Part shown: in pieces, positions 1 through 64,000 of the stretch
How the letters are laid out: each line of letters begins with the position of its first letter
How positions within the stretch are numbered: the stretch's first letter is position 1
Assembly (NCBI GenBank): GCA_017939755.1
Contig: JAGBAJ010000016.1
Location: 16,302 to 80,301, forward strand
Source: Clostridia bacterium
Lineage (GTDB): Bacteria > Bacillota > Clostridia > TANB77 > CAG-508
Direction: 5' to 3'
DNA: 64,000 bases
The notes under the pieces: model-generated
Databases searched by the model: none
What the model saw: the letters and a program-made list of their open reading frames with translations, nothing else
Told to the model about the DNA's origin: nothing
Made by a program: the position numbers and the translations under genes

Positions 1-455
1 TGTACATTTCCTAGCTTTTCTATAAACTCATCATAAGTTAATGAAGATGAATTTAATGCAGCTTTAATTTCGCTATATTTTGAGAAATCTACATTGCTAC
101 TTTTTATTAAATCATCTTTGCAAGAAATTGAAATGGTTGCATTTGTACCAGAATAATAGGTGGCAGTTATAGAAGTATCTTCTGATATTTTCCAAGTGTA
201 TTTATTTAATTTTTCATCAACTAGCTCTCCTTCTGAACCAACTATACCATTAATTTCTTCTACAGTGTTTTTAGACTCGATTTTTTCAATATATTCGAAT
301 ACTTTTGCATCTTGATTTTCCTTTTTGGCTTCACTTGAAGATGTGTTTGTTCCTTCATTTTTTTCTGAATCTTTGTTTGATCCACACCCTGAAAGTGTAA
401 ACATTAAGCAAATGGTTAGAGCAAGTATACTAACAATAGATACGAATTTTTTCAT
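1..455 (-). CDS. putative lipoprotein, partial (C-terminal part lies beyond the window start)
   Basis: Own minus-strand translation. ATG at 455-453 with GGAGG about 10 nt upstream. MKKFVSIVSILALTICLMFTLSGCGSNKDSEK... is a signal peptide plus lipobox LSGC. The frame stays open to position 1. It is absent from the ORF track because it runs off the edge; + ORF 325-543 is its antisense shadow. Confidence 0.6.
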   Translation of the reverse strand, partial: MKKFVSIVSILALTICLMFTLSGCGSNKDSEKNEGTNTSSSEAKKENQDAKVFEYIEKIESKNTVEEINGIVGSEGELVDEKLNKYTWKISEDTSITATYYSGTNATISISCKDDLIKSSNVDFSKYSEIKAALNSSSLTYDEFIEKLGNV

Positions 456-581
456 CCTTTGTTCACCTCCTAAAAAGATAATACTATATTCTATTAGATA
501 TTACAATATTTTTAATTGTAAAAAAATGCATAGTGTGATATAGTATGTTACAATTCATAGTTCCTAAGTATATTAATGATG

Positions 582-616
582 AGCAATATAATATTAATTT
601 ATAATATTATATTGCT
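582..616. repeat. perfect 15-bp inverted repeat (AGCAATATAATATTA / TAATATTATATTGCT, 5-nt spacer) in the divergent lipoprotein/dxs intergenic region
   Basis: Read directly. Arms 582-596 and 602-616 are exact reverse complements. There is no flanking T-run, so it looks operator-like rather than terminator-like. Confidence 0.6.
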
Positions 617-684
617 AATCCTAAAACTATAATTAAGCTGTGAATAGTAACTATAGTATTCAAAGAATTAAAGAAGGAAGAGCA

Positions 685-2595
685 ATGAGTAATATTTTAA
701 ATAATATTGTAGGACCGCAAGATTTAAAAAAATTAACATATAATGAAAAGATATGCTTGGCAGAAGAAATTCGCCAGTTTATAATAGATATTGTTTCTAA
801 AAATGGTGGACATTTGGCATCAAATTTAGGTGTAGTAGAGCTTACCATAGCTTTGCATACAATTTTTGATACTCCAAAAGATAAAATTATCTGGGATGTT
901 GGGCATCAGACATATGTTCATAAAATATTAACAGGCCGTAAAGATGAAATGAAAACAATTCGTAAGCTTAACGGGTTATCTGGATTTCCAAAAACAACAG
1001 AGTCAGAATACGATTGCTTTAATACAGGACATAGCAGTACATCTATTTCTGTAGCTCTTGGAATGGCAAGAGCAAGAGACATACTACAAGAAGATAACAA
1101 AATAGTTGCAGTAATTGGCGATGGTGCTCTAACTGGGGGAATGGCAGAAGAAGCACTAAATGATGCAGGCGCAAGTAAATCGAACATTATAGTAATATTA
1201 AATGATAATGAAATGAGTATAGCAAAAAATGTTGGGGGAATTTCTCTGCTATTAGGAAAAATTAGGACAAAAAAGTTATATACATCAACTAACGAAAAAG
1301 TAAAAAGCAAACTGCAAAAAATTCCAAAAGCAGGTAAAAAAATTGTTAGAATGACTTCTAACTTAAAAAATAGTATAAAGCAGATATTTATTCCAAAGAT
1401 GTATTTTGAAGATATTGGATATACATATTTAGGCCCAATTGATGGTAATAATATAGAAGATGTAGAAGAAATTTTAAAACAAAGCAAGAAATGCTCTGGA
1501 CCTGTATTGGTACATGTTATTACTAAAAAGGGAAAAGGATATGGACCAGCAGAAAAAAATCCATCAAAATTCCATGGAACTGCAGCTTTTGATAAAAAAA
1601 CAGGTAATCCACTAAAAAAGAAGAGCAAGGATTATTCTAAGACATTTGGTGATAAGTTAATAAAAATTGCTGAAAAGAATGATAAGATAGTAGCTATAAC
1701 TGCTGCAATGGCTGATGGAACCGGGTTATCGGAATTCAGAAAAAAATTTCCGAAACGTTTCTTTGATGTAGGAATAGCTGAACAACATGCTGTTGGAATG
1801 GCTGCAGGAATGGCAAAAGCAGGTCTTATACCAGTAGTACCAATTTATTCATCTTTTTACCAAAGAGCATATGATCAAATAATTCATGATGTATGTATGC
1901 AAAATTTACACGTTATTATGTGCGCTGATAGAGCTGGAATTGTTGGAAATGATGGCGAAACCCATCAAGGATTGACAGATATGTCAGCCCTTTCAATTGT
2001 TCCAAATATAACAATAATGGCGCCAAAGGATTTTATAGAGCTTGAGCAAATGATGGATTTTGCAGTTAAGTATAGATTTCCAATTTTTATAAGGTACCCA
2101 AGAGGTGGAGAAGGTGACATTCAATTTGAAAAACATGAAAAGATTAAACTGGGTACTGCAGAAATTATAGAAAATGGTACAGACATTACAATTGTAGCTA
2201 TTGGAAAAATGGTTGATTTGGCAATGAGGGTGTCAAAGGAGTTACAGAAGATGGGAGTAAGTGCAGAAGTTATTAATGCGAGATTCTTAAAACCTTTTGA
2301 CGAAAAACATGTTATAGATTCAATAGAAAAGACAGGAAAAGTAATTACAATTGAAGATGGACTTTTAAGGAGTGGTTTGGCTACTACTATAAATGAATTA
2401 ATAGTAAAAAATAATATAGAAAATGTGAGTGTTCAAAATTTTGGATATGATGATAAGTACGTAAAACATGGTTCGGTATCTGAGTTAGAGCACATTAATG
2501 GATTAGATGTAGAAAATATTGTAAAAGAATGTATGAAGAACGTTTCATATGTTATAAATGGGGTTTCAAATGGACAAAAAGAATATATTGGATAG
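685..2595 (+). CDS. dxs: 1-deoxy-D-xylulose-5-phosphate synthase
   Basis: ORF 640-2595. MSNILNNIVGPQDLKKL..., GHQTYVHKILTGR, GDGALTGGMA and AEQHAV are typical DXS/transketolase-like motifs. The start is moved to ATG 685, which has a GAAGGA RBS. Confidence 0.93.
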   Translation: MSNILNNIVGPQDLKKLTYNEKICLAEEIRQFIIDIVSKNGGHLASNLGVVELTIALHTIFDTPKDKIIWDVGHQTYVHKILTGRKDEMKTIRKLNGLSGFPKTTESEYDCFNTGHSSTSISVALGMARARDILQEDNKIVAVIGDGALTGGMAEEALNDAGASKSNIIVILNDNEMSIAKNVGGISLLLGKIRTKKLYTSTNEKVKSKLQKIPKAGKKIVRMTSNLKNSIKQIFIPKMYFEDIGYTYLGPIDGNNIEDVEEILKQSKKCSGPVLVHVITKKGKGYGPAEKNPSKFHGTAAFDKKTGNPLKKKSKDYSKTFGDKLIKIAEKNDKIVAITAAMADGTGLSEFRKKFPKRFFDVGIAEQHAVGMAAGMAKAGLIPVVPIYSSFYQRAYDQIIHDVCMQNLHVIMCADRAGIVGNDGETHQGLTDMSALSIVPNITIMAPKDFIELEQMMDFAVKYRFPIFIRYPRGGEGDIQFEKHEKIKLGTAEIIENGTDITIVAIGKMVDLAMRVSKELQKMGVSAEVINARFLKPFDEKHVIDSIEKTGKVITIEDGLLRSGLATTINELIVKNNIENVSVQNFGYDDKYVKHGSVSELEHINGLDVENIVKECMKNVSYVINGVSNGQKEYIG

Positions 2596-3379
2596 ATACA
2601 AAAAGGCTGAAGAAAAATTATTAATATCAAAGTTTCTTGACAAAATAGATATTTCAAGTAAGACAAATAAAATTGAAACGACAGATTTTTTAAACGAGAT
2701 AGAGCAAAATATTATAAGGAATGTAATAAATTTAATAAAATTTGAAAACTATGAATTTTATGGTGGAACGAAAAATTCGGATAGAAAAATTATTATTATA
2801 TACCCAGAAAAAATGAGGGACTTATTTAAAAGCCACAAATTTAAATATGATACATTATTATCAGTATTTCGTATTTTGGTAAATACCACTAATGTTTTAG
2901 ATTATAGTCATAGCGTTTATCTTGGTGGAATAATAAAACTTGGTTTAAAACGTGAGAAGATAGGTGATATACTGATTAATAATGAGGGAGCAGATATTAT
3001 TGTAAAAAAAGAATCAGAGAAATTTCTATATGCCAATTTAAATAGTCTAACAAGATTTAAAGATGCAGATATTTCTGTTATTAGTTTAGGTGAAGTCATT
3101 AATGTTGAAAAGAACTTTCAAGATATTAAGATTATTACTTCATCACTGAGACTGGATAATATTGTGTCTGAGCTTGCAAAAACATCAAGAAATGTAGCAA
3201 ATCAAATTTTAGAGCAAGATCGAGTATTTGTAAACTATGAAAATGAGACAAAGAGCACAAAGCAAATCAAAGAAAAGGATGTAGTTACAATTAGAGGCAA
3301 AGGAAAATTCATAATCGATGAAATAGCAGGAAATACCAAAAAAGGTAATTATATTATTATGGTAAAAAAATATTCATAA
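2570..3379 (+). CDS. ylmH: YlmH-like RNA-binding protein with C-terminal S4 domain
   Basis: ORF 2558-3379. The architecture matches B. subtilis YlmH: TDFL..EQ N-terminal part and a C-terminal SLRLDNIVSELAKTSRNVANQILEQDRVFVN...IRGKGKF S4 motif. The start may be 2558 or 2570. Confidence 0.75.
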   Translation: MDKKNILDRYKKAEEKLLISKFLDKIDISSKTNKIETTDFLNEIEQNIIRNVINLIKFENYEFYGGTKNSDRKIIIIYPEKMRDLFKSHKFKYDTLLSVFRILVNTTNVLDYSHSVYLGGIIKLGLKREKIGDILINNEGADIIVKKESEKFLYANLNSLTRFKDADISVISLGEVINVEKNFQDIKIITSSLRLDNIVSELAKTSRNVANQILEQDRVFVNYENETKSTKQIKEKDVVTIRGKGKFIIDEIAGNTKKGNYIIMVKKYS

Positions 3380-3489
3380 TATGTATAAAAAAATAATTTT
3401 TTGTAGAATAAGTAAAGAATATGATGAAATTTTTTATACGAATTTATTTGATTTTTATACAATACGAATGTAAAATTGGAGGGTAGCTT

Positions 3490-4338
3490 ATGGCAGAAAT
3501 AATTGATGGAAAATCATTGGCAAAAAAAATCAGAATGGAATTAAAAGAGGAAGTAGAAAAATTAAAAAGCAAGAATATTTTTCCAAAACTTGCAGTAATT
3601 ATGGTTGGAGATGACAAAGCTTCAAAAGTGTATGTAAAAAACAAAAGCAAAGCCTGTGAAGAGATTGGGGTTGAATATGAAGAATTTCTATTAAAAGATG
3701 ATATAAAGATGCAAGAGCTATTAGACTTAATTCAAACATTAAATAATAGAGACGATGTTCATGGAATTTTATTGCAGAGTCCAATTCCTAAAAATTTGGA
3801 TATAAATAAAGCTTTTAATGCAATTGACTATAGAAAAGATGTTGATGGTTTTAACCCAATAAATGTTGGTAAATTGGTAATTGGCGAGGATTCTTTTATT
3901 TCATGTACGCCTTTTGGAGTTATCAAAATGTTAGAAGAATATGGTATAGAAATTGAAGGAAAAAATGCTGTTGTAATTGGTAGAAGCAATATTGTTGGTA
4001 AGCCACTAGCACAATGTTTATTGGCTAAAAATGCTACAGTAACAATATGTCACTCACGTACAAAAAATATTCATGAAATTACAAAAAATGCTGATATATT
4101 GGTGGCTGCTTTAGGTAAACCACAATATATAAAAGAGCATATGGTTAAAGATGGTGCTGTTGTAATTGATGTTGGAATAAATAGAGCTGATGATGGAAAA
4201 TTAGTAGGAGATGTTGATTTTGAGAATGTTAGCAAAAAAGCATCATATATTACACCAGTTCCTGGCGGTGTTGGACCAATGACAATTGCGATGTTAATGC
4301 ACAATGTTGTAAAAGCAGCAAAATTGCAAAGTAAATAA
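3490..4338 (+). CDS. folD: bifunctional methylenetetrahydrofolate dehydrogenase/cyclohydrolase
   Basis: MAEIIDGKSLAKKIR..., VGDDKASKVYVKNK, GRSNIVGKP and PVPGGVGPMTIAML are canonical FolD motifs. Confidence 0.93.
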   Translation: MAEIIDGKSLAKKIRMELKEEVEKLKSKNIFPKLAVIMVGDDKASKVYVKNKSKACEEIGVEYEEFLLKDDIKMQELLDLIQTLNNRDDVHGILLQSPIPKNLDINKAFNAIDYRKDVDGFNPINVGKLVIGEDSFISCTPFGVIKMLEEYGIEIEGKNAVVIGRSNIVGKPLAQCLLAKNATVTICHSRTKNIHEITKNADILVAALGKPQYIKEHMVKDGAVVIDVGINRADDGKLVGDVDFENVSKKASYITPVPGGVGPMTIAMLMHNVVKAAKLQSK

Positions 4339-4401
4339 TTATAAAATTAGTATTTTAAGAGATATAATAGGGGGATTTATGAAAATAAATTCTCTTTTTT
4401 G

Positions 4402-4476
4402 TATACTAGGAGTATCATACTGACTTTTCCTAGTATATAAAAAGCTTAGCAAAAAGAGATGCACACGAATTTTAAA
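4402..4476 (+). repeat. modular intergenic hairpin repeat, family A, copy 1 (HP1 plus partial HP2)
   Basis: TATACTAGGAGTATCATACTGACTTTTCCTAGTATATAAAAAGCTTAGCAAAAAGAGATGCACACGAATTTT aligns with the copies at 11275, 14444 and 28983. Confidence 0.7.
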
Positions 4477-4543
4477 GAAGAAAATTATAAGTTAAGGAGA
4501 TGATTTTATAGAAATAAACATATATTGGATTTGGATATCAAGA

Positions 4544-5371
4544 TTGAAAAAAATGTATTTCGAGGTATTTGACTTACTATTAAAGAAGTATAAAAATATT
4601 GAGAATCTATGGACTCTAAGAAGAGCAGATATAGAAAAGGATGGTATTTTTACGAGTGGATTGATGGATGATTTTTTCAATTGTAGCTACAGAGAAAATT
4701 TAGATAATATAGCTAAATATATGGTTATAAATAATATAAAAATGGTAACCTGCTATGACACAGAATATCCATGTAAACTTAGACTAATTAAAAATAGACC
4801 AATAGTATTATTCTACAAGGGAGACATATCTCATATAAATGATGAATCTGTTGCAATTGTTGGATCAAGAAATTGTACAGCATATGGCAGAAAATGCGGA
4901 AATTTTTTTTCATATGAGTTAGCAAGTCGAAATGTAAATGTTATAAGCGGACTGGCAATTGGCATAGATGCAATAGCACATTGTGCAGCTCTAAATGCTA
5001 ATGGAAAAACATATGCTGTTATTGGAAGCGGGTTAGACAATATATATCCTATGCAGAATATACAATTAGCAAAAAGGATTATAGAAAAAGGAGGGGCGAT
5101 TATTACTGAATATGTTATTGGGACAAAACCTGATAAATCAAATTTCCCTCGAAGAAATAGAATTATTAGTGGAATTGCTGATGCGATTATTGTTGTTGAA
5201 GCAAGTGAAAAAAGTGGTTCATTAATCACTGCAAATTATGCTATAAATCAAGGAAAAGAAGTTTGGGCAGTACCTGGAAACATTTTTTCTAATGAATCGA
5301 AGGGTACAAATAAGCTAATAAATGACGGCGCAAATGTACTTACAAGCATGGATGATATACTTAGAAATTAG
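4544..5371 (+). CDS. dprA: DNA processing/protecting protein DprA (Smf family)
   Basis: VAIVGSRNCTAYG, GLAIGIDAIAH, GSGLDNIYP, FPRRNRIISG and VVEASEKSGSLITA are DprA Rossmann-like domain motifs. Confidence 0.85.
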   Translation: MKKMYFEVFDLLLKKYKNIENLWTLRRADIEKDGIFTSGLMDDFFNCSYRENLDNIAKYMVINNIKMVTCYDTEYPCKLRLIKNRPIVLFYKGDISHINDESVAIVGSRNCTAYGRKCGNFFSYELASRNVNVISGLAIGIDAIAHCAALNANGKTYAVIGSGLDNIYPMQNIQLAKRIIEKGGAIITEYVIGTKPDKSNFPRRNRIISGIADAIIVVEASEKSGSLITANYAINQGKEVWAVPGNIFSNESKGTNKLINDGANVLTSMDDILRN

Positions 5372-5527
5372 TAGTTACAGAAGCGGTATGTCGAAATGTA
5401 CAAGAATTTGTCGATGAGAAATGTTTGACTTTTTCACAAAATGGGCTTATTATGAGCATGTAATTTTTATTCAAGAAATTTAATTCTTATAAATTTCCAA
5501 TTATTTTAAAATTAAATAGGAGGTGAA

Positions 5528-6214
5528 ATGTTGAAAAATAAAACATTGAAAATTTGTTTCAGTGTTGGTTTGATTTGTCTTTTAATAATGTGTTTTCTCA
5601 TCTATTTTTATTTTCAGAAAAAAAATTCTAAAACAGAAAAGCTTTTATTAAGCTATGCTGACAATATTATAAGTGAAGAAATTGTTGGCAGAGATTCTAC
5701 AACTAAATCCATAAAAGAAAGTAACGAGGTTATTGATGATAAGAAAATTGATAATGTAAATAACAATAATTTAGATAATAGCAATCAGAGCAATGATGGA
5801 AATCTCTTTCAAGATACAATTAAAAAAAATAAAAATGTATTTGGAAAGATTGTAATTGATAAAATAGGCGTAAATGCACCTATTATGGATGGTACTGACC
5901 AAGAAATTCTTAGAGCCTCAGTAGGTCATTTCAAAGAAACTAATTATTGGAACGGCAATGTGGCTCTTGCATCACACAATAGGGGAAGTTATGCGCATTA
6001 TTTTGAAAAAATAAATCAACTAAACATTGGTGATGAAATAAAATATCAAACCGAACTTGGAACAAGGGTTTATTCTGTAAAAGAGATAACTGAGGTTTCA
6101 GAGCAGAATTTATCTGTTCTTGAGGGTACAAAAGATAATACACTGACGCTTATTACGTGTATAAAAAATAAACCAGAGCTAAGATTATGTGTAAAAGCAA
6201 TAGAAAAAACATAA
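5528..6214 (+). CDS. sortase family transpeptidase (membrane anchored)
   Basis: N-terminal TM helix, catalytic His context (ALASHNRG), TLITC catalytic Cys motif and a downstream Arg (LRLCVKA). It lies adjacent to an LPXTG substrate gene. Confidence 0.8.
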   Translation: MLKNKTLKICFSVGLICLLIMCFLIYFYFQKKNSKTEKLLLSYADNIISEEIVGRDSTTKSIKESNEVIDDKKIDNVNNNNLDNSNQSNDGNLFQDTIKKNKNVFGKIVIDKIGVNAPIMDGTDQEILRASVGHFKETNYWNGNVALASHNRGSYAHYFEKINQLNIGDEIKYQTELGTRVYSVKEITEVSEQNLSVLEGTKDNTLTLITCIKNKPELRLCVKAIEKT

Positions 6215-6304
6215 GAAGATAGTAGAAAATATTTTTAGGAGTTTTGTGTGAAATATAATTGATTTTTCACATAAGATTTATACATAAAACGGATGGAGGT
6301 TATT

Positions 6305-7945
6305 ATGAAAAAATTTAAAAGTTTAATTTTTATTATAGTTAGTATAGCGGCAGTATTTCAATGTTTATTTAGTTGTAAGAAAGTAAATGCTGCAACTATA
6401 GGTGACAAAAGTTATCTACAAAGAGCAGAGAAAGGATACTACACCATTCAAAAATGGAATGGATCAGATTGGATATATGTTACATATAGCATTACAAATT
6501 ATGTAGATGAAAATGGGACAAAGAGGGTTGCTTATTGTGTTAACCCAGATTTAAAAGGAATTGGTTATATTTCTGGTGAGTTCGAAGGATATAATGTAGA
6601 GCTTAAAGAGCTATTATCTAATCAAAAGGCGTGGAGAGTCCTAGTTAATGGATATCCATATAAAACCCCTGCAGATTTAGGTGTAGAGGATGAACAAGAT
6701 GCATATTTAGCGACAAAAATGGCATTATATACGATTTTAAGGAATCAGACTGAAAGTGATGTAAGAAGTTTATTTAGAGCAGGTGAAGATAAGGTCGCTG
6801 GAGAAAATTTAGAAGATATACAACGTAAAGGAAAAAAAGTAATAGATGCAATTTGTAAATTAGTTAATATAGGAAATAATGGAAAAGATACAATGCAAAA
6901 TAACAATTTAATTAGTATACAAAAAAATGGAAACTTTACATCAGATAGTTCAAATACAAAATATTATTCGCAAGTATTTAGGATTTCCTCAAAAGTAGAA
7001 TGTAAAGAATATACAATAAAAAGTATTAAAGATTTTCCAGAAGGAACACTTGTTACCAATATAAATGGAAAAGAGCAAAAAACATTTAAAGGAGGTGATG
7101 AGTTTAAAATTATGGTTCCAAAAACATCAATTATAGGAGATATAAAAGGCTCTATTAGTTTAAGTGGGATTTGTAAAAATTACCCAATATATTATGCAGA
7201 ATGTGCAGAAGGAAATTATCAAAATTATGTGTTATGCTGTGATAGTTACAGCAAGGATATAGAATCAAAAGCCAATGTAGATATTAAAGTGGAAAAATCA
7301 AAATTAAAAATTAACAAAATAGATAAAGATATGGGTAGCCCAATAGAGGGAGTTATATTTTCTATAAAATATAAAGATGGCGAAGATATTGGAACTTATA
7401 AAACTGATAAGAAAGGTATGATATATCTTAATAATTTACATCAAGGACAAGTTATTATCAAAGAGCTTGCAACTAATAATAAATATTCGCTTAATACGGA
7501 TGATGTTATACTTGACATTGGCTATAATGATGAAAAAGATGTGGTAATAAAAAATGAAATAAAGAAAGGCTCTATTAAAATCATAAAAGTAGATGCAAAT
7601 GATAACAAAATTAGAATTGAAGGTGCAAAGTTTGAGATATATGATGAGAATAAAAATTTAATACAAGTGGTAGTAACTGATAAAAATGGTGAGGCAAAAA
7701 TAGAAAATATTCAGGCAGATTGTAAGTACACTATCAAAGAAGTAGAAACTGCAAAGGAGTATATACTTTCAAATGATGAAGTAACAATAGAGCTTAAAGA
7801 AAATGAAATTAAAACACTAACATTTAAAAATAAGAAAAAAACAATAGAGAAATTGCCTAGAACAGGGTCTGTTAATATTAGTGAATATATTTTCCAAATA
7901 GTTAGCATAGGTAGTGTTGCATTAATAAGAATATTTTTAAAATAA
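6305..7945 (+). CDS. LPXTG-anchored surface protein: N-terminal thioester-domain-like adhesin module plus two CnaB/SpaA-type repeats
   Basis: Signal peptide MKKFKSLIFIIVSIAAVFQ. C-terminal sorting signal LPRTGS followed by a hydrophobic stretch and a basic tail. Repeats KINKIDKDMGSPIEGVIF... and KIIKVDANDNKIRIEGAKFEIYD.... VAYCVNP and VNGYPY motifs resemble TQXA thioester domains. The start is moved to ATG 6305 (GGAGG RBS). Confidence 0.8.
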   Translation: MKKFKSLIFIIVSIAAVFQCLFSCKKVNAATIGDKSYLQRAEKGYYTIQKWNGSDWIYVTYSITNYVDENGTKRVAYCVNPDLKGIGYISGEFEGYNVELKELLSNQKAWRVLVNGYPYKTPADLGVEDEQDAYLATKMALYTILRNQTESDVRSLFRAGEDKVAGENLEDIQRKGKKVIDAICKLVNIGNNGKDTMQNNNLISIQKNGNFTSDSSNTKYYSQVFRISSKVECKEYTIKSIKDFPEGTLVTNINGKEQKTFKGGDEFKIMVPKTSIIGDIKGSISLSGICKNYPIYYAECAEGNYQNYVLCCDSYSKDIESKANVDIKVEKSKLKINKIDKDMGSPIEGVIFSIKYKDGEDIGTYKTDKKGMIYLNNLHQGQVIIKELATNNKYSLNTDDVILDIGYNDEKDVVIKNEIKKGSIKIIKVDANDNKIRIEGAKFEIYDENKNLIQVVVTDKNGEAKIENIQADCKYTIKEVETAKEYILSNDEVTIELKENEIKTLTFKNKKKTIEKLPRTGSVNISEYIFQIVSIGSVALIRIFLK

Positions 7946-8016
7946 AAGATATAAGGTCATGCACAGATAAAAAAATTTTTCATATATTTTAATATAAGAA
8001 ACTTGGAGGTATCTGT

Positions 8017-8663
8017 ATGCTAGCTCTTTCAATTTCAGGGTTCATAACAATTTTTAAATCATCAGTATTTATGTTTGGATACATATCGAAAAATAGCTTA
8101 TTCCCTGAGCCATTAAATTCTGAAGAAGAAATTAAATATTTACAGATGTACGAGAATGGAGATATGGATGCAAGAGCAATTTTAATTGAACGTAATTTAA
8201 GACTAGTTGCACATGTATGTAAAAAATACAGCAACAATAATACAGAGTTAGACGATTTAATTTCAATTGGAACCATAGGATTAATTAAAGGAATTGATAG
8301 TTTTAATTATAGAAAAGGAGTTAGACTTGCAACATATGTTTCAAGATGCATTGATAATGAGATTTTAATGTATTTTAGAAGTATAAAAAAAATAAGTACA
8401 GAGGTTTATTTAGATGACACTATAGGTAAAGATAAGGATGAAAACACTATTAGTCTTCAAGAGGTTTTAGAAAATAATGATCGAAGTATAGAGGATGAAG
8501 TTGATTTAAAATTTAAAATAAAAAAATTATATAAAAAAATGAAGACCGTATTAAAGGATCGAGAATTTGGCATAATAACGATGAGATTTCGGGTTGGATG
8601 GTAAAAAACCAAGAACACAAAATCAGATTGCGGAGATGCTAGGTATATCACGTTCCTATGTAT
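8017..8663 (+). pseudogene. sigK: sigK (pro-sigma-K) 5' segment, interrupted at 8663 and carrying a +1 frameshift near 8590
   Basis: The pro-peptide-like N-terminus and ARAILIERNLRLVAHVCKKY, ISIGTIGLIKGIDSF and ATYVSRCIDNEILMYFR are sigma-70 region 2/3 motifs of SigK/SigE type. The frame changes at ATG AGA TTT c GGG TTG GAT GGT. The shifted frame reads GLDGKKPRTQNQIAEMLGISRSYV up to the junction. Confidence 0.85.
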
Positions 8664-8699
8664 AGAAACATGTTTATGACTAAAAAATTATAATGTAGT

Positions 8700-8728
8700 A
8701 CAAAAAGAAGAGCAGTATATTACTGCTC
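8700..8728 (-). terminator. rho-independent terminator after tspO (minus strand)
   Basis: Hairpin GAGCAGTA-TAT-TACTGCTC at 8710-8728, followed on the minus strand by TTCTTTTT. Confidence 0.55.
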
Positions 8729-8734
8729 AAGGAA

Positions 8735-9193
8735 TTAATTATCTAATAAATAAATTGCAAAATTTAGATAAGTTGCAAATAAGGACCAAAGTAGATAAGG
8801 AATTTGAATTAATCCTGCTGTTTTATTTTTTTGATAGAATTGAACAATCATAATTACTATTAAAATGTCTAATAATATAATCCAAATAAATGAAAATAAT
8901 CGTAATTTTAAATAAAAAAATAAAATTGGCCAGAAAGCATTTATAAAAAGTTGAGTGTAGTATATTTGATTAATTTTTGAATCTGTTAGTGATTTTGTTT
9001 TCAATATGCCATATGATATCCCCATTAAAATGTAGAGTATGGTCCAAACAATCGGAAATAATATACTGGGTGGAGCCAAAAGAGGTTTTATTAAAGTATT
9101 GTAATCAATAACTTTAGAAATTAATATCCCTACAATTCCCCCTATAAGTACGGGTATTAAAATTGATTTTAGATATATTTTAAAATTTGACAT
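8735..9193 (-). CDS. tspO: TspO/MBR family tryptophan-rich sensory protein
   Basis: 152-aa five-helix membrane protein. LAPPSILFPIVWTILYILMG and INAFWPILFF are typical of the TspO/MBR family. Confidence 0.8.
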   Translation of the reverse strand: MSNFKIYLKSILIPVLIGGIVGILISKVIDYNTLIKPLLAPPSILFPIVWTILYILMGISYGILKTKSLTDSKINQIYYTQLFINAFWPILFFYLKLRLFSFIWIILLDILIVIMIVQFYQKNKTAGLIQIPYLLWSLFATYLNFAIYLLDN

Positions 9194-9213
9194 AAGGTAA
9201 CTCCTTTATATTA

Positions 9214-18155: not shown

Positions 18156-18187
18156 AAAAATCAATCAGAAATGGTTGATTTTTTTGT
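18156..18187 (+). terminator. rho-independent terminator after tRNA-Leu
   Basis: AATCAATC...GGTTGATT stem followed by T7. An additional hairpin ATCTGTTC...GAACAGAT lies at 18122-18146. Confidence 0.6.
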
Positions 18188-18225
18188 TTGCCAAAATACA
18201 TCAACAAGAATGTATTGCCAAGAAG

Positions 18226-18555
18226 TTACTTATTTTTTTCCTGCATATCTATATTTATAAGCAAGTCGATTAATTGACTTATTTCTAAAGCATCTGCAGA
18301 ATCTAAGCCAAACTCATTAATCTTTTTATACAGTTCTTCTTTTAAAGTATCTATATCATATTTAGTATAAAACAACTCTTTTACGTTTACATCTAAAGCA
18401 TTAGCAATTTTATATAATATTGTTAACGAAACATTAAATCTTTTATTATTTTCTAGCTCTCTAATATAAGTTCTAGATATATCAGTAATTTTGCTTAACT
18501 TAGATATACTCATTTTCTTTTGCAGTCTTATATTCTTTATAGTAAAAACAAACAT
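18226..18555 (-). CDS. XRE-family helix-turn-helix transcriptional regulator
   Basis: IRLQKKMSISKLSKITDISRTYIRELENNKR is an HTH_3 motif. The start is moved to the internal ATG at 18555 with an AAAGGAG RBS. Confidence 0.75.
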   Translation of the reverse strand: MFVFTIKNIRLQKKMSISKLSKITDISRTYIRELENNKRFNVSLTILYKIANALDVNVKELFYTKYDIDTLKEELYKKINEFGLDSADALEISQLIDLLINIDMQEKNK

Positions 18556-18700
18556 AATAAGCTCCTTTAAGACTATTATCCCGTAATTATATAATCTTAT
18601 ACAAAGCTTGAAAAGTCTGGAACTCCCAGTTCCACCATCCATTGTCGAATGATTTTAGTTGACATTTTTCTATAAATATATAAAATAATAGCATAGACTT

Positions 18701-18770
18701 GTGCACAAATTTTCTTCAAGAATTTGACGCACTAACATAGACGTGGCATTGGAAGTAAATATAATTCCAA
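18701..18770 (+). repeat. modular intergenic hairpin repeat, family A, copy 4 (HP2 plus diverged HP3)
   Basis: GTGCACAAATTTTCTTCAAGAATTTGACGCAC followed by ACGTGGCATTGGAAGTAAATATAATTCCAAT. Confidence 0.6.
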
Positions 18771-18798
18771 TAAATTTATAAGGAAGAAGGTAATAAAA

Positions 18799-19788
18799 AT
18801 GAGTGAGAATCTTGAATTAGTAACAAAATGGGATAAAACATTTGAGCAAAGTGAAAAAGTTAATCATAGAAAAGTAACATTTCATAATAGATATGGAATA
18901 ACATTAGTTGCAGATTTATATGAACCAAAATCTTATGAAGGAAAATTACCTGCAATAGCTGTATGTGGTCCTTTTGGTGCAGTTAAAGAGCAATGCTCTG
19001 GATTATATGCTCAAACTATGGCAGAAAAAGGTTATTTAACAATAGCTTTTGATCCATCATTTACAGGAGAATCTACGGGAACACCTAGATATATGGCAAG
19101 TCCAGATATAAATACAGAAGATTTCCAAGCAGCAGTAGATTTTTTATCTGTACAAGATAATGTAGATTCAGAAAAAATAGGAATTATAGGTATATGTGGA
19201 TGGGGTGGTATGGCACTGAATGTTGCAGCATTAGATACAAGAATAAAAGCAACAGTAACATCTACAATGTATGATATGACAAGAGTAAATGCAAATGGAT
19301 ATTTTGACGCAGATAATAGTGAAGAAAAAAGATATGAAAATAAAAAATCATTAAATGCTCAAAGAATAGAGGATTTTAAAACAGGCTCTTATGCAAGAGG
19401 AGGAGGTTGCTTAGAATTACCTGTACCAGAAGATGCTCCATTTTTTGTTAAAGATTACAGCGAATACTATAAAGGAAGAGCATATCATTCAAGAAGTTTA
19501 AATTCAAATGAAGGATGGAATATTACTGGATGTATGTCATTTATGAATCAGCCAATATTAAAATATTCAAATGAAATAAGAAGTGCAGTATTAGTTATTC
19601 ATGGAGAAAAAGCACACTCTTGCTATTTTAGTAAAGATGCTTTTAAAGATATGACAGAAAATAGTAAATATGCTGATAATAAAGAATTAATGATAATTCC
19701 AAACGCGGTTCATACAGATTTATATGATAATTTAGAAATAATACCATTTAATAAAATAGACAAGTTTTTTAAAGATAATTTAAAATAA
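18799..19788 (+). CDS. alpha/beta hydrolase (dienelactone-hydrolase-like, apparent Cys nucleophile GICGWGG)
   Basis: 329-aa ORF. The nucleophile elbow is G-I-C-G-W-G and a C-terminal HTDLY motif is present. Confidence 0.65.
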   Translation: MSENLELVTKWDKTFEQSEKVNHRKVTFHNRYGITLVADLYEPKSYEGKLPAIAVCGPFGAVKEQCSGLYAQTMAEKGYLTIAFDPSFTGESTGTPRYMASPDINTEDFQAAVDFLSVQDNVDSEKIGIIGICGWGGMALNVAALDTRIKATVTSTMYDMTRVNANGYFDADNSEEKRYENKKSLNAQRIEDFKTGSYARGGGCLELPVPEDAPFFVKDYSEYYKGRAYHSRSLNSNEGWNITGCMSFMNQPILKYSNEIRSAVLVIHGEKAHSCYFSKDAFKDMTENSKYADNKELMIIPNAVHTDLYDNLEIIPFNKIDKFFKDNLK

Positions 19789-19950
19789 TTCGGCGGAAAA
19801 ATGAGTAAAAAGATAGTAGTAATAAAATTTATAGCTCATAAAAATGAAATTTATATGGCACATCTTCTACGAATATAGGAGATATTAAAGAATATAATTT
19901 TTTAATAAAGTATTTGAAATTGAAGAAAATGTATAGTAGGAATGGTGTAT

Positions 19951-20514
19951 ATGAAAAGAGATACTTATATTATTGTAATATCTATTATAGTTATAATTGT
20001 TTGCATAGGAGCATTTTTTATTGTAAAACATAAAAAGAGCAGTATAGATGAAAATCAAAATAAAGATATGAATATTGAAGTTAAAGAGCATAGCAATACT
20101 ACAAGTAATTTAGATAAATACACAGAAAATCAAAATAATATAGAGGAAGTTAATATGGATGAGATAATTATTAAAGTAAATGGTAGGGTATTAAATGTAA
20201 AATTAGAAGAGAATACATCTGCTAAAGCATTTGTAGAAAAATTAAAAAGTGGGGATATAACAATAAGTACCCACGATTATGGAAATTTTGAAAAAGTAGG
20301 TAACTTGGGATTTAGTTTACCAACAAATGATAAGAATATTACAACAGAAGCTGGAGATTTAATATTATATCAAGGAAATCAAATAACACTTTATTATGAT
20401 ACGAATAGTTGGAGTTTTACTAGACTAGGTAAAGTACAAAATGTTTCTAAAAATGAATTAAAGGAAATTTTAGGTAGTGGTAATGTAGAATTAACATTTT
20501 CATTAAATGTTTAA
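19951..20514 (+). CDS. membrane-anchored cyclophilin-like-fold protein (unknown function)
   Basis: N-terminal TM helix. The C-terminal region VNGRVLNVKLEENTSAKAFVEKL...TEAGDLILYQGNQITLYYDTNSWSFTRLGKV...GSGNVELTF matches the pattern of the cyclophilin-like DUF family. Confidence 0.55.
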   Translation: MKRDTYIIVISIIVIIVCIGAFFIVKHKKSSIDENQNKDMNIEVKEHSNTTSNLDKYTENQNNIEEVNMDEIIIKVNGRVLNVKLEENTSAKAFVEKLKSGDITISTHDYGNFEKVGNLGFSLPTNDKNITTEAGDLILYQGNQITLYYDTNSWSFTRLGKVQNVSKNELKEILGSGNVELTFSLNV

Positions 20515-20625
20515 AAAGAATATTAGTGATAAATTAGAATTAATGTGAAAGATTGATTTGAAATATAACCAATTTTGACTATATAAACTTTTTTTATAAT
20601 GGATTCTAATATAGAAAAGAGAGCA

Positions 20626-20662
20626 AATGCGTTATAAAAACAGCGGAAGGTTATTAGCCTGC
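20626..20662. terminator. bidirectional rho-independent terminator
   Basis: AAAAACAGCGG...CCGCTGTTTT lies between the convergent genes 19951-20514 and 20794-21411. Confidence 0.65.
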
Positions 20663-20793
20663 CGCTGTTTTGTTCTCGTAAATAAAACTACATAATTACA
20701 ACTAAATAAAGTACATATCAACCATGTCTTCGAAATAACATGGCAATAGCCATTTTTATGTTGATATTTTCCAAATCTAAATTAGGGAACATT

Positions 20794-21411
20794 TTACCGC
20801 ACAATATACACCATTGCAATAAAAATTCCGAGCTCCGCAGCAATTACAAAAGATGAAATCTTAAAAATCATCTTATTGGCTTTGCCATCAGATGGACATA
20901 ATTTTAATGCAATTTTTGGTTTCTTTAATGGGTATAGAATCTGAATTTTTCTACGATTAAATACGTCCAAAAAAATGTGCGAAATCATTGCAATTACAAA
21001 TGGAATAACCGCCGAAGGTAATGCAATATATATGGTTGTACTTAAAATAACAATTGCTGGTATCGAATGCATAAATGTTCGATGTGACGTATGCATGCCG
21101 TAGCTGCATACTAACAAAAACGAAAGTAGGCCGATAAGTATACGACTTAGATTCGTTTGGTTCAGAATGTAGTTGTAAATACCTACATGTAGTGTTGCTT
21201 CGAGAATTGCACAAAGAAAGATTACGAGTGTAGATATTGCTAGAATCTTACTTAAGTCTTTGTGCGATTCAGATGTTGTTACATCAATATCTGAAATAAG
21301 ACTTCCAATTGTTGCAGCTGTCACGCAAATAGCGAGACCCTTAATACTGCTTGGCTGAGTTGCTGCAATAGTAATAGCTACTCCTGCAGACCAATGTGCA
21401 TTTTTTTGCAT
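20794..21411 (-). CDS. membrane-bound metal-dependent hydrolase (YdjM/DUF457 family)
   Basis: Polytopic membrane protein with HRTFMHS and SHIFLDVFN His-rich motifs. G+C is somewhat higher than in neighbouring genes. Confidence 0.65.
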   Translation of the reverse strand: MQKNAHWSAGVAITIAATQPSSIKGLAICVTAATIGSLISDIDVTTSESHKDLSKILAISTLVIFLCAILEATLHVGIYNYILNQTNLSRILIGLLSFLLVCSYGMHTSHRTFMHSIPAIVILSTTIYIALPSAVIPFVIAMISHIFLDVFNRRKIQILYPLKKPKIALKLCPSDGKANKMIFKISSFVIAAELGIFIAMVYIVR

Positions 21412-21800
21412 AGTAATACTATCCTTTCTTTCGTAAGATAGAAAAATTTTAGCATGAAAAGTTCATATTTTCAATTAAATTCTTAATTTTCTATAATAAT
21501 TCGGCAAATAATAAAAATATGTTACAATTCAGCCTTAGACCAAATTATAATGTAATAAAAAGTCTTAATATTTATATTTGTAAGCGTCAAGGGGCCTTTT
21601 CAAATATGGCTGACTAGTAACAAAAATATAAAATTATTTAGACTTTTTTCTTTTTTTTATTGTCTTTTTATTTTCATTAAATTATAATTACTTAGAGCAA
21701 ATGAGATAATTGCCAAATAAAAAGATTAAATTTTATTTATTTGTGGCAGATTATAAATGAATATACAAAAATATAATAAAGGATACTGTAGGAGGAAATT

Positions 21801-21971
21801 ATGGAAAAATTTTTGAACAAAAAAGTTTCAGTTATTACGTGTATGGGAGGAACATATGGAGCAGCAGATTTTTATAAGGGTGTGTTTACTTCATATGATG
21901 ATAATTTTATTTGTTTAAATAATAAGACATATATTGCAATAAAATATATTATGACAATAGATGTAAAATAA
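21801..21971 (+). CDS. 56-aa small protein, member of the Sm/Hfq-like-patterned paralog family (P1)
   Basis: Own translation gives MEKFLNKKVSVITCMGGTYGAADFYKGVFTSYDDNFICLNNKTYIAIKYIMTIDVK, with a GGAGG RBS and a terminator directly downstream. It is too short for the ORF track. It is a clear paralog of 52079-52246. Confidence 0.6.
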   Translation: MEKFLNKKVSVITCMGGTYGAADFYKGVFTSYDDNFICLNNKTYIAIKYIMTIDVK

Positions 21972-21978
21972 TAAAGGG

Positions 21979-22012
21979 AGAATGTAGAGCTAAAGTTTCT
22001 ACATTCTTTTTA
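21979..22012 (+). terminator. rho-independent terminator
   Basis: GAATGTAGA...TCTACATTC stem followed by T5. Confidence 0.7.
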
Positions 22013-22020
22013 TATATTAT

Positions 22021-22094
22021 GCGCCGAACAAATATGTGGGGTGAAAAGTAATCTAAAATGTAAAAAAATATTAATCATACCACTTTTGTTCTAT
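22021..22094 (+). repeat. modular intergenic hairpin repeat, family A, copy 5 (HP3 only)
   Basis: GCGCCGAACAAATATGTGGGGTGA-AAAGTAATCTAAAATGTAAAAAAATATTAA-TCATACCACTTTTGTTCTAT is about 90 percent identical to 14516-14590. Confidence 0.75.
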
Positions 22095-22128
22095 TTGTGA
22101 AATGTACGTAAATTATTATACTCTTTCA

Positions 22129-22157
22129 TTGACATTCTAAGGCTTACAGCTTAAAAT
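22129..22157 (+). promoter_or_regulatory. sigma-A type promoter (TTGACA-17-TAAAAT) of the ABC transporter gene
   Basis: Read directly; located downstream of repeat copy 5. Confidence 0.5.
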
Positions 22158-22189
22158 AGCATAGATAAATATTTTGAAAGGAAAATAAT

Positions 22190-24808
22190 ATGTTAGAGCT
22201 AAGAAATGTAAAGAAAATATACAACACTAAGGCAGAAAAGGTTCATGCCCTAAAGGGAATTAATCTTAAATTTAGGGAGTCAGAATTTGTTTCAATCCTT
22301 GGTGAATCAGGATGTGGAAAAACAACATTATTAAATATTATAGGTGGACTTGATCGATATACAAGTGGAGACCTTATTATTAATGGAAAATCAACAAAAG
22401 ATTTTAAGGATAAAGATTGGGATGCATATAGAAATTATTCTATAGGATTTATATTTCAAAGTTATAATCTTATAGGGCACCAAACTATTTTATCAAATGT
22501 AGAGCTTGCATTAACAATTTCTGGAGTATCAAAAAACGAAAGAAGAAAAAGAGCTATAGAGGCTCTGGAAGAAGTGGGTCTGAAAGATAAAATACATTGT
22601 AAGCCAAATCAATTATCTGGTGGTCAAATGCAAAGAGTTGCAATTGCAAGAGCGTTAGTTAACAACCCGGATATAATATTGGCAGATGAGCCAACAGGGG
22701 CATTAGACAGCAAAACTAGTGAACAGGTAATGGAAATTTTAAGGAAGATTTCTAAAGATAAATTAATTATAATGGTTACTCATAACGGGGAATTAGCTGA
22801 AAAGTATTCAAATAGAATTGTTAGAATTTTAGATGGAAAAATTACCAGTGATTCCAATCCTCTATCGGATCAAGAGGTTCAAGAAGCAAAAAATAATGCA
22901 AAGCAATTCAAAAAAACATCAATGAAATTTATTACGGCTTTACAATTAAGTTTTAACAACTTATTAACAAAAAAGGGTAGAACTATATTAACGTCGTTTG
23001 CTGGAAGTATTGGTATTATAGGTATTGCATTAATACTTGCTATTTCAACAGGAGTTCAGGATTATATAAATAAAGTAGAGCGAGATACATTATCATCTTA
23101 CCCAATTACAATTGAGGAAACAACAATTGATATGGCATCGATGATGGAAACTATGGTTGGAGAGCAAACTCAAAATGATGAGAATCGCGAAGAGGGAAAG
23201 CTTTATTCTGTTAATATTATGAATGACATGGTTCATACGCTATCAAGTAAAGTTAAAAGTAACAACTTGAAGGAATTCAAAAATTATATAGAAAATACCG
23301 ATAATGCTATAAAAAATAATAGCAACGCAATTCAATATGGATATAATTTAAACCTTAATTTGTACAAAGCGGATACTTCAAACGGAATAGTACAGGTAAA
23401 CCCAAGTACTGTTATGGATAGCTTAGGTGCAGGAGAGCTAATGGCTGCTGAAAAAGCTGAAGCTACTATGATTCCAGGTATGTCATCTATGGGAATGATG
23501 AGTAATGTTGATGTTTGGACAGAAATGCTTGACAACGAGGATCTTATTAAATCTCAATATGATTTATTAGCAGGAAAATGGCCAACTAATTATAACGAAG
23601 TAGTATTAATTGCAACTAAAAATAATGAAATAAGTGATTATACACTTTATTCACTTGGAATTATTGACCAAAAAGAGCTAAACGGACAGATGGAAAAAAT
23701 ACAAAAAGGTGAACAAATTGAAAAAAAAGAAAATACTTCATATTCATATGACGAATTACTAAACTTAAAATATAAAGTAATTTATAATTCAGATTATTAC
23801 CAAAAGGAAAATGGAATTTGGATTGATAAATCAAAAAATGAAGAGTTTATAAAATCAAAATTAGATGAAGCGGAGGAAATAACAGTTGTTGGTATTATAA
23901 AACAAAATGATCAAACTGTGGCAGTTTCAATGTCTGGTGGAATTGGATATAAAAGCTCTTTAACAAAACATGTAATTGAGAAATGTAATGGTGCAGAAAT
24001 AGTAAAAGAGCAGAAGGATAATCCAGATAAAAATATTTTTTCAGGAATGGAATTTCCAAAATCAGGTGAAAATACAACATTCAATTCAAGTAAAATGACT
24101 CCAGAGCAACAACAAGCATTAAGCAAGATGTCAAGTGAGCAAATTGCTGAAGCTATGGCTGCATATTCAGAAAATGCCAATGCGACATACGAAAAAAATT
24201 TGGAAAAGATGGGGGCTATTGATATTGATAATCCAGCTACAATAAGCATTTATCCAAAAGATTTTGCATCTAAAGAGCAAATAGAAAAAGGAATTGAAGA
24301 ATATAATAAAAAACAAACTGATAATGGAAAGTCAGAAAATGAATTAACATACTCAGATATGGTTGGTTCGATGATTTCTTCGGTAAGTACTATTGTTGAT
24401 ACAATAAGTTATGTTTTAATTGCATTTGTTGCAGTTTCATTAATAGTATCTTCAATAATGATAGGAATTATCACGTATATAAGCGTTCTAGAAAGAACGA
24501 AGGAAATTGGTATTTTAAGAGCAATTGGTGTTTCTAAAAAAGATGTATCAAGAATATTCAATGCAGAAACACTTATTATTGGATTTATAGCAGGAGCTAT
24601 AGGAATTGGTGTTACAATGTTGTTAACAATTCCTATAAATAAGATTATATACAATGTAACTGGTGGGGTCGAAGTGGTTACTAAACTTCCAATAGTTGCA
24701 GGAATAATTTTAGTAGTAATAAGTATTTTATTAACAATGATAGGTGGATTTATACCTTCAAAAGTAGCAAGTAAAAAAGATCCTGCCGTTGTTTTAAGAA
24801 GTGAATAA
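22190..24808 (+). CDS. fused ABC transporter ATP-binding/permease protein (MacB/FtsX-like)
   Basis: Walker A GESGCGKTT, signature LSGGQMQRVAIARAL and Walker B ILADEPTGALD, followed by a large extracytoplasmic region and a C-terminal FtsX-type permease. Confidence 0.85.
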   Translation: MLELRNVKKIYNTKAEKVHALKGINLKFRESEFVSILGESGCGKTTLLNIIGGLDRYTSGDLIINGKSTKDFKDKDWDAYRNYSIGFIFQSYNLIGHQTILSNVELALTISGVSKNERRKRAIEALEEVGLKDKIHCKPNQLSGGQMQRVAIARALVNNPDIILADEPTGALDSKTSEQVMEILRKISKDKLIIMVTHNGELAEKYSNRIVRILDGKITSDSNPLSDQEVQEAKNNAKQFKKTSMKFITALQLSFNNLLTKKGRTILTSFAGSIGIIGIALILAISTGVQDYINKVERDTLSSYPITIEETTIDMASMMETMVGEQTQNDENREEGKLYSVNIMNDMVHTLSSKVKSNNLKEFKNYIENTDNAIKNNSNAIQYGYNLNLNLYKADTSNGIVQVNPSTVMDSLGAGELMAAEKAEATMIPGMSSMGMMSNVDVWTEMLDNEDLIKSQYDLLAGKWPTNYNEVVLIATKNNEISDYTLYSLGIIDQKELNGQMEKIQKGEQIEKKENTSYSYDELLNLKYKVIYNSDYYQKENGIWIDKSKNEEFIKSKLDEAEEITVVGIIKQNDQTVAVSMSGGIGYKSSLTKHVIEKCNGAEIVKEQKDNPDKNIFSGMEFPKSGENTTFNSSKMTPEQQQALSKMSSEQIAEAMAAYSENANATYEKNLEKMGAIDIDNPATISIYPKDFASKEQIEKGIEEYNKKQTDNGKSENELTYSDMVGSMISSVSTIVDTISYVLIAFVAVSLIVSSIMIGIITYISVLERTKEIGILRAIGVSKKDVSRIFNAETLIIGFIAGAIGIGVTMLLTIPINKIIYNVTGGVEVVTKLPIVAGIILVVISILLTMIGGFIPSKVASKKDPAVVLRSE

Positions 24809-24892
24809 ATTTATATAGGCGACCAATTAAACGCGGGCTGAACTATATACTAAATAATTTGGTATATTGATTAGCCCGCTATTGTTATATAA

Positions 24893-24979
24893 TAGGAAAT
24901 GATATGAAACTTTAAGTTTCGCGGGCTCAAAGTGAAAACAAATTAATATAATATTTTTATTTTTAAAGGAAAGTCATGC
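24893..24979 (+). repeat. 87-nt intergenic repeat, family B, copy 1
   Basis: TAGGAAATGATATGAAACTTTAAGTTTCGCGGGCTCAAAGTGAAAACAAATTAATATAATATTTTTATTTTTAAAGGAAAGTCATGC has only a handful of mismatches to 28590-28676. Confidence 0.8.
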
Positions 24980-25097
24980 ACAGAAAATTTATATTGACAA
25001 AGCAAATTTATCTTATAAAATAAGATTAGAAATATTAAATAGAAAATTATAAGAATATGTAACGCCATATAGGCAATAATATGAAAGAGGCGATTAT

Positions 25098-25952
25098 ATG
25101 TACGATATTATTGTTATTGGAGCAGGACCTGCAGGTATAACTGCAGCCATATATGCAAAAAGAGCAGGAGCTAATGTATTAGTTTTATATAATGGTGAAT
25201 CAAATGTTGAAAAAACTGATAAAATAGAAAATTATTATGGTTTTAAAGATGGAATAGATGGTCAAACTTTATTTAAAAATGGAGTGGAGCAAGCCAAAAA
25301 TCTTGAAGTTGTTGTTAGAAAAGAAGAAGTATTAGGAATCGAAAAAATTGACAATGTATTTTATATAGAAACAACTTTAAAAAAATATGATTCAAAAGCT
25401 GTAATTATTGCTACTGGAAATAAGAATTTAAAACCAGATGTAAAGGGAATTTCTGAGTTTGAAGGAAAAGGTATTAGTTATTGTGCTATTTGTGATGGCT
25501 TTTTCTATAGAGAAAAAAATGTTGCAGTTATAGGTAATGGAGCATTTGCCAATAAAGAGGTAGAGCACCTAAAAAATATTGCAAATTCAGTTACTATATT
25601 AACTAATGGAAATCAAATAAAAGATAAGATTACAGAAGGACTAAATGTTAATTCTAAACCAATAAAGCAAATTCAAGGGGAGAATAAAGTTCAAAGAGTT
25701 GAATTTGAAGATGGAAGTGGTTTAGATATTGATGGAATCTTTATTGCAATAGGCGAAGCTAGTGGATTAGATTTTGCTAAGAGATTAGGAATAGCCGTTA
25801 AAAACGATTTTATTATTGTAGATGAGAATATGCAAACTAATATTTCTGGACTATATGCATGTGGAAATGTAACAGGTGGATTATTACAAATATGTAAGGC
25901 TACGTATGAAGGCGCAAAAGCAGGAATTTCTGCTGTAAAATTTATAAAATAA
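25098..25952 (+). CDS. trxB: thioredoxin-disulfide reductase family flavoprotein (short form lacking the HRR NADPH motif)
   Basis: GAGPAG FAD motif and redox CAICDG. The second GNGAFA motif is present, but TNGNQ sits where classical TrxR has HRRxxxR. It lies directly upstream of trxA. Confidence 0.8.
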   Translation: MYDIIVIGAGPAGITAAIYAKRAGANVLVLYNGESNVEKTDKIENYYGFKDGIDGQTLFKNGVEQAKNLEVVVRKEEVLGIEKIDNVFYIETTLKKYDSKAVIIATGNKNLKPDVKGISEFEGKGISYCAICDGFFYREKNVAVIGNGAFANKEVEHLKNIANSVTILTNGNQIKDKITEGLNVNSKPIKQIQGENKVQRVEFEDGSGLDIDGIFIAIGEASGLDFAKRLGIAVKNDFIIVDENMQTNISGLYACGNVTGGLLQICKATYEGAKAGISAVKFIK

Positions 25953-25973
25953 AATTTCTAGGAGGTATAAAAG

Positions 25974-26285
25974 ATGAGTGTTATTAATTTAAACAGAGAG
26001 AATTTTGAAAGTGAAGTAGTAAAATCAAATCAGACAGTGATTGTAGATTTTTATGCAACTTGGTGTGCACCATGTAGAATGATGTCTCCAATTATAGACG
26101 CTATTGCTGAAGAATTAAATGGTACTATAAAAGTTGGTAAAGTAGATTGTGACGAAAATCAAGAGCTTGCAATTTCGTATAGTGTAATGAGTATACCAAC
26201 AATTATAATTTTTAAAGAGGGTAAGGTTGCAAAACAATTTGTTGGAGTAACAGATAAAACAGAGCTAATGGAAGCCATAAAATAA
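25974..26285 (+). CDS. trxA: thioredoxin
   Basis: 103 aa with the WCAPC active site. Confidence 0.92.
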   Translation: MSVINLNRENFESEVVKSNQTVIVDFYATWCAPCRMMSPIIDAIAEELNGTIKVGKVDCDENQELAISYSVMSIPTIIIFKEGKVAKQFVGVTDKTELMEAIK

Positions 26286-26318
26286 ATAGGTTCATTTTAC
26301 TAAATGGAGGAGATAATT

Positions 26319-26813
26319 ATGATTGAAAAATTAAGAAATATGACATCGGTGTACTTGTATGATGACAATAAAAGAATGTTAATGCTATACAGAATTGGTT
26401 CAAGAGCAATAAAGGATTCATATATTGGAACAGCTGGTGGACATGTTGAAAATGATGAGCTTAATAATCCTAGAGCTAGTGTATTAAGGGAGCTAGAAGA
26501 AGAAACGGGACTAACAATAAAAGATATAAAAGATTTAGAGCTTAAGTATATAACGATAAGATATAAAAAGAATGAAGCAAGGCAAAATTATTACTTTTTC
26601 GCAAAGCTAAAAGATAGTAATTTAGAAATAAATAGCAACGAAGGAAATCTTAAGTGGTTTACACAGGAAGAAATTGCAGGGCTAGACATGCCACATACTG
26701 CAAAATATATGATAAAACATTACATAGAAAAAGGTCAATTTGATGATAATGTATATGCAGGAGTTGCTGTACCAGAAGGCGTTCAATTTATAAAGTTAGA
26801 GTCTTTTGAATAA
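26319..26813 (+). CDS. NUDIX hydrolase
   Basis: Nudix box GGHVENDELNNPRASVLRELEEETGL. The start is moved to ATG 26319 (GGAGG RBS). Confidence 0.8.
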   Translation: MIEKLRNMTSVYLYDDNKRMLMLYRIGSRAIKDSYIGTAGGHVENDELNNPRASVLRELEEETGLTIKDIKDLELKYITIRYKKNEARQNYYFFAKLKDSNLEINSNEGNLKWFTQEEIAGLDMPHTAKYMIKHYIEKGQFDDNVYAGVAVPEGVQFIKLESFE

Positions 26814-26874
26814 AAAATGATGGAATAAATTTCATATTTTTGTACATACTTGTAAAAGAGGATGTGATAAAACT

Positions 26875-28419
26875 ATGAATTCATATTGGGTTTCGTCAAC
26901 AAAAAATGATGATGGTTATAGTAAAATTAATAAAGATTATGTGGCAGATGTATGTGTGGTTGGTGCAGGAATTACGGGGCTTAGTACAGCATACTATTTA
27001 ACGAAGAACAATCTTAAAGTTATAGTTGTTGATAAGGCTCCAGATATTGGAGAAAAAGCATCTGGTAATACTACAGCTAAAATAACAATTCAACACAATT
27101 TAATATATAGTTATTTAGTAAATAGCTTTGGAGAGAGCTATGCGCAAAAATATTTTGAAGCTAATAAAAACGCAATTAAAGAAATTAAAAAAATTATAGA
27201 TGATGAAAAAATTGATTGTGACTATTCTCTGCAAAACAATTATGTGTACTCAATCAGTCCAAACGAAATTGGTAAAATCCACGAAGAGATAAAGGTTATA
27301 AATATGCTGAGCAATAGAGCAAATAACAAATATAATAATGTAGAGCAGAATGAGGATTATGCACAATTTGTTACAGATTGCGGATTACCATTTAAGATTG
27401 CTGGAGCTATAGAGACAAAGGATCAGGCTCAATTTCATCCCAGAAAATATATGAAAGGTTTAGCAAAGGGAATTATGAGCAGAGGAGGAATGATATTTAC
27501 AAATTCATTAGTTTCAGATATCAATAAAATTGGAGATGCGTACGAAACACTATGTAATGAATATGTAATAAAATCAAAATTTGTTGTATTGGCTTCTCAT
27601 TATCCTTTTATAAATTTTCCTGGATTTTATTTTTCAAAAATGTATCAGATTACATCATATGCCATATGCCTTGAAACCAAAAAGCAAATTCCAAATGGAA
27701 TGTATTTAAAAGCAGATGAGCCTACTTTGTCAATCAGAAATGTTGACGTTGACGGACGAAAGCTTTTAATAATAGCGGGAGGAAATCATAAAACAGGGTA
27801 TTCGCCAGATAGTGATGTAAATTATGGGTACTCATATATTGAGAGAAAGGCAAAGGAATTATATCCAGATTGCAAAGTGCTGTATAAATGGAACACACGT
27901 GATTGTGTTAGCTTGGATAAAGTTCCATATATTGGTGAATTTTCAAGTCTTATGAAAAATGTTTATGTAGCTACAGGTTTTAATAAATGGGGTATGACTT
28001 CATCAAATATTGCGGCTAATATTATTACAGACAAAATTATGGGGGTTAAAAATAAATTTGAAGATGTATTTGATTCAACTAGATTTAATCCTATAAAAAA
28101 TCGCTCTGAACTTAAAAATATGGGAGAGCAAATCATTCATTCGTTTGTTACAAGTAAAATAAAAATTCCAAAAGAGGATATCTCCGCAATAGAAAATGAT
28201 AATGGTGGAATAATAAAGGTAGATGGAAATAATGTTGGTGTATATAAAGATGCAGATGGTAAGGTGTACACAGTAAAGCCTGTATGCACACATTTAGGGT
28301 GTCTGCTCACATGGAATAATGTAGATAAAACATGGGACTGCCCTTGTCATGGATCTCGCTTTAGTTATACTGGAAAAAACATTTATGATCCGGCTTTTGA
28401 AGATTTAGAGGTATACTAA
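26875..28419 (+). CDS. FAD-dependent oxidoreductase with C-terminal Rieske [2Fe-2S] domain (YhfW-like)
   Basis: N-terminal VVGAGITG dinucleotide fold and C-terminal CTHLGC...CPCHGSRF Rieske motif. Confidence 0.8.
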   Translation: MNSYWVSSTKNDDGYSKINKDYVADVCVVGAGITGLSTAYYLTKNNLKVIVVDKAPDIGEKASGNTTAKITIQHNLIYSYLVNSFGESYAQKYFEANKNAIKEIKKIIDDEKIDCDYSLQNNYVYSISPNEIGKIHEEIKVINMLSNRANNKYNNVEQNEDYAQFVTDCGLPFKIAGAIETKDQAQFHPRKYMKGLAKGIMSRGGMIFTNSLVSDINKIGDAYETLCNEYVIKSKFVVLASHYPFINFPGFYFSKMYQITSYAICLETKKQIPNGMYLKADEPTLSIRNVDVDGRKLLIIAGGNHKTGYSPDSDVNYGYSYIERKAKELYPDCKVLYKWNTRDCVSLDKVPYIGEFSSLMKNVYVATGFNKWGMTSSNIAANIITDKIMGVKNKFEDVFDSTRFNPIKNRSELKNMGEQIIHSFVTSKIKIPKEDISAIENDNGGIIKVDGNNVGVYKDADGKVYTVKPVCTHLGCLLTWNNVDKTWDCPCHGSRFSYTGKNIYDPAFEDLEVY

Positions 28420-28471
28420 CAAATGTATTTTTATCTCATGAATGAAGCAGATTTGTTCTTAAAGCATAACA

Positions 28472-28500
28472 TTGAAATATTATGTAAATTATGATATAAT
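28472..28500 (+). promoter_or_regulatory. orphan consensus promoter (TTGAAA-17-TATAAT)
   Basis: Read directly. There is no ORF downstream before the terminator at 28549-28584. Confidence 0.5.
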
Positions 28501-28506
28501 AATATA

Positions 28507-28584
28507 GAATCAATGTTTTGATTTGGTAGACATATTTTGGCTGCCTAAGTCGCCGGTGCACAGAGTACTGGCGACAATTTTTTT
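28507..28584 (+). ncRNA. candidate ~80-nt small RNA (promoter to terminator unit, unknown class)
   Basis: The consensus promoter is followed by AATATAGAATCAATGTTTTGATTTGGTAGACATATTTTGGCTGCCTAA and a GC-rich terminator GTCGCC-N15-GGCGAC plus T7 (28549-28584). It contains no RBS or ORF. Confidence 0.35.
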
Positions 28585-28589
28585 GTCAC

Positions 28590-28676
28590 TAGGAAATAAT
28601 ATGAAACTTTAAGTTTCGCGGGCTCAAAGTGAAAATAAATTGATATAATATTTTTATTTTCAAAGGAAAGTTATGC
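28590..28676 (+). repeat. 87-nt intergenic repeat, family B, copy 2
   Basis: See 24893-24979. Confidence 0.8.
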
Positions 28677-28808
28677 TAATTTATCAATTTATAATGATGT
28701 GTATTGAAAAAAATGTAGAAAAAACACTATTATTAATATATTAAAAGCGTTGCATGTAAAATTTCTGTGTATTATAATGTAGATATAATTTTGAAAGGAA
28801 TGATTCTA

Positions 28809-28940
28809 ATGAGAGAGAAATATTTTGAGGATTTAGGACTAGATGAAATAAATATATTGGAGAAATTTAATATTGATATAAATAAAATTATAGATAATAA
28901 AGAAGAAAAAGTAGATGAAAAGAAAGAATCTGATAAATAA
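28809..28940 (+). CDS. 43-aa acidic/basic small ORF (hypothetical)
   Basis: Own translation gives MREKYFEDLGLDEINILEKFNIDINKIIDNKEEKVDEKKESDK, with a weak GAAAGGA RBS and a strong terminator directly downstream. Confidence 0.4.
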   Translation: MREKYFEDLGLDEINILEKFNIDINKIIDNKEEKVDEKKESDK

Positions 28941-28947
28941 TAAGATG

Positions 28948-28980
28948 TACCAATAATTAAAGAAATTATTGGTATTTTTT
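28948..28980 (+). terminator. rho-independent terminator
   Basis: TACCAATAATT...AATTATTGGTA stem followed by T6. Confidence 0.7.
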
Positions 28981-28982
28981 AT

Positions 28983-29052
28983 ATACTAGGAAAGTCATAC
29001 TGACTTTTCATAGTATATAAAAAGCTTCGCGAAAACAGATGTACATCGATTA
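28983..29052 (+). repeat. modular intergenic hairpin repeat, family A, copy 6 (HP1 plus linker)
   Basis: TATACTAGGAAAGTCATACTGACTTTTCATAGTATATAAAAAGCTTCGCGAAAACAGATGTACATCGATT. Confidence 0.7.
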
Positions 29053-29154
29053 GCCATGCGTAACGAAGTTAATAAGGAGGATATAACTAGACATAATAAG
29101 TACATATATGATATAATATCCAAAGCTTTTTATAAAATTAAGGAAGGTGTTTAT

Positions 29155-30531
29155 ATGGAAATTCCAGTTAAAAAAAATGAGGAGTATATAGTAGATATTA
29201 TAGATAATGGTTTCGAAGGGGAAGGAATTGCAAAGATAGATAACTACACTATTTTTATTGATGGTGCAATAAAAGGCGAAAAGTGTAAAATTGTAATAAC
29301 TAAAATTACGTCTTCTCATGCATTTGGAAGATTACTAGAGCTAATTAGTGCAGCACAATGTAGATGTAAACCAGATTGTAATACATATAAAAGATGTGGT
29401 GGATGTAATTTACGACATATTGAGTACGAAGAAACATTAAATATTAAACAAGATAAAGTTCAAAATTTGATAAACAAAACATTAGCAAATAGAGTTCAAA
29501 CAAGTAAAACAATTGGAATGGGAAATCCATACAATTATAGAAATAAAGCTGTATATCCAATAGGAAAAGATAAGCTGGAAAACATAGTTTTTGGTGTATA
29601 TGCCAAAAGAACCCATGAAATTATTCCATTACAAGAGTGCCAAATTCAAAACGAAGAATCGTATAAAATAGCAAAATTTGTTGTAGAGCAAATGAAGAAA
29701 TTTGGTATAAGTGCATATAATGAAAAAACGAAACAGGGTTATGTACGCCATATTATAACCAAAGTTGGAATTCAAACAGATGAAATTATGGTCGTTATTG
29801 TTATGAATGCAAAGAAAATGCCACACGAATTAACTATAGCCAACAATATTATTGATCAATTTCCTAATGTTAAAACAGTAGTAAAGAATATTAATACTCA
29901 AAATACTAATGTAATAATGGGGCAAAAAAATGAGTCTATTGTAGGAAGAGGATACATTACAGATGTTTTGGGAGACTTTATATTTAAAATTTCACCAATG
30001 TCATTTTATCAGGTAAATCCAATTCAGGCAGAGGCTTTATATAATATTGCAATAGAAAATGCCAAAATTACGAAAGAAGACATTGTTTGCGATTTATATT
30101 GTGGAATTGGTACAATAGGAATATTTGCATCAAAATTTGCTAAAAAAGTATACGGAATCGAAATTGTGAAACAAGCTATTGAAGATGCTAGAACTAACGC
30201 AAATTTAAATAAAATAAACAATATTGATTTTATTTGTGGTGATGTTGAGGAGGCTTTTGAAGAATTAATAAAAAGGGAAAAAGTAAAGCCAAATGTCGTT
30301 ATAGTAGATCCACCAAGGAGAGGTTTGGATGAATCAACAATTAATAACATATTAAATCTTAAAGTTGAACGTGTTATATACATAAGTTGTAACCCCGCTA
30401 CAATGGTGAGGGATTTAAAAATGATGGAAGAAAAGTATGAGATAAAGCGAATACAACCAGTAGACATGTTTCCATTTACATCACATGTGGAGTGCATAGC
30501 GGTGCTAACATTGAAAGACAACCTACAATAG
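29155..30531 (+). CDS. rlmD: 23S rRNA (uracil-C5)-methyltransferase, RumA/RlmD family (TRAM + 4Fe-4S + SAM MTase)
   Basis: TRAM-like N-terminus, Cys cluster CKPDC..CGGCNLRH, SAM motif DLYCGIGTIG and the catalytic region ISCNPATMVRD. The start is moved to ATG 29155 (AAGGAAGG RBS). Confidence 0.85.
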   Translation: MEIPVKKNEEYIVDIIDNGFEGEGIAKIDNYTIFIDGAIKGEKCKIVITKITSSHAFGRLLELISAAQCRCKPDCNTYKRCGGCNLRHIEYEETLNIKQDKVQNLINKTLANRVQTSKTIGMGNPYNYRNKAVYPIGKDKLENIVFGVYAKRTHEIIPLQECQIQNEESYKIAKFVVEQMKKFGISAYNEKTKQGYVRHIITKVGIQTDEIMVVIVMNAKKMPHELTIANNIIDQFPNVKTVVKNINTQNTNVIMGQKNESIVGRGYITDVLGDFIFKISPMSFYQVNPIQAEALYNIAIENAKITKEDIVCDLYCGIGTIGIFASKFAKKVYGIEIVKQAIEDARTNANLNKINNIDFICGDVEEAFEELIKREKVKPNVVIVDPPRRGLDESTINNILNLKVERVIYISCNPATMVRDLKMMEEKYEIKRIQPVDMFPFTSHVECIAVLTLKDNLQ

Positions 30532-30806
30532 TTAAATTTACTAGTTTTCAAGATACAATCATGTTTCATAAAAGAGGACGATTTGGACTAGAAAAAGTAC
30601 AAAATCCTGAAATTCATGTAAAGGTTGTTTTAGATATGACGTACGGAAATATAAAGTTATTTTGAAAAAGCGATGTAAATAATATTACAAGCGAGTTATG
30701 GAGATTATATATCTATGCTCAATACACGATATAATATGGTTGCATATTAATGAATATATGAAATTATTAAAAATATAATAGAAAAGTTAAAGAGAATCCT
30801 AAGTAG

Positions 30807-30833
30807 AGCACCTAAATTTTAGGTGCTTTATTT
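30807..30833 (+). terminator. rho-independent terminator-like hairpin in the rlmD / transglutaminase-like intergenic region
   Basis: AGCACCTA-AATTT-TAGGTGCT followed by a TTTATTT run. It lies inside the 5' extension of ORF 30823, which argues for the later start at 30856. Confidence 0.5.
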
Positions 30834-30855
30834 AATTCTAGTAAAAGATCATAGT

Positions 30856-31530
30856 ATGATTATTTTCCGTAAAAGAGAATTAACTGCAAGAAAATGGAAT
30901 GATCTAGATGAATTTAACAAGATTAAGGATATATATTCTTTTGTAAGAGATGAAATATTATTTGGATATAATATTAGTGATGATATAAATGCCGAACAAG
31001 TTTTAAAGGATGGATATGGGCAATGTAATACTAAAGGAACTTTATTTATGGCTCTACTTCGAGCAGTAAATATACCTTGTAGGATTCACGGATTTACAAT
31101 AGATAAAGAATTACAAAAAGGTGCAATGACAGGTATTGTGTATAAAAATGCACCTCAAAATGTGTTGCATAGTTGGGTTGAAGTTCTCTATGATAGTAAA
31201 TGGTATGAATTAGAGGCATTTATTCTTGATAAAAAATATTTGGGTAAATTACAAGAGAGGTTTAAAGGATGTAGTGGTGCTTTTTGTGGATATGGAGTTG
31301 CAGTTAAAGACTTTAAAAATCTTGTTATTGATTGGAATGTAAATAATACTTACATTCAAAGTGAAGGTATAAATCAAGATTTTGGAGTATATGATTCTCC
31401 AGATGAAATGTATAAAGAACATAAACAAGAAATGTCTAAAGCAAAAGAATTATTATATAAAAATCTGGGCAGACATTTAATGAATAGAAATGTTAATAGA
31501 ATAAGAGAAAAAGATGATTTAGAAGGATAA
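30856..31530 (+). CDS. transglutaminase-like cysteine peptidase domain protein
   Basis: The GYGQCNTKGTLFMALLRAVNIPCRIHGF ... HSWVEV pattern is the Cys/His/Asp transglutaminase core. The start is uncertain and no good RBS is present. Confidence 0.6.
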   Translation: MIIFRKRELTARKWNDLDEFNKIKDIYSFVRDEILFGYNISDDINAEQVLKDGYGQCNTKGTLFMALLRAVNIPCRIHGFTIDKELQKGAMTGIVYKNAPQNVLHSWVEVLYDSKWYELEAFILDKKYLGKLQERFKGCSGAFCGYGVAVKDFKNLVIDWNVNNTYIQSEGINQDFGVYDSPDEMYKEHKQEMSKAKELLYKNLGRHLMNRNVNRIREKDDLEG

Positions 31531-31827
31531 ATTACAATATTGTAAAAGAATTTTTGTTTGTAAGTATCGAATTTGCAATGAATACAAAATAGAGATAGTG
31601 AGAGTTATAAAAAGTAACTTTCAATATTTATTTTTACTAAAAATAAATATTAAATTGGTTAGATTTTAAAATTTTCTTATATTTATGAGTATGCTATATA
31701 GAGTTTCTAATTCTCAAGATTTTATATAATTAGAATATGAAGATTTTTAGATTATTTTATTAAAAAGATTGTATATAATTTATATATATGGTACGATACA
31801 AATGATAGAGCTACAGGTTTAAAAATA

Positions 31828-31887
31828 AATTCAAGGCTAAAGGTAGCAGCATATGCAAGAGCAAGTACAGATTTAAAAGATTTATAG
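31828..31887 (+). pseudogene. fragment of a serine recombinase N-terminus
   Basis: Own translation gives NSRLKVAAYARASTDLKDL*. (R/K)VAAYARxSTD is the catalytic-Ser motif of large serine recombinases. Only about 20 codons remain. Confidence 0.4.
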
Positions 31888-31913
31888 AATAAAAACATTA
31901 GAGGAGTATTATT

Positions 31914-33242
31914 ATGGGGTTATTAAATACAATAATAAAAACTTATAAAGGAAATAATTTAAGTCAAGAGAGATTAAAACTATTACAATATAAAAGATTA
32001 AAAAAAATAGTAGAGTATGCTAGGAATAATAGTTCATATTTTAATGAATTATATGTAGGGATAGGAAATGATTTTAAATTAGAAGAACTACCTACAACAA
32101 ATAAAATTGAAATGATGAAATATTTTGATAAGTGGATTACAGATGACAATATTACTATGCAAAGAATTGATGAATTTACTAGTAACATAGACAATGTAGG
32201 TCGTATGATTGATGGAAAATATTTGATATTTAAAACATCTGGTTCAACAGGAAATCCAGCAACAATTCTTTATGATAAACAAAATATTGATGTTGCTTCA
32301 GCAGTAGCAGCATTTAGAACTTTTGCAAGAAAAGAAGACTTTAAAGCATTTATGAAAAATGGTAAAAAGACCGCAGGTGTTTTTGCTAATTATGGTTTTT
32401 ATTTAGCCTGTGGAATGTCTAGGTATTTACAATTACAAATGCCTAGAAAGAAAAATAAAATAACTATTGATGTAAATGCACCAGAAGAACAAATTATAAA
32501 AGAATTAAATGAGTTTAATCCATCAATGCTAAGTGGTTATCCATCAAATCTTGCATTACTTTCTAATTTTGAAGAACTTACTATAAAGCCAAATGTTGTC
32601 ATTACAGGTGGGGAGCTTTTAACTGATGAAATAAGAAGAAAATTAACTGACAAATTTAATTGTTATGTTCAAACACATTATTCTTGTACAGAAGCAGGAG
32701 AAATTGCTTGTGAATGTTCAGAAAAACACTTGCATATAAACGAAGATTGGGTAATTGTAGAACCTGTTGATAAAGATAATAAACCAGTTGGATACGGAGT
32801 TCTTTCTGACAAAGTTCTAATCACTAATTTATCTAATTATATTCAACCTTTTATAAGATATGAATTAACTGATCGTATTATAGTACATAACGAAAAATGT
32901 AAATGTGGAAGAAATACTTGTTGGTTGGAAATAGAAGGTCGTACAGATGATATTTTAGAATTTGAAAATGGGATTTCAATTGCCCCTATGTCTTTTTATA
33001 AAATATTAGAAGAGATAAAAGAAATTACTAGATTTCAGTTAATTCAAAGATCTCATGAAAAATTAGAATTAAGAATCGTTGCTAAAAGAAGAGAAATAGC
33101 ATTTGAAAAAGCAAAAAAAGAACTGTTGGATTTTTTAAATAGAAAAGATATTACTAATATTAAAATATTTTTATCAGATGAATTACCTCAAGCAAATAAG
33201 ATAAGTGGAAAATATAATCATATATATAAAGACTTTAAGTAA
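31914..33242 (+). CDS. adenylate-forming enzyme (phenylacetate-CoA ligase / coenzyme F390 synthetase-like)
   Basis: FKTSGSTGNPATILYD is the AMP-binding P-loop-like motif. A YSCTEAGEIA motif is present and the 442-aa length fits the PaaK/CapK-like family. Confidence 0.65.
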   Translation: MGLLNTIIKTYKGNNLSQERLKLLQYKRLKKIVEYARNNSSYFNELYVGIGNDFKLEELPTTNKIEMMKYFDKWITDDNITMQRIDEFTSNIDNVGRMIDGKYLIFKTSGSTGNPATILYDKQNIDVASAVAAFRTFARKEDFKAFMKNGKKTAGVFANYGFYLACGMSRYLQLQMPRKKNKITIDVNAPEEQIIKELNEFNPSMLSGYPSNLALLSNFEELTIKPNVVITGGELLTDEIRRKLTDKFNCYVQTHYSCTEAGEIACECSEKHLHINEDWVIVEPVDKDNKPVGYGVLSDKVLITNLSNYIQPFIRYELTDRIIVHNEKCKCGRNTCWLEIEGRTDDILEFENGISIAPMSFYKILEEIKEITRFQLIQRSHEKLELRIVAKRREIAFEKAKKELLDFLNRKDITNIKIFLSDELPQANKISGKYNHIYKDFK

Positions 33243-33357
33243 AAATCCCAAACTCTATTATTAGAAAGAAAATGATATAACATCCTTAAAACACTTAACA
33301 GCAAAGAATCTAAACTAATTAAAAAGATAAAAATAAGAAAAGAAGGAACAAATAAGT

Positions 33358-33392
33358 AGGACAGATAATAAGTTGAAATTATCTGTCCTTTA
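33358..33392 (+). terminator. hairpin terminator candidate after 31914-33242
   Basis: AGGACAGATAAT-AAGTTGAA-ATTATCTGTCCT is a perfect 12-bp stem followed by a weak TTTAAT. Confidence 0.5.
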
Positions 33393-34137
33393 ATATATAA
33401 TCGTAACAAAAGATAGTAATTTATCGCTAAGATTAGTTAGAAATATTGAAGAAAAAGATATATAGAGCGTTGTTGATATTCAAATAAATGGAGAGAAAAC
33501 AGCATATAAAGGAATAATTGATGAAATATTTGAAATTACCACAAATGATGCACTTCTTGTTGTATGAGATAAAAGACAAGGAATTGTAGTAGTAAATGTG
33601 TTGGAGTAAATGATTTTATTGAGGGAAAAAATAGAAAGGAGAAGTAACTATGGAATTTGTAAGATTAGAATATAATAATAACAAATTAACTAATGCAGAA
33701 TTAAAAGGTCATGTTAAATAAAATATCAAATAGATGTCCGTAATCAAATATATAATATCAAAAAAGTTATAGAGAGTATCTTAAGGTTTAGTACATATGA
33801 CTTTGAACTAGATGAGTCTAGAAGTGATGATATAAAAGAAATTACAACAGCAAAAGTAAAACAGGCATATAGAATCGTGAATAAGCCATGTATAGCATTG
33901 ACATTATTTTTATGTAAAATATCCAGGAAATTTAGCAACAAAAATTCGAGGAATTGATAGAAAAGAAAAATGGTCTGATTTATAGTATATATTCAAGCAA
34001 GATCACTTTGAGAAAACTCTTGTTGAAATGGATAGTATGGAAAGGGAGGCACGAAGAAAAAACTGATGGTTCAGTAGAAGCATTAAAAGTAGTACCATCT
34101 TTGAAGATGTTAGGTGGGAAAGAAAAGAGGAAAAAAT

Positions 34138-34749
34138 ATGATAAAAAACATAGTTTTCGATTTAGGAAATGTAATATTAAAAGGATTCCCAGCAGATGTT
34201 TTAAATATTATAGATTTAAATGATGATGAACGTAAAATTGTTAAGGAAAAATTCTTTTCTAATTGGAATAAGCTTGACATGGGAAATGAAAGTCTACAAG
34301 AGCACTATTTAAGGTCAAAGATTCCAATTAGTTTAAGGCAAGAAAGTACACAAAAAATAATAGATTACTATAAATATAGGGAATTTAATACAGATTTAAT
34401 AAAATTAATACAAGAATTAAAAAGAGAAAAATATAATGTATATATATTATCAAATAATAATAGTGAAGCTAGTGAATATTTACGTAAATTGCAATTATTT
34501 GAATCTATAGATGGTTGGGTGGTATCTTGTGATTATCATATTATTAAACCAGATAAAAAAATTTATGAAATATTATTTGAAAAATATAACCTAAATCCAA
34601 ATGAGTGCTATTTTATTGATGATAAGAAAATTAACATAGAAGTGGGAAAGAGTTTAGGAATGAATGGATATGTAATAAATTATGAAAAAGACGGAATAAA
34701 TGGATTAATTCAAGAATTTTATAAAAATAATATAATAATTGAAGATTAA
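34138..34749 (+). CDS. HAD-superfamily hydrolase (subfamily IA)
   Basis: Motif I is NIVFDLGNVIL, motif II is YILSNN and motif III/IV is KPDKKIYE...YFIDDK. The start is moved to ATG 34138. Confidence 0.8.
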   Translation: MIKNIVFDLGNVILKGFPADVLNIIDLNDDERKIVKEKFFSNWNKLDMGNESLQEHYLRSKIPISLRQESTQKIIDYYKYREFNTDLIKLIQELKREKYNVYILSNNNSEASEYLRKLQLFESIDGWVVSCDYHIIKPDKKIYEILFEKYNLNPNECYFIDDKKINIEVGKSLGMNGYVINYEKDGINGLIQEFYKNNIIIED

Positions 34750-34807
34750 TTATAATGAAATAAGTAATATAGGTAATTAATTTTAAACAAATTAGAGGAG
34801 GATAAAG

Positions 34808-35272
34808 ATGTATTTAGTTAGTGCATGTTTGGCAGGAATTAATTGTAAATATGATGGAGAAAATAATTACAATGAAGACATTATGGAATTAGTAAAAAAA
34901 GGCGAAGCTATTTTAATTTGTCCAGAGCAATTGGGAGGACTTGCGACACCAAGATTTCCATCTGAAGTTAGTATGCAAAATGGAGAGAGAAAAGTTATTA
35001 ATAATCATGGGGAAGATGTTACAAAAAACTATGAAAGAGGAGCACAAGAAGCATTAGAATTGGGAAAGAGATTAAACATAAAGAAAGCAATATTAAAGGC
35101 AAAAAGTCCATCTTGTGGTTGTGGATTAATCTATGACGGAACTTTCTCGAAAAAAAAAATAGAAGGTAATGGCGTTACGGCACAATTATTATTAGATAAT
35201 GGTTTTGAGGTTTTTAATGAGGAAAATTTTAAAAAAGGTATCATTAAAAAAAATAGTAGCTCACATTATTGA
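34808..35272 (+). CDS. DUF523 family protein (TudS-type thiouracil desulfidase-like)
   Basis: MYLVSACLAGINCKYDG, ICPEQLGG and KSPSCGCG carry the conserved Cys pattern of DUF523. Confidence 0.7.
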   Translation: MYLVSACLAGINCKYDGENNYNEDIMELVKKGEAILICPEQLGGLATPRFPSEVSMQNGERKVINNHGEDVTKNYERGAQEALELGKRLNIKKAILKAKSPSCGCGLIYDGTFSKKKIEGNGVTAQLLLDNGFEVFNEENFKKGIIKKNSSSHY

Positions 35273-35297
35273 TACACAACAATTTATATGGTATATT
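35269..35297 (+). promoter_or_regulatory. candidate promoter of cassette b (TTGATA-17-TGgTATATT)
   Basis: Read directly. It overlaps the stop codon of the upstream gene. Confidence 0.4.
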
Positions 35298-35355
35298 AAG
35301 AGTGGCAATACCCGTAATTACAATTCAGATCAACTTTTGAAAGGAATGTGAAAAA

Positions 35356-36108
35356 ATGAAAGAAAAATTGAGTGTACGGACGCTTCTTTATCTGTTAAGG
35401 TGGGTCATCCAGTGTATGACATACTACAGCAGAATTGTTTATCTGGCAGGTCCGGATGTCTTTGAAGCTGATCCCATTGCTGTGGGTGAGAAGAAAAAGA
35501 CAATCTGCAAATGTCATGGTTATACTGGTTTGTACCCGCTGGACAACGAGGTTCCTCAGCAGAAAAGCAAAGAAGAGCTGGCGCGTCTTATTTTTGAGGG
35601 GAATGTAAACTATATTCAAATGAGCAATATGGTAATAGCAAACCTCAACAACTTCAGGGGCGCATGCGATTCAGGTACTATGTGGGAAATTGGTTACGCT
35701 TTGTCAATAGGAAAAATTGTTGTGGCGTATGCCGAGGACCTTATGGCAATACCTGAATTAGTAAGGAAGCATATTATCTGTATTAAAGCAAGCTCTTTTG
35801 AAGAGTGCATTAATCAGGTGGATAATATGGACTTCTGCGACTACAAAAACATCTTTATTTGCTTTAGGGGGGACATGATTTATAACCTCGATGCTAAGAA
35901 GTATGATATTCGGGATGCGGATGCTGTGACTTCATTCAAGGTTGGATACCTTTATGGTAGAGATGTAAAGCCAAAGGTAACTATATCAGACAAAAGAAGT
36001 CAGGTTGAAAAGTATGGTACTGAATGCTGTGGCTATAGTGTCGAAGACTTCGGCTTACCATATAACTTAATGATTTGGTTTAGCTCAACTTTGGTTGATG
36101 CTGTATAA
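35356..36108 (+). CDS. nucleoside 2-deoxyribosyltransferase family protein (G+C-rich cassette b)
   Basis: IVYLAGPDVFEADPIAVGEKKK..GLYPLDNE, CDSGTMWEIGYALSIGKIVVAY and the C-terminal VEDFGLPYNLMI match the NDT family pattern seen in higher-G+C bacteria. G+C is clearly above the flanks. An alternative start is ATG 35416. Confidence 0.7.
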   Translation: MKEKLSVRTLLYLLRWVIQCMTYYSRIVYLAGPDVFEADPIAVGEKKKTICKCHGYTGLYPLDNEVPQQKSKEELARLIFEGNVNYIQMSNMVIANLNNFRGACDSGTMWEIGYALSIGKIVVAYAEDLMAIPELVRKHIICIKASSFEECINQVDNMDFCDYKNIFICFRGDMIYNLDAKKYDIRDADAVTSFKVGYLYGRDVKPKVTISDKRSQVEKYGTECCGYSVEDFGLPYNLMIWFSSTLVDAV

Positions 36109-36185
36109 TATTTCAAGTCTAAAGTGGAAAAGACGAAACATACACGAATCCAGATCGCAATCGCAAATAAAACTCAAATTAATCA

Positions 36186-36216
36186 AAAGGGACTAGCAGA
36201 TTCAGCTGGTCCCTTT
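36186..36216. terminator. GC-rich hairpin between convergent genes (bidirectional terminator candidate)
   Basis: AAAGGGACTAGC...GCTGGTCCCTTT. Confidence 0.5.
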
Positions 36217-36317
36217 AATTATATATAATTAACATTTTGACTTTTTAAAGCTCATATTACTAAAAAAAAGAATGGCTTAATATCTCAAATAAAAATGACT
36301 TTTAGTGTACAGAGATT

Positions 36318-37907
36318 CTATCGTTCCTCTAAAGAAACTGGTCCGCAAGTAAAATCCCTGTAGATGTTTGATTTTACAAAAGGAACATCTCGTAACTGCG
36401 GTAAAATTAAAAATCCAACTGGAATTGGCTGAGAATATGTATCCCAGTTGCATGAGCGATTAGGGTGTTTTTCAAGGGGATAAATATTACCGTTTTTGTC
36501 TCGTATATATAACGATTCTGAAGCTTTATATGGTTTTATTGTTGAGCATGAGAAGTGAACATTTTTATCACCCCATTTTTGTTGTAATTGTTCAATTTTA
36601 TTTTTATCAGTGATTGCTCTACAATTATTGGCAAAAAAATAGGGTTTTTTAATGTTTTTACTTAATTCATCATTGCCACTAATAAGCGACTGAATCATAT
36701 TTAAAATTTCCTCTTCTTCCTGAGAGTATGTATTGCTTTGGCGATGCTTTAAATCAAAACTTGAGTAGGTAAAATCCATTAGTGCATCAATTGGTGGTAT
36801 TACCATAGTTGCAAAGTCTCTGAAGTTTTTGTTTTCATTATTTCTAGCAACATCAATGCAATTTTTATAAAATTTAAAATCTGTCCAACTTAAATAGTCG
36901 TCCAAATCAATTTGATCTGGGGGAACATTTGCTAATTGGTTAATGAATTTTTGTAGCTCTGCAGCCTGGTTTGGATGTCTTTGTAATAGCTCTGTCAAAA
37001 ATATGCCTACAGCAGAATCTGCTAATTGAGTATTTTTAGAGTAGTATATGTGCTTATATGCTTCAAATCTAGTTGCTAAAAAATTTTCTATATTAAATAA
37101 AGAGCTATAATCGTACACATCTATATTTGTTCCATTGGGGTTAGCAGAATCCACAACTATTACGCTACCATCTGGGTTATTTTTTATAGTGCCATCAGAA
37201 TTTGTGGCAACTCGAATTGTAGTATATTCTTCATGTGGTAGGTGAATTTGAACATTATCATAATGTAAAGAGTCTCTATTTAAATAATCTAGTCTATCCA
37301 CATCATAGTTACTTTCATCGTGTGCTTTAAAATTAAGAACATCATGTTCCAAAGAATATTTTAAAACTTCGGGTAATCTAGAATCGATTTTTGAAAGTGC
37401 CCTTTGAATTTCTGGATCTTCTGTTAGTATTCTTTTTCCAATTATTTCATGATACCCCTTGTGATGAATTATTCTGTATTCAATAATATGAGATAGTGGA
37501 AGATGTCCAATATCATGTCCAGCTTCTTTTATTAGCTCTGCAATTAAGTATATTTTCATGTTATTATCTTCAATATATTTTCGATATTCAGGGTTACTGC
37601 ATAAAAAAATTAGCTCTTCAACTTTTTTGTTATATGTTCCCTTTGAATGTTCAAGTCTATTGTGATAACAATATTTATTTTCTATAAGAACAAGACCAAG
37701 CTGGGATATTTTTCCAAGCCTGCGCATAGCCTTAGTATTAAAAAATGCACACAATTCTTTTGGATAATAAATATTGGGGTCGTAGTAACTTGATGCTAAG
37801 CTTAAGTCGAGTTCAGATTGAAGCTCTACATTATCTTTATCAAGTAACCATTTAAAAAATTCATTTATTTTTTCTTTTTTTGTTTTACATTCGCATAAAT
37901 CTATCAT
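36318..37907 (-). CDS. HD-domain phosphohydrolase (SAMHD1/dNTP triphosphohydrolase-like)
   Basis: NRLEHSKGTY, AGHDIGHLPLSH and DVDRLDYLNRDSLH form the HD-domain metal-binding set typical of dNTPase-like HD proteins. 529 aa, with host-like A+T composition. Confidence 0.8.
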   Translation of the reverse strand: MIDLCECKTKKEKINEFFKWLLDKDNVELQSELDLSLASSYYDPNIYYPKELCAFFNTKAMRRLGKISQLGLVLIENKYCYHNRLEHSKGTYNKKVEELIFLCSNPEYRKYIEDNNMKIYLIAELIKEAGHDIGHLPLSHIIEYRIIHHKGYHEIIGKRILTEDPEIQRALSKIDSRLPEVLKYSLEHDVLNFKAHDESNYDVDRLDYLNRDSLHYDNVQIHLPHEEYTTIRVATNSDGTIKNNPDGSVIVVDSANPNGTNIDVYDYSSLFNIENFLATRFEAYKHIYYSKNTQLADSAVGIFLTELLQRHPNQAAELQKFINQLANVPPDQIDLDDYLSWTDFKFYKNCIDVARNNENKNFRDFATMVIPPIDALMDFTYSSFDLKHRQSNTYSQEEEEILNMIQSLISGNDELSKNIKKPYFFANNCRAITDKNKIEQLQQKWGDKNVHFSCSTIKPYKASESLYIRDKNGNIYPLEKHPNRSCNWDTYSQPIPVGFLILPQLRDVPFVKSNIYRDFTCGPVSLEER

Positions 37908-38163
37908 AGTACAAGTTTCCTATCTTAAGAATTTTTCTCATTTTATGCAATTTTTGCCTTTTTTCATTTGTATTGTTACATTATATAAAACCATAAAAAT
38001 ATAAAAAGAGCAATATAAAAATAAATATTTTAGAGAAATAGTCTTAAAGATATTTTCGGAAGGGGCGCTCAAAACTATTCACAAAATTACTGCCTATTTT
38101 GGAAATATAGCTTGAAATAAGCTATTAAATATAGTATTATCAGAAAAAAATTAGGAGGTAATA

Positions 38164-38817
38164 ATGGATACAACTATATATTTAATTAGACATTCTGTTA
38201 GATACGATGTAAAAAACATTATAGATGAGTACAATACAACTGAGGATAAGCATTTAAAAAATCAAAAATTAGTATTAACACCATTAGGAGAAAAAAGAGC
38301 AGAAATTTTAAGTAATGAAGAGGAACTTCAAAATATTGATGTTGCATATGCAAGTCACTATGTACGAACATTGCAAACTGCAAAGTATTTATTAGAAAAG
38401 CAAAATTTAAAAATCAACATAGATGAAAGATTTGGTGAAAGAGAATCAGGTAAACCAAACGATGACGTATATCCAAATTGGTATGAGCTTCAGTATAAAG
38501 ATGAAAATTTCAAAACTGAAGGAGGAGAAAGCCAGCTTGATGTAAGAAACAGAGTATCACAAGCTTTTTTTGAAGCAGTAGAAAAGAATAGAGGAAAGAG
38601 AATTGCAATATTTGCACATGATTATGCTATATCATTTTTCTTACTTAAATGGTGCAAAGTAGTGGAGGTTAATGCAAATCGAAAGTTAACTCTTTCTTTT
38701 AATGATAAAATAATTTTTGATAAAGTAATGCAAATGCCAGAGGTATTTAAATTAATTATTGATGGCAATAATAATCCAAAAAGCATTGAGTTGATTGAGT
38801 TTGATGACTTAAAATAA
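38164..38817 (+). CDS. histidine phosphatase family protein (phosphoglycerate-mutase-like)
   Basis: IYLIRHSV carries the RH catalytic motif. ERESG and a late FAHDYAI His are present. Confidence 0.75.
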   Translation: MDTTIYLIRHSVRYDVKNIIDEYNTTEDKHLKNQKLVLTPLGEKRAEILSNEEELQNIDVAYASHYVRTLQTAKYLLEKQNLKINIDERFGERESGKPNDDVYPNWYELQYKDENFKTEGGESQLDVRNRVSQAFFEAVEKNRGKRIAIFAHDYAISFFLLKWCKVVEVNANRKLTLSFNDKIIFDKVMQMPEVFKLIIDGNNNPKSIELIEFDDLK

Positions 38818-38830
38818 GAGGGAGAGTTTT

Positions 38831-39114
38831 ATGAACGACAATAATTTTGCAGGTAATTCTAGAACTGCAGTAGATTTTTTAGGCAAAGAGTGGAAGTATG
38901 ATTGTATGGGATGTGCAATTTCAACTGGAAAATAGAAATTTGGATTTTCCCGACGCATGATTGGATGATTGAAAAATTTGGAAAAGGTATAAAATACTTT
39001 AGAGATATTTCTGAATATGCACAAAGGAATGCAACTGAAAATGATGTGAAAGAAATTTTAGATATAATAGATAGAGTAAAAAGCTATATAAGTGAACATT
39101 CCATTGATGAATAA
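38831..39114 (+). pseudogene. HIT-family-like gene remnant (1-nt deletion plus apparent internal deletion)
   Basis: MNDNNFAGNSRTAVDFLGKEWKYDCMGCAISTGK* continues in the adjacent frame as IEIWIFPTHDWMIEKFGKG.... The break lies in the A4 run at 38929-38932. The segment that should hold the His-x-His-x-His motif is missing. Confidence 0.5.
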
Positions 39115-39264
39115 GTGTAGGAGGAAATACATGGCTTTTAGAAAACCTTAAGCTTAATTGTTTAAAATATAGCTAGATGAATGAAGATGATGCAAAAGTG
39201 AGACAAGAGAGAATGGACTATCAACCAACTGGTGAAATTTAGTAAAATTATAGTATTAGCAGTA

Positions 39265-39293
39265 TTGTGATTTGGAAATTCGTGTAGTATAAT
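39265..39293 (+). promoter_or_regulatory. candidate promoter of cassette c (TTGTGA-17-TATAAT)
   Basis: Read directly. It would give a leader of about 125 nt. Confidence 0.45.
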
Positions 39294-39420
39294 AGCGTTA
39301 TTAATTTATCGAGATAATATACTCGGTAGTTAATTTCATCTGGTTTGATATTCAATTTTGGTCAGTGATTGAAGTCAATGAAGTTGATATGTAATCTAAA
39401 TAAAATTGGAGGTGTTCTTC

Positions 39421-39813
39421 ATGTCCGATGACAAAAGAGCTGAGGCAAATACCAAGAGCAAAATCAATTCTACTTCCGTATATTTGAATCCAATTAGGAC
39501 GTATCGGTATGTAGTTCCCAAAGAGGTGTGTCCTTTGGACGTAATGGCAACAATGGGGGATAAGCTTGAAGAGGCTTGGGTGTATCTGAGCACAGAAGCA
39601 CTCAACAAGCTTCAGGAAACTGGAGAATGTTCTTTCGTGGACGGCGGGTTTTCTATGGAGTGGCCTGCAACGCCCGAATATCCTAGAACACAGTTGGTGG
39701 TAAAAAACGATTCTCCTTGTTGGTGGTCGGTTGTAAGCATAAGGGCATCAGATATTCCGTATGCGGATTGGGTAACAAATCCAAAGACAATTATCTTTAT
39801 CACTGTGGAATAG
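39421..39813 (+). CDS. hypothetical protein (G+C-rich cassette c)
   Basis: ORF 39406-39813 with the start moved to ATG 39421 (GGAGG RBS). MSDDKRAEANTK...PCWWSVVSIRASDIPYADWV. G+C is markedly higher than the flanks. I recognise no family. Confidence 0.55.
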   Translation: MSDDKRAEANTKSKINSTSVYLNPIRTYRYVVPKEVCPLDVMATMGDKLEEAWVYLSTEALNKLQETGECSFVDGGFSMEWPATPEYPRTQLVVKNDSPCWWSVVSIRASDIPYADWVTNPKTIIFITVE

Positions 39814-39836
39814 GTTCGTACAAAAAAATCTGACCT

Positions 39837-39874
39837 AAAGAGCTGTATATTGTGAAAGCAATACACAGCTCTTT
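39837..39874 (+). terminator. 16-bp hairpin after cassette c
   Basis: AAAGAGCTGTATATTG-TGAAAG-CAATACACAGCTCTTT with one mismatch. The T-tract is short. Confidence 0.45.
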
Positions 39875-40079
39875 GCTATACTTAAGTTTATAGCAAAATA
39901 TAAAAAAGGTATATGTATTTTTTGAAAAGAGTTTAAGTTGTTAGATAAAACACAGATTCTCTTATGCGGCTGGGGCGTAATATTATAATTGACAGTATAC
40001 CGTTTAATTTTTTTATATAATTTTAATGATGTGAATTGTAACACTCATAGAGAAATTTTATAAAAAAATATATTTATAA

Positions 40080-40108
40080 TTGTATAAAGTGTAGAATTAT
40101 GTTATAAT
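40080..40108 (+). promoter_or_regulatory. guaB promoter candidate (TTGTAT-17-TGtTATAAT)
   Basis: Read directly, 36 nt upstream of the start codon. Confidence 0.5.
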
Positions 40109-40143
40109 TTGCAAATCAAAGTTTAAAAGGAGGAAATATAATA

Positions 40144-41649
40144 ATGGCAAAAATACTAAATGATGTATCAAGAACATTTAACGAATTTTTATTACTACCA
40201 AATTTAACAGATGAAAGATGTATACCAAGCAATGTAACATTGAAAACACCACTTGTAAAATTTAAAAAAGGAGAAGAACCGAAATATTCTGCGAACATCC
40301 CATTTGTGTCAGCTATAATGCAAGCCGTTTCAGGAGAAAAGATGGCTATTGCTTTGGCGCGCGAAGGAGGATGTTCTTTTATTTATGGTTCGCAATCAAT
40401 AGAAGACGAAGCAGCGATGGTTAGAAGAGTAAAAAGGCACAAAGCTGGATTTATAGAGAGCGATTCAAATGTAAAAAGTGGAACACCTATTAAAGAAGTA
40501 ATTGAACTAGTAGCAAGAACAGGACATTCAACTGTAATGATAACAGAAGATGGAACAAGCAATGGTAAATTTTTGGGATTAGTAACAGATAAAGACTACA
40601 GAATTTCAAGGGTTAATGAAAATGATCCTGTTGATATGTACATGACTCCAAAAGATAAGGCTATTACAGCTAAAAAAGGAATTAGCCTAATAGAAGCAAA
40701 TGATATTATCTGGGAGCACAAAATAAGCTGTTTACCAATTTTAGATGAAAATGATAATTTAGAGCATTTAGTATTTAGAAAAGATTATGAAGAAAGAAAA
40801 AATAATCCAAATTCATTATTAGACGAAAATAAAAGATACATAGTTGGTGCAGGAATCAATACAAGAGACTACGCAGAAAGAATACCAGCATTAGTTGATG
40901 CAGGTGTAGACCTAATTTGTATGGATTCATCAGACGGATACTCTGTATGGCAAAAAAATACAATAGACTGGGTAAGAGCTCACTATGGAGATAGCGTAAA
41001 AATAGGAGCTGGAAATGTAGTTGATAAAGAAGGATTCTATTACCTAGCAGAAGCAGGAGCAGACTTCATAAAAGTAGGTGTTGGCGGAGGTTCAATTTGT
41101 ATTACTCGTGAGACAAAAGGAATTGGACGTGGACAAGCAAGCGCTCTTATGGATGTTGTAGAGGCAAGAGATGAGTATTTTGAAAGAACAGGAATTTATA
41201 TTCCAGTATGCTCTGATGGTGGAATTGTACATGATTACCACATAACACTATCACTTGCTATGGGGGCAGATTTTGTAATGATGGGAAGATATTTTGCAAG
41301 ATTTGATGAAAGCCCAACAAGAAAAGTAAAAATAAATGGAAACTTTGTAAAGGAGTATTGGGGAGAAGGTTCAAATCGTGCTCGTAACTGGGAAAGATAT
41401 CTAGAAGACCCAACAAAGAAAAAATTAGCATTTGAAGAAGGTGTAGATTCATACATTCCATATGCAGGACCATTAAAAGATAATTTAGCAACAACAATAT
41501 CAAAAATAAAATCAACAATGTGTAATTGTGGTTCAATATCTATACCAGAATTGCATGAAAAAGCAAGATTAACAATGGTTTCAAACATTAGTATCAAAGA
41601 AGGCGGAGCACATGATGTAATGTTAAAAGAGGTAACAACACAAGACTAA
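40144..41649 (+). CDS. guaB: IMP dehydrogenase
   Basis: TIM-barrel with a CBS pair insert, catalytic loop [12 protein letters not shown] and C-terminal GGAHDV. Confidence 0.93.
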
Positions 41650-41749
41650 TTTTAAACTAGGGACGGGGTTAAATTTAAAAAAACTTAAATTAGGGACACC
41701 CCTTGACTTGTTAAAAGTGTGAAAGAATATATTTCATAGGAGAAAAAGT

Positions 41750-42082
41750 ATGTTAATAGATAAATATAAAGGAAAAAATGTCAAAATGTTGGTTAGCTCA
41801 AATTCTGGAATTGGAATAGCAAGAGCAGGAGAATATTATGGAGAAAGTATGACTTCTTCAATTATTGTTATTATTGGAAATATAAAAGATTTTGATGATG
41901 AGTATGTAGAATTAAATAAATGCCAAATTTTGCGTACAAATGTACATGATAGAACTAACGCTAATGAATTAGGAATAAAAGACAATAATGGAGACTTGCC
42001 AAATGTAAAGCTATTAGAAAACTTTTCTACATCATTAATAAGTAAGAAAAACATAATTACGATTTCATTAGTAGAAGAATAA
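41750..42082 (+). CDS. 110-aa small protein, Sm/Hfq-like-patterned paralog family (P2)
   Basis: MLIDKYKGKNVKMLVSSNSGIGIA...GNIKDFDDEYVELNKCQIL...KKNIITISLVEE with an AGGAG RBS. Confidence 0.65.
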   Translation: MLIDKYKGKNVKMLVSSNSGIGIARAGEYYGESMTSSIIVIIGNIKDFDDEYVELNKCQILRTNVHDRTNANELGIKDNNGDLPNVKLLENFSTSLISKKNIITISLVEE

Positions 42083-42132
42083 ATGTAGTCAAAGGAAAAT
42101 TTCAATAATTAAAGACTAGAGGAGGAAAAAGT

Positions 42133-42441
42133 ATGTTATTAGATAAATATAAAGGAAAAAATGTTAAAATATTGGTAAGTTCGAATTCTGGAACAGGAAC
42201 AGGAACTGCAACTGGAGGAAATACTTTTTCTACTGTTGTTAGTTCGGTATCTTCTGTTATTGTATACGGAGGAATAATAACCGACTATGATGACAACTAC
42301 ATTGAAATAAGTAATGTTAAAATTTTAAGACCAAATACATGGTATTATAGCGGAAATGGTGAACCGACTAGAGTCGAAGAATACAATCAGACAATAATAT
42401 CACAAAAAAGTATAATTTCGATTTCTGTTATTGAAGAATAA
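42133..42441 (+). CDS. 102-aa small protein, Sm/Hfq-like-patterned paralog family (P3)
   Basis: MLLDKYKGKNVKILVSSNSGTGTGTATGG...GGIITDYDDNYIEISNVKIL...QKSIISISVIEE with a GGAGG RBS. Confidence 0.65.
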   Translation: MLLDKYKGKNVKILVSSNSGTGTGTATGGNTFSTVVSSVSSVIVYGGIITDYDDNYIEISNVKILRPNTWYYSGNGEPTRVEEYNQTIISQKSIISISVIEE

Positions 42442-42459
42442 TTTATAGGAGGAAAACAA

Positions 42460-42742
42460 ATGTTAGAAGAATTTAGGAATAAGAAAGTAAAAATATTAGT
42501 TGGGTCAAATTCTGGTGTAGCAATTGGTGCTGGGCGGAGCGATAGATACAGCGATAATTAGAATGCTTGGAATTATTACAGATTATGATAATGAATTAAT
42601 AAAATTAAGTAATGTGGAAATGATAAGTGCAAATATGGCAGAAATTGGATTTGCTGGAGGGTTAAATCATAGAGTAGAAAAAGCTAGCGTGTCATTAGTA
42701 AATAGAAAAAATATTTTAACTATTTCTTTAGTGGAAGAGTAG
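42460..42742 (+). pseudogene. third tandem paralog (P4), split by a 1-nt frameshift
   Basis: ATG 42460 (GGAGG RBS) gives MLEEFRNKKVKILVGSNSGVAIGAG and then a stop at 42559. The adjacent frame continues GGAIDTAIIRMLGIITDYDNELIKLSNVEMI...RKNILTISLVEE. The shift maps to the GGG run at 42532-42534. Confidence 0.6.
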
Positions 42743-42839
42743 ATGTAATTAATATTTTTATTAAGGGAATAAAGATAGTGTAGTAATATTTTTATGATTA
42801 ATGAAAAATCTTCAGGGGTCATAAAGTGAAAGGAGTAAA

Positions 42840-44378
42840 ATGGAAAATAAAGAGCTAATTTTAATAATTGACTTTTATGGTCAATACAATCAATTAATAG
42901 CTAGACGTGTACGTGAATGCAATGTATATTCAGAAATAGTACCATTCAGTACACCAATAGAAAAAATAAAAGAAAAAAATCCAAAAGGAATAATATTTAC
43001 AGGAGGACCTGCAAGTGTGTATGCAGAAAATGCTCCAAAATGTACAGAAGAAATATTTAACTTAGGTATCCCTGTTTTAGGAATTTGTTATGGAATGCAA
43101 CTTATGACACATATGCTAGGAGGAAAGGTTCAAAGAGCAGATAAAAGAGAATATGGCGTTACAAGTGTAAATATAAATAATAATTCAAAATTATTTACTG
43201 GGTTTGAAAAGTCAAATGATTTCTTAATGAGCCACACAGATTTCGTTGAAGTACTTCCAGAAGGATTTGAAAATATAGGATCAACGCCACATTGTCCAAA
43301 TGCTGCAATGCAAAATACTAAAAAGAATTTCTATGGAATTCAATTCCATCCAGAAGTAAATCACTCACATAGAGGAACAGAAGTTATAAGAAACTTTGTA
43401 TACAATATATGTGGATGTACTGGAACCTGGAAAATGAGCTCATTCGCAGAAGAAACCATAAAAGCAATCAAAGAAAAGATAGGAGATAAAAAGGCACTTT
43501 GTGCATTATCAGGTGGTGTTGATTCATCAGTAGCAGCAGCCTTAATAAATAAAGCAATCGGTAAGAACTTAACATGTATTTTCGTAGATCATGGTCTTTT
43601 AAGAAAGAATGAAGCGGAAGAAGTTGAAGAAGTATTTACTAAGAATTTCGATGTTAATTTTGTAAAAGTAGATGCAAAAGATAGATTCTTAGGAAAATTA
43701 GCAGGAGTATCAGATCCAGAGCAAAAAAGAAAAATAATTGGAGAAGAGTTTATTCGTGTATTTGAAGAAGAAGCTAAAAAGATAGGAACTGTTGATTATC
43801 TAGTACAAGGTACAATCTATCCAGATGTAATAGAAAGTGGAGTGGGAGCTGGAGCTAAAATAAAAAGTCATCACAATGTAGGAGGACTACCTGACTATGT
43901 AGACTTTAAAGAAATAGTAGAGCCATTAAGAGATTTATTTAAAGACGAAGTAAGAAAAGTAGGACTAGAATTAGGTCTTCCAGAATTTTTAGTATATCGT
44001 CAACCATTCCCAGGACCAGGCTTAGCAATTCGCGTAATAGGGGATATAACAGAAGATAAGCTTACAATATTAAAAGATGCAGATTATATATTCAGAGAAG
44101 AAATAGCTAAGGCTAAATTAGACAGAAATATAAATCAATATTTTGCAGTATTAACAAACATAAAAAGTGTTGGAGTTATGGGAGATGAAAGAACTTATGA
44201 CTATACAATAGCTTTAAGAGCTGTAACAACATCAGATTTCATGACAGCTGAGTGGACAAAAATACCATATGAAGTATTAGAAGTAGTATCAGCTAGAATT
44301 GTTAATGAAGTTAAACATGTAAATAGAGTAGTTTATGATATAACAGGAAAACCACCTGCAACAATTGAGTGGGAATAA
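42840..44378 (+). CDS. guaA: GMP synthase (glutamine-hydrolyzing)
   Basis: GATase-1 ([11 protein letters not shown]), ATP-PPase SGGVDSS and the C-terminal dimerisation domain ...PPATIEWE. Confidence 0.95.
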
Positions 44379-44407
44379 AAAAGCCGATTCTTATGATGAA
44401 GCAATAG

Positions 44408-44446
44408 AATGGAAGTGGACAAGAAAAGTCTGTTTCCATTTTTTTG
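44408..44446 (+). terminator. rho-independent terminator after guaA
   Basis: AATGGAAGTGGAC...GTCTGTTTCCATT followed by T6. Confidence 0.6.
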
Positions 44447-44448
44447 TA

Positions 44449-44481
44449 CAAAAGATTATCCCCTACTATAAGCAGTAGGGG
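44449..44481 (-). terminator. GC-rich terminator after cassette d (minus strand)
   Basis: CCCCTACT-N6-AGTAGGGG (44460-44481), followed on the minus strand by ATAATCTTTT. A second hairpin CCGCT...AGCGG lies next to it. Confidence 0.55.
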
Positions 44482-44514
44482 AACCGCTAGCAGTGTGCAG
44501 CGGGGTTCAGGAGA

Positions 44515-44958
44515 TTACTTCACGATAATTCTGCCCTTCTGGACAATAGTAAGTGAAGTTGAATTCATAACCGCAATCGCAGGCTCAACAGAGACTACGT
44601 CTTCCAAGAGCTCCTTATCCTCATCAGGATTGTAGCATCTGGTGTGGAAGCTAAATGCGGAATTAAAATCCACCACTTCTACATCGAATGCCCACATGAG
44701 AGCCTTAAGGCTATGTGTTGAGTACGGGTTAGGGAGTACGGGAAGCTCAGAATCACCAGGGAAAATTGCCTTAACGACAATTACGCTTGCCTGGCGATAG
44801 GGTGCCTTTACGATAGTTTCAGCACAACCACGACGATAATGACTTCCAAATTCGGCAACGTTGTCGTTCTGCTCAAAAATGTTGTCCAAAGCAGAAAGGT
44901 TACCGTTTGCACCCTGGATGATTGCTTCTGTGAGTGCGTGTGATACATTCTTAGCCAT
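44515..44958 (-). CDS. hypothetical protein (G+C-rich cassette d)
   Basis: ORF 44515-45033 with the start moved to ATG 44958 (AAAGGAGG RBS 8 nt upstream). MAKNVSHALTEAIIQGANGNLSALDNIFEQ...147 aa. G+C is markedly higher than the flanks. I recognise no family. Confidence 0.6.
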   Translation of the reverse strand: MAKNVSHALTEAIIQGANGNLSALDNIFEQNDNVAEFGSHYRRGCAETIVKAPYRQASVIVVKAIFPGDSELPVLPNPYSTHSLKALMWAFDVEVVDFNSAFSFHTRCYNPDEDKELLEDVVSVEPAIAVMNSTSLTIVQKGRIIVK

Positions 44959-45098
44959 AATAATGGCCTCCTTTAAGATAGAATTGGTTAACTCCAGCTC
45001 AGGTACATCCTGATTTACCGGATTCTTGACCATTTTCTCAAGACTAGTAACCGAAAAAACGGCTTGCCAGTGGAGAATTAATTCAAAAAAGTTAACCT
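44959..45098 (-). promoter_or_regulatory. structured ~140-nt 5' leader of cassette d (possible riboswitch-like element, class unknown)
   Basis: On the minus strand, GGTTAAC at the predicted 5' end (45097-45091) pairs with GTTAACC (44992-44986). This encloses about 98 nt holding at least three hairpins (AGCCG-U6-CGGUU, UCUUGA-N8-UCAAGA, AUCC-N9-GGAU). The RBS follows directly. Confidence 0.3.
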
Positions 45099-45104
45099 AC
45101 GTAT

Positions 45105-45133
45105 ATTATAGCAAATTTCTACCAAATAATCAA
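45105..45133 (-). promoter_or_regulatory. promoter of cassette d (TTGATT-17-TGcTATAAT, minus strand)
   Basis: Read directly. It has the same hexamers, spacing and TGC extension as the cassette e promoter. Confidence 0.55.
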
Positions 45134-45189
45134 ATTATGTAGCTAACTTATGTAAATGAAATCGTTTGAAAAGCAACAAAGAAAAAAGT

Positions 45190-45224
45190 AAAACCGCAAA
45201 CCTGATAAATTGGTCTGCGGTTTT
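45190..45224. terminator. bidirectional rho-independent terminator
   Basis: AAAACCGCAAACC-N8-GGTCTGCGGTTTT with U-tracts available on both strands. Confidence 0.65.
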
Positions 45225-45226
45225 CG

Positions 45227-64000: not shown

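Follow-up and report, generated by a model that had tools for sequence, protein, structure and literature searches.

Small genes between guaB and guaA

The window, meaning the whole 64-kb stretch of DNA that was analysed, belongs to an uncultured gut/rumen Clostridia genome and carries five copies of a gene encoding a small protein. Three of these (copies A, B and C, hereafter the trio) are arranged in tandem in a guanine-nucleotide locus, as follows:

40144-41649, + strand: guaB (IMP dehydrogenase), 501-aa ORF, exact match called IMP dehydrogenase in the NCBI MAG record; 5' flank of the trio
41750-42082, + strand: copy A, predicted long-form Sm-like protein of 110 aa; ORF with ribosome-binding site (RBS), family profile match
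42133-42441, + strand: copy B, predicted long-form Sm-like protein of 102 aa; ORF with RBS, short-form profile match, Sm-like core in the AlphaFold2 (AF2) model
42460-42742, + strand: copy C, predicted long-form Sm-like protein of ~93 aa if restored; two profile matches in different frames, 1-nt insertion
42840-44378, + strand: guaA (GMP synthase), 512-aa ORF; 3' flank of the trio

The initial annotation had described three RBS-led paralogues between guaB and guaA; the ORFs were found at the coordinates it gave, with an AGGAG-type RBS located 7-9 nt 5' of each ATG, and the motifs that it listed as common to A, B and C were found where it had placed them. Copy A is recorded as hypothetical protein J6J36_01785 in the NCBI MAG record, and the guaA orthologue of the related locus L001 contains GATase, NAD_synthase and GMP_synt_C domains. 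Terminator-like sites were predicted nowhere on the + strand of the guaB-guaA interval, and no riboswitch was detected in the locus with Rfam at the gathering threshold. The spacer between guaB and copy A (with TAGGGAC x2) was considered as a structured RNA or attenuator and was discarded: its fold z-score was 0.40, and the spacer is conserved in L001 and missing from the much shorter spacer of L015.

The other two copies are short forms, located exactly where they had been reported:

21801-21971, + strand: copy D, predicted minimal Sm-like protein of 56 aa, monocistronic; ORF with AGGAGG RBS
52079-52246, + strand: copy E, predicted minimal Sm-like protein of 55 aa, inside the S10 operon; ORF with RBS

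A terminator-like hairpin (21975-22011) lies just downstream of copy D. The trio proteins have acidic pI values of 5.0-5.8; E is close to neutral.

Kinship among the copies was assessed by BLASTP, in which A matched B (44% identity, E 2e-21), D matched E (46% identity, E 5e-11), the 3' part of copy C matched A and B (E ~1e-8) and its 5' part matched B (E ~1e-3). The BLAST link between short and long forms was weak, but it was plainly seen once a profile had been made from short homologues alone (37.7 bits for B, 16.2 bits for A). When this short-form profile was run against the six-frame translation of the window, A, B, C (both halves), D and E were matched and nothing else, so that the proposed five-member family was recovered as exactly five loci. 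A sixth, relic copy had been suspected at 33466-33609; it gave no profile match even at E 100, nor any match with Pfam or Rfam, and was dropped.

Frameshift in copy C

Copy C is read in frame 0 from 42460 to ~42530, and the +1 frame then runs to the stop at 42740-42742. A 96-aa orthologue (P0113, L022:423-713) was used as the intact reference, and DNA alignment against it located one surplus base near 42528-42535, within GGTGCTGGGCGGAGCG. The restored protein (~93 aa) reads ...SNSGVAIGAGGAIDTAIIRMLGIITDYD... The junction had earlier been rebuilt with the shift at the frame-0 stop codon, which the orthologue alignment showed to be wrong: the indel sits before that stop, so the frame-0 peptide RSDRYSDN is out-of-frame sequence. 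Programmed frameshifting at the frame-0 stop was rejected, since the homologous +1 peptide AIDTAIIRML starts ~25 nt upstream of it and the difference from the intact orthologue amounts to one base, located in the loop. For the 3' 69 codons, a dN/dS of 0.30 was obtained. Either copy C is a pseudogene or the assembly is wrong here, and at least this member of the trio is therefore dispensable or mis-assembled.

Distribution, synteny and selection

Word-index searches with B and D alone returned near-identical sequences only, and an exhaustive profile search was therefore needed. This search for spread and neighbourhoods, proposed with the initial annotation, yielded ~115 clusters at E<1e-3 among 1.8 billion representatives (every one metagenomic), which share a clear pattern of conservation; two gene arrangements recur among the loci. 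Ruminant samples are the source of L009, L021 and L032. The family is rare and lineage-restricted. When contigs were screened with the degenerate pattern MLEK[FY]LN[KR]KV, seven matches were obtained in metagenome contigs, two of them real and both in the S10 operon. The same pattern gave three matches in genome contigs, the Clostridium one inside an integrase gene and the remaining two in unrelated phyla.

The guaB-trio-guaA layout recurs in two relatives (L001 and L015), and B, C and guaA are present in L022. The divergence of the three subtypes appears to predate the separation of the trio-carrying lineages. In L001 the third slot is occupied by a variant with 41% identity, compared with ~90% in slots 1-2, and the trio site has also received an unrelated FtsX_ECD gene. 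Between the window and L015, dS was 1.4-2.0 for the small genes and 0.52 for guaA. Long forms were also found away from guaBA (P0079). Comparison with orthologues indicated purifying selection, with dN/dS values of 0.10-0.32 (0.32 for copy A, the L001 orthologue of which is 89% identical; 0.10-0.15 for copy B).

Copy E in the S10 operon

Few bacterial gene orders are as conserved as that of the S10 operon. Copy E is enclosed there by two ribosomal protein genes:

51688-52032, + strand: rplW (L23), ORF; orthologues with Pfam Ribosomal_L23; adjoins E upstream
52337-53164, + strand: rplB (L2), ORF; NCBI name 50S ribosomal protein L2; adjoins E downstream

An E-type gene was present between rplW and rplB in all nine of the other loci examined; the slot is filled in L005, L008, L009/L010, L019, L020, L024, L028 and L031/L032. 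The spacer from rplW to the E-type gene is short (27-46 nt), and the carrier lineages have L2 identities of 75-96%. This conserved position, missed by the initial annotation, is the strongest clue obtained; a literature search found no description of an Sm-like gene between rplW and rplB. A distant family member, also counted towards a link with translation, has a gene for a SpoU-type RNA methyltransferase on one side and yebC on the other.

Sequence families and conserved residues

The nearest families by sequence were DUF6897 (PF21838) and NCBIfam MM0924 (NF041655), whose members have ~55-60 aa like D and E. DUF6897 was aligned over nearly its full model with D (19.1 bits) and E (12.7 bits), both below the 23.9-bit curated cut-off, and MM0924 was matched by D with 17.2 bits, under a 45-bit cut-off. 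In contrast, A, B and C gave no DUF6897 match, and the long forms fit no Pfam family. DUF6897 was matched at E<=0.01 by 18 of the 97 relatives, and P0234, a true DUF6897 member (32.5 bits), was found by the profile of the present family at E 1.4e-6, so that detection was reciprocal. By these profile scores, the family is placed adjacent to DUF6897. Since DUF6897 has no assigned function, the match leaves the window proteins unexplained, and neither DUF6897 nor MM0924 was mentioned in any paper found by literature search. The earlier statement that no function had been described for such a family thus held, the sole database neighbours being two function-less families, both matched below threshold.

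The Hfq model (PF17209) was matched by none of the five window proteins and by one of the 97 relatives (E 0.0022), and the LSM model (PF01423) likewise by none of the five and by one of the 97 (E 0.0045); the weak single Pfam matches among relatives were to Hfq, LSM and DUF2642. The GerQ family (PF09671) was matched by 0/97 members. With hhalign, the Sm1 block was aligned with that of Hfq in the expected register (P 0.003, probability 10%). A sequence-profile search of the PDB gave nothing significant; the archaeal Sm protein 1m5q was aligned over its full length in Sm1/Sm2 register, at a non-significant E of 2.8.

In the family alignment, an invariant glycine is followed by the pattern G-x-h-T-x-h-D-D-x-F-I-E-L. 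Ahead of strand 1, at the site of the arginine rim patch of Hfq, lies a basic N-K-K, and K-Y occupies the strand 4-5 loop, placing a Lys and an aromatic residue where Hfq has K56-H57. The positions expected for Hfq F42 and K56, assigned by manual motif alignment, hold the F of DDxF (86%) and K (69%) or R (6%), respectively; the hhalign alignment with Hfq includes the F position and ends before strand 4. At the Hfq Q8 and H57 positions, L and Y are found instead. The Sm1 Gly (100%) and Asp (73% D, 18% N) are correctly spaced, the position of the uracil-binding Asn of Sm1 is Ile, and the Arg-Gly of Sm2 is replaced by Lys-Tyr.

Predicted fold

The AF2 model of copy D had a pLDDT of 93.8, and DSSP assigned to it a helix (residues 2-4) and five strands (8-14, 22-32, 36-39, 43-46 and 50-55). 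The model of copy B (pLDDT 81.4 overall, above 90 in the core) was predicted as a D-like core, i.e. an N-terminal helix and five bent antiparallel strands, with two hairpin extensions modelled at low confidence (pLDDT 57-66). The strand 1-2 loop is Gly/Ser/Thr-rich and variable (11-33 residues), and in the long forms the strand 3-4 hairpin is extended by a second insertion of ~25 residues. Across A, B and C, conservation is highest in the strand 4-5 segment.

Searches of the PDB with Foldseek matched copy D to dozens of Hfq chains (TM 0.66-0.69, prob 1.00) and to a GerQ domain, and nearly all matches of copy B were Sm/LSm chains (prob 1.00). The Sm-like reading is thereby supported at the level of the fold, as the Sm1/Sm2 layout (Hfq/LSm small barrel) suggested in the initial annotation had anticipated: a barrel is predicted for both proteins, and no well-characterised non-RNA-binding family claims them. 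Fold matches in BFVD were uncharacterised proteins throughout. These models support a family that is Sm-like by predicted fold, yet outside the Hfq and LSM families by sequence. The combined data show that the genes are real and look expressed, and that their very small products are predicted to be cytoplasmic and to adopt an Sm (Hfq/LSm) fold.

Comparison with known small-barrel proteins

Hfq, the Sm-like RNA chaperone of bacteria, binds U-rich and A-rich RNA and promotes the pairing of sRNA with mRNA. The family resembles Hfq in predicted fold, in size (copy D) and in the register of the Sm1 block. It differs in that Q8 and YKHAI (the Sm2 motif) are not conserved, in its long, variable strand 1-2 loop and, for the long forms, in the ~25-residue strand 3-4 hairpin insertion. 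Several Hfq paralogues per genome occur in Bacillus anthracis and Burkholderia; we know of none reported as tandem trios.

The best matches of copy B among Sm/LSm proteins were Lsm1-7, the LSM14 domain and SmB/D/F (TMt 0.6-0.78). The Sm1 spacing G-x-h-x-x-h-D-x-x-h is retained, and Sm proteins, too, can have long hairpins of strands 3 and 4; however, no sequence match was significant, the Sm1 Asn and Sm2 Arg-Gly are missing and the host is bacterial. Eukaryotic Sm/LSm rings are as a rule heteromeric and assembled from co-expressed paralogues.

GerQ, a spore-coat protein of 181 aa, has an N-terminus that is rich in Gln and cross-linked. Its filament subunit 8zra_A was the single best PDB match of copy D (TMq 0.82, rmsd 2.5), and it is likewise a small barrel from Firmicutes, but the identity was 10%, there was no profile match and the family is found in ribosomal and purine operons rather than in a spore-coat context. 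The GerQ structure concerned is that of the C-terminal domain in the Bacillus spore coat filament (PDB 8zra; PMC11405398).

The top matches of copy B included chain B of the Bacillus Mn oxidase (Mnx) complex, a small subunit (9bxa_B, TMq 0.53, rmsd 7.5). MnxE and MnxF, two small paralogues encoded in tandem, assemble into a hetero-hexameric ring. This match was weaker, and MnxE/MnxF bind a multicopper oxidase, whereas none was noticed near the five copies in the window ORF list or in Pfam scans of neighbours.

Proposed function and alternatives

We tentatively propose, as a reading that is quite possible although somewhat short of probable, that these are ring-forming Sm-like proteins, probably associated with RNA or the ribosome, and that the trio is a fast-diverging, possibly heteromeric expansion. 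Ring formation and RNA binding are suggested by the predicted fold. As in other Sm-fold proteins, whose rings have 5-8 members, strand 4 of one subunit would most likely pair with strand 5 of the next, and RNA or RNA-protein particles would be what the rings bind. The family probably started from the 55-70-aa gene that is fixed in the rplW-rplB interval; since its product would be made together with ribosomal proteins, the ribosome, rRNA or translation is its probable target. The trio of the guaB-guaA interval would be a younger, fast-diverging expansion; its conserved strand 4-5 segment and two variable inserted hairpins would fit mixed (heteromeric) rings, in which the decorated face may set partner specificity, and the trio could tie translation or the control of RNA to the supply of GTP. 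Against RNA binding, acidic A, B and C and a near-neutral E are not typical of RNA binders; GerQ is the top structural match for D, a small Mnx subunit is one of those for B, and we know an RNA-binding role for neither. Also counting against the proposal are the missing Sm1 Asn and Sm2 Arg-Gly, the non-significant sequence similarity to Hfq and LSM, the low model confidence in the inserted hairpins and the frameshift in one trio member.

RNA chaperones are classically built on the Sm/Hfq fold, and the bacterial Sm-like rings described so far are, to our knowledge, all homomeric; a simple model for the evolution of heteromeric Sm rings would be available in a bacterial family whose paralogue trios are co-transcribed. 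The rplW-rplB gene, kept down to 75% L2 identity, is a strong and testable pointer to a translation-associated factor, and the borderline DUF6897 neighbourhood gains a predicted fold and a contextual lead. Because the proteins are of 6-12 kDa, gene synthesis and testing are feasible despite the uncultured host. A bolder version, which we consider distinctly unlikely as a whole, would make the rplW-rplB gene an unrecognised ribosome-bound Sm-like protein and the trio the first bacterial heteromeric Sm ring linking guanine-nucleotide synthesis to translation. The E-type protein would then be a lineage-specific ribosomal or ribosome-biogenesis protein of a clade of uncultured Clostridia, and the trio three co-transcribed paralogues with variable hairpin crowns.

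The proteins might instead form protein-only assemblies or scaffolds, either filaments (like GerQ) or an enzyme-holding ring (like MnxE/F with MnxG); here, a ring might organise IMP dehydrogenase and/or GMP synthase instead of binding RNA. The match of D to 8zra_A (TMq 0.82), the presence of 9bxa_B among the top matches of B, the acidity of the trio proteins and the position of their genes, in three lineages, between two enzyme genes of a single pathway all argue for such a role. We nevertheless regard it as unlikely: identity to GerQ is just 10% and its Pfam family is matched by none of the 97 members, long forms occur outside guaBA (P0079), and the setting that is oldest and most widely shared is the S10 operon of ribosomal proteins, neither an enzyme nor a spore locus.

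That setting could also mean that ribosomes of this lineage carry the S10-operon copy as a ribosomal protein of their own or as a stoichiometrically bound factor, with D and the trio as paralogues that take its place or modify it in certain conditions. Alternative ribosomal-protein paralogues act in this way elsewhere, small beta-barrels are common among ribosomal proteins, and the fixed rplW-rplB slot (27-46 nt spacers, L2 identity 75-96%) is consistent with this. However, the E-type protein evolves several times faster than L2, L4 and L23 in most comparisons, the charge of E is near neutral, unlike that of most ribosomal proteins, and nearly all bacteria are without the family, so that this explanation appears rather improbable.

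It is very doubtful that the trio consists of fast-evolving conflict cassettes (immunity, antitoxin or anti-phage) placed by chance between two conserved genes. Swapping of whole cassettes would be expected to produce the small-gene dS of 1.4-2.0 seen against 0.52 for guaA (window vs L015), and the divergent third slot of L001 (41% vs ~90% identity) and the FtsX_ECD gene at the same site fit such turnover. But dN/dS is well under 1, no toxin-like partner lies nearby, paralogue E belongs to a housekeeping operon, PADLOC and PHROG searches gave no match and the N-terminal motif occurred in no viral contig searched; on these empty searches, a phage or defence origin was rejected.

Finally, the frameshift in copy C and the lack of a Pfam family claiming the long forms could suggest non-functional ORFs or a chance likeness, a reading effectively refuted already by the purifying selection on orthologues, the conserved synteny, the confident fold prediction and the finding that the five loci are the sole profile matches in 64 kb.

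Small genes of the window

Three genes, all with an AGGAG-type ribosome-binding site upstream, were located in the ORF list and the raw sequence between guaB (IMP dehydrogenase) and guaA (GMP synthase), and two minimal genes were found exactly where the initial annotation had placed them.

Genes of the family and their immediate neighbours
21801-21971: D, minimal gene
40144-41649 (+): guaB
41750-42082 (+): A, 110 aa
42133-42441 (+): B, 102 aa
42460-42742 (+): C, reading frame split
42840-44378 (+): guaA
52079-52246: E, minimal gene between rplW (51688-52032) and rplB (52337-53164)

That these five loci form one family was borne out with an HMM for which 97 short homologues, and no guaBA-type protein, were used: its matches in the six-frame window were confined to A (16.2 bits), B (37.7 bits), D, E and the two halves of C. 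A and B shared 44% identity (E 2e-21) and D and E 46% (E 5e-11); the 3' part of C matched both A and B (E ~1e-8) and its 5' part matched B. The link between short and long forms was weak by BLAST and clear by profile. Within the trio, the intergenic gaps measure 50 and 18 nt and contain no predicted terminator. D stands alone as a monocistronic gene followed by a terminator-like hairpin. GC content is 30%. All four copies annotated in the public MAG record (J6J36_01700, _01785, _01790 and _01850) are named hypothetical protein.

Frame 0 of C ends at a stop (42559-42561), and the +1 frame is open to 42742. Intact third-slot genes were present in relatives: P0113 (96 aa, contig L022:423-713) and a 95-aa gene in contig L001. 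DNA alignment with L022 revealed one surplus base near 42528-42535, in the region coding for the variable loop, and only in-frame indels elsewhere; the junction initially drawn at the frame-0 stop was therefore slightly off. The restored protein contains ...GVAIGAGGAIDTAIIRMLGIITDYD..., and the 3' part of C had a dN/dS of 0.30. The lesion is either a recent event or an assembly error. Between B (J6J36_01790, MBP3707325) and E (J6J36_01850, MBP3707337), locus tags and protein accessions in the MAG record advance without a break, and the number of steps is just what the remaining genes require; C, judged from numbering only, thus appears to be unannotated.

Spread, signature and database families

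Word-indexed searches returned seven close relatives for B and, for D, D alone. An exhaustive profile search of 1.84 billion representatives turned up 115 clusters with E<1e-3, almost always 50-100 aa long. Against 5.8 billion proteins, a profile search yielded 113, every one derived from metagenomes or MAGs and none with a functional name; sample names indicate bovine and ruminant gut material.

The family signature starts with M-L-E-K-(F/Y)-L-N-K-K-V-x-(I/V), continues through a loop whose length varies widely (11-33 residues from the conserved Val to Gly) to the core G(100%)-x-h-T-x-h-D-D-x-F-I-E-L-D-N and three further residues, and ends with I-x-I-K-Y-I-x-x-I. Long forms carry ~25 extra residues past the I-E-L-x-N strand. 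In some family members of ~100 aa (P0081, P0115 and P0118), the Sm-like core follows an acidic low-complexity N-terminal extension of ~40 residues, such as MSEEKDYDDGSSSAKD....

None of the five window proteins passed Pfam or NCBIfam thresholds, and long forms from four genomes had no Pfam match. Against DUF6897 (cut-off 23.9 bits), D scored 19.1 bits and E 12.7 bits; D scored 17.2 bits against the MM0924 family. Among the 97 relatives, 18 matched DUF6897 at E<=0.01, and Hfq, LSM and DUF2642 each gave weak matches to single members. The family profile also recovered P0234, a true DUF6897 protein (32.5 bits), at E 1.4e-6. This recovery and the sub-threshold scores place the family, at the level of sequence, as an outlying neighbour of DUF6897, a domain of unknown function. 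DUF6897/MM0924, which has no assigned function, is the closest family by sequence; no paper naming DUF6897 was found in the searched literature.

Conserved gene neighbourhoods

The small genes are genuine, and both the S10-operon slot and the guaBA trio are conserved. On readable contigs, all E-like homologues occupied the rplW-rplB slot.

Homologues in the rplW-rplB slot, by contig
L005-L007: P0009
L008: P0010
L009, L010: P0011
L019: P0012
L020: P0015
L031-L033: P0027, 68-aa long-loop form
L024, L028: two loci found by pattern scan of metagenomes

Across lineages with this slot, L2 identity ranged from 96% to 75% and L23 identity fell to 54%. E and its orthologues are an extra 55-68-aa gene in an otherwise canonical S10 operon, a position not mentioned when E was initially listed. 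A D-like protein is encoded after comEC and a YhcG-type gene. A distant member, P0043 (68 aa), is flanked by SpoU/MRM3-type RNA methyltransferase and YebC/TACO1 genes (region L021:2158-3910), another translation-related neighbourhood.

The guaB-trio-guaA layout recurred in contigs L001 and L015; in L022, B and C are present together with guaA. Since guaA of these contigs is 91-97% identical to that of the window, the trio is restricted to a narrow group. dN/dS was 0.10-0.32 for the small genes versus 0.03-0.14 for the guaA, L2 and L23 flanks when matched comparisons with close relatives were made; the small genes are therefore constrained coding genes that change several-fold faster than the flanking ones. 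Pairwise identities suggest that the A-like, B-like and C-like subtypes are old, and their order in L015 is rotated (B-C-A). Slots 1 and 2 of L001 are ~90% identical to the window, whereas slot 3 (L001:1132-1437 versus 42460-42742) reaches only 41%. In the comparison of the window with L015, dS was 1.4-2.0 for the small genes but 0.52 for guaA. Both results point towards replacement of cassettes, as opposed to vertical divergence alone.

Slot 3 of L001 holds a subtype different from C. L001 also encodes, between the trio and guaA (1819-2307), a 162-aa membrane-anchored protein whose sole domain is FtsX extracellular (PF18075); the same position in the window is 97 nt of spacer. The guaB-A spacer (41655-41710) contains two copies of TAGGGAC, spaced by ~35 nt. 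This spacer is largely kept in L001; that of L015 is much shorter and lacks the TAGGGAC-bearing sequence. The RNA fold predicted for the window spacer was no better than that of shuffled sequence (z 0.40).

Predicted fold

D was modelled using AlphaFold2 with the 97-sequence alignment (pLDDT 93.8), giving a short N-terminal helix and strands at 8-14, 22-32, 36-39, 43-46 and 50-55. In Foldseek searches of the PDB, the GerQ filament subunit was the top match (TMq 0.82), and dozens of Hfq chains came next (TMq 0.66-0.69, prob 1.00). The B model (pLDDT 81.4 overall) had a D-like core with pLDDT >90; its two insertions appear in the model as hairpins that extend strands 1-2 and 3-4, at low confidence (57-66), and its PDB matches were almost all Sm/LSm proteins, with one small Mnx complex subunit. 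The closest fold is Hfq for short forms and Sm/LSm for long forms. The archaeal Sm protein 1m5q aligned end to end (E 2.8), and hhalign against four manually entered Hfq sequences put the Sm1 block in the expected register (P 0.003, probability 10%); the sequence-level resemblance is only suggestive. The analysis therefore supports the Sm-like fold suggested in the initial annotation and gives no support for placing the proteins in the Hfq or LSM family.

Proposed role

In Sm-fold proteins generally, strand 4 pairs with strand 5 of the neighbour to form rings, whose pore loops and basic rim bind RNA. By analogy, the family subunits would assemble into rings through the same pairing, and their pore loops and basic rim would bind RNA. 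Three features are consistent with this picture: the basic N-K-K just ahead of strand 1 (R16-R19 in Hfq), the aromatic residue of D-D-x-F (F42) and K-Y in the strand 4-5 loop (K56-H57). Against an RNA role count the acidity of A, B and C (pI 5.0-5.8), the absence of canonical uracil-binding residues and the matches to GerQ and Mnx, which to our knowledge are not RNA-binding proteins.

From the Hfq/Sm structural analogy, both variable insertions presumably lie on the side away from the helix; if rings form, the insertions would crown them and could determine which partners bind. Conservation among A, B and C is highest in the strand 4-5 segment, which, with the narrow gaps and their lack of a predicted terminator, makes mixed A/B/C rings plausible. 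Because of co-production with ribosomal proteins, the target of the founding member may be the ribosome, rRNA or translation. That the trio is linked to GTP supply is speculative.

Four features set this family apart from known bacterial Sm-like proteins: a Gly/Ser/Thr-rich loop between strands 1 and 2 that varies greatly, a long insertion between strands 3 and 4 in its long forms, its tandem paralogue trios and its fixed S10-operon position. We rate the family as an uncharacterised branch of the Sm-like superfamily with unusual genomic deployment. Although the host is uncultured, such small proteins are open to testing by gene synthesis.

Other features of the window

A possible sixth family member, proposed as a relic at 33466-33609, was rejected: the short-homologue HMM had no match there in the six-frame window, leaving the relic unsupported, and neither Pfam nor Rfam matched. 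The surrounding 870 nt (33243-34113), flanked by AMP-binding enzyme and HAD hydrolase genes, hold no ORF >65 aa and gave no significant Rfam or Pfam match.

Near the gua and S10 loci, four ORFs in the 115-172 aa range had no Pfam match at E<=0.001.

ORFs near the gua and S10 loci
39406-39813 (+)
44515-45033 (-)
45148-45495 (-)
49018-49467 (-)

A glmS ribozyme/riboswitch (Rfam RF00234, 93 bits) was detected at 14280-14441 (-), upstream of a 611-aa ORF (12396-14231, -) that is presumably glmS.
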